From contig JBDLKA010000023.1 of NCBI GenBank assembly GCA_039714075.1, positions 1 to 41,864 of the forward strand: 41,864 nucleotides of DNA. Direction: 5' to 3'. The translations under genes were made by a program, and so were the position numbers. Source of the stretch: Candidatus Krumholzibacteriota bacterium. Its GTDB lineage: Bacteria > Krumholzibacteriota > Krumholzibacteriia > LZORAL124-64-63. Of this stretch, positions 1 to 41,864 are shown one piece after another (position 1 is the first letter of the stretch; the number at the start of each line of letters is the position of its first letter). The notes below the pieces were generated by a model. It was not told the origin of the DNA, searched no databases, and worked only from the letters and a program-made list of their open reading frames with translations.

Positions 1-1320
1 TTCGTCCTCCACCAGGAAGACGGCTCCCTTCTTCATTAGTGACAGCCAGGGCAGGTCCAGGATCATTTCCAGGGTCTGCTGCAGGAAATCCACCAGGGTG
101 ATGGGCTCGAGCGAAAGGTGGAGGATGGCCCCAATCACCTGCTGGGCGTTGAGGTTGGCCTGCATCCTGCGTTCGACGTTTTTCCGCCGCGTGATGTCGC
201 GAATGGTGCTGACGAACTGCAACCCGTCCACGTTGTGCAGGGGGCTGAGGCTGACTTCCGCGGGGAAAACCGTGCCGTCCTTTTTCAGGCCCGACATTTC
301 GAAGCCCTCGCCGTTGATCCTGGGCCCGTGGTTGGCGATGAACCGCCCCCGGACCTGACGGTGGGCTTTCCGCTGATCTTCAGGGACCAGGATTTCGGTG
401 AACCGGCCGAGCAACTCCTTGCGCGGGTAGCCGAAAATTCTTTCGGTGCCGGCGTTGACCAGGATGATCTTCCCGGTCCGGTCCGCCACCACCATGGCGT
501 CCGGAGTGGATTCCAGCAGCTGATGAATCTGGGTCACCGCCCGGTGACGGCCCCCGCTTTCGGCGGCAACCCGGTCCGTGATATCGAGGACTCCGGCAAG
601 CGCCCCGATATATTCGCCCGCGGGGTTGGTAACCGGAGAGGTTTGCATGATGGTGTAGACGCGGGAACCGTCCGACCTGATGAGTTCGAAATCATGATCC
701 TCGCTGATGCCCTGTTCCCGCCGACCCAGGTTCAGCTTGCAGATCTCGACGCCCCTTTCATCCATGAAATCGAACAGGTGCTTGCCGAGCGCCGCGGTGG
801 ACGTGGTCATCAGCATGGCGGCCATGCGTTCGTTCATGAAGGTGGTATACCCATCCTTGTCGATGGCCCAGATTCCCTGGTGGAGATTTTCGACCAGCTG
901 CCGGTAGAGGTCGTTTTCGACGGTGGCGTTCTCGGCTTTGCGAAGCTGGATCATGGAGTTGACCGTGGCGATCAGTTCCCGGCCGACCAGGGAGCGGGAA
1001 ATGAATCCGTCCACCCGGGAAGGGTTGGCGCGTTTGGGAAATTCATCGCCCGCAGAGGAGAGCAGGAGGACCGAAGGACCCACGCTGCAACGCAGCAGGG
1101 AACCATCCTTGATTTTTCTGCAGGCGTCGCGGCTGTCCAGGTCGGGAAGGCTGTCGTCGAGCAGGATCAGGTCGTGGTGGTTTGTTCTGGCGGATCTGAG
1201 GAATTCCTCGGCGGTGCCTGTTTCTTCAACGAAGTAACCGGCGGACTTCAATGTTTTTGATGCTCTGGCTCGATTGGCGGTGTGATGATCCGCCAGCAGG
1301 ATTCTGGCTTGGTCCCCCAT
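1..1320 (-). CDS. Signal transduction protein REC-PAS-PAS-GAF, partial (runs off the left edge); output domain not visible
   Basis: Not in the ORF track. Hand translation from ATG at 1320 gives a receiver (MGDQARILLADHH...DLILLDDSLPDLD), two PAS-like domains (YRQLVENLHQGIWAIDKDG; LLESTPDAMVVADRTGKIILVN...VSTIRDIT) and a GAF-like start (LDLPWLSLMKKGAVFLVEDE). Confidence 0.85.
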   Translation of the reverse strand, partial: MGDQARILLADHHTANRARASKTLKSAGYFVEETGTAEEFLRSARTNHHDLILLDDSLPDLDSRDACRKIKDGSLLRCSVGPSVLLLSSAGDEFPKRANPSRVDGFISRSLVGRELIATVNSMIQLRKAENATVENDLYRQLVENLHQGIWAIDKDGYTTFMNERMAAMLMTTSTAALGKHLFDFMDERGVEICKLNLGRREQGISEDHDFELIRSDGSRVYTIMQTSPVTNPAGEYIGALAGVLDITDRVAAESGGRHRAVTQIHQLLESTPDAMVVADRTGKIILVNAGTERIFGYPRKELLGRFTEILVPEDQRKAHRQVRGRFIANHGPRINGEGFEMSGLKKDGTVFPAEVSLSPLHNVDGLQFVSTIRDITRRKNVERRMQANLNAQQVIGAILHLSLEPITLVDFLQQTLEMILDLPWLSLMKKGAVFLVEDE

Positions 1321-1516
1321 ATTGCAACCCCCAGCATCTTGACGATCAACAGTTTTGGTCGGGGGGCGAAATCCTGGATCTTCAGGCCGATGATGCGGTT
1401 CTCTGGAGATGAAACGAGGCCGGCGGCTCAAGGAATCCCGTCATGATCCGGTTCGGCGAGAGATCATTAGCATACGTAAAAACCGAGTAATACGCTAGGA
1501 GTTGAGTGTTCGGGAT

Positions 1517-4500
1517 CTAGTCGTGCAGATCCTGGAGTGAGGTGACCGATTCCAGCCCCCTGCGCAGGGCGCGGATACCGTCGACCGCCGCCCGTCCACC
1601 CGACAAGGTGGTTATGCAGGGGATGTCGAGGGCCCGGGCTTCGCGGCGGATGGCGCTTTCATCGAAGCGGCTTTGCTTGCCCAGGGGCGTGTTGATGACC
1701 ATCTGGACGTCGCCGTCGCGGATGATCTGCCCGATGTGGGGCGTACCCTCGCCGACCTTGGCCACTTCGGCGGCGGCGATGCCGTGTTTCTTCAGGTAAC
1801 GGGCGGTGCCGCCGGTGGCCATCATGTCGTAGCCGAGTCCGGCAAGGTCATGGGCGATGGGCAGGAGGTCCTTCTTGTCGTGGTCGTTGACGCTGACGAA
1901 CACGGCGCCCGCGGTGGGCAGCCCCTGGCCGGCCGACAGATGGGCGCGGGCGAAGGCTTCACCAAAGTCCCGGCCGATGCCCATCACTTCCCCGGTGCTT
2001 TTCATTTCCGGTCCGAGCAGATGGTCGGTGCGCGGGAAACGCCGGAAGGGAAAGACCGGCCCCTTGACGAAAAACCGATCCCCGGCGGGAGCTTCGCAAG
2101 CTCCCTGTTCGGCCAGGCTGATGCCCAGCATGCAGCGGGTGGCGATGCGGGCAAGGTCCACGCCGGTGGCCTTTTCGAGGAAGGGGACCGTGCGGGACGC
2201 GCGCGGGTTGATCTCCAGGACGTGGATGATGCCCCCATGGCTGGCGAACTGGATGTTCAGCAGGCCGACCACGCCCAGGCTGCGGGCGATCCGGCGCGTA
2301 TGGCGGCGTATGACCTCGATCTCGTCCGGGGTGGTCTTGTAGGGGGGGAGCACGGCGAAGCTGTCGCCGCTGTGGATGCCGGCTTCCTCGATGTGCTGCA
2401 TGATGCCGCCGATCAGGACATCATCGCCGTCACAGACCGCGTCCACATCGAATTCCACGGCGTCTTCGAGGAACTGGTCGATCAGGACCGGGTGCTCGCC
2501 GCTGGCCGACCGGGCTTCCTCGAAGTATCGCCGTAGTCCGTCGTCATCGTAGACGACACGCATGGCCCGTCCGCCAAGGACGTAACTGGGCCGTACCATC
2601 ACAGGGTACCCCACCTCGGCCGCGGTGACCAGTGCTTCGTCGACATCGCGGGCGCTGCCGGCCTGGGGATACCTGATGCCCAGCTCGTCCAGAAGAACGC
2701 CGCAACGGTCGCGGTCCTCGGCGCGGTCGATGGCGGTCACCCCGGTGCCCAGGATCTTCACCCCGGCTTCGGCCAGGGCTCCGGCCAGGTTCAAGGGCGT
2801 CTGGCCGCCGAGGGTCAGGATCACGCCGTCGGGTTTTTCCACATCGACGATGTGCATGACTTCCTCGAACCGCAGGGGCTCGAAGTAGAGGCGGTCGGAC
2901 AGGTCGTAGTCTGTGCTCACCGTTTCGGGATTGCAGTTGACCAGGACGGCTTCGATGCCTTCGTCGCGCAGGGCCTGCACCGCGTGGCAGCAGCAGGTGT
3001 CGAATTCAATACCCTGCCCGATGCGGTTGGGTCCCCCGCCGAGAACGATCACCTTGCGGCGACCGGTGGGCCGGCTTTCGCAGGGGCCTTCTTCCCAAGT
3101 CGAGTAAAGATAAGGGGTTTCGCTGGCGAATTCCGCGGCGCAGGTGTCCACCCTGCGGAAAACGGGCTTGATGTCCGCCGCCTGCCGGGCGGCCAGAACC
3201 AGCGCCGTTCGCAGGTCGAGAGTCGTCTTGGGTGAGTCGGTTCCGGGCTTCCCGTCGGGCCACTGCACCAGCCGGGCGATACGGCGGTCGCTGAACCCCT
3301 CGCGTTTGGCTTCACGCAGCAGCTCGGCGGGCAGCTCGCCCAGCGCAAATCCGCGCAGGCGCCCCTCGACCTCGATCAGCCTCTGGAGGTTGTCCAGGAA
3401 CCAGGGGTCGATGCCGGTGATGCGATGGAGCTGCTCGGGTTCCAGGCCGCAGCGGAAGGCTTCGTGCAGGTCGGCCAGGCGATTCTGACCGGGCCTGGCC
3501 AGCGCCTGCCGAAGTTCATCGAGCGAGCGTCCGCTGACCGCGCTTTCCCAGCCGTCGAGTCCGAGTTCCAGGGAACGCAACGCTTTCTGAAGCGCTTCAC
3601 GGAAGGTGCGGCCGATGGCCATCACTTCACCGACGGACTGCATGGTGGTGCCGAGCAGATCCGGGGTGCCGGGGAATTTTTCAAAGGACCAGCGGGGGAC
3701 CTTGACCACCGTGTAGTCGATGCTCGGTTCGAAACAGGCGCTGCTGGTGCCGGTGATCTCGTTGGGGAGTTCGGGCAGGGTGTACCCCACCGCGAGCAGG
3801 GCGGCGATCTTGGCGATGGGATAACCGGTGGCCTTGCTGGCCAGGGCGCTGCTGCGGCTGACGCGCGGGTTCATCTCGATGACGATGATCCGTCCGCTTT
3901 CGGGATCGACCGCGAACTGCACGTTGCTCCCGCCGGTGACCACACCGACGGCGTCGAGCACCTTGAGGGCGTCGTCGCGCAGGCGCTGGTATTCGCGGTC
4001 GGTCAGGGTCTGGGCCGGCGCCACGGTCACGCTGTCGCCGGTGTGGACGCCCATGGCGTCGAAGTTCTCGATGCTGCAGACGATGATGCCGTTGCCCGCG
4101 TGGTCCCGGATGACCTCAAGCTCGTACTCTTTCCAGCCCAGCACCGACTCCTCGACCAGGACACTGCCGGCGGGAGATTGGTTGAGGCCTTCGCGCAGCA
4201 ATTCGAGGAATTCCTCGCGGTTGGTCGCGATTCCGCTGCCCGCTCCGCCCAGGGTGAAGCTGGCCCGCAGGATCATGGGAAAGGAGATTTCGTCCATGGC
4301 CCGATCGGCCATGTCCAGCGAGGTGACCAGCAGGCTGCGGGGTGTCTCCAGCCCGATGTCGGCCATGACTTCCTTGAATTTCTGGCGGTCCTCGGCCAGT
4401 TCGACGCATTCGATGCCCGCGCCGATCAGCGACACGCCGTGGCGCTCCAGGACCCCGTGTTTCTGCAGGTCGACCGCCAGGTTCAGGCCGGTCTGGCCGC

Positions 4501-4777
4501 CGACGGTCGGCAGGACGGCGTCGGGCTTTTCGGCCGCGATGATTTTTTCCGCCATTTCCCAGGTGAGGGGCTCGATGTAGGTGGCGTCCGCCTGGTCGTT
4601 GTCGGTCATGATGGTCGCGGGGTTGCTGTTGATCAGCACCACCCGGTAGCCCTCGTTCTTGAGGGCCTTGACCGCCTGGGTTCCCGAGTAGTCGAACTCG
4701 CTGGCCTGGCCGATGACGATGGGTCCGGATCCCAGGACCAGGATCGTCTTGATGTCATCCCGTCGCGGCATGTTCAT
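1517..4777 (-). CDS. carB: Carbamoyl-phosphate synthase large subunit
   Basis: [49 protein letters not shown], second ATP-grasp half [14 protein letters not shown]-terminal MGS domain. Start may be 4771. Confidence 0.98.
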
Positions 4778-5888
4778 CCATTTCCTGAAGAGAGGTTTCG
4801 GCCCGCCGGGCGAGCATCATTTCGCGGAACCGGCGAAACAGGTACAGGCTGTCGCTGGGCCCGGGCGCGGCTTCGGGATGGTACTGGACCGAGTAGGCCC
4901 AGCCGCCGGTGGTGGCCAGCCCCTCGATCGATTCGTCGTTCAGGCTGCGGTGCGTGACGGCGGCCACCGCCGGGTCCAGGCTGCCTGCCGGGACGGTGTA
5001 GTTGTGATTCTGGCTGGTGATCTCCACCCGGCCGGTGGCCAGGTTCTGCACCGGATGATTGGCGCCGTGATGGCCGAAGGGCAGCCGGACCGTTTCCGCG
5101 CCCAGGGCCCGGGCCAGCAGCTGGTGCCCGAGACAAATGCCGAACAGGGGCATGTCGGCGGCCAGCAGTTCCCTGACCGTGTCGACCAGGTGGTCGAGAG
5201 CGGCGGGATCGCCCGGCCCGTTGCTCAGGAAAACACCCTCGGTGGGAGCGGCCAACAGTTCCCGGGCGGGTGTGGAGGCCGGAAAAACCCGGACCCGGCA
5301 GCCCTCGGCCACCAGCCGGCCCAGGATGCTCTTTTTAACCCCGCAGTCCAGGACGGCCACCTCGAAGGGATCGTCGGTGCCCGGGTCGCCGGGAAATGGC
5401 GCCACCGCGCGGGTGGTCACACGCTCGACCCAGTTCACCTTGCCGATGGGATCGAGGGCGCGGGCTTTTTCCACCAGCCGCAACGGATCTCCCATCCCTA
5501 TATACCCGCGGCAGGTTCCGTGCTCGCGCAGGTAGGCGGTCAGGGCCCGCGTGTCGACTTCGGCCAGGGCGGGCACGCGCGCGGTCCGCAGCACCTGGTC
5601 CAGGCTGTATTCACTGCGCCGGTGAAAATTCCGGCGGCAGAAATCCCGCACGATGACGGCGGCGGGGTGGATGGCCGCCGACTCGTGGTCATCGCGGTGG
5701 ATGCCGTAGTTGCCGATGTGGGCGGCGGTGAACACGACGACCTGGCCGGCGTAACTGGGATCGGTCAGGATTTCCTGGTAGCCGGTCATTCCGGTGTGGA
5801 AAACGACTTCCCCACCGGTCTCCAGGGGCGCGCCGAACAACCGGCCCGAAAAAACACGACCGGTTTCCAGGGCGATGAATGCTTTCAT
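4755..5888 (-). CDS. carA: Carbamoyl-phosphate synthase small (glutaminase) subunit
   Basis: [29 protein letters not shown], catalytic GICLGHQ and QYHPE motifs; 3' end overlaps the carB start. Confidence 0.97.
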
Positions 5889-6799
5889 CAGGCGTCCCCT
5901 TTTCTGACCTGGTTCCTGACCCTGGAGGGGCCGTTGTCGGAGGAGGGAATCATCAGGCGGGCGATACGGTCCATGGGGTCGATCAGGGTGTCCATGACCG
6001 ATTCCAGTCCCATCAGGTACTGCAGCAGGTTGCCCAGGCCCAGACTGAAGCCGGCCCGGGGCGGTTCTCCGGGACGGACGGCGCCTTCCATGGTGATGCC
6101 GGAGTAGGGCAGGATGTAGGCGGCGCTCAGGGCGGCCTCTTCATCTTCGGGATCGGCCAGGGCCAGATCGGATTCATCGCCGGCCGGAAGATGCGTCACC
6201 ATGAAGGGTAGATTCCCGCAGAATCGGGTCAGGGCGGCTTCGGCTTCGGCGGGAAGTTCATCCCCGAACCGAAGAGACCAGCCTCGCCGGCCGAGAATAT
6301 CGAGGGCCTGGCGGTAGGTGATGCGGGGATGGGAGACATGGAGGATGCGGTCCAGGCGGGTGACGTCGCGGCCGCCGAGAAGATCGGCGCCCAGGTTCAG
6401 GGCCACGGCTTTGAGCAGGTCCTCCTGCAGATCCGTCAGGTCCTCGAGGGACAGTCCCATCCCCGAGGCTTCCATGAGTTTGAAACCCCTCAAATGACGG
6501 GGATCCCTTCGGCCCCTGCTGGGCAACAGTTCACTTTCGCACCACACGTTGGGGAACCCGCTGAGGACCATGCCGTCCAGTTGAATCCGCGCCGGGTGGT
6601 CGGCCATGGCGGTCACCGGGATTTCGTGGAAATTCCTGTCCTGGAAAAACCGGCGGATGGTGCGCACGACGCAGTTATGGATGGCCAGACGCCGGGCCAG
6701 GGGGCGGGGGCGGCCCGGGGCGTTGAACATGGCGGATTTCTGAATCTGGCCGTTGGCGGAAGCCTGACCGGACGGACCGGCGGTGGCGGCGGCTGCCAT
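5888..6799 (-). CDS. Degenerate class IIb aminoacyl-tRNA synthetase (AsnRS/AspRS) catalytic-domain paralog without anticodon-binding domain
   Basis: Aligns by eye with the window's AsnRS: IRRFFQDRNFHEIP, RHLRGFKLME, ITYRQALDIL..FGDEL..EAE, AGFSLGLGNLLQYLMG. ATG at 6799 follows AAGGAG (track start is 6823). Stop overlaps the carA start (TGATG). Confidence 0.8.
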   Translation of the reverse strand: MAAAATAGPSGQASANGQIQKSAMFNAPGRPRPLARRLAIHNCVVRTIRRFFQDRNFHEIPVTAMADHPARIQLDGMVLSGFPNVWCESELLPSRGRRDPRHLRGFKLMEASGMGLSLEDLTDLQEDLLKAVALNLGADLLGGRDVTRLDRILHVSHPRITYRQALDILGRRGWSLRFGDELPAEAEAALTRFCGNLPFMVTHLPAGDESDLALADPEDEEAALSAAYILPYSGITMEGAVRPGEPPRAGFSLGLGNLLQYLMGLESVMDTLIDPMDRIARLMIPSSDNGPSRVRNQVRKGDA

Positions 6800-6895
6800 G
6801 GGAGTCTCCTTTTTGACGCTCACTGACGTCAGTTAAACGGAGTGTATGTGGTTGTCAGGACCGGCGTTGGTGCATTTCAGCGCAGAATTCCGGGC

Positions 6896-6933
6896 AAAAA
6901 AATACCCCTCACGTCCTCAGGGACGCCGGGGTG
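6896..6933 (-). terminator. Intrinsic terminator (attenuator) in the car operon leader
   Basis: Minus strand CACCCCGGCGTCC-CTGA-GGACGTGAGGGGTA followed by T7, about 100 nt upstream of the first start codon. Confidence 0.85.
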
Positions 6934-6981
6934 CGGGCGGAAGCGTTTTTTGCCGTTCATTGTCGCCGGGATCATTCCGAT

Positions 6982-7014
6982 TCCTTTCGAGGCTCACAGG
7001 CCCCGGTTAAAGGA
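6982..7014 (-). promoter_or_regulatory. PyrR-binding-site RNA element
   Basis: Minus strand UCCUUUAA-C-CGGGGC-CUGUGA-GCCUCG-AAAGGA shows the CUUUAA lower stem, the CNGNGA hexaloop and AAAGG closure typical of PyrR loops. It lies upstream of a terminator and carAB. Confidence 0.8.
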
Positions 7015-7022
7015 TTTGCGGC

Positions 7023-7051
7023 AGGATAAACTCCGGCCCGGCACTTGTCAA
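7023..7051 (-). promoter_or_regulatory. sigma70-type promoter of the pseudo-aaRS-carA-carB operon
   Basis: TTGACA (7051-7046), 17 nt, TATCCT (7028-7023). Predicted start near 7016, immediately before the PyrR loop. Confidence 0.75.
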
Positions 7052-7084
7052 GGCCCGGGCCGATTCCCTGGTGGTCATGGATTT

Positions 7085-7123
7085 TGGGTCGGGAAAAAGA
7101 AGGGGGCCCTTTTCCCCGACCCA
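7085..7123 (-). other. 15-bp RNA hairpin without a U-tract
   Basis: Minus strand UGGGUCGGGGAAAAG-N9-CUUUUUCCCGACCCA. One position is G-U on the minus strand but an A-C mismatch on the plus strand. Confidence 0.55.
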
Positions 7124-7150
7124 GGCAGCGCAGGGCATTGCCCGTTCTCT

Positions 7151-7176
7151 AGACCCGGGCTCGGGGGATTAGTCAC
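7151..7176 (-). promoter_or_regulatory. Putative ECF-sigma promoter, copy 3, facing the car operon
   Basis: GTGACT-AATCCCCCGAGCCCGG(16 nt)-GTCT, same spacing as copies 1 and 2. Confidence 0.55.
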
Positions 7177-7205
7177 ATTTCCCAGGGGATTAATTTCCGG
7201 GCATG

Positions 7206-7243
7206 AAAAAAATGGCCGCCCCCAGGACGATTTGGGAGCGGCC
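7206..7243 (-). terminator. Intrinsic terminator ending the putative sRNA
   Basis: Minus strand GGCCGCTCCCA-N8-TGGGGGCGGCC-A-T7, with no credible long CDS upstream on this strand. Confidence 0.8.
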
Positions 7244-7350
7244 CGGCGGTAGCATGTCGTCCCTCCAGGTACGGTGAGGCGGAATGCGCCACCCCGACCA
7301 ACAGCTACCGCTTTTCGATTTCCGGCTTCAGTTCCAAAGCCATCCAGCAA
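7206..7350 (-). ncRNA. Putative ~145-nt small RNA, possibly carrying a 12-aa ORF at 7305-7343
   Basis: Bounded by an ECF-type promoter motif and an intrinsic terminator; contains a long hairpin closed by GCGGUAGC/GCUACCGC (7246-7311). Confidence 0.5.
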
Positions 7351-7355
7351 TCTCC

Positions 7356-7381
7356 AGACACGGAATTGACGGGAAAGTCAC
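7356..7381 (-). promoter_or_regulatory. Putative ECF-sigma promoter, copy 2, facing the putative sRNA
   Basis: GTGACT-TTCCCGTCAATTCCGT(16 nt)-GTCT. Confidence 0.6.
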
Positions 7382-7427
7382 TTCCTTTTGAATAATGGGA
7401 AAAATCGGGATAAAATTCATCCGGCCC

Positions 7428-7436
7428 TGCTAGAAT
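7428..7436 (+). promoter_or_regulatory. Possible extended -10 sigma70 element for the ECF operon
   Basis: TGcTAGAAT about 55 nt upstream of the sigma gene start. Confidence 0.4.
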
Positions 7437-7456
7437 GGGTTTTCATGATATGGAAT

Positions 7457-7482
7457 GTGACTTCCACCCCCGGAACCTGTCA
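7457..7482 (+). promoter_or_regulatory. Putative ECF-sigma autoregulatory promoter, copy 1
   Basis: GTGACT-TCCACCCCCGGAACCT(16 nt)-GTCA directly upstream of the ECF sigma gene. Confidence 0.6.
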
Positions 7483-7490
7483 GAAGGGAA

Positions 7491-8078
7491 ATGGGCATGA
7501 CGGAAACTGATGAAATCCTGGTGGAGAAAGCGTGTTTGGCACCGCAGGGAGATCTGCGGGCTTTCGACGAGCTTGTTCGCCGCCACCAGGCCCGGGTTCA
7601 GACCAATTGCCGGTATCTGAGCGGCAATGAGGAAGATTCCCTTGATCTGGCGCAGGAAGTCCTGGTCAAAGCCTATTTCAACCTGAAAAGGTTCGAGGGA
7701 CGCAGCAGTTTCGGAACCTGGATCGGTCGCATCAAGGTCAACCACTGCCTGAATCATTTGCGGAGGGAGAAGGGGCGGTCTTTCATCGACCTGGAGAAAC
7801 CGGGGTTGGAGAAGGAGCCCGCACTGCAATCCCGCCGCGGGGCCGAGGCCATGGTCGAGGACGGTGACCAGCGCACCCTGATTTCGGGAATCCTTTCGGT
7901 CATGCCCGCTACGTTGCGCGTGCCCCTGATCATGCGGGACATGGACGAAATGTCCTACCAGGAGATTGCCGACAGGTTGGAAGTGGGACTATCCGCGGTC
8001 AAGATGCGCATCAAGAGGGCCCGGGAATTTTTCCGTGAGGCCTATGACAGGAGAGCCCCCGGTGTCCGAAAAGGCTGA
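7491..8078 (+). CDS. ECF (group IV sigma70) RNA polymerase sigma factor
   Basis: GDLRAFDELVRRH, DLAQEVLVKAY, FGTWIGRI..NHCLNHLRR (region 2); MSYQEIADRLEVGLSAVKMRIKRAR (region 4). Confidence 0.95.
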   Translation: MGMTETDEILVEKACLAPQGDLRAFDELVRRHQARVQTNCRYLSGNEEDSLDLAQEVLVKAYFNLKRFEGRSSFGTWIGRIKVNHCLNHLRREKGRSFIDLEKPGLEKEPALQSRRGAEAMVEDGDQRTLISGILSVMPATLRVPLIMRDMDEMSYQEIADRLEVGLSAVKMRIKRAREFFREAYDRRAPGVRKG

Positions 8079-8295
8079 CTTGGATACAGGACAACCCATC
8101 GAGGAGTTGAGGGGCCACACGGTGGAACCCCATCCGGCCCTGGCCGGACGTGTTCGGCGCAGCATCAACCGACGCTCACTGGTGGCCGATAGCCTGGATT
8201 TATCCGTCAACATCATGCTGAAAACCGTTTGGGAATACCTTCAGACGCTGCTCGAGTCGCTTCCCGGCTCGAAGAACCACGACAAAGAGGAATGA
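8062..8295 (+). CDS. Small hypothetical protein (77 aa) in the anti-sigma position
   Basis: GTG at 8062 after AGGAG; overlaps the sigma stop and ends 1 nt before the next start. The track's 7966 start looks over-extended. Confidence 0.65.
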   Translation: MSEKADLDTGQPIEELRGHTVEPHPALAGRVRRSINRRSLVADSLDLSVNIMLKTVWEYLQTLLESLPGSKNHDKEE

Positions 8296-8296
8296 T

Positions 8297-9118
8297 ATGG
8301 ACCAGGATTTTTCCGTTCAAACAGCCTTGAAAGCGGTATTGGACTCCCTGATGGAATCGGTGGCGGGATTCGCACCCAAGGCCGTGACCGCGCTCGGTGT
8401 GTTCCTGATCGGCCTGATTCTGGCCAAGATCGCCTCCAGGATGATCAGGACCATGTTTGAAAAACTCCGTTTGAACGATCTGTTGGAACGGGTGGGTCTG
8501 ACCGAAACCCTGGGCAAATTCGGTTTGCAGGAAACACCGGGTTTTCTCCTTTCGCGCCTGGTCTATTACCTGATTCTGGCTCTGTTCATAAAAAGTGCCG
8601 CCCTGGCGGTCGGGCTGATGGCGGTCGCCGATGCGATGGCTGCCTTCTTCGCCTATCTGCCCAATCTGCTGGCGGCGGTCATCATCCTGTTGATCGGCAT
8701 GATTATCGCCCAGTTCGCCAGCGGGGCGGTCACCCGCTCGGCCAGGAACTCCGGGGTGGAGTTTGCTCCCATCCTGGGTCGGGCCGTATCGGCCCTGATC
8801 ATATTCGTGGTCGGGCTGATGGCGGTGACCCAGCTGCAGATCGACACGCAGATCATCCTCTCGGTGGTGTTGATCCTCCTGTCCGGCGGCTCGTTGGCCC
8901 TGGCCTTGACCTTCGGTTTGGGGTCACGCGAAGTCACCCGCAATCTCATTGCGGGATTCTATGCACGGAAGATTTTCGAACCCGGAGAAAAAATAGAGAT
9001 CTACGGCCGCAGGGGAATCCTGGCGGGCATCACCCCGGTTCACGTACTGATCGACGAGGAGGGTCGTACGACCTCGATTCCAAACAGTGTTTTTCTGGAG
9101 GATGCCGTTCGCCAATAG
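8297..9118 (+). CDS. MscS/CmpX-like small-conductance mechanosensitive channel family protein
   Basis: Repeated TM helices (FFAYLPNLLAAVIILLIG), LALALTFGLGSREVTRNLIAG, and MscS beta domain FEPGEKIEI..G...IPNSVF. It ends there, without the C-terminal cytoplasmic domain. Confidence 0.85.
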   Translation: MDQDFSVQTALKAVLDSLMESVAGFAPKAVTALGVFLIGLILAKIASRMIRTMFEKLRLNDLLERVGLTETLGKFGLQETPGFLLSRLVYYLILALFIKSAALAVGLMAVADAMAAFFAYLPNLLAAVIILLIGMIIAQFASGAVTRSARNSGVEFAPILGRAVSALIIFVVGLMAVTQLQIDTQIILSVVLILLSGGSLALALTFGLGSREVTRNLIAGFYARKIFEPGEKIEIYGRRGILAGITPVHVLIDEEGRTTSIPNSVFLEDAVRQ

Positions 9119-9141
9119 GTTGGAATGATTCAGGGGACCAA

Positions 9142-9175
9142 CAGGGCGGCCCGGATACGGGCCGCCCTGATTTTT
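9142..9175 (+). terminator. Intrinsic terminator between convergent genes
   Basis: CAGGGCGGCCCG-GATA-CGGGCCGCCCTG-ATTTTT, perfect 12-bp stem. Confidence 0.85.
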
Positions 9176-9178
9176 GAC

Positions 9179-11095
9179 TCAGGGGGTCCCCTCACCCTTC
9201 AGATGGGTGTCCAGGAATTCGAGGGTGGCGTTGAAACCCTTCACGCGGTTGGCCGACTTGCGGAAGCCGTGTCCTTCGTCCTCGAAGACCAGGTAATCGA
9301 CCGTGCCGCCGCCCGCCCGGATGGCCGCCACCATGTCGTCGCTTTCCCTCTGCAGCACGCGGGGGTCATTCGCGCCCTGCAGGATCAGCAGGGGGCGCTT
9401 GATCTTGTCGCCGTGGAAAACGGGGCTGGTCCGGCGCAGGAATTCGGCGTCTTCCACGGGATGGCCGATCTCGGCGTAGAGGGCCTTGCGGAAACTCTCC
9501 CAATAGGGCGGGATGTTTTCCAGGGTCAGCAACCAGTTGGCCACGCCGAAGATGTCCACCCCACAAGTGAACTCTCCGGGTTCGAAGGCCAGGGCCGCCA
9601 AGGTCATGTAACCGCCGTAGCTGCCGCCCATGATGCCGATGCGGTCGGGATCCACCCAGTCCAGGGTCTTGAGGTATTCCTTGGCGTCGACGCAGTCCCA
9701 CAACGGCTCGCGCCCGTGCCGCCGGTCGTCGGCCGCCAGGAAGCTCTTCCCGTAACCCGAGCTGCCGCGGTTGTTCACCGCGAACAGGGCGTAGCCGTGG
9801 TTGATGAGAAATTGCTTCTCGCCCGAATAGCCGGGGCGGGTCTGGCCGCCCGGACCGCCATGGATCCACAGCATGACCGGAACCTTGTTGGCCGCGCTGG
9901 CGCCGATGGGTTTGTACAGCGGGCCGGGAATGGTCATGCCGTCGCGCGCCTGAAAGCTGGCGACCGTGCTGGCCACCAGGTCGTCGGCGTCGATTTCGGG
10001 ATTGAGGGTGTCGGTCAGCTGCCGGACTCCGCCGGTGTCCATGTTGACCAGGAACATGTTGCCGGGCATGGTGTCGCTGGAAACAGTGACTTTCATCAGC
10101 TTCTCGGAATGGGAAAAGGCGATGCGGTTGAACGTGCCTTCCGGCAATCCGTCCAGTTGCACTTCCTGCCCGTCCCGGGTGATGCGGACCTTCGTGTAGC
10201 CGTTCTCGTTGGTGCCGATGACCCGGTACCTGCCGGTCAGGCTGAAACGGGCGAAGGAAACATCCCAATCGGTGGCGTAGACGTTCTCGTGCGTGCCCTC
10301 GGCCAGGTCGTACCGTTTCAAGACCATGAATTCCCCACCGTCATTGGTGGAATAGTACAGATACCGGCTGTCCGCGCTCAGGGTCTGGGGGCGGAAGGCG
10401 GCCTCCCCGGAGTGTTCGCTGATCAGGAAGGGATCGCCTCCGGCTTTCAGGTCGGCCACCAGGATGTCCGAGTCGTTGGTGGTGTGGAATCTGGTCAATA
10501 CGATCCAGCGTCCGTCGGCCGAGATGTCGAAGGGGGCGAATCCTTCTTCGTTCTGGTAGACCAAGGTTTTTTCCAGGGTTTCAACGTCCCACTGGAACAG
10601 GTCGAAAAAGCGGGGATCCCGCTGGTTGTTCTGGGTGAAGAACGACTTCAGGTCGGGGTGGAAGCCGGCGAATTCCTCTTTGGTCTCTTCGCCGTTGGTC
10701 AGGTCGCGCACCGTTCCGTCCAGTTCGCGCAGGAAAAGATGGTTGTTTTCGCTGCCGTCCTTGTCGCGGGAAAAAAGAATGCGATCGTCCCAGGGCATGT
10801 AGGCCACGGCGAAGGTCGTCTCTTCGCCTTCGGTAACGGGCGTGCGTTTGCCGGTGGCGAGGTCCAGTTCGTAAACGTTGAACACGCCGGATTCGTTGCT
10901 TCTGACCAGAAGTTTGGTCTCGTCGTGGTTGAACGAGGTACCGTCAATGGACCGGGTCTCGACGAACTGCTCCATGGTGTAGGTCTGCGAAGGGCCGGTG
11001 CGGGTTTCCATCCGGTCGGTCTGATCGGAAGCGCAGCCGGCCATAATGGCCAGGAGGCATGGCAGGGCCAGAATAACGAGTAACCGTTGCATCAA
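9179..11095 (-). CDS. S9 family (prolyl oligopeptidase/acylaminoacyl peptidase) serine peptidase, probable lipoprotein
   Basis: Lipobox-like MAGC, beta-propeller region, IHGGP, and catalytic GGSYGG, GANDPRV, DEGHGF. Confidence 0.95.
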   Translation of the reverse strand: MMQRLLVILALPCLLAIMAGCASDQTDRMETRTGPSQTYTMEQFVETRSIDGTSFNHDETKLLVRSNESGVFNVYELDLATGKRTPVTEGEETTFAVAYMPWDDRILFSRDKDGSENNHLFLRELDGTVRDLTNGEETKEEFAGFHPDLKSFFTQNNQRDPRFFDLFQWDVETLEKTLVYQNEEGFAPFDISADGRWIVLTRFHTTNDSDILVADLKAGGDPFLISEHSGEAAFRPQTLSADSRYLYYSTNDGGEFMVLKRYDLAEGTHENVYATDWDVSFARFSLTGRYRVIGTNENGYTKVRITRDGQEVQLDGLPEGTFNRIAFSHSEKLMKVTVSSDTMPGNMFLVNMDTGGVRQLTDTLNPEIDADDLVASTVASFQARDGMTIPGPLYKPIGASAANKVPVMLWIHGGPGGQTRPGYSGEKQFLINHGYALFAVNNRGSSGYGKSFLAADDRRHGREPLWDCVDAKEYLKTLDWVDPDRIGIMGGSYGGYMTLAALAFEPGEFTCGVDIFGVANWLLTLENIPPYWESFRKALYAEIGHPVEDAEFLRRTSPVFHGDKIKRPLLILQGANDPRVLQRESDDMVAAIRAGGGTVDYLVFEDEGHGFRKSANRVKGFNATLEFLDTHLKGEGTP

Positions 11096-11104
11096 TGATC
11101 TCCT

Positions 11105-11734
11105 TTATTTTCCGGGCATCGCGTCCACGAACCCCTGGTCCGCGAGCAGATTCCTCAGCGCTTGATCGAACGCTTTGCCGAGTACTCCGGCATTGTGTTC
11201 AATTTCCTTCTTGTAGCCTTCGGTACTGGTCTTGAAGAGGGATGTTCCGTCTTGAGGATCGGTCAGATCCCACAAGACCGCGCAGTAGGCCTGGTAATAG
11301 CCTCCCGCCGTGGTAAAGGAATTGAACTCCAGTTGGGAGACGGTCGCCTTCAACACCAGAACCGTTTCGCCGGCGGGAGTTTCCTTCACGCCCCCGGCAG
11401 GCCACCGGAGGGTCCGGTACCCGGCATCCCCCAGGATGTCCAGGACATCGTCGTTCATCTCGACGGTTTTCTGGGAAAAATTCGGGCCCCAGCGGTAGTC
11501 GTAGGATTTGGCCATGCCGGCGCCCTCGTAATGAAAGCCCAGCCGCGTATCCGGCTCGATGGCCACGACAACCCCGCTGAAGGTGAGCGGGGAAACGGCG
11601 GCGCCGTCAACGGCGATCGGATCCTCGATGATCACCGGGATGCGGGGGCCAGGCCCGGTGGAGGAACATCCGGCCAGGACCAGGGCCAGGGCGAAACAAC
11701 CGACAAGGGTTTGAAACCGCGAACGGACCATCAT
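11105..11734 (-). CDS. Hypothetical lipoprotein
   Basis: ATG at 11734 after GGGAG; signal peptide ending in LVLAGC. Confidence 0.75.
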   Translation of the reverse strand: MMVRSRFQTLVGCFALALVLAGCSSTGPGPRIPVIIEDPIAVDGAAVSPLTFSGVVVAIEPDTRLGFHYEGAGMAKSYDYRWGPNFSQKTVEMNDDVLDILGDAGYRTLRWPAGGVKETPAGETVLVLKATVSQLEFNSFTTAGGYYQAYCAVLWDLTDPQDGTSLFKTSTEGYKKEIEHNAGVLGKAFDQALRNLLADQGFVDAMPGK

Positions 11735-11779
11735 GAATTCTCCCGTGATTCTGGGGCCTGCCGGCCGGGACCGCATTAT

Positions 11780-11808
11780 TTGGAGGCGACCCGACCAGAT
11801 GCTATAAT
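11780..11808 (+). promoter_or_regulatory. sigma70 promoter for the M64 peptidase gene
   Basis: TTGGAG, 17 nt, TATAAT with extended -10 TG. Confidence 0.6.
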
Positions 11809-11842
11809 CCACCGATTAAACCTCAACTTCCCGGGAGACGCC

Positions 11843-13321
11843 ATGAATTCCCATAGACGATTATTACTTGCCCTGCTCGCCTGTGTCCTGCTGACCTCGG
11901 CCACGGTGTCGGCGGCCGAAGTTTCGTTCGCGGACCTGTTTTACGATGAGACCCTGCGCATCGACTACAACCACACGGGCAACGCGGACGAGGAATTCGT
12001 GGCCCTGGACCAGCTGTGGCGCCAGGGAACCTGGGCGGGCAGCCGGACGAATCTGCTGGACGACCTCGACCTGGGCGGCTATTACGCGAAGATCTACGAC
12101 GGGGTTTCAGGCGCCCTGATCTGGTCCAAGGGATTCTCGTCCTATTTCGGGGAGTGGCAAACCACCGGGCCGGCCGCCGAAGGCATCCTGCGCACCTACC
12201 ATGAATCGGTGCTTGCCCCGCTGCCCAGAAATCCGGTGATCTTCGCCCTGGAGTCCCGCGATGCTGATGGGGCGTTGCAGGAATTCTTCCGGACGGCCAT
12301 CGATCCGGACAGCTGGACCGTGCGCCGCGACGCGCCGCCGGCAGGGATCATCACGGTGGACGGATTCATCGGTGGCGATCCTCACGGCTGCGTGGATATC
12401 GCCATCGTGGGCGAAGGGTACACCGCGGAAGAAACGGCCAAGTTCGAGGCCGACGTCAACCGCTTCACTCAGCTGATGATCGGGCACGAACCGTATGTTT
12501 CCCATCGCGACCGGATCAACGTGCGCGGGGTGCTGCTGCCTTCGCGGGAGTCGGGTTGCGACGAACCCAGCCGCGGCGTCCATAAACGCACGGCCCTGGG
12601 TTGCACTTTCGATTCCCTGGGCTCCGAGCGCTACATGCTGACCGAGGACAACCGGGCCATGCGGGACATCGCCCAGGCCGTGCCCTACGACGTGCTTTAC
12701 ATCATGGTCAACCACGAACGGTACGGCGGCGGCGGCATCTACAACCTGTTCTGCACCTTCACCAGCGACAACCAGTGGAGCGAATACGTTTTCCTGCACG
12801 AGTTCGGACACAGCTTCGCCGGGTTGGCCGACGAGTACTACACGTCCAACGTGGCCTACACCGATTTCTACCCGGCCGGGCAGGAGCCGAGCGACCGCAA
12901 CATCACCGCCCTTCCGGATCCCGCGAATCTCAAGTGGGCCGATCTGGCAACCGGGGGCGTGTTGCCCACCGAATGGAACAAGGCCGCCTACGACGCCATG
13001 GACATCGCCTATCAGCAGGAACGGGGAAAAATCAACGATCACATCGCCGAACTCATGCGTGGCGGCGCCCCCGAGGGGGAAATCGCGGCGGCCAAGGCCG
13101 CGGGTGAAAAGTTGTCCCTGGAACATCAGCGGGAAGTGGACGCCTGGTTCGCCGCCAATCCCGCCCGGGATGTCGTGGGGGCCTTCGAGGGGGCGGGGTA
13201 TATGTCCGAGGGCATGTACCGGTCCCAGCTGGACTGCATCATGTTCACCAAAGGCGTCAAGCCGTTTTGCGCGGCCTGTCGGCGGGGGATCGTGGAAATC
13301 ATCCGGAAATACGGGGAATAG
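11843..13321 (+). CDS. Secreted M64 family (IgA peptidase-like) metallopeptidase
   Basis: ATG at 11843 after GGGAG; signal peptide; TLRIDYNHTG N-domain; VDIAIVGEGYT; HEFGHSFAGLADEY zinc motif; C-terminal CIM..FCAAC. Confidence 0.92.
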   Translation: MNSHRRLLLALLACVLLTSATVSAAEVSFADLFYDETLRIDYNHTGNADEEFVALDQLWRQGTWAGSRTNLLDDLDLGGYYAKIYDGVSGALIWSKGFSSYFGEWQTTGPAAEGILRTYHESVLAPLPRNPVIFALESRDADGALQEFFRTAIDPDSWTVRRDAPPAGIITVDGFIGGDPHGCVDIAIVGEGYTAEETAKFEADVNRFTQLMIGHEPYVSHRDRINVRGVLLPSRESGCDEPSRGVHKRTALGCTFDSLGSERYMLTEDNRAMRDIAQAVPYDVLYIMVNHERYGGGGIYNLFCTFTSDNQWSEYVFLHEFGHSFAGLADEYYTSNVAYTDFYPAGQEPSDRNITALPDPANLKWADLATGGVLPTEWNKAAYDAMDIAYQQERGKINDHIAELMRGGAPEGEIAAAKAAGEKLSLEHQREVDAWFAANPARDVVGAFEGAGYMSEGMYRSQLDCIMFTKGVKPFCAACRRGIVEIIRKYGE

Positions 13322-13454
13322 GCGTTAAGAGATAGCCCCGCAATAAGTATCCCGAGGCGTCCGGAGCGGCTTCCAGGGCGTCATTTGATCCACTGGGGGG
13401 GATCCGGTACCCTCACAGGGGCATTTTCCGGTCGACGTGTCGGAAGGGGAGGCC

Positions 13455-14723
13455 ATGTCAGGACTATTTTCCCAACCCAAGCACATCATCTTTCAAATCC
13501 TTTTCCTCATTGTTTTTCTGATCCCGGTGACCGGTTGCGACGACGACGATTCCGTCTGTCGGTGCCCCGGCCCGGATATCAGCGGCGTGGTTCGAACCCC
13601 GATCGGCGGTCCCGCCCCGGGGGCCACGGTCTACCTGGGCCGGGTCCCGGAGTGGTTTGCCAATGCCGCGACGGTGGTCTTCGACAGCGTGGCGGCCGAC
13701 GAAAGCGGTCGATACGAATTCGACCAGATCGACCCGGCCGTCTACCAGGTCTTCGCGGGAGTCTGGGACCGCGGTGGGCAGGGGTATTCACTCGTTAGCC
13801 CTTTCAGCCGGCGGCTGACGGTGGAGGAAAACTCTCTCGGAAACCAGGCCCGCCTGTCCCTCCAGGAAATGGATGTCGCGGGGACGATTGCGGGCGAGGT
13901 CTTCCACGAAGTCTATACGAACCTCGTACCGGCCGACAGCACGACGGTCACCCTGTTCCGCTATGAGAGCGTGAATTTCGTCCGGACCGATGAAACCACA
14001 ACCGACGCCACAGGGGAATTTTTCCTGGGGGACGTTGGAACGGGCAACTACACCGTCAAGGCCCTCAAGGTCTTTTCCCCCGACGCGCCCTTCCCTCTTT
14101 ATATGAGTGCCGAAAGCAAGGCGTTTTTCTGTGACGGGAAAACCCTGGTCAGCCTGGAGCGGTTGATTCTCCGGGATGTCATGGTGGAAAAACCCGCGGT
14201 CTACCTGTACCCCGAACAACCGGGGCGCTTTCAGGTCGCCCTGGAATTCGGACCGGGGATCAGGCTGACCGCCAGTGAACCGGAGTACGGCGGTGGTTGG
14301 GACGTCACCGTGGATGCGGCCGGTTTGATCGACGGGACCTGGGACTACCTGTTCTATGAAATCGCCATGCGGGGGGCGCCCCGGATTTCCGTCGGCTGGT
14401 GCCTGGCCTGGGACGATCTGACCGCGGGGCTGGAAGCGATCATCACGGACCTGGGACTTGTCGCCGCGGAAAAAGAGGACTTCCTCGCCTATTGGCGGTC
14501 CCGGCTGCCGCGCCGCGATTATTATGAAATCAACCCGGTGATGGGCGCCGACCTGGATTCCTGGGTCAAGCTCGAGGTGGACCCCGCTCCCGAATCGGTG
14601 CTGCGTTTCTGGCTGTTTTTCCAGGGAAGGGACGAGGCCGTGGACTTGCCGGCGCCCGTGATTCCCGCCTTTGAAAGGACGGGAACCACGGTCGTGGAGT
14701 GGGGCGGAGCGGTCAGATCCTGA
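13455..14723 (+). CDS. Lipoprotein with two carboxypeptidase-regulatory-like beta domains and a C-terminal KPAVYLYP domain of unknown function
   Basis: ATG at 13455 after GGGGAGG; lipobox VTGC; ADESGRYEF and TDATGEFFL repeats; KPAVYLYP...DYLFYE...VVEWGG. Confidence 0.8.
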   Translation: MSGLFSQPKHIIFQILFLIVFLIPVTGCDDDDSVCRCPGPDISGVVRTPIGGPAPGATVYLGRVPEWFANAATVVFDSVAADESGRYEFDQIDPAVYQVFAGVWDRGGQGYSLVSPFSRRLTVEENSLGNQARLSLQEMDVAGTIAGEVFHEVYTNLVPADSTTVTLFRYESVNFVRTDETTTDATGEFFLGDVGTGNYTVKALKVFSPDAPFPLYMSAESKAFFCDGKTLVSLERLILRDVMVEKPAVYLYPEQPGRFQVALEFGPGIRLTASEPEYGGGWDVTVDAAGLIDGTWDYLFYEIAMRGAPRISVGWCLAWDDLTAGLEAIITDLGLVAAEKEDFLAYWRSRLPRRDYYEINPVMGADLDSWVKLEVDPAPESVLRFWLFFQGRDEAVDLPAPVIPAFERTGTTVVEWGGAVRS

Positions 14724-17700
14724 CGGTGGGCACCACGTGGACCGGCTCGACTTCCTTGGCCGGTGAATCTTCCGCCGGAAGTGCCGCAGGCGGAGCCGCC
14801 GGGGCCGGCCGGCCGATATGCCGGGCCAGGATTCCGGCGATGGTTTCCGAATCGATGGGCTTGGAGGCATGGTCGTCCATGCCCGCGGCCAGGCTGCGCT
14901 GTCGGTCCTGGTCCATGGCATGGGCGGTCAGGGCGATGATGGGAATCAAGGGATCCCGGGCGGAGGAATCCTTGGCCCTGATGCGCCGCGCGGCTTCCAA
15001 GCCGTCCATTTCCGGCATCTGCACATCCATGAGTATCGCCGCGTAATCCTTTTGAGCCACCGCGTCGAGAACCTCGTAGCCGTTGACCGCCACGTCGACC
15101 TGGTACCCGATCTTGTCGAGCATCAGGCAGGCGACCTTCTGGTTGATGGGATTGTCTTCGGCAAGAAGTATCCGGGTTTTGCGGGCATTGCCCCGGCCGT
15201 CGGGATCGTCAATGCCGGTAACCTCGGCATCGACGGCATTCCGGACCTGGGAATCGAATTCAGCCAGGGAATTGTGGTTCGGCACCTGTCCGGTGATCTC
15301 CCCCAGGACACCCTCCAGCTTGCCGTGGTGGACCGGAACCGTGAGATAGGAATGCAGGTTGTCTTTTTCGAGATCCTCGCGATCAACGACACAACCCAGC
15401 TCGCACAGCAGGACGAATTGGGGGGCATCGTCACCGACAACCTTGCGGATACGGGCCACCATGGACCGGGCTACCTTGCGTCCGTCGCAGCTTCCGACCA
15501 GGACCACCGGGAAAGGACTCTCGTCCCGGGCGGCCGCCTCCAGCCTTTGGGCGGCCTTGTCCGGCTCGACCACCACGCCCTTGTAACCCAGATAGGCCAG
15601 TTGTTCGGCCAAAGCGACCATGGTTTCAGGGTCGTCGTGGGTGACCAGGATCCTCTCGGACCGGTTGGAAATGCTCCGCGATCTTTCCGAGGGGAAGCCC
15701 ACCGTGAACCAGAAGTTGGCGCCTTCGCTTTCGATGCTTTCCACGCCGATTTCCCCGCCCATGAGATCCAGGAGCTGCTTGACGATGGCCAGGCCGAGTC
15801 CCGTGCCGCCGTACTGGCGGGTGATCGAGGCGTCCACCTGGGTGAAGGATCCGAAAATGCGCTCGAGACGGTCGGCGGGAATACCGACGCCGGTGTCGGT
15901 GACCTCGAAACGCAGCACGGCCCAGGACTTGCGCTGGCTTTCGAGGGTGACCTGGATCTGGACCTCGCCATCGTCGGTGAATTTGACGGCGTTGTTGGTC
16001 AGGTTGATGAGGATCTGGGTCAGGCGCCCGGGATCGCCCCGCAGGGTCCGGGGCACGTTGGGGGCGATGCGGCTGCGGAAATTCAAGCCCTTCTTGTTGG
16101 CTTTCATGGCCAGCATGTCGGCGACCCGGTCCAGGACGTCGCAGGGATCGAATTCGATGCGTTCGAGCTTCAGCTTGCCGGCCTCGATCTTGGAGAAGTC
16201 CAGGATGTCGTTGATGATCACCAGCAGGTTGGTGGCGCTGGCGTAGATCATTTCACTGTAGTCGCGCTGGTCCTCGGTCAGTTCGGTGTCCAGCATGATG
16301 GAGGTCATGCCCAGAACCCCGTTCATGGGGGTCCGGATCTCGTGGCTCATGTTGGCCAGGAATTCACTCTTGGCCCGCGTGGCGGCCTCGGCGTTGTCCT
16401 TGGCTTCGCGCAGTTCGTCCTCGATCCGCTTGCGTACCGAGATTTCCTGCTGCAGATGCCGGTTGGCACGGGTCAGGTCTTCGGTCCGGGTCAGAACGCT
16501 CTGCTCCAGGACCTTGTTCTTCACGTCCAGCAGGCGCATGCGGTAGCGGTGCATCCCGTAGGTCGTGCCCAGGATGAGCATCACCATGCCGGTGATGAAC
16601 CAGGCCTTGCGGTAGAACGGGGGTTTGACCGTCAGCGTGACGGCCACCCCTTCGTCGTTCCAGACGCCGTCGTTGTTGGAGCCGCGCACCCGGAAGGTGT
16701 AGTCGCCGGGCGGCAGGTTGGTATAGGTGGCGTGGTTGCGGGTGCCCACGTCGTTCCACTGGTCCTCGAAGCCCTCGAGCCTGTAGGAGAAGTTGTTCTT
16801 TTCCGGCGAGGCGAAGTGGAGCACGCTGAACTCGAACGAGATCACGTGGTCCCGGTGGGACAATTCGATATGGTCGGTTTCGCTGATCGAACGGTCCAGG
16901 ATCACGCGCCCTTCCGGACCGGCGCCCACCTGCACGGGCTTGTTGAACAGCCGGAAATCCGTCAGGACCACCGCGGGAATAAAGGGGTTGTGCTGGATGC
17001 TGTCGGGATAGAAGACGGTGAAACCGTTGATCCCGCCGAAATACATCTTGCCGCTGCGTCCCAGGTGGCTGGCTCCCATGTTGAACTCGTTGTCCTGGAT
17101 GCCGTCGCGCCGCAGGTAGGTCTTGACCTCCATGGTGTAGGGGTCGAACCGGGCCAGACCGTAGTTGGTGCTGAGCCACAGCCCACCCTGGGTGTCTTCC
17201 TGGATGCGGTAGATGGTGTTGTTGGGTAGTCCCTCGCGTTCGGTGAACCAGCGGCAGGTCCCGGTTTCGGTATCCAGCAGGTTCAGCCCCGAACTGGTAC
17301 CGAGCCAGATCCGTCCCTCGCTGTCCTGGAAAATGCTCAGCACGACGTTGCTGCTCAGGCTGTTGCGGTCTTCGGGCAGGTGTTCATAATGCTCGAATTC
17401 CATGGTGGCCGGGTCGAGGTAGGCCGCGCCGTTGCCCCAGACGCTCATCCAGATCCGGCCCACATCGTCCAGGAAGAGGTCCCGCACGCTGCCTTTGGGC
17501 AGCCCGGCTGGATTATCCGGATCATGGGTGATGGTGGTGAAGGTGTTGGTCCGGGGATCGTAGCATTCCAGGCCGGTCATGGTGCCCAGCCAGATCTTGT
17601 CATGGTTGTCCGCCGTAATCGAGAAAACGCGGTCGTCGTCGGGGCCCTCGGGCGAGCCCGGCCGGGCGGGGAAGCGGGTGTAGATTCCCGTCGCCGGGTC

Positions 17701-19041
17701 GTATCGGTTCAGCGCGCCGTCCCGGGCGCCGAGCCAGACCAGGCCGTTCTTTTCCTCGAAAATCTCGATGAAGGAATCATAGCTCGGGAAATGGGGATCC
17801 GTGGGATCGGCCCAGATCTGTTTCACTGTGCCGGATTCCGGATCCATGATGTTCAGGCCCGATTCGGTGACCGCCCACACCTTGCCGCTGCTTGTTTCCC
17901 AGACGGACCACACACAGGCGTTGCTCAGGCTGGCGGGATTCCCGGCCTGATTGCTGACATGGAAAAACTGCTTGGCCTTGGTGTCCAGGCGGTTGGCCCC
18001 GTTGCTGGTGCCGATCCAGATGACCCCGGTGCGGTCCATGGTGATGCCGTAGATCTCGTTGTCGCTGAGGCTGAAGGGATCCTGGGGGTTGTGCAGGAAC
18101 CGGCGGCAGTGTCCGGATTCCGGCTGCAGCATGTAGATGCCCTTGTGCTCGGATCCGATCCAGACCTGGCCGTCGGGATCCTCGAGCACGGTACTGATGG
18201 ACAGATCCGGGGGCACGGCTTCCAGGCTGGGATCGACCACGTGTAGCTCGAAGTTTTCGGTGATGGGGTCGAAACGGCACAATCCCTGGGAAGTGCCCAC
18301 CCACAACCGGCCGTCGAGCCCTTCGCTGAGGCTGCGCACCACACCGGGCGCCAGGGAATTGTCCTGCTGGGGCCGGTGGGTGAAATGCTGCATGCGCCCT
18401 GTGGCCGGGGAGAAGCGCGTCAATCCGTTTTCGGTGCCGATCCAGATCAGTCCCCGCGAATCGATCAACAGGCTCTGGACCTGGTTCGAGGGCAGGGAAG
18501 CCGGATCGTCGGGATCATGGGTGAACGCGGTGATGGTTTCGGTTTCGGGATGAAAGCGCAGCAGGCCGTCGCCGATGGTGCCGAGCCAAACGTCGCCGTG
18601 TTCGTCTATGTCCAGGACCTTGATATTGTAGTATCTGAGGCTGCCGGTCTGGGCGGGATCGTACCGGTAGGGCGTGAAGTTTTCGAGCTGGCGGTTGAAA
18701 CGGTTGAAGCCGCCGCCCTCGGTCCCGATCCACAGGTCACCGTTGGCGTCTTCGGCGATGGACCAGATGTTGGGGTCGCTCAGACTCGAGGGATCGTCGG
18801 GGTCGGATTTATAGGAAATGATCTGGTTGCCGTCATAACGGTTCAGCCCGTCCTGGGTGCCCATCCAGATGAATCCGCGGCTGTCCTGGTAGGTGGAGAT
18901 GATCGAACTCTGGGTCAGTCCGTCCGCCAGCATCAGGCGGTGGAATTTGACGGCCATTTCGGTATCCGCGCCGGCCGGGCAACTGCACAGGATGGTCCCT
19001 GTAATAAGCACCCAGGCGGAGAGAAGGATTTTTCGATTCAT
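14713..19041 (-). CDS. Hybrid sensor histidine kinase: beta-propeller repeats, Y_Y_Y, TM, HisKA, HATPase, pseudo-REC, REC
   Basis: Many D..G.LWIGT..GL repeats; [57 protein letters not shown]. Start 19041 preferred, 19077 possible. Confidence 0.96.
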
Positions 19042-19141
19042 GGAGAAAATCTCCAGCACTGTGGCGCAGACAGGCACGCCCGATTGAGATTTCGATTCAT
19101 CATCTCCATGGTTATCGAACGTTTGGGTAAGGACTTAAGTA

Positions 19142-19185
19142 TATGTTTTCAATATTTGTTCAGGATATTTTCAGTATCTTTTCAG
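19142..19185. repeat. Four tandem imperfect 11-bp direct repeats upstream of the hybrid kinase; probable transcription factor binding array
   Basis: TATGTTTTCAA / TATTTGTTCAG / GATATTTTCAG / TATCTTTTCAG. Confidence 0.65.
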
Positions 19186-19220
19186 TGTCCCCCTGGTGCC
19201 GGGACGGGGGTCGCCGGAAC

Positions 19221-19712
19221 CTATCCCGATTTTTCCACGGCCCGGTCGACAAAGGCACGCAATTCATACATCTGATCGGCGGAAAGACCCTGGCCGATGA
19301 ACGCCGCGCCGTAGACGAAGGCGATCAGGGCCAGGGAACCCGGGAAGGCGAAAAAGCCCCAGGGGAATTCATCCACCGTGGTCTGGGCCCAGCCCAGTAT
19401 CAGGCCCGCGAAACCCAGCAGACCCAGAAAGATGTACAGGGCCATGAAACCCGTCCACACATTGGGGGCGGGGCTGAAGCGTCCGACCAGGCAGGTGCCG
19501 TCGGGGCCGTCGTCCAGTTCCAGGTTCAGGAAAGGGGAAAGCAGGGACCGGCGGTCCCGGGGCATCTGGAGAAAGGCGTGGCAGCGGACCACCTGCCCCG
19601 CCAGTGAGGCGTCGGGCGCCGCCAGTTTCCGTCCCAGCTGTTCGAGGACCGCCGATCCGTCCCCCGGGACCGGAATCCGGAAGCGGGGCCGCATGCGGGG
19701 AAGTCGCGTCAT
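19221..19712 (-). CDS. Hypothetical membrane protein with two TM helices
   Basis: AGGAG RBS; hydrophobic segments [24 protein letters not shown] and [21 protein letters not shown]. Confidence 0.8.
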
Positions 19713-19803
19713 GGAATTCTCCTTGGATTGTCTTGATCCCGGTCAGGATAGCCTATCCAGGACAAATTGTCTCCTCTTTTCGGCGCCGGGAGGGACCCTG
19801 CGG

Positions 19804-19832
19804 TTGTCCGGCCCCGGTCCTGGTGTTATCAT
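19804..19832 (+). promoter_or_regulatory. sigma70 promoter of asnS
   Basis: TTGTCC, 17 nt, TATCAT with extended -10 TG. Confidence 0.55.
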
Positions 19833-19876
19833 TTCGGGCCCAAGACAGGAATTCCCGTCACCATGAAGGAAACAGG

Positions 19877-21289
<1,413 letters not shown>

Positions 21290-21351
21290 GGGAACCAACG
21301 CGGAACACCGACCGGAAGGAACCGGTCGGCGGGATCAGCAGGAGATGATCA

Positions 21352-21765
21352 ATGGAGTGGACCAAAGAAACCTACCGCATCAGCGACGACAAATCCGAAC
21401 TGGACATGTTCTATATCGCGCCGGCGCTGCAGCAGTCCTACTGGGCCGCCGGCCGGCCCCAGGAGACCATCGAGGAGTCGATCAAGAACAGCCTGACCCT
21501 GGGCCTGTTCACCGAGGGGCGGCAGATCGGTTTCGCCCGGGCGGTCACCGACAAGTGCACCTTCGCCTGGGTCTGCGACGTGATGGTGCACCCCGACTAC
21601 CGGGGCGTGGGGCTGGGCAAGTGGCTGATGGACTGCCTGTCCGAACATCCGGACGTGGTGAACGTCAGCCAGCAGCTGCTGCGGACACGCGACGCCCACG
21701 GCCTGTACGAGCAGTACGGCTACAAGGTGTGCGACGCGATGGTCAAGAAGATCGAGCGGGATTAG
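21352..21765 (+). CDS. GNAT family N-acetyltransferase
   Basis: QIGFARAVTD, DVMVHPDYRGVGLGKWLM acetyl-CoA motif, DAHGLYEQYGY. Confidence 0.93.
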   Translation: MEWTKETYRISDDKSELDMFYIAPALQQSYWAAGRPQETIEESIKNSLTLGLFTEGRQIGFARAVTDKCTFAWVCDVMVHPDYRGVGLGKWLMDCLSEHPDVVNVSQQLLRTRDAHGLYEQYGYKVCDAMVKKIERD

Positions 21766-22103
21766 GGCGCGATGGCCTTCATGGCCTCCTCGCGGGTCTC
21801 GTAGACGTCGAAGATGTTTTCCAGCTGGGAAATATAGAAAATGCTCAGCACCCGTTCCTTTACGTTGCAGATCATCATCGCACCCTCGGCGGCCTTGATG
21901 GAATGGTACCCGGTGATGAGGATGCCCAGCCCGGTGGAGTTGATCCAGGGCACGCCCGACATATCCAGAATGACATTCTTGTAGCCCCCCTCGACCACGC
22001 TGGCGATCTCCTCCTTGAATTTGTCGAAATCCGGTCCGCCCATGATCTTGCCGGACAGTTCCAGGACCATGACGTTTTCCGCGGGGCTCTGCTTGATCTT
22101 CAT
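21762..22103 (-). CDS. STAS domain protein (anti-sigma factor antagonist type)
   Basis: ATG at 22103 after GGAGG; VILDMSGVPWINSTGLGIL. It is the C-terminal part of the track ORF 21762-23492. Confidence 0.92.
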   Translation of the reverse strand: MKIKQSPAENVMVLELSGKIMGGPDFDKFKEEIASVVEGGYKNVILDMSGVPWINSTGLGILITGYHSIKAAEGAMMICNVKERVLSIFYISQLENIFDVYETREEAMKAIAP

Positions 22104-22135
22104 TCTCGTTCCTCCGGGAGGGTGGTTGTCGACTT

Positions 22136-23797
22136 TCAGGAAAAGGCGTTGTAAAGCCGCCGCTTGATCTTCTTGGTCGGCGTTTTCTCGAATTCCTCGT
22201 ACAAGACCTTGAGTCTGGCTATCTGACTGAAGCCGGGAAGTCTCAGGTTCAGGCTCATCCGGTTTTCCTCCATCATGGATTCGACCTGCTTGCCTTTGAG
22301 GCAGGCCCGGTCCACGGATTCCAGATCGGGGTAGACCAGGGCCATCAGCTTCCCGTTGTTTTCGAGAATCAGTGATTCCTCGACGCAGGGCAGGTTGTTG
22401 AGCTGTGACTCGATCTCTTCCGGATAGACGTTCTGGCCCGACGCCGTCAGGATCATGTTCTTTGACCGGCCCGTCAAGAAAAGGTATCCGTCCTCGTCCA
22501 GACGGCCCAGGTCGCCGGTCATCAACCATCCCTCCGGGTTGATCGCTTCGGCGGTGGCCTCCTCGTCGTTGTAGTAACCCAACATAAGGTTCTCGCCGCG
22601 GACCTGCACCTCGCCGATGCCGGAGGCCGGGTCGGGGTTGTGGATCCGGCCCTCGAGGTAGGGAATGATCTTCCCCACGCTGCCCACCGGGGGGATGTCG
22701 TCGAACACGGTGTAGCTCATCAGGGGGCCGCACTCGGTCATGCCGTAGCCGCAGGTCATGCGCAGGCCGATCTTGCGGAAGAACTGTTCGATATCCCGGT
22801 TGATGGCCGCGCCCCCGATGACCATTTCCTTGAAGTTGCCGCCGAAGACCTCGTAGATCTGGTCGTGTATCTTCTTGTACACCAGCTTGTTGAGGCCGGG
22901 CACCTTGAGCAGCATCTTCATTTTGGGCGTTTCCAGGATGGGCTTGATCCGATTGCGGTAGATTTTCTCGATGACCAGCGGCACCGACATCACGTACACC
23001 GGCTTGTGCTTGGCGAAGGCCGCCACCAGGACCTTGGGCGTGGGAATCTTCTCGACGTAGGTGACATGGCAGCCGGCGGCCATGGGCGCCAGGAAGTCGA
23101 AGGAGCAGCCGAAGGCGTGGGCCAGGGGCAGGAAGGACACCACGTTGTCGCCCGGGGCCAGTTCGATGCAACTGAGGAAAAACATGATGTTGGCGATCAG
23201 CGAGTTGCCGGTCAGCATCACGCCCTTGGAAAAACCTGTGGTCCCGGAGGTGTAGACGATGGCGGTCAGGTCGGCGTTGGACACCTTGGGGAACCGCACC
23301 TGGCGGGTGGACAGCATGGACTCGTACCGCTCGCGGTAACCGGCCTCCGCCGCGTCGACCACCCCGGGCAGCTTCCTGTCCCCGGACCAGGCCAGGGAAA
23401 AGTCGTTCAGGTGGAAGATGCCCTGCAGGGATTCCATCTTCTCTTCGTCGATCCGGTCGTGGATGGTGTTCGGGACAAACAGCAGCTTGCATTCCGAGTG
23501 GCGGACCAGGTGCTCGATCTCCGCGCTGGAGAAATCAGGCAGGATGGGCACGATGACCGCCCCGCAGGTGACGGCCGCCAGGTAGGTCACGCACCAGTTG
23601 GCGGAGTTGCGGCCGGCCAGGCCGATCCGGTCGCCCTTCTGCAGACCGGCCTCCGCGATGATGTAATGGATCCTGAGAATCTGCTCGGCCATCTCGCCGT
23701 AGGTGATGGTTTCGCCGTCCAGGTCGCTGAAGCAGGGAACATCCCAATGCTTGTTGATGGAGGACGAGATGGTCTCGATGAAGTTTTCCTGGAGCAT
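22136..23797 (-). CDS. Long-chain fatty acid--CoA ligase (AMP-binding family)
   Basis: Start MLQENF at 23797; YTSGTTGFSKG, GYGMTECGP, GWLMTGDLG, GRSKNMI, KTPTKKIKR. Confidence 0.93.
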   Translation of the reverse strand: MLQENFIETISSSINKHWDVPCFSDLDGETITYGEMAEQILRIHYIIAEAGLQKGDRIGLAGRNSANWCVTYLAAVTCGAVIVPILPDFSSAEIEHLVRHSECKLLFVPNTIHDRIDEEKMESLQGIFHLNDFSLAWSGDRKLPGVVDAAEAGYRERYESMLSTRQVRFPKVSNADLTAIVYTSGTTGFSKGVMLTGNSLIANIMFFLSCIELAPGDNVVSFLPLAHAFGCSFDFLAPMAAGCHVTYVEKIPTPKVLVAAFAKHKPVYVMSVPLVIEKIYRNRIKPILETPKMKMLLKVPGLNKLVYKKIHDQIYEVFGGNFKEMVIGGAAINRDIEQFFRKIGLRMTCGYGMTECGPLMSYTVFDDIPPVGSVGKIIPYLEGRIHNPDPASGIGEVQVRGENLMLGYYNDEEATAEAINPEGWLMTGDLGRLDEDGYLFLTGRSKNMILTASGQNVYPEEIESQLNNLPCVEESLILENNGKLMALVYPDLESVDRACLKGKQVESMMEENRMSLNLRLPGFSQIARLKVLYEEFEKTPTKKIKRRLYNAFS

Positions 23798-23863
23798 TTT
23801 TCTCCCAATCGGAAAATGCGGACGGGGTCCGGGAAGGGGCGAGTGAACCGGCAATGCCGGACC

Positions 23864-23892
23864 ACTATACCCAAGATTACACCCGGGGACAA
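23864..23892 (-). promoter_or_regulatory. sigma70 promoter for the acyl-CoA ligase and STAS genes
   Basis: TTGTCC, 17 nt, TATAGT. Confidence 0.55.
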
Positions 23893-23901
23893 CCCAACGG
23901 T

Positions 23902-24522
23902 TTACCTTGGTTCGCGTTTCCCCAGGGTCCGGAGACCGGGAAAGAAGCGGGGCACCCGGCGGCGATAGGCGGCGTAGGTTTCTCCCAGGTCCTTCAGCAG
24001 TTTGCGCTCTTCCAGTTCGGTGCCGATCAGGGTGTAGACCAGGAAGACCGAGCGCCAGACCAGGTTGACGTCGGTGTAGGGCAGGCAGAATACCAGCAGG
24101 ATGAGGGTGCCGGTGTACCAGGGATGGCGGATGACCGCCAGGATGCCCTCGGTGCGAAAGGGCGGTTCCCGGCTGGGGATCCCCTTGAGGTAGCTGAGGG
24201 CCTGGGTCACTCCCAGGAATGACCGATTGTCGAAGCTGCGAACCCCCAGCCAGAACAGGAAAAGGGCTTCGGCCAGACCCAGCACCCGGATCCAGGCCCA
24301 CCAACCGGTCCAGGCGAACAGGGTGACCGCGGGCAGGGTCCTGATCCACAGCATGAGCAGACCCAGGGAGAAGGTGCTGAAGGTCACATAAACCAGGCGG
24401 TTGAACACGTGGTAGCGGGGAAAATGGCGCTGCACCAGGTTCCGCCAGCGGTGGCTGACGAACCAGCTGTGGAAAAAGCACCAGACGGTGCACCAGACGC
24501 CCACGAGGATCAGGTCAGGCAC
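23902..24522 (-). CDS. Isoprenylcysteine carboxyl methyltransferase-like (MddA/NnrU-related) membrane protein
   Basis: Several TM helices; FFHS, IRHPWY, EERKLLKDLGETYAAYRRRVPRFFP. Confidence 0.85.
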   Translation of the reverse strand: MPDLILVGVWCTVWCFFHSWFVSHRWRNLVQRHFPRYHVFNRLVYVTFSTFSLGLLMLWIRTLPAVTLFAWTGWWAWIRVLGLAEALFLFWLGVRSFDNRSFLGVTQALSYLKGIPSREPPFRTEGILAVIRHPWYTGTLILLVFCLPYTDVNLVWRSVFLVYTLIGTELEERKLLKDLGETYAAYRRRVPRFFPGLRTLGKREPR

Positions 24523-24765
24523 GGGGATTGTCTCGGCGGGTCAAGGTCCGTATGTTCATGAGTTGCGATAACATGGCAATAAGGGGGCATTCTCCATTGA
24601 TTATTCCACATTCTCCTGCTGCTTGTCGTGTACACCCATTTAAGCACTTTGGCCCATGCCTGGCAATCTCCGGAACGAAGGGTCGGAAGAAGGCCCGGGA
24701 CTGGACCCGGATCGTTATGGTTTGAAGCGGAATTTGGCGCGTTTGGAACATGAAGAAGGGATGGA

Positions 24766-26799
24766 ATGATGAATATCGGGGTAGCAAAAAGCCGTGGGTT
24801 GTTTTCAGGAATCTTTTTCGGCTTGAGTGTTTTGTTCCTGCTCGGGTCCACCGTGGCGGGGGCCTGGGAGCAGCCGTCCGAATGGGCGGACCTGGGCCAG
24901 GTCAGCATGTGGAAGCAATACGACGCCCGTTTCTATCGAGTCTACGATGATTCGCCCTTCATGGACCAATCCCAGTTCAAGCTGGACCAGACCAAGCCTT
25001 ACGCCAGGTCCCGGGAATACGCCGGGAAAATGGATGGCATTGGCCTGGAGACATTTCTGGCCAGGGATGCCGGCGAGCAGGCCAAGCGCAGAAAATCAGC
25101 GGCCGGAGAACTGAAGTTCGTGATCGAATTCCGTCAGAGGATGGAAACCTATATTCAACGCTCCAGGGAGAACGCGTGGACTGGCTGGGGGGCCCAGATC
25201 ACCGATATGACGGTCATCGGCGATTGCCTCGGCAAGCTCAGGACCGCCGTCGGCCTGGATCCCTCGAATCCCTACGCCTGGCATCTGCTGGCCTATTTTG
25301 CCGACATCGTCGGCGACCGGGCGCGCGCCGCCGCCGCCCTCGATGGAGCGGAGGCCGCCCTGGCCGTGATTCCGGCTGACGAGTTGAAAGAGCTGCGCGT
25401 GGAAGTCGCCCTGGACAAGGCCTGGCTGCAGCGTGACCAGGGCCGCTTCGAGGCGGCGTTGGCCAGTCTGCAAACGGCGGCGGAAAACGGAGCCTCGGGT
25501 ACCGAGCCGCACCTGATTCAAGGGCTTATCGCGGCCCAGACTGGCAAGACCCAGATTGCGCTGGAGATCGCCTCGAAGCTTCGTTCTTCCGAGATCCGGG
25601 TCTTCCCCGTGGATTACCAATCCACCAGTTTTTCCGCCGAAATGAGTGATGTCACCACCTGGACCGCCAGGAATTCCACCTACCTCCAGAGCTGGATCCT
25701 GGCTTTGTCCTGGCTCTATGAGGGCAAGACCGACATGGCCGCGGCGGCCTTCGGTAACTACTCCCTCAAAAACCTGTATCCCCATGCCCGGCGCTTCTGG
25801 AACGACGCCGGCCGGATCTACGAGATGACGGGCCGCCGGTCCCTGGCCCACAAGGCCTGGAGCATGGCCAGGATCTCCAATCCGTACGTGGTCTATTTCG
25901 TGTACAAACCCTATGCCACGGACCTGGGCAAGTTGACCGGACGGCCCGGTGCGGTGCCCTATTTCCTGGGCTTCGACACGTTCTACCTCTCGGGAAACCG
26001 GTTGGCCTATGGTGCGTCCCTGGTCGAAAAAGTGGCCGCGGCCACCGACGATTTCGAAAAACAGAAGCTGGCCTCGCGCGCGCTGGACGAGCTGGACATC
26101 TGCCAATCCGCCGGCATCTACGCGGGCCCCGCCCAGGTTCTCAAGGGACAGGTCTATTACCTGATGGGTGATCTCGGTTCGGCGCAGATGGAGGTGGCAG
26201 CCGCCCTGCAGTTCATGGATGAACAGGGTGACAAGACGGGAATCGCGGCGGTGCTGCAGGGGGTGGCCAAGTCGGGCAGCGATCTGGCACCCACCGATGT
26301 GGCCAACTTCTACAGCCAGAGCGGTTCCGCGGCGGGACGCTGGATGAAACCGGAGGATCTCGAGGCCGAGTTGGCCGGATTGCGCAAGGCCTACGCGGAT
26401 GATCCCACTGATGCCAACCGGCACGACCTGGCCCGCTTCCTCATCCGCAACGACGATCTTGCCGAGGGGCGGGATCTGGCCATGGGTGACCTGAAGGGCC
26501 AGGATCTGGGCGCGGACAACATCAGGCAACTGTCGGGCGACGATCTGGAGCTCGTGCTGGAGGCCGATCGCGCCGAGGGCGAGGATACGCTGGCCCTGGC
26601 CCTGGTCGGGGCCCTGAAAGGCGGGTCCGCCGATCCCTGGAACCATTCCGGTCTGTGGGTCCTGACCGGGTTCATCTGCCTGGACGGCGGCAACCTGGAC
26701 GAAGGCCGCCTGGCCCTGGAACGGGCGCTGGAACTGGATCCCGGCAATCACGGCCTGAAGATCCAGCTGGCCCTCGTGTCCGAAATGAGGGCGGATTAA
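24766..26799 (+). CDS. Secreted TPR-like repeat protein
   Basis: Signal peptide; TPR-like segments AVGLDPSNPYAWHLLAY and LERALELDPGNH. Confidence 0.8.
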   Translation: MMNIGVAKSRGLFSGIFFGLSVLFLLGSTVAGAWEQPSEWADLGQVSMWKQYDARFYRVYDDSPFMDQSQFKLDQTKPYARSREYAGKMDGIGLETFLARDAGEQAKRRKSAAGELKFVIEFRQRMETYIQRSRENAWTGWGAQITDMTVIGDCLGKLRTAVGLDPSNPYAWHLLAYFADIVGDRARAAAALDGAEAALAVIPADELKELRVEVALDKAWLQRDQGRFEAALASLQTAAENGASGTEPHLIQGLIAAQTGKTQIALEIASKLRSSEIRVFPVDYQSTSFSAEMSDVTTWTARNSTYLQSWILALSWLYEGKTDMAAAAFGNYSLKNLYPHARRFWNDAGRIYEMTGRRSLAHKAWSMARISNPYVVYFVYKPYATDLGKLTGRPGAVPYFLGFDTFYLSGNRLAYGASLVEKVAAATDDFEKQKLASRALDELDICQSAGIYAGPAQVLKGQVYYLMGDLGSAQMEVAAALQFMDEQGDKTGIAAVLQGVAKSGSDLAPTDVANFYSQSGSAAGRWMKPEDLEAELAGLRKAYADDPTDANRHDLARFLIRNDDLAEGRDLAMGDLKGQDLGADNIRQLSGDDLELVLEADRAEGEDTLALALVGALKGGSADPWNHSGLWVLTGFICLDGGNLDEGRLALERALELDPGNHGLKIQLALVSEMRAD

Positions 26800-28745
26800 C
26801 CGCCCAGACCGGCGCGCACCTGGTTTTCCACGCCGCCGGCGATGACAACTTCCTGTACCGGTTTGCCCAGCGGGGTGAACCGGTACTTTTCGTTCCGCCA
26901 GGTGATGACCGAGCCCGCGAAATCCATCTCCAGCGGGTCTTCACCGATGATGGTCTTCGTGTCCGCCTGGTCCGCGAAGTGCGACTTCATGGCGTCGGAC
27001 AGTTCGGGGCACTCCACGCAGATGAAACCGTTGTTGATGGCGTTGCGCAGGTAGGTCTGCGAGTAGCTGCCGGCGATGACCAGCTTGATGCCCGCCGCCT
27101 GCAGCGCGGTGGCCGCCTGCTCGCGGCTGCTGCCGGTGCCGAAGTTGTAGCCGGCGATCAGGATGTCGCCCTCTTTCACGAGGCCCGCGAAGGCGGGGTC
27201 GTAGTTTTCCATCACCACTTCGGCCATCTTCTCGCGCGTGACGTCTTCGCGGTACGTCCAGTCCTTGCTGTAGATGCCGTCGGTGTTGAGGTTGTCCGTG
27301 GGCAAAAAGACCACGCGGCCGGTCAGGCCGGAGGGGAATCCGTCGAGGATTTCCACGGCCGGCGATTCAATTTCCACGGCGGCGAATTCCTCGAACGACC
27401 GCTCGGGCACACCGGCGGAAAGGTCCATGTCCGCCGGGCCGGTGATGTAGCCTGCCAGCGCACTGGCGGTGACCACGGCCGGGCTGGCCAGGTAGGCTTC
27501 GGCGTCGCGGCTGCCCATGCGGCCGCGGAAATTGCGGTTGGTGGCCGAGATGCCCACTTCACCCTCTTCCAGCAGACCAGTGCCCAGCCCGATGCAGGGG
27601 CCGCAGCCCGGGGGCAGGGGTTTGGCGCCGGCGTCGATCAGCTTTTGCCAGGCCCCGCTCGCTTTCGCCTGATCCTCGATGGGCCCGCTGGCCGCGGCGA
27701 TGTAGAACTCGACGCCCTCGGCGATCTTTCCGCCGTCGGCCACGGCGGCCGCCTGTTCGATGTCGTTAAACCGGGCGTTGGTGCAGGACACAAGGTAGGC
27801 CTTGTGGATGGCCATCTTTTTGGCGTCCATCTCCGCCAGCGAGGTCATCACCTGCAGGGAGTGGGGGCCGCTGACGTGGGGCGTGACCAGGCCCAGGTCC
27901 AGGTTGATCTCAGCCGCGAAAACCGCGTCGGTGTCGGAGGCGGGAGGATTGTTTTTCCAGCCCTCGATATCCGCGGCGGTAACGCGGTCGGTGACGCCCT
28001 GTCCTTCCAGCCAGGCCTTGCGTTCTTCCATGAACGCGACGGTCACGTCGTCCACGGGGAACCAGCCGGCCAGCGCGCCCCACTCGGTGGTCATGTTGGC
28101 GATGGTCAGCCGCTCTTCCACCGACAGGCCGGCGATGCCGGTGCCGCCGAATTCGATCACCGCGTTCAGCACCTCGCCCTGGTTGTACAGGCCGCACAGG
28201 GTGATGATGACGTCCTTGCCGGTCACGCCGGGCCGCATCTTCCCGTTCAGGTTCACCTTGATGGTGCGGGGAATCTGCCACCACACCGTGCCGATGGCCC
28301 ACAGGGCGGCCGCGTCGGTGCGCACGACGGGGGTGCCCAGGGCCCCGATCCCGCCGTAGGTGTTGCTGTGGCTGTCGCTGGCCACGCAGAAGCCGCCGGG
28401 CTTGACGTAACCTTCCTCGATCATGATCTGGTGACCGATGCCGCGCCCGGCCGGATAGGCGGTGACCCCATTGGCCGCCGCGAACTCGGCGATGGCCTTG
28501 TACTTGGCCTGGTTGTCCTCGCCCAGATCCTGGATGTTGTGATCGAGGGTGAACACGGGCTGCCCGGGATTCTTCACCCTGGGCACGCCCAGGCCCTTGA
28601 ATTTGCCCATGACGGCACTGGTATTGTCGTGGGTCATGACGTGGTCGGGCACCAGCGTGACGTAATCTCCGGCGCGGACTTCCTGGCCGGCGTCGAGGCC
28701 GACGGCATGGGTCTGGACGATTTTTTCGATGACGGTCTGGGCCAT
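26796..28745 (-). CDS. lysF: Single-chain homoaconitase (homoaconitate hydratase), large and small domains fused
   Basis: VMTHDNT, GRGIGHQIMIEEGY, ASDSHSN, VVRTDAA; Fe-S ligands VSCTN and PGCGPCIG; SATNRNFRGRMG; swivel domain NLNTDGIY, NFGTGSSREQAA. Confidence 0.88.
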   Translation of the reverse strand: MAQTVIEKIVQTHAVGLDAGQEVRAGDYVTLVPDHVMTHDNTSAVMGKFKGLGVPRVKNPGQPVFTLDHNIQDLGEDNQAKYKAIAEFAAANGVTAYPAGRGIGHQIMIEEGYVKPGGFCVASDSHSNTYGGIGALGTPVVRTDAAALWAIGTVWWQIPRTIKVNLNGKMRPGVTGKDVIITLCGLYNQGEVLNAVIEFGGTGIAGLSVEERLTIANMTTEWGALAGWFPVDDVTVAFMEERKAWLEGQGVTDRVTAADIEGWKNNPPASDTDAVFAAEINLDLGLVTPHVSGPHSLQVMTSLAEMDAKKMAIHKAYLVSCTNARFNDIEQAAAVADGGKIAEGVEFYIAAASGPIEDQAKASGAWQKLIDAGAKPLPPGCGPCIGLGTGLLEEGEVGISATNRNFRGRMGSRDAEAYLASPAVVTASALAGYITGPADMDLSAGVPERSFEEFAAVEIESPAVEILDGFPSGLTGRVVFLPTDNLNTDGIYSKDWTYREDVTREKMAEVVMENYDPAFAGLVKEGDILIAGYNFGTGSSREQAATALQAAGIKLVIAGSYSQTYLRNAINNGFICVECPELSDAMKSHFADQADTKTIIGEDPLEMDFAGSVITWRNEKYRFTPLGKPVQEVVIAGGVENQVRAGLGG

Positions 28746-28814
28746 GGCGGGATCTCCCTGGTGGAAACCTGTGAAAGCCGACGGGTACTGTTTCAGTGGC
28801 CAAAGCTAAACCAG

Positions 28815-28851
28815 GCGGCCCCGGGAAACAATCCCCGGGGCCGCGTTTTTT
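28815..28851 (+). terminator. Terminator-like hairpin with the U-tract on the plus strand
   Basis: GCGGCCCCGGG-N8-CCCGGGGCCGC-G-T6 between two minus-strand genes. Confidence 0.55.
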
Positions 28852-28872
28852 CGGAAAAATTTTGCCTGCCGG

Positions 28873-29340
28873 TCAGCCGCCCGAGCCATTGGCCACCGGC
28901 CCGGGGTAGGGATCGTTGATGTATTCCTCCAGGGTACGGATCTGGACCTCCTGGTCCTGGCCGATCTGTTTGACCACATCGCCGATCGAAACGATGCCCA
29001 GCAGATCGCCGTCATGAAGAACGGGCACGTGGCGGATCCGTTCGGCCGTCATGATCGTCATCACCTCGTTCAGCCTGGTTTCGGGCGTCACGTAGATGAC
29101 CTTGCGCGTCATCAGTTCCCGCACGGGCGTTTCCCGGGCGGTGCGGCCCCGGGCGGTGATGAAACGCAGGTAATCGCGTTCGGTCATGATGCCCTTGATG
29201 TTTTCGCCCTCGACCGCCAGAAGGGCCCCGATGTTCATTTCGACCATTTTGGTCACGGCCGCAAAAACGGTTTCGTCCGGACCGATGGTGTGAATGGGCC
29301 TTTGGCCCCGTTCGTCCAGAAGCTCCTTGATGGTCTTCAT
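28873..29340 (-). CDS. CBS domain pair protein
   Basis: MVEMNIGALL, GIMTERDY, IRHVPVL..G.LLGIVSIGDVVK. Confidence 0.95.
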   Translation of the reverse strand: MKTIKELLDERGQRPIHTIGPDETVFAAVTKMVEMNIGALLAVEGENIKGIMTERDYLRFITARGRTARETPVRELMTRKVIYVTPETRLNEVMTIMTAERIRHVPVLHDGDLLGIVSIGDVVKQIGQDQEVQIRTLEEYINDPYPGPVANGSGG

Positions 29341-29445
29341 CCCGGCCTCCTGTCAGGGGAGTTGGAATTGGCTTTGAAAATCATTCTTGATATCCTAGGC
29401 TCATCCCGGGGTTTTCGCCACAAAACGGCTTTCCGTGCGTGGCCC

Positions 29446-29474
29446 TTGCCCCGGGAGCGGGTGGGGTCTAAGAT
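29446..29474 (+). promoter_or_regulatory. sigma70 promoter for the acidic hypothetical protein
   Basis: TTGCCC, 17 nt, TAAGAT. Confidence 0.5.
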
Positions 29475-29513
29475 TCCGGGGCACCACCAAACGCCAGGCA
29501 CGGGGAAGGAAAC

Positions 29514-29978
29514 ATGTACGAAGATTTTGAGGACCTCAGGGACAATTGTCCGGCCGAGATCAAGGCCATGATCGCCGTCGATCTGCTGCACGACGACCAG
29601 GACAAGCTGGACGAAGTCTGGCAGGTGACCGCGGACGGGGAATTTCGCCTGGCCCTGAACCAGGCCGTGACCGATTTCTGGGAAAAGGCCGTCCGCGACA
29701 AGGGGGGCGACGCGGTGCCGGTCGATGGATTCGCCATCGAGATCCTGCTCGACAGTTTCACCGACCCGGACATGGGATCGTCCCTGTACCTGGAACTGCA
29801 CGCCTACTGCGGCACCGAAGGGATCGGCGACTTGTGCTGGAAGGTTTTCGACGACGAGGATCGCGCGGTGGCGTTCGAGAAGGATTTTTCCGCGCGGGTG
29901 CCGGAAATATTGGCCCGGTGGGCGCCGGATTCTGGGGTGCGGTGCGAGGTGGAGCTCAATGAAGTCGAGGAATTGTAG
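29514..29978 (+). CDS. Hypothetical acidic protein
   Basis: AAGGA RBS, GC3-rich codons and its own promoter-like motif; no family recognised. Confidence 0.75.
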   Translation: MYEDFEDLRDNCPAEIKAMIAVDLLHDDQDKLDEVWQVTADGEFRLALNQAVTDFWEKAVRDKGGDAVPVDGFAIEILLDSFTDPDMGSSLYLELHAYCGTEGIGDLCWKVFDDEDRAVAFEKDFSARVPEILARWAPDSGVRCEVELNEVEEL

Positions 29979-30053
29979 GGGTCGATTCCCGCAGGATAAT
30001 GGGCTCAAATATCAGTTTTTCTGGCCTTCCGGGACCCCCCGGGGGGCCTTTTG

Positions 30054-30083
30054 AAAAGGCTCCCGGCCGCAACCGGGAGCCTT
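30054..30083 (-). terminator. Intrinsic terminator between convergent genes
   Basis: AAGGCTCCCGG-N6-CCGGGAGCCTT, 11-bp stem ending in TTTT on the minus strand. Confidence 0.7.
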
Positions 30084-30129
30084 GTCGTTTGTCATACCTT
30101 TCCCGCGCTGAAAAAGCGCGTATTCCAAT

Positions 30130-33100
30130 CTACCGCAGCAGCAGCATCTTCATGGCCTCGTCCCCGTCGGGCAGGACCAGGCGGTAGAAGTAGACGCCCG
30201 AAGGCATGTCCACGCCGCGGTTGTCGCGTCCGTACCAGGTGACTTCGCGGGCTCCGCCGTCGACGAAACCGTCGATCAGGGTCCGCACCAGGCGGCCGCG
30301 GGCGTCGAACACCTCGAGCTTCACCTCGCCGCCGCCTTCAGGCATCACGTAGTGGATGACCGTCGAGGGGTTGAAGGGGTTGGGGATGTTGCCCCGCAGC
30401 CCGGTCTTCAGCGGTACGTCGTCGGGCACCGGGGTGACGAAGTCCTCGAACAGCGCGAAGGCCAGATCGATGGACAAGCCGGCCAACTGGTGACCGGGAG
30501 GATAGACCAGCTCGTTCCAGGGTCCCGGCCAGCCTTCGCTGCCCCAGGCCCAGACCGCGTCGTCGTTCCAGTGGTCGACGCTTGTCTTCCAACCGAACTC
30601 GGCGATGTCGTCCATGGGTTCGGCCTGGACATCGAGCCAGTAGACCACCGGATCGAGTTCGGTTCCTTCCTGGATGAAGGCAAAGTGCGGATCCACATGG
30701 AACTTGTAGAGCCAGCAGGTCCAGTCCGCGGGGAAGAAGTAGTCTCCCGGCGGGTACATGAAACCTTCCTCGATCTGTTCGGCGAACGGCTCCACCACGT
30801 ATTCACCGGGGTGCCAGTCCCACAGCCACAGAACCTCGCCCGGCATGCTGTAGCCGGTCGGGCTCACATCGGCGGGGATGTCCGCGTGCATGCTCAGGGT
30901 GAACCTGACCTGTCCGGGATCGTCGAACGGCAGGACATCATTGAACCACGAACCCCAGACGTGGATGTCGGTCACCGGGCCGGTCGTGGTGCAGAGGAAG
31001 TCGTCGGCCAACAGGAACCCGTCCGGCAGGTAGGTCTTCTTGTAGGCGGCGACATCGATGCCCTGGGTGCTGAGGTCGGGATTCTGGATCCACTTGAAGG
31101 TGTACCTGTCTTCCAGGAAGACCTCGTAATCCTCCACCTCGCCGTCGGGGATCGTGCCGTCAGGATACACGCCGTCGTACGCCAGACCGCCGTTGGTGCT
31201 GGCCCGGAAGCGGGCCGTGGTGTTGGTGTTTTCGGCAATGGATCCGGGTACGTTGAACGTCAGGTTGGTCAAGCCGGCGTTGAGCGGCAGGGAGACGAAG
31301 ATCTGCTCGCCCGGGTCGGCGAAGCTGCCGTTGCCGTTGAAGTCGATCCAGGCGTCGATATGACCCGGTTGCGTGGCGACAATATCGACCGTGGCCGGCT
31401 GGGCGGGTTGGATGGGTGACGTGAAGGTCACACCGTCCTCGTCGTCGTTGCCGTCCAGGTCGTCACCCATGGCATTGGCCGTCGGCTGGCCGTCGGGATC
31501 GGCGTCGATCAGGGTGCCGAGGTAAAACGGACTGAGCTGGTGACGCGGACCGTTGCTGGCCAGCAGGGTCGGGTAGGAAGGATCACTGGCGTCACCCCAA
31601 TCCAGTTCCAGCGGCGCGGGTTCGCTGACCAGACCGAAGGCCAGGTCGATGGATTCCGGCATCATGGGATGGCCCGGCGGATACCGCAGCTCCCACCAGG
31701 GACCCGGATGGGGTTCCACGCCGATACCCCAGACCGCGTCGTCGTTCCAGTGGTCCAGCGAGGTTTTCCAGCCGAACAGCGGGCCGGTGTCGTCAAGAGG
31801 TGTGGCTTCCAGGTCCAACCAGTACACCACCGGGTTGGCCGGGGTCCCTTCCTGGAGGAAGGCCAGGGCCGCATCGATGTAGAAGCGGTATTGCCAGCAG
31901 ATCGTGTCGGCCGGCGGCGGGATGTAATGTTCGGGCGGATCCATCCAGCCTTCTTCGATGCCTTCGGCGTAGGGCCGCACATCGAAGGTGCCGGGCTGGA
32001 ATTCCATGAGCCACAGCAGTTCGCCGGGGATGCTGTAGCCGTCGGGATTCTGCTCCGCGGGAATGTCCGCATGGATACTCAGGTTGAAGTTGACCAGGCC
32101 GGGGTCGCCCCCGGGCAACAGGTCGTGCAGCCAGGAACCGAAGACATGGATCTCGATGAGCCGTCCGCGTTCCGTGCACAGGAAGTCGTCGGCCAGGATG
32201 TGGTCCTCGGGGACATGGGAAGCGTTCACATCGATGCCGGTCGGGTCCAGATCCGGTTTCTGGAACCATTTGTAGCCGACCTCTTCCTCGATGACGAATT
32301 CGTGGTCTTCGACCTCGCCGTCGGGAGCCGGGCCGGCATATGTCAGCCCGCCGGCGGAACTCAGGCGGAAGCGTCCGATCGTCGCAACCCCGCCGGGGGT
32401 GCCCGCGGGCACCATGAAGGTCAGGGGGTTCAGGCCGGCGTTGAGAGCCTGGGAGGCGAAGATCTGCTCTCCGGCACCGACGAAGTTGCCGCTGCCGTCG
32501 AAATCGATCCAGGCGTCCAGCAGGCCGGGCTGCGAAGCGGTCACCCCGAGATGGGCCAGCTGGCCTGAAATCATGGGCGACATCAGGATGACCCCGTCCT
32601 CGTCGGGCTGGTTGTTGAAATCATCGCCCAGGGCCTGGGGATGCGGAAGGCCGTCAGGCTCGGCGTCGATCAAAGCCCCCAGGAACAGGGGTGAGATGAC
32701 GTGGTGCGGACCGCTGGTGGCCAGCAGGGTCCGGTAGGTGTCCGGTGCGTCGCCGAAGTCGAGGTCCTCGACCACGGGAACCCCGTTGAGCACGAAGGCC
32801 AGGTCGATGGACTGGCCCCCGAACTGGTGGCCGGGCGGGTAGATCAACTCTTCCCAGGGTCCCAGGTAGGGTTCGGCGCCCCGGCCCCAGACCGCGTCGT
32901 CGTTCCAGTGGTCGAGCGAAGTTTTCCAGCCGAACAGGCTGGCCCCGTCCTCGGGAACGGCCTTCACGTCCAGCCAGTAGACAATAGGCGCACCGGGGGC
33001 GCCTTCCTGGAGAAAGGCTTCCTCTTCGGGAATGTGGAAGTTGTACTGCCAGCAGGTGAAGTCGGCGGGGAAGGTGTATTCGTCGGGCGGATTCATCCAG

Positions 33101-33513
33101 CCCTCTTCGATATGCTCCATGTAGGGGCGGACCATGAAGTCGTGGGCCTGGAAATCCCGGATCCACAGGACCTCGCCGGGCATGCTGAAGCCCGTGGGGC
33201 TCTGGTCGGCGGGGATGTCCGCGTGGATGCTGAGGGTGAACATGACCTGGCCCGGATCGCCCGCCGGCGTGGAGTCGTCCAGCCAGGATCCGAACAGGTG
33301 GATCTCGGTCAGATAACCCTGTTCGGTGCACTCGAAGTCGTCGGCCAGGATGAATTCGTCGGGCCAGGGCGAGGCGTTTATATCGATACCCGTGATGTCC
33401 AGGTCGGGCAGCTGGATCCACTTGGCGGGCATGCCGGGATCCCAGTCTCCGAGTACAGAAGAAACCGGCAGCAGGAGCATGCCGGCCATCAACCAAAGTA
33501 ACCGTTTTCGCAT
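30130..33513 (-). CDS. Large secreted repeat protein: three copies of an uncharacterised ~230-aa domain alternating with two GEVED domains, plus a C-terminal FlgD-Ig-like domain
   Basis: ATG at 33513 after GGGAGG; signal peptide; three copies of KW.Q.PDL...LADDF.CT...FGWKTS.DHWNDDAVW; two GEVED motifs; NIPNPFNPST...SGVYFYRL tail. Confidence 0.9.
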   Translation of the reverse strand: MRKRLLWLMAGMLLLPVSSVLGDWDPGMPAKWIQLPDLDITGIDINASPWPDEFILADDFECTEQGYLTEIHLFGSWLDDSTPAGDPGQVMFTLSIHADIPADQSPTGFSMPGEVLWIRDFQAHDFMVRPYMEHIEEGWMNPPDEYTFPADFTCWQYNFHIPEEEAFLQEGAPGAPIVYWLDVKAVPEDGASLFGWKTSLDHWNDDAVWGRGAEPYLGPWEELIYPPGHQFGGQSIDLAFVLNGVPVVEDLDFGDAPDTYRTLLATSGPHHVISPLFLGALIDAEPDGLPHPQALGDDFNNQPDEDGVILMSPMISGQLAHLGVTASQPGLLDAWIDFDGSGNFVGAGEQIFASQALNAGLNPLTFMVPAGTPGGVATIGRFRLSSAGGLTYAGPAPDGEVEDHEFVIEEEVGYKWFQKPDLDPTGIDVNASHVPEDHILADDFLCTERGRLIEIHVFGSWLHDLLPGGDPGLVNFNLSIHADIPAEQNPDGYSIPGELLWLMEFQPGTFDVRPYAEGIEEGWMDPPEHYIPPPADTICWQYRFYIDAALAFLQEGTPANPVVYWLDLEATPLDDTGPLFGWKTSLDHWNDDAVWGIGVEPHPGPWWELRYPPGHPMMPESIDLAFGLVSEPAPLELDWGDASDPSYPTLLASNGPRHQLSPFYLGTLIDADPDGQPTANAMGDDLDGNDDEDGVTFTSPIQPAQPATVDIVATQPGHIDAWIDFNGNGSFADPGEQIFVSLPLNAGLTNLTFNVPGSIAENTNTTARFRASTNGGLAYDGVYPDGTIPDGEVEDYEVFLEDRYTFKWIQNPDLSTQGIDVAAYKKTYLPDGFLLADDFLCTTTGPVTDIHVWGSWFNDVLPFDDPGQVRFTLSMHADIPADVSPTGYSMPGEVLWLWDWHPGEYVVEPFAEQIEEGFMYPPGDYFFPADWTCWLYKFHVDPHFAFIQEGTELDPVVYWLDVQAEPMDDIAEFGWKTSVDHWNDDAVWAWGSEGWPGPWNELVYPPGHQLAGLSIDLAFALFEDFVTPVPDDVPLKTGLRGNIPNPFNPSTVIHYVMPEGGGEVKLEVFDARGRLVRTLIDGFVDGGAREVTWYGRDNRGVDMPSGVYFYRLVLPDGDEAMKMLLLR
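30549..32913. repeat. Intragenic triplication marked by an identical 28-mer at 30549, 31728 and 32886
   Basis: CCCAGACCGCGTCGTCGTTCCAGTGGTC occurs three times, 1179 and 1158 nt apart. Confidence 0.85.
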
Positions 33514-33847
33514 GGGTGAGACCTCCCGTGATCGTGGGTGGACAAGCTCCCGGCACGGGCCCGGACGGACCCGAAAACGGGACTTGGGGACTGGAAAAAC
33601 CCCTGTTGCCAGGGGCCAACAGCTCGTTCCAGAGGGAACGCGCCGGCGTTCCACGATCACGGTGGGGATGTCGATGGCGGAGTTGATTTCCCGGTGGGAA
33701 AAGTGCAACAGCGGCAGGAAACCCCCCGGTCCATGCTAGTGTCAAACCGGGGTGGTGGCAACTCGGGCCGAGGGGTCAATCAGGATCAGGACTATCATAC
33801 TAAAGGTTTGCGTTATTTGAAGATACAAGGAATATCATATCTCCCAG

Positions 33848-35998
33848 TTACTTCCGCCATCCTCGCAGAATCTGCCCGCGCATCTGCAGGGGATCCGTCG
33901 TGGGAGCCTGGCAGATTCCGAACTCGCAGACGTACGCCGTCGGAACTCCTTCCGGCGCATTTTTCCCTTCCAGGGCGGGTGCCAGGGCTAGCAGATCCTT
34001 TCCCGCGCCGGCGGCCGGGATCAGGCTCACCACCGCGCCGGCCGGCAGATGCTGCAAAGCGGCGCGGGACAGCGCGCCGGTACGGGCATCGCCGGGATCC
34101 CCGGCGATCACCACGTCGTGGTAGGGACCGTTGACGCGGGCGGCGGCATCGAACCACCAGGCCATTTCCAGCCCGGCCCGGTCCAGCAGGTCGGACCAGT
34201 GGGCCAGATCGTCCTTCACCTCGGTCAGGTACTTTGTTTCACCGGTCAGCGCGCCCAGCTTGATCATGGCCGTGAACATGACCGCCATGCCCGAGGGGAT
34301 GACGCTGTCGAAATAATCGACGCGCCGTCCGAGGGGAGAATCGACCCGGGAGCTGGCCATGTAGAAACCGCCCTCTTCCCGCCCGAATTCCGTGCGGGCG
34401 TGGTCGATCAGTTCCCGGGCGGCCTTCAGATATTCCACTTCGCCGGATACCTGGTAGATCTCCAGCAGACCGTCGGCGAAAAAGGCATAGTCGTCGAGGA
34501 TTCCCTCACCGGATGTGCGCCCTTCACTGGAGGAGCGCCGGAGCGAACCGTCGTCGTTGCGGTGTTCGTTCAGCAGGAAATCGGCGGCTTTCCGGGCGCC
34601 GTCCAGATATTTCCTGTCGGCGGTGACGGCGTAGGCCTGGGCCAATGAAGCGATGGCCAAACCGTTCCACGAGGTGACAATTTTCCTGTCCAGACCGGGC
34701 GGAGTGCGTTTGGAACGGACCTCGCGCAGGGTGTTCCGATGCCGGTCGAACAGCCCGTCGGTATCCGGATTCGTGCGCCGGGTCAGGACGCTGCTGCCGG
34801 AGTGTTCGAAGTTCCCCTGCTCGGAAATTCCCAGCACGTCGGCCAGGGCGGGGCCGTCGTCCCGGCCCACCGCCGCGGTGATATCGTCCCGCGACCAGAT
34901 ATAGTAGGTGCCCTCTTCGCCGCCGCTGTCGGCATCAAAGCTGGCATAGATGCCGCCTTCTTTTCCGCGCATGTCGCGCAGCAGGAAATCACACACATCC
35001 AGGCCGGTGGCCGTGAAGTCGGGGCGTTCGAAAACCACGCCGGCCTCGAGAAACAGGCCCGCCAGTTGGCCGTTGTCGTACAGCATTTTTTCGAAGTGGG
35101 GGACCGTCCAATCCGGGTCCACGGTGTAGCGATGGAAGCCGCCGCCCACGTGGTCGTAGATGCCGCCGCCCTGCATGGCTTCCAGGGTGGCGACGATCAT
35201 TTCCGCCAGGTCCTCGTCACCCCTGCGGCGGTACTCGTGCAGCAAAAAGCGCCATTTGACCGGAGTGGGAAATTTCTGGGACTGGTTGAAGCCGGCGTTG
35301 ACCGGATCGTAGCTTTCCTTGCCCTTGGCCACCGCCGCGGCCAATCCCTTGTCGTCCGGAATCCCGCCACCGGCCGTCCCAATAGCCGAAGAGCTTTCGA
35401 TCCTGGCCGCTATCTGCCGGGACTGGTTCTCCAGATCATCCCGTTTTTCCTGATAGACGGCCACGATCTGCTCGGTAAGCTTCATGAAGTGATCCTTGGG
35501 GAAATAGGTGCCCCCGTGGAACGGTTTCAGGTCCGGCGTCAGGAACACGGACATGGGCCAGCCGCCGCGACCGGTGATCATCTGCACCGCCTCCATGTAG
35601 ACGCTGTCCAGGTCGGGACGCTCCTCGCGGTCGACCTTGATGCAGACGAAGTGCTCGTTCATGAACTCGGCCACGTCGATCTGCTCGAAGACCTCGTGCT
35701 CCATGACGTGGCACCAGTGGCACGACGAGTACCCGATCGACAGGAAAATGGGCTTGTCCTCGGCACGCGCTTTGGCCAGCGCTTCTTCGCCCCAGGGATA
35801 CCAGTCCAAAGGATTGTGGGCGTGCTGCTGCAGGTAGACCGAGGGTTCGTTTTTCAGGTGGTTCCCGTCGCGCATGATTTCCTGCGGGGTGCGGGGGCCT
35901 GTGGGTGCGGGGTCCTTGCCGTTGGATTCTTGCATGGGACATCCTGTCAGGGTGGAGGTCAGCAGGGTCAGGGCGATCAGCCGGAAAGTCTTGTGCAT
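33848..35998 (-). CDS. Thioredoxin-domain protein of the YyaL/SSP411 (DUF255) family with an N-terminal lipoprotein-like signal
   Basis: [68 protein letters not shown]. Start MHKTFR at 35998. Confidence 0.93.
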
Positions 35999-36235
35999 TT
36001 TTTGCCTTGGGTGCCAAGTGGAGGACCGGGTCAGCCGGTTCGAGATATATGTCCGGTCATGGTAGGAAAAATTCCAGGGGACGCCACGGACCCTTGAATC
36101 CGTTATGGGAGGATCTGCAAAATGGTGATGGTGGAGATTCTTGCGGTCGCCATTCATTTGTTCGGGTCCGCGATCGGTTGGGTCACTTTGCTGCGGCCGG
36201 AAAGTTAACTTATTTGTTTTCACCATATTGGCTAC

Positions 36236-36261
36236 AAAAAGTGTCCCCGGGGACACTTTTT
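36236..36261. repeat. Perfect 26-bp palindrome with no spacer
   Basis: AAAAAGTGTCCCC|GGGGACACTTTTT. Confidence 0.8.
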
Positions 36262-36539
36262 TGAGGTAATTTGTTTGTTTTTAATGGGTTAAAAATTGGC
36301 AAGCGGTCTTTTTGGTGTTTTGACAACATATTTATTGTCACGAATACCCCCCGGGGGGCGTTTTCGCGGGGATATTCAATATCCACACGTGCCAACCCGC
36401 CAACGGTGATCAATATTTTGTTGGAGGTCCTGGAACAGGGGACTGAAGGGCATTCCCCAAAACCCATTTGCGAAACACCCACCAAACAGATAAATTTGGT
36501 CCGGTTTTAGTAAATCACCTTTGAAAGGTCGGATTTGCC

Positions 36540-36878
36540 ATGGTTACTCTCACCGAAAACGCGGCCAAGGAAATCAAGCGCCGGCTGGCTGCCGTCAGTG
36601 GCGCCGAAACCAGCGTGGGCATCGGGATCGAAGCCGGCGGCTGTTCGGGTACCAAATACGTGATCACGCCGGGCGCCGCCAGACAGAAGAATGATGTGGC
36701 GAACTCCCAGTTCGGCCTGACGGTATTCTGCGACCCTATTTCGCTGACCTCCATCGAGGGTTTGCAGGTGGATTTCGTGGACGCCCTCGTGGGCGGCGGC
36801 TTTCGGTTCGAAAATCCCAAGGCTGTAAGTTCTTGTGGCTGTGGAGCCTCCTTTAAAACGGCGCTGGAACTTGGATAA
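36540..36878 (+). CDS. HesB/IscA family A-type Fe-S carrier protein
   Basis: VTLTENAAKEI, GGCSG, F.FENP.A.SSCGCGASF; all three cysteines present. Confidence 0.92.
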   Translation: MVTLTENAAKEIKRRLAAVSGAETSVGIGIEAGGCSGTKYVITPGAARQKNDVANSQFGLTVFCDPISLTSIEGLQVDFVDALVGGGFRFENPKAVSSCGCGASFKTALELG

Positions 36879-36903
36879 TATGCCTAAAAGGTCCTGTTTT
36901 TCA

Positions 36904-36932
36904 TTGAAATGACTTCGGCGGGAACGTAGAAT
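36904..36932 (+). promoter_or_regulatory. sigma70 promoter of the act operon
   Basis: TTGAAA, 17 nt, TAGAAT. Confidence 0.65.
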
Positions 36933-37034
36933 CGCCCACCGAAAGCACACAGATAAAGTCAAACTCCTCTCCGGCGGCCTGGGCCGCCTGGTGCGGTGGA
37001 TCATCTTTCCTTGCGGATGAAGGGGGAGAGTCGG

Positions 37035-37724
37035 TTGACTCCGAATACTCAAGGCCAAACTCCGGGCACGACCACCGACAAATTTGTCTTCCCGAAATGG
37101 ACCAACTGGTTGCGTGAGGCTTCGGCCGTGCTTGCGGTCGGTGGACTGGTCTACGCCACGGTGCTGATCACCGTGGTGTTCTCGCCGGAGATGTCGGCCA
37201 TCGGCTACGCCCCCGAGCAGCCGGTCGCCTACAGCCACGCGGTGCACGCGGGCGATCTGGGCATCGATTGCCGCTACTGTCACACCAGCGTGGAAACCAC
37301 GGCCAAGGCCAACATCCCGCCCACGGCCACGTGCATGAACTGCCACGCCACCATCAAGGCCGAGAGCGAAAAGCTGGCGCTGGTGCGCAAGAGCGCCGAG
37401 ACCGGCGAGCCTATCCAGTGGGTGCGGGTGCACGATCTACCCGATTACGCCTATTTCAACCACGCGGGGCACGTCCAGTCCGGCGTGGGCTGCGTCAGCT
37501 GCCACGGCCGCGTCGACCGCATGGAGGTCGTCGAACAGGTCGAGCCCCTGACCATGGGCTGGTGCCTGGAGTGCCACCGCAATCCGGACGCCAATATCAG
37601 ACCCAGGGAATTCGTGACGGACATGGCCTGGGTCGCCGACGGGGATCCCGCGGTGATCGGGGCCGGGTTGCGGCAAGAACACGGCATCTCTCCGTCCACC
37701 AACTGCACGACCTGTCATCGGTAG
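37035..37724 (+). CDS. actA: Alternative complex III pentaheme cytochrome c subunit
   Basis: N-terminal TM, PEQPVAYSHAVHAG, five CxxCH motifs (CRYCH, CMNCH, CVSCH, CLECH, CTTCH). TTG start at 37035 after GGGGGAG preferred; start uncertain. Confidence 0.93.
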   Translation: MTPNTQGQTPGTTTDKFVFPKWTNWLREASAVLAVGGLVYATVLITVVFSPEMSAIGYAPEQPVAYSHAVHAGDLGIDCRYCHTSVETTAKANIPPTATCMNCHATIKAESEKLALVRKSAETGEPIQWVRVHDLPDYAYFNHAGHVQSGVGCVSCHGRVDRMEVVEQVEPLTMGWCLECHRNPDANIRPREFVTDMAWVADGDPAVIGAGLRQEHGISPSTNCTTCHR

Positions 37725-37736
37725 GAAAGGTTTCGC

Positions 37737-40700
37737 ATGATCCGGAAGTCCGACATGAGTTCTGATCCCGGCCAAGGGATGAACTACTGGCGCAGTCTCC
37801 AGGAGCTGGCCGACACGGATGATTACCGCCATATGGCGGAGAACGAGTTCCCCGGCGGCATCGACGCGCCCGCCGAGGGCATGACCCGGCGACGTTTCCT
37901 GCAGGTCATGTCCGCCTCGGTCGCCATGGCCACGTTGGCCGGCTGCCGCTGGCCCGAGGAAAAGATCGTTCCCTACGTTAATCGCCCCGAGGGCATGACC
38001 CCGGGCACGCCCATGCAGTTCGCCACCACCATGGAGCTCGGTCCGGTGGCCAACAGCGTGCTGGCGACCAGTTACGACGGACGTCCCATCAAGATCGACG
38101 GCAACCCGGACTTTCCCTTGAGCATGGGGGCCACGACCGCCTTCGCCCAGGCCAGCGTACTGGATGTCTACGATCCCGACCGCAGTCAGAAGGTGCTGCA
38201 CCGCAAGGGGTTGGGAGCATCAGAGACCGATTGGGCCGATTTCGACGCCTTCGCCGCGGAGCACTTCGCGGGCGACCTGAAAGGTGTGGCGATCCTGACC
38301 GGCGCCTCGACTTCGCCCTCGCGAAACGGACTGATGGTCCAGGCCGCAAAGAAGGGCGCGGGCATCTACCTGTGGGAGCCGGTCTGCCGGGTCGATGAAA
38401 TGCGCGGCGCCACCAAGGCCTTCGGCCGGGCCGCCATGACGCAGCTCGATTTTTCCCAGGCGAAGGTCATCGTCGACTTCGACGCCAACTTCATGCAGGA
38501 CCACCCGACGTCCCTGCGCAACAGCAAGCAGTTCTCCGCCGGCCGCGCGCCCGAAGACGGCCACATGAACCGGCTGTACGTCTACGAGAACACCTTCAGC
38601 ATCACCGGCGGTATGGCCGACCACCGTTTCCCGACGGCGCACGGCGACATTGCGGCCGCGGTCTGGGCTCTGGCCGCCGAACTGGTACTGGGCGAGGGTC
38701 TGCCCCTGCCCGTGGGGGCGGGGATCTACCGCGCCGACCTTAGCAAGTGGCGGGGACACGCGGCCGGTTCGGCCCACCTGGAGGCCCTGGCCAAGGATCT
38801 GATGGACAACCAGGGTCACAGTCTGCTGGTGGCCGGCATCCGCCAGGATCCCGATACGCACGCCATGCTTCACCTGTTGAACACGGCCCTGGGCAATGTG
38901 GGCCAGACCGTCAGCTACCTGCCCATCGAGGTGCCGCAGATCCGGTTCATCGACGAACTGGTAAACGATCTGAACGCCGGCAAGGTCCAGACCCTGGTCG
39001 TCCTGGACGGCAACCCGGTCTACACGGCGCCGGCGGATCTTAAATTCGCCGAGGCCATGATGAAGGCCCCGCAACGGATTCATCTCGGCCACCGCGACGA
39101 CGCCACCGGCCAAAAGAGCACCTGGCATCTGCCCTTGGCGCACTATCTGGAAAGCTGGGGCGACGCCATGGCCTGGGACATGTCCTACCTGGCCGTCCAG
39201 CCGCTGATCGCTCCCTTGTACGACGGCCGCACCGTCACCGAACTGCTGTCGGTCATGGCCGACGACGAGCCCCGCGACAGCTTCCGGATCACCCGGGACA
39301 GTTTCCACCGCATGACCCGCGGGTCGGGTTCGGCGCCGGAAAACGACCGCGCCTTCGAGAAGCGCTGGCGGACCTTCATCCACGACGGCTTCCTGAAGGG
39401 CAGCGGACAGGAAAAGGGGCGGACTCTCGGCCTGGCCGGATCTACCCTGATCGCCCCTGCGGGCGGCGGCCATTTGAGCGCCGACAATCTCGAGATCAGC
39501 TTCGTCCACGACCAGTCGGTTTTCGACGGACGCTACGCCGACAACGCCTGGCTGCAGGAAATGCCCGACTTCATGTCGAAGCTGACCTGGGACAACGCCG
39601 CCTTGTTCAGCCCCGCGACCGCGACCGAGCTCGGTTTGAAGCACGGTGATCTGGTCGAGCTGGAGTATCAGGGTCGCAAGCTGGAGATGGCCGTCTACGT
39701 GCTGCCCGGCCAGGCCAAATACACGGTGACGGTCAACCTGGGTTACGGGCGGGACGACGCCGGCCGCGTGGGCAAGGGAATGGGCTTCGATACCTATAAG
39801 TTGAGGACCTGGGACAACCTGCACGGGGGCGCGGGCCTGAAGGTCCGCAAGATGGGCGGGACCTACCTGCTGGCCACGACCCAGGATCATCACGCCATCG
39901 ATACCGCCGGCGCCGAAGAGATCCAGAAACGCGTGCCCGGCCTGGTGCGCGAAGGAACCATCGAGGATTATCAGAACGATCCCGAGTTCGTGGACCATCT
40001 CGGCGTGCACAGCCCGCCCTTGGAGTCCCTGTGGAAGGAATGGGAATACACGGGCTACAAATGGGGCATGGCCGTCGATTTGAATGCCTGCAACGGCTGC
40101 AACGCGTGTGTGATCGGTTGCCAGAGCGAGAACAACATTCCGGTCGTGGGCAAGGACGAGGTCAGCCGCGGCCGCGAGATGTCCTGGGTGCGGCTCGATC
40201 GTTATTTCCTGGGTGATCCCGAGGAACCGAAGGTCGCCCAGCAGCCCGTCGCCTGCGCCCAGTGCGAGATGGCGCCCTGCGAGCAGGTCTGTCCCGTGGC
40301 CGCCACCCTGCACACGGATGAGGGCCTGAACGCGATGGTCTACAACCGCTGCGTGGGCACCCGCTACTGCTCGAACAACTGCCCCTACAAGGTGCGGCGG
40401 TTCAACTGGTTCAACAATTACGAAGACATGACCCAGACCCAGCGTCTGGTTTTGAATCCCGACGTGACCGTGCGCGCGCGCGGCGTCATGGAAAAATGCA
40501 CCTACTGCGTGCAGCGCATCGAGACCGCGCGGGTGGATGCCCGTGTCGAGGGCCGGGACATCCGCGACGGCGACATCACGCCGGCCTGCGCGGCGACCTG
40601 TCCCACCGATGCGATCACTTTCGGGAACCTGAACGATCCGGAAAGCCGGGTCAGCAAACTGCGCGAGGCCAGCCGGTCCTACGACCTGCTGAACTACCTG

Positions 40701-40859
40701 CACCTGAAACCGCGGACGTTCTACATGGCCCGCATCCGCAACCCGAACGCCGCCATTGAGCCGGCCACGCGACATGGTGCGGATCATGGTGGCGGTCATG
40801 ATGGCGGTCATGAACAAGGTCATGAAGAGCACGGAGCCGAAGCCGGAGCCCACGGATAG
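37737..40859 (+). CDS. actB: Alternative complex III subunit B (TAT-exported molybdopterin-oxidoreductase-like domain plus Fe-S domain)
   Basis: YWRSLQEL, TRRRFLQ twin-arginine motif, LAGC, GRPIKIDGNP; Fe-S motifs CNGCNACVIGC, CAQCEMAPCEQVCP, CVGTRYCSNNCP, KCTYC..PACAATCP. Confidence 0.95.
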   Translation: MIRKSDMSSDPGQGMNYWRSLQELADTDDYRHMAENEFPGGIDAPAEGMTRRRFLQVMSASVAMATLAGCRWPEEKIVPYVNRPEGMTPGTPMQFATTMELGPVANSVLATSYDGRPIKIDGNPDFPLSMGATTAFAQASVLDVYDPDRSQKVLHRKGLGASETDWADFDAFAAEHFAGDLKGVAILTGASTSPSRNGLMVQAAKKGAGIYLWEPVCRVDEMRGATKAFGRAAMTQLDFSQAKVIVDFDANFMQDHPTSLRNSKQFSAGRAPEDGHMNRLYVYENTFSITGGMADHRFPTAHGDIAAAVWALAAELVLGEGLPLPVGAGIYRADLSKWRGHAAGSAHLEALAKDLMDNQGHSLLVAGIRQDPDTHAMLHLLNTALGNVGQTVSYLPIEVPQIRFIDELVNDLNAGKVQTLVVLDGNPVYTAPADLKFAEAMMKAPQRIHLGHRDDATGQKSTWHLPLAHYLESWGDAMAWDMSYLAVQPLIAPLYDGRTVTELLSVMADDEPRDSFRITRDSFHRMTRGSGSAPENDRAFEKRWRTFIHDGFLKGSGQEKGRTLGLAGSTLIAPAGGGHLSADNLEISFVHDQSVFDGRYADNAWLQEMPDFMSKLTWDNAALFSPATATELGLKHGDLVELEYQGRKLEMAVYVLPGQAKYTVTVNLGYGRDDAGRVGKGMGFDTYKLRTWDNLHGGAGLKVRKMGGTYLLATTQDHHAIDTAGAEEIQKRVPGLVREGTIEDYQNDPEFVDHLGVHSPPLESLWKEWEYTGYKWGMAVDLNACNGCNACVIGCQSENNIPVVGKDEVSRGREMSWVRLDRYFLGDPEEPKVAQQPVACAQCEMAPCEQVCPVAATLHTDEGLNAMVYNRCVGTRYCSNNCPYKVRRFNWFNNYEDMTQTQRLVLNPDVTVRARGVMEKCTYCVQRIETARVDARVEGRDIRDGDITPACAATCPTDAITFGNLNDPESRVSKLREASRSYDLLNYLHLKPRTFYMARIRNPNAAIEPATRHGADHGGGHDGGHEQGHEEHGAEAGAHG

Positions 40860-40874
40860 ACTGGAGCCTGATTT

Positions 40875-41864
40875 ATGAATGCGTCGGTCACCGACAATTA
40901 CGACAACACGGTGGATGATCCCACGCAGCCGCAGGAACTGATCCTCGGCGGGCAGGACTTCACCTCCATCACCGAGACGGTCTCGGACATCGTCCTGGAA
41001 CGGAAGACGCCGAAGGCCTGGTACATCGCCTTCCTGTTCACTTCCGGTTTGACGGGCGTCCTGTTCCTGATGATCGGCTGGCTCTTCATCAAGGGCGTCG
41101 GTGTGTGGGGTCTGAACAATCCGGTCAGCTGGGGCTGGGCCATCGTGAACTTCGTGTTCTGGGTGGGTATCGGGCACGCCGGCACGCTGATTTCGGCCAT
41201 CCTGTTCCTGCTGCGGCAGAAATGGCGCACCAGCATCAACCGTTTCGCCGAGGCGATGACCATCTTCGCGGTGATCTGCGCGGGGATTTTCCCGGGCATC
41301 CACGTGGGCCGCGTCTGGCTGGTCTACTGGCTGTTCCCGATTCCCAACTATCACGACATGTGGCCGAACTTCCGCAGCCCGCTGCTGTGGGACGTGTTCG
41401 CCGTCGGCACCTACGCCACCGTGTCGCTGCTGTTCTGGTACATGGGCATGGTGCCCGATATCGCCACCCTGCGTGACCGTGCCAAGGGGAAACTACAGCA
41501 GGTCATCTATGGTGCGCTGGCTCTGGGCTGGCGCGGCAGCCACCGCCACTGGCACCGTTATGAAAAGGCTTACCTGCTGCTGGCGGGTCTGGCCACGCCC
41601 CTGGTGCTGTCGGTGCACTCGGTGGTGTCCTTCGACTTTGCCACCGCCCAGTTGCCGGGCTGGCACACGACCATCTTCCCGCCCTACTTCGTGGCCGGCG
41701 CCGTGTTCAGCGGCTTCGCCATGGTGGGCACCCTGCTGATTCCGGCGCGCCAGTGGTTCGGCCTGGAGAACATCATCACCAAGCATCATCTCGAGAACAT
41801 GAACAAGATCATCCTGGCCACCGGCAGCATGGTCGGGTTCGCCTACGCCACGGAGTTCTTCATC
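40875..41864 (+). CDS. actC: Alternative complex III subunit C (NrfD/PsrC family), partial (runs off the right edge)
   Basis: Not in the ORF track. Hand translation from ATG 40875 gives [69 protein letters not shown]. Confidence 0.95.

Follow-up and report, generated by a model that had tools for sequence, protein, structure and literature searches.

The window analysed here is a stretch of 41,864 nucleotides from a Candidatus Krumholzibacteriota bacterium (contig JBDLKA010000023.1). On its minus strand lies a carAB operon headed by a further gene, here called gene X, and preceded by an RNA leader. The features are listed below with the evidence for each.

1517..4777, minus strand: carB, 1086 aa, which overlaps carA at the end of the latter, with a complete allosteric (MGS-like) domain (Pfam).
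4755..5888, minus strand: carA, 377 aa, whose ATG overlaps the stop of X by one base (Pfam CPSase_sm_chain and GATase; sequence).
5888..6799, minus strand: gene X, 303 aa, an AsnRS-like synthetase core of class IIb that lacks the anticodon domain and whose catalytic motifs are degenerate (translation, Pfam, NCBIfam, PDB profile, model with Foldseek, residue mapping).
6806..6841, minus strand: second PyrR-type hairpin, with the Shine-Dalgarno of X as its 3' arm (AAAAGGAG; sequence and MFE fold).
6896..7017, minus strand: attenuator with a PyrR-binding-loop hairpin, then a terminator hairpin and U7 (Rfam RF00515; our own covariance model, 137.5 bits).
7023..7051, minus strand: sigma-70-like promoter, TTGACA-17-TATCCT, immediately 5' of the leader (10 of 12 positions agree in a consensus scan; a pattern match only).
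19604-21289, plus strand: a separate, complete AsnRS with both the tRNA-synt_2 and the OB-fold domain (Pfam).

The TGA of X and the ATG of carA have one base in common (CCTGATGAA, minus strand), and the motif AAGGAG stands 7 nt upstream of the X ATG. A preliminary description of this DNA had X as the first gene of a carAB operon, with a stop overlapping the carA start and a ribosome-binding site; the sequence and the Pfam domains of CarA and CarB agree with this. The C-terminal tail of X is variable (conservation 0.29), and its last codons form a purine-rich AGGGGA right before the carA ATG. CarA is of normal length. The C-terminal 227 amino acids of CarB align with residues 846-1069 of E. coli CarB, with one 2-residue gap that lies at the far C-terminus, past the MGS-like domain. 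As the allosteric domain of CarB is complete, nothing is visibly missing from the carbamoyl-phosphate synthetase (CPS), unlike the short form of HisG, and the idea that X substitutes for a lost CarB allosteric domain is ruled out.

The synthetase-like core of X

X scores 32.2 bits against the Pfam family tRNA-synt_2, the class IIb core of the D, K and N enzymes (cutoff 25, E 7.8e-8), and is a member of this family. This is its sole Pfam match, and the OB-fold anticodon domain (PF01336) is absent by Pfam. In BLASTP the protein aligns with the AsnRS of the window (E 5e-13, 23% identity), and the motif pairings are those of the preliminary description, which had made the alignment by eye and had noted the missing OB-fold. 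A profile of the X family finds Pyrococcus horikoshii AsnRS in the PDB (1x54, E 8e-21). The AlphaFold model of X has a pLDDT of 83.8, its best Foldseek match is AsnRS 1x56 (E 5.5e-18, TM 0.70), and every one of the best 50 matches is an AsnRS or AspRS. AsnRS is the closest relative of X by sequence and by fold. The HMM and structure searches that had been proposed earlier bear out this assignment, the tRNA-synt_2 cutoff being passed and AsnRS folds matching best.

X does not belong to any of the specific synthetase or ligase families for which NCBIfam equivalog models were compared. It falls far below the cutoffs for AsnRS (42.5 bits against 414, and 36.6 against 342.6) and for AsnA and the archaeal AS-AR (NF005052, 27.8 against 368; NF005054, 10.7 against 309); the AsnA models give at most 27.8 bits with cutoffs of 309-389. 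EpmA/GenX/PoxA, with its LysRS-like core, was rejected as an identity for X, since TIGR00462 gives only 15.1 bits against 286.9. A homologue of HisZ was rejected as well, the matches being limited to class IIb models with no HisRS or HisZ model or structure among the hits. In a quick tree the X family forms a clade of its own (100% SH-aLRT); the base of this tree is a three-way split, which does not establish an order from long to short forms.

Homologues of X number at least 146 at E<=1e-3, and 190 in an exhaustive search. Those that are named come mostly from Krumholzibacteriota, and as far as sampled the family is confined to this one candidate phylum. The reading frame of X is intact in 36 of 38 homologous loci, and the remaining two are interrupted by contig ends. 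For close pairs omega is 0.15-0.3, and it lies below 0.55 in all 49 pairs computed. Between the window and L001 it is 0.22 for X and 0.13 for CarA; between L013 and L019 the values are 0.16 and 0.12. Gene X is under purifying selection and is not decaying, the point on which dN/dS values had been called for. Conservation exceeds 85% in several long segments and is highest in residues 25-44 (0.87) and 137-152 (0.91). The motif-1 region, which in class II synthetases is the dimer interface, is kept and has an invariant Pro61.

For the catalytic residues, positions in X were counted on the translation and the columns were mapped from the family alignment. In the alignment P93 takes the place of the motif-2 Arg and R95 that of the motif-2 Glu; the metal-binding Asp and Glu correspond to A227 and I235, and the motif-3 Arg to N257. 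The loss of the motif-2 Arg, of both acidic metal ligands and of the motif-3 Arg had been read from the sequence before, as had a shortening after motif 1 and before motif 3, where the alignments show deletions. Residues R101, H102, F106, E110 and R242 are kept. The segments RHL, GF and VTRL(D/E) are common to X and AsnRS, so the earlier observation that RHL is retained holds; the same had been said of the Gln of SGQL, wrongly, for this column is R71 in both the HMM and the MAFFT alignments, and the Gln of RIQL in X sits two positions past it.

Several of these changes recur among the short homologues (n=111). The SGQ Gln column is Arg in 87 of the 111, Pro replaces the motif-2 Arg in 101, Ile, Leu or Val stands in place of the metal-binding Glu in 97, and the flipping-loop region is deleted. 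The former motif-2 segment has a conservation of 0.79 against a core mean of 0.71. To judge from its residues, X in its short form is a catalytically degenerate core of the AsnRS/AspRS type that is probably non-catalytic.

Long forms of about 380 aa are rarer (14 of 130) and have nearly all catalytic residues. The SGQ Gln and the motif-2 Arg are each present in 13 of the 14, the motif-2 Glu in 12, the metal-binding Glu in 13 and the motif-3 Arg in all. Both acidic positions are kept, the first as Glu in 12/14, and the Arg of the GGSQR position is found in just eight. To go by these residues the long forms still look catalytically competent, so catalysis may be, or may once have been, a property of the X family.

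The link to carAB

Consistent adjacency of the homologues to carA had been proposed as a check of the link, and it holds in large part. The carA gene follows X directly in 26 of 36 informative loci, which represent all three clades of the family, and for this reason the linkage to carA, rather than to pyrB, appears ancestral. The stop of X overlaps the carA start in all 26 of these loci, by one base in 25 and by four bases in one. In eight informative loci (L021, L028, L032-L037) carAB is not within reach of X, and two others (L003 and L008) have only fragments of carA or carB beside it. X is intact in all ten loci that are without a whole carAB, therefore it does not need an adjacent carAB. 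The flanking genes in the unlinked loci are on the opposite strand, convergent or divergent, and are thus uninformative about the function of X. In L032 and L035 an AsnRS gene lies two genes away.

When residues 20-292 of X were modelled together with CarA alone, the predicted complex scored 0.00, below the mark, which speaks neither for nor against binding. No fused or longer forms of X were found in a search that is itself weak evidence.

The PyrR-type RNA leader

A PyrR-type leader lies 5' of X, a finding which is new relative to the preliminary description. The window leader fits the PyrR consensus closely (CCUUUAA, a CNGNGAG loop and AAGGA). All 115 positions of the Rfam model RF00515 align with it. 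The score is 33 bits, under the gathering threshold of 54, and the E value of 0.015 becomes 0.0048 when 281 nt are searched. Syntenic matches of 36-40 bits, also below the gathering threshold, are present in four of the 16 loci that were searched whole (L001, L002, L004 and L020). The whole-locus search gave no match at E<=1 in L007, L009, L010, L011, L012, L016, L017, L019, L022, L029, L031 and L038. The posterior probability is high over the binding loop, and the leader combines the binding-loop consensus with a terminator upstream of pyrimidine genes, here carAB, as expected of a member of this class. The promoter scan found two sites in the region, where shuffled sequence would be expected to give 0.2.

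Our own covariance model gave 57 hits at E<=1 in 424,924 nt, with at least one in each of 39 sources. By their coordinates all 57 are at the 5' end of X and on the same strand. The PyrR-type leader is found 5' of X in the window and in 38 of 38 loci, whether carAB is present or not, and the Shine-Dalgarno hairpin is beside X in eight of the eight loci unlinked to carAB. As the leader accompanies X without carAB, it ties X to pyrimidine metabolism in general and not to CarAB specifically. RF00515 did not match short windows of L033 and L038, because the model needs hairpin and terminator and only the Shine-Dalgarno hairpin occurs there; the PyrR-type assignment in these two loci is based on our own covariance model and on the sequences.

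The Shine-Dalgarno hairpin ends 6-9 nt before the X ATG in 37 of 38 loci, and four of the five pairs of its upper stem show compensatory changes. In the window this hairpin is a variant (CCGTTTAA), for which our own model gives no report at E<=1. The attenuator alignment, of five sequences, has a compensatory change in one of 24 pairs and contains too little variation. As in PyrR attenuators (RF00515), the leader of X combines the consensus of the binding loop with a terminator and a run of U, and pyrimidine genes lie downstream. It differs from them in its scores, which are 33-40 bits against the gathering threshold of 54, in that the first controlled gene encodes a synthetase-like protein, and in that the second binding loop doubles as the Shine-Dalgarno of X. 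No pyrR or PRTase-type ORF is among the scanned ORFs of the window. From its sequence the leader is probably bound by PyrR. The overlap of the X stop with the carA start can be explained by regulation, with no need of a protein complex, because the PyrR-type hairpin covers the Shine-Dalgarno of X and coupling would hand this control on to carA. With one PyrR loop serving also as a Shine-Dalgarno and with translation coupled into carAB, the operon would have a compact two-level control, and this RNA finding is independent of the function of X.

Candidate functions of X

Synthetase paralogues recruited to metabolism, such as HisZ, AsnA and EpmA, are textbook examples of enzyme reuse. We know of no synthetase paralogue in nucleotide synthesis, and of none derived from AsnRS that is non-catalytic. 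The earlier statement that no described example is known stands, as no description of such a protein was found in the full-text literature.

HisZ is a non-catalytic paralogue of HisRS and the regulatory subunit of the short-form ATP phosphoribosyltransferase HisG, according to a review in which the word 'carbamoyl' occurs zero times (PMC9437257). HisZ and X are alike in having a class II core with no anticodon domain and no adenylation residues, in being kept by selection and in being tied to the first enzyme of a pathway. They differ in origin, HisZ being derived from class IIa HisRS and X from a class IIb AsnRS/AspRS-type enzyme, and HisZ complements a HisG without a regulatory domain whereas the CarB beside X has a full allosteric domain. 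AsnA and the archaeal AS-AR resemble X in that they, too, are relatives of AspRS/AsnRS with about 300-350 aa and no anticodon domain, and the long forms of the X family have an equivalent catalytic set. AsnA and AS-AR are active ligases, whereas in X of the window the arginines of motifs 2 and 3 and the two metal ligands are gone. AsnRS itself has the OB-fold, and X has the loop deletions and the lost catalytic residues. An inactive dihydroorotase chain is required by the aspartate transcarbamoylase (ATCase) of Pseudomonas, as PMC7053772 reports. Like the proposed X it is an inactive paralogue that serves as a non-catalytic chain of an early pyrimidine enzyme; it has an unrelated fold and another partner enzyme, and is a precedent for the logic only.

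The data suggest that the X family is an undescribed helper protein of pyrimidine synthesis. By analogy with HisZ, to which it is unrelated, we tentatively propose that X is under pyrimidine control and serves, without catalysis, as an accessory protein or a sensor in the making of carbamoyl phosphate or in early pyrimidine synthesis, a reading that we prefer although we put it at somewhat less than an even chance. X would then be a pseudo-synthetase, an AsnRS-derived class IIb core that has lost its anticodon domain and, in the short form, also the residues for making an aminoacyl-adenylate. Its PyrR-type leader, with an attenuator and a hairpin that buries the Shine-Dalgarno, would allow X to be produced only under pyrimidine scarcity, and the overlapping stop and start may extend this control to carA and carB. 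Most likely the protein would work without catalysis alongside the enzymes of the first pyrimidine steps, CPS and possibly ATCase, as an accessory to them or as a partner that senses a ligand. Its working surface might be the remodelled old active site, or the hyper-conserved residues 25-44 and 137-152. Both the action on CPS or other early pyrimidine enzymes and the surface used are things that we infer.

The preliminary description had gone further and proposed a HisZ-like regulatory partner of CPS. The degenerate AsnRS/AspRS-type core, the purifying selection and the first place in the carAB operon all stand, and the partnership itself is a candidate. In its strongest form X would be a third, non-catalytic chain of CPS or of a CPS-ATCase assembly, which senses an amino acid (aspartate or asparagine, for example) in its rebuilt active site and tunes the output of carbamoyl phosphate for pyrimidine synthesis; this we regard as doubtful. 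If it were true, X would be the first synthetase-derived regulatory subunit in nucleotide biosynthesis, and the long, middle and short forms would be living intermediates from enzyme to pseudoenzyme. If X modulates CPS or ATCase, it would add a new control layer at the branch point of arginine and pyrimidine synthesis. The PyrR leader context, carAB as the usual neighbour and active sites graded from seemingly competent to dead make the family a testable system.

Among the alternatives, X may still be an enzyme. The long forms would be AsnA-like aspartate-adenylating ligases that make asparagine or another aspartyl amide, perhaps with ammonia supplied by CarA, and the short forms would carry out a related reaction in a rebuilt site. 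The residues retained in the long forms (SGQ Gln, motif-2 Arg and Glu, metal-binding Glu and motif-3 Arg) and the strong conservation of the rebuilt motif-2 segment in the short forms are consistent with this, and AsnA and its archaeal counterpart are known relatives without an anticodon domain (PMC9437257). We consider it unlikely, however, given the Pro and hydrophobic replacements and the deleted flipping loop of the short forms, the incomplete GGSQR Arg of the long forms, an AsnA score far under the cutoff and no evident reason for pyrimidine control of an asparagine synthetase. X could instead be a pyrimidine-regulon protein whose partner is not CPS: a sensor of Asp or Asn, a regulatory chain of ATCase, or a dimer with AsnRS or AspRS that redirects aspartate at low pyrimidines. 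The hairpin that stays with X in the eight unlinked loci, the kept motif-1 dimer interface and the nearby AsnRS genes in L032 and L035 fit this reading, which is nevertheless improbable in our judgement, as the seemingly ancestral linkage is to carA and not pyrB, the neighbours in the unlinked loci are uninformative and no partner is directly evidenced.

Two further readings place the role of X in gene control. X may matter chiefly in cis, its long reading frame being a leader cistron whose translation relays the Shine-Dalgarno control by PyrR to carA and carB, and the protein being a relic. The constant stop/start overlap, the hairpin over the Shine-Dalgarno and the variable tail ending as AGGGGA would suit such a cistron, but omega is not neutral, long segments are highly conserved and loci without carAB still have a whole X together with its hairpin, so that we think this very improbable. 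Lastly, X itself could bind the leader hairpins, as a synthetase-derived, nucleotide-sensing autoregulator in the place of the pyrR of other pyr operons. The cores of class II synthetases bind nucleotides and the 3' ends of RNA, and the occurrence of the hairpin with X in 39 of 39 sources, with or without carAB, is typical of autoregulated regulators. We give this reading hardly any weight, since a hairpin so near to the PyrR consensus suggests a canonical PyrR, and X is not basic and lacks the RNA-binding anticodon domain. Among the 39 family rows, 36 have a pI of 5.2-7.9, the exceptions being L008, L016 and L035, and the L016 row has a spurious N-terminal extension.

Gene X and the synthetase family

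X, an AsnRS-like gene, heads the carAB operon of the window, which also holds a true asparaginyl-tRNA synthetase (AsnRS).

Coding features discussed here
5888-6799, minus strand: X, ORF translation of 303 residues
4755-5888, minus strand: carA (377 aa), by Pfam
1517-4777, minus strand: carB (1086 aa), by Pfam; overlaps carA
19604-21289, plus strand: true AsnRS, synthetase core and OB-fold both present

In the window sequence AAGGAG lies seven bases 5' of the X ATG, and the last base of the X TGA is the first base of the carA ATG. The HMM search proposed in the preliminary description gives tRNA-synt_2, the class IIb synthetase core, as the sole Pfam domain of X (32.2 bits, cutoff 25), with no OB-fold found by Pfam. 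Among NCBIfam models AsnRS comes first (42.5 bits), archaeal-type AspRS next and AsnA third, all far below their cutoffs. X aligns with the window AsnRS at E 5e-13 and 23% identity, and this alignment returns the motif pairings that had been drawn by eye. The X family profile matches the P. horikoshii AsnRS (1x54) at E 8e-21. An AlphaFold model of X from 75 homologs has a pLDDT of 83.8 and a pTM of 0.80. In the structure search, also proposed earlier, Foldseek with this predicted model places AsnRS structures closest (1x56, E 5.5e-18, TM 0.70), with AspRS of archaea and eukaryotes next. Judged from its sequence, X is a member of the tRNA-synt_2 superfamily. Pfam, NCBIfam and family-profile searches did not place it in AsnRS, AsnA/AS-AR, EpmA or HisZ.

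The longest ORF of the window AsnRS has 561 aa, with the OB-fold beginning only at residue 115, and the ORF of its ortholog in locus L035 has 466 aa. Translation of the AsnRS probably begins some 95 codons inside this ORF.

A word-indexed search finds at least 146 X homologs at E<=1e-3, an exhaustive search finds 190, 20 of them at E<=1e-30. They are named 'hypothetical protein' or, automatically, 'aspartyl/asparaginyl-tRNA synthetase'. Most named taxa are Krumholzibacteria; a few X-bearing bins are labelled Fibrobacteraceae or Gemmatimonadales. In a quick tree all members group in one clade (100% SH-aLRT), at a great distance from the AsnRS of the organism itself, and this clade has an unresolved three-way split at its base. 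A genome scan gave 38 loci of relatives (L001-L038), in 36 of which X reads through to its stop codon; contig ends cut L026 and L030 inside the gene.

The remodelled active site

To map the residues of X onto the window AsnRS, 130 homologs were aligned. The roles named below are those which we take these positions to have from the class II literature.

AsnRS positions and their counterparts in X
SGQ Gln: R71
motif-2 Arg: P93
motif-2 Glu: R95
motif-2 loop Arg-His: R101, H102 (kept)
adenine-stacking Phe: F106 (kept)
following Glu: E110 (kept)
second Glu: S112
metal-binding Asp: A227
metal-binding Glu: I235
GGSQR Arg: R242 (kept)
motif-3 Arg: N257

The preliminary description had X losing the motif-2 Arg and Glu, the metal-binding Asp and Glu and the motif-3 Arg, and this is borne out at P93, R95, A227, I235 and N257. 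The alignments likewise show the shortening it reported, as deletions relative to AsnRS in the loop that follows motif 1 and in the segment preceding motif 3. Among the residues it listed as retained, the motif-2 loop Arg-His and the GGSQR Arg are indeed kept, but the SGQ Gln is not.

Alignments of the locus-encoded proteins, residue counts over the 130 proteins and the quick tree separate three forms. The long forms (about 380 aa; 14 of 130 proteins, six loci) keep the SGQ Gln and the motif-2 Arg in 13/14 each, the motif-2 Glu in 12/14, the metal-binding Glu in 13/14 and the motif-3 Arg in 14/14, the GGSQR Arg being kept in only 8/14. In most middle forms (about 320 aa) the motif-2 Arg is Pro and the motif-3 Arg is Pro or Gln. 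The short forms, of about 290 aa, account for 111 of the 130 proteins, the window X among them. They have Pro for the motif-2 Arg in 101/111 and Ile, Leu or Val for the metal-binding Glu in 97/111; 71/111 keep the motif-3 Arg, for which the window's subclade has His or Asn. Evolution from long to short forms is plausible.

Mean frequency of the commonest residue in X segments, 111 short forms
residues 25-44 (hinge and motif-1 helix): 0.87
residues 137-152 (ADLLGG..VTRLDR): 0.91
residues 81-112 (rebuilt motif-2 segment): 0.79
core average: 0.71
C-terminal tail: 0.29

Judged by these conservation values, the old active site is under constraint in its rebuilt form and is not drifting. A check for purifying selection had also been proposed; by the Nei-Gojobori method the dN/dS of X is below 0.55, not near 1, in all 49 pairs.

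dN/dS in the least saturated pairs
window-L001: X 0.22, CarA 0.13
L005-L003: X 0.15
L013-L019: X 0.16, CarA 0.12
L019-L038: X 0.19, CarA 0.14

The C-terminal tail (5888-5950, minus strand) varies among homologs, and confidence in its predicted structure is low. The final codons, AAA GGG GAC GCC TGA, form a purine-rich stretch right 5' of the carA start codon. The tail may therefore be retained partly as a putative carA ribosome-binding site.

A predicted PyrR-type leader

The leader of the operon lies outside the coordinates of the preliminary description and is newly found here. It has two parts: nearest the promoter a binding loop and its terminator, then a second binding loop.

Leader features
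6806-7051, minus strand: leader including promoter
6896-7017, minus strand: PyrR-type attenuator, Rfam PyrR-binding-site model, all 115 positions matched
directly 5' of the attenuator, minus strand: sigma-70-like promoter, TTGACA-17-TATCCT, by sequence pattern

The attenuator scores 33 bits against a gathering threshold of 54 (E 0.015; 0.0048 in a 281-nt search) and aligns as a binding loop, CCUUU-AAC...CCUGUGAGCC...GAAAGGA, followed by a hairpin and a U7 run. At the syntenic position the Rfam model also matches L001 (40 bits), L004 (37.3), L020 (37.1) and L002 (36); a further 12 loci searched over their full length gave no match at E<=1. A covariance model of our own, built from these four and the window, was run over 424,924 nt and gives 57 matches at E<=1. 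By our reading of the coordinates all are on the strand of X, at or just 5' of its start, and every one of the 39 sources has one or more. We infer that PyrR binds this predicted leader; no pyrR gene was seen within the window. A strong terminator-like hairpin (7214-7243, minus strand; 11 pairs and a T-run) 5' of the X promoter presumably ends an upstream minus-strand transcript.

The second, shorter copy follows the pattern C[CT]TTTAA, stem, CNGNGA[G/A], stem, AAGGAG and ends 6-9 nt 5' of the X ATG. It is found in 37 of 38 loci, L001 having no match to the search pattern; the window copy, a one-base variant, was read by eye and is not matched by our covariance model. Of the five pairs in the upper stem, four show compensatory changes, as where 18 sequences have GC and 15 have AU. 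The 3' arm is the Shine-Dalgarno sequence of X, so regulator binding at this predicted hairpin should block translation of X. The hairpin is still present where X is not linked to carAB. In short windows of L033 and L038 the Rfam PyrR model does not detect such hairpin-only sites. L010, L021, L032 and L034-L036, unlinked and middle-form loci, have the Shine-Dalgarno hairpin only, directly 3' of a conserved TCTGCC-like start, which suggests translational control only.

Linkage to carAB and possible roles

Neighbours could be judged at 36 of the 38 loci, L026 and L030 being left out because they end inside X. The preliminary description had asked whether X consistently adjoins carA. It does so in 26/36, spread over all three clades, with carA directly 3' and the X stop overlapping the carA start in 26/26 (by one base in 25, by four in L001). 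It does not in eight loci without carAB in reach (L021, L028, L032-L037) and two with fragments only (L003:1867-2263 and L008:6858-7046). In these two an intact X precedes pieces that cover residues 1-22 and 248-283 of carA and about 691-778 of carB, which reflect either recent deletion in the lineages or an assembly artefact of short MAG contigs.

Unlinked X stands alone between opposite-strand genes. Upstream is a two-domain family-2 glycosyltransferase; downstream is a gene with a YbaK-type aminoacyl-tRNA editing domain, a gene of the uracil-DNA-glycosylase family, or both. These neighbours recur in L008, L032, L033 and L035 (also L028, L036 and L037) and give no functional hint. AsnRS lies two genes from X in L032 and L035. 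A response-regulator and PAS protein lies 3' of carB in the window (1-1431, minus strand), with a counterpart of 70% identity at L002:11066-12451, and in L008 and L033 PAS histidine kinases are oriented convergently with X. None of these genes has an evident link to X.

The most economical reading, which we hold tentatively, is that X has an accessory or sensor role in carbamoyl-phosphate or early pyrimidine synthesis by the logic of HisZ, its nearest functional analogy. X would be a non-catalytic synthetase relic, expressed together with carAB when pyrimidines are low and retained for a job that uses the remodelled pocket or the two hyper-conserved surfaces. Caution over CarAB comes from the 10/36 informative loci that have lost the linkage, from the full allosteric domain of CarB and from the conserved X/carA overlap, for which regulatory coupling is by itself a possible explanation. 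That the partner in the pyrimidine pathway is something other than carbamoyl-phosphate synthetase (CarA and CarB) is an unlikely reading. We doubt to a similar degree that X has residual or altered enzyme activity, which is most credible for the long forms, where the motif residues largely persist.

That X is mainly a cis-acting leader cistron is improbable, its protein sequence being under purifying selection. Least probable is that X itself binds the hairpin as its regulator.

For the accessory or sensor role a second precedent is the pseudo-dihydroorotase chain of Pseudomonas aspartate transcarbamoylase, as described in PMC7053772. The excerpted text of a synthetase-paralog review (PMC9437257) ties no paralog to carbamoyl-phosphate or pyrimidine synthesis, and full-text literature searches gave no published account of such a paralog. 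X would be a further synthetase paralog recruited to metabolism, a class already known. From metagenomes the exhaustive search also returned many unnamed proteins (P0161-P0189) of 300-350 aa that resemble AsnRS but have no anticodon domain; their best NCBIfam match is AsnRS, below cutoff. One of them, P0161, is a long-branched neighbour of the X family in the quick tree.
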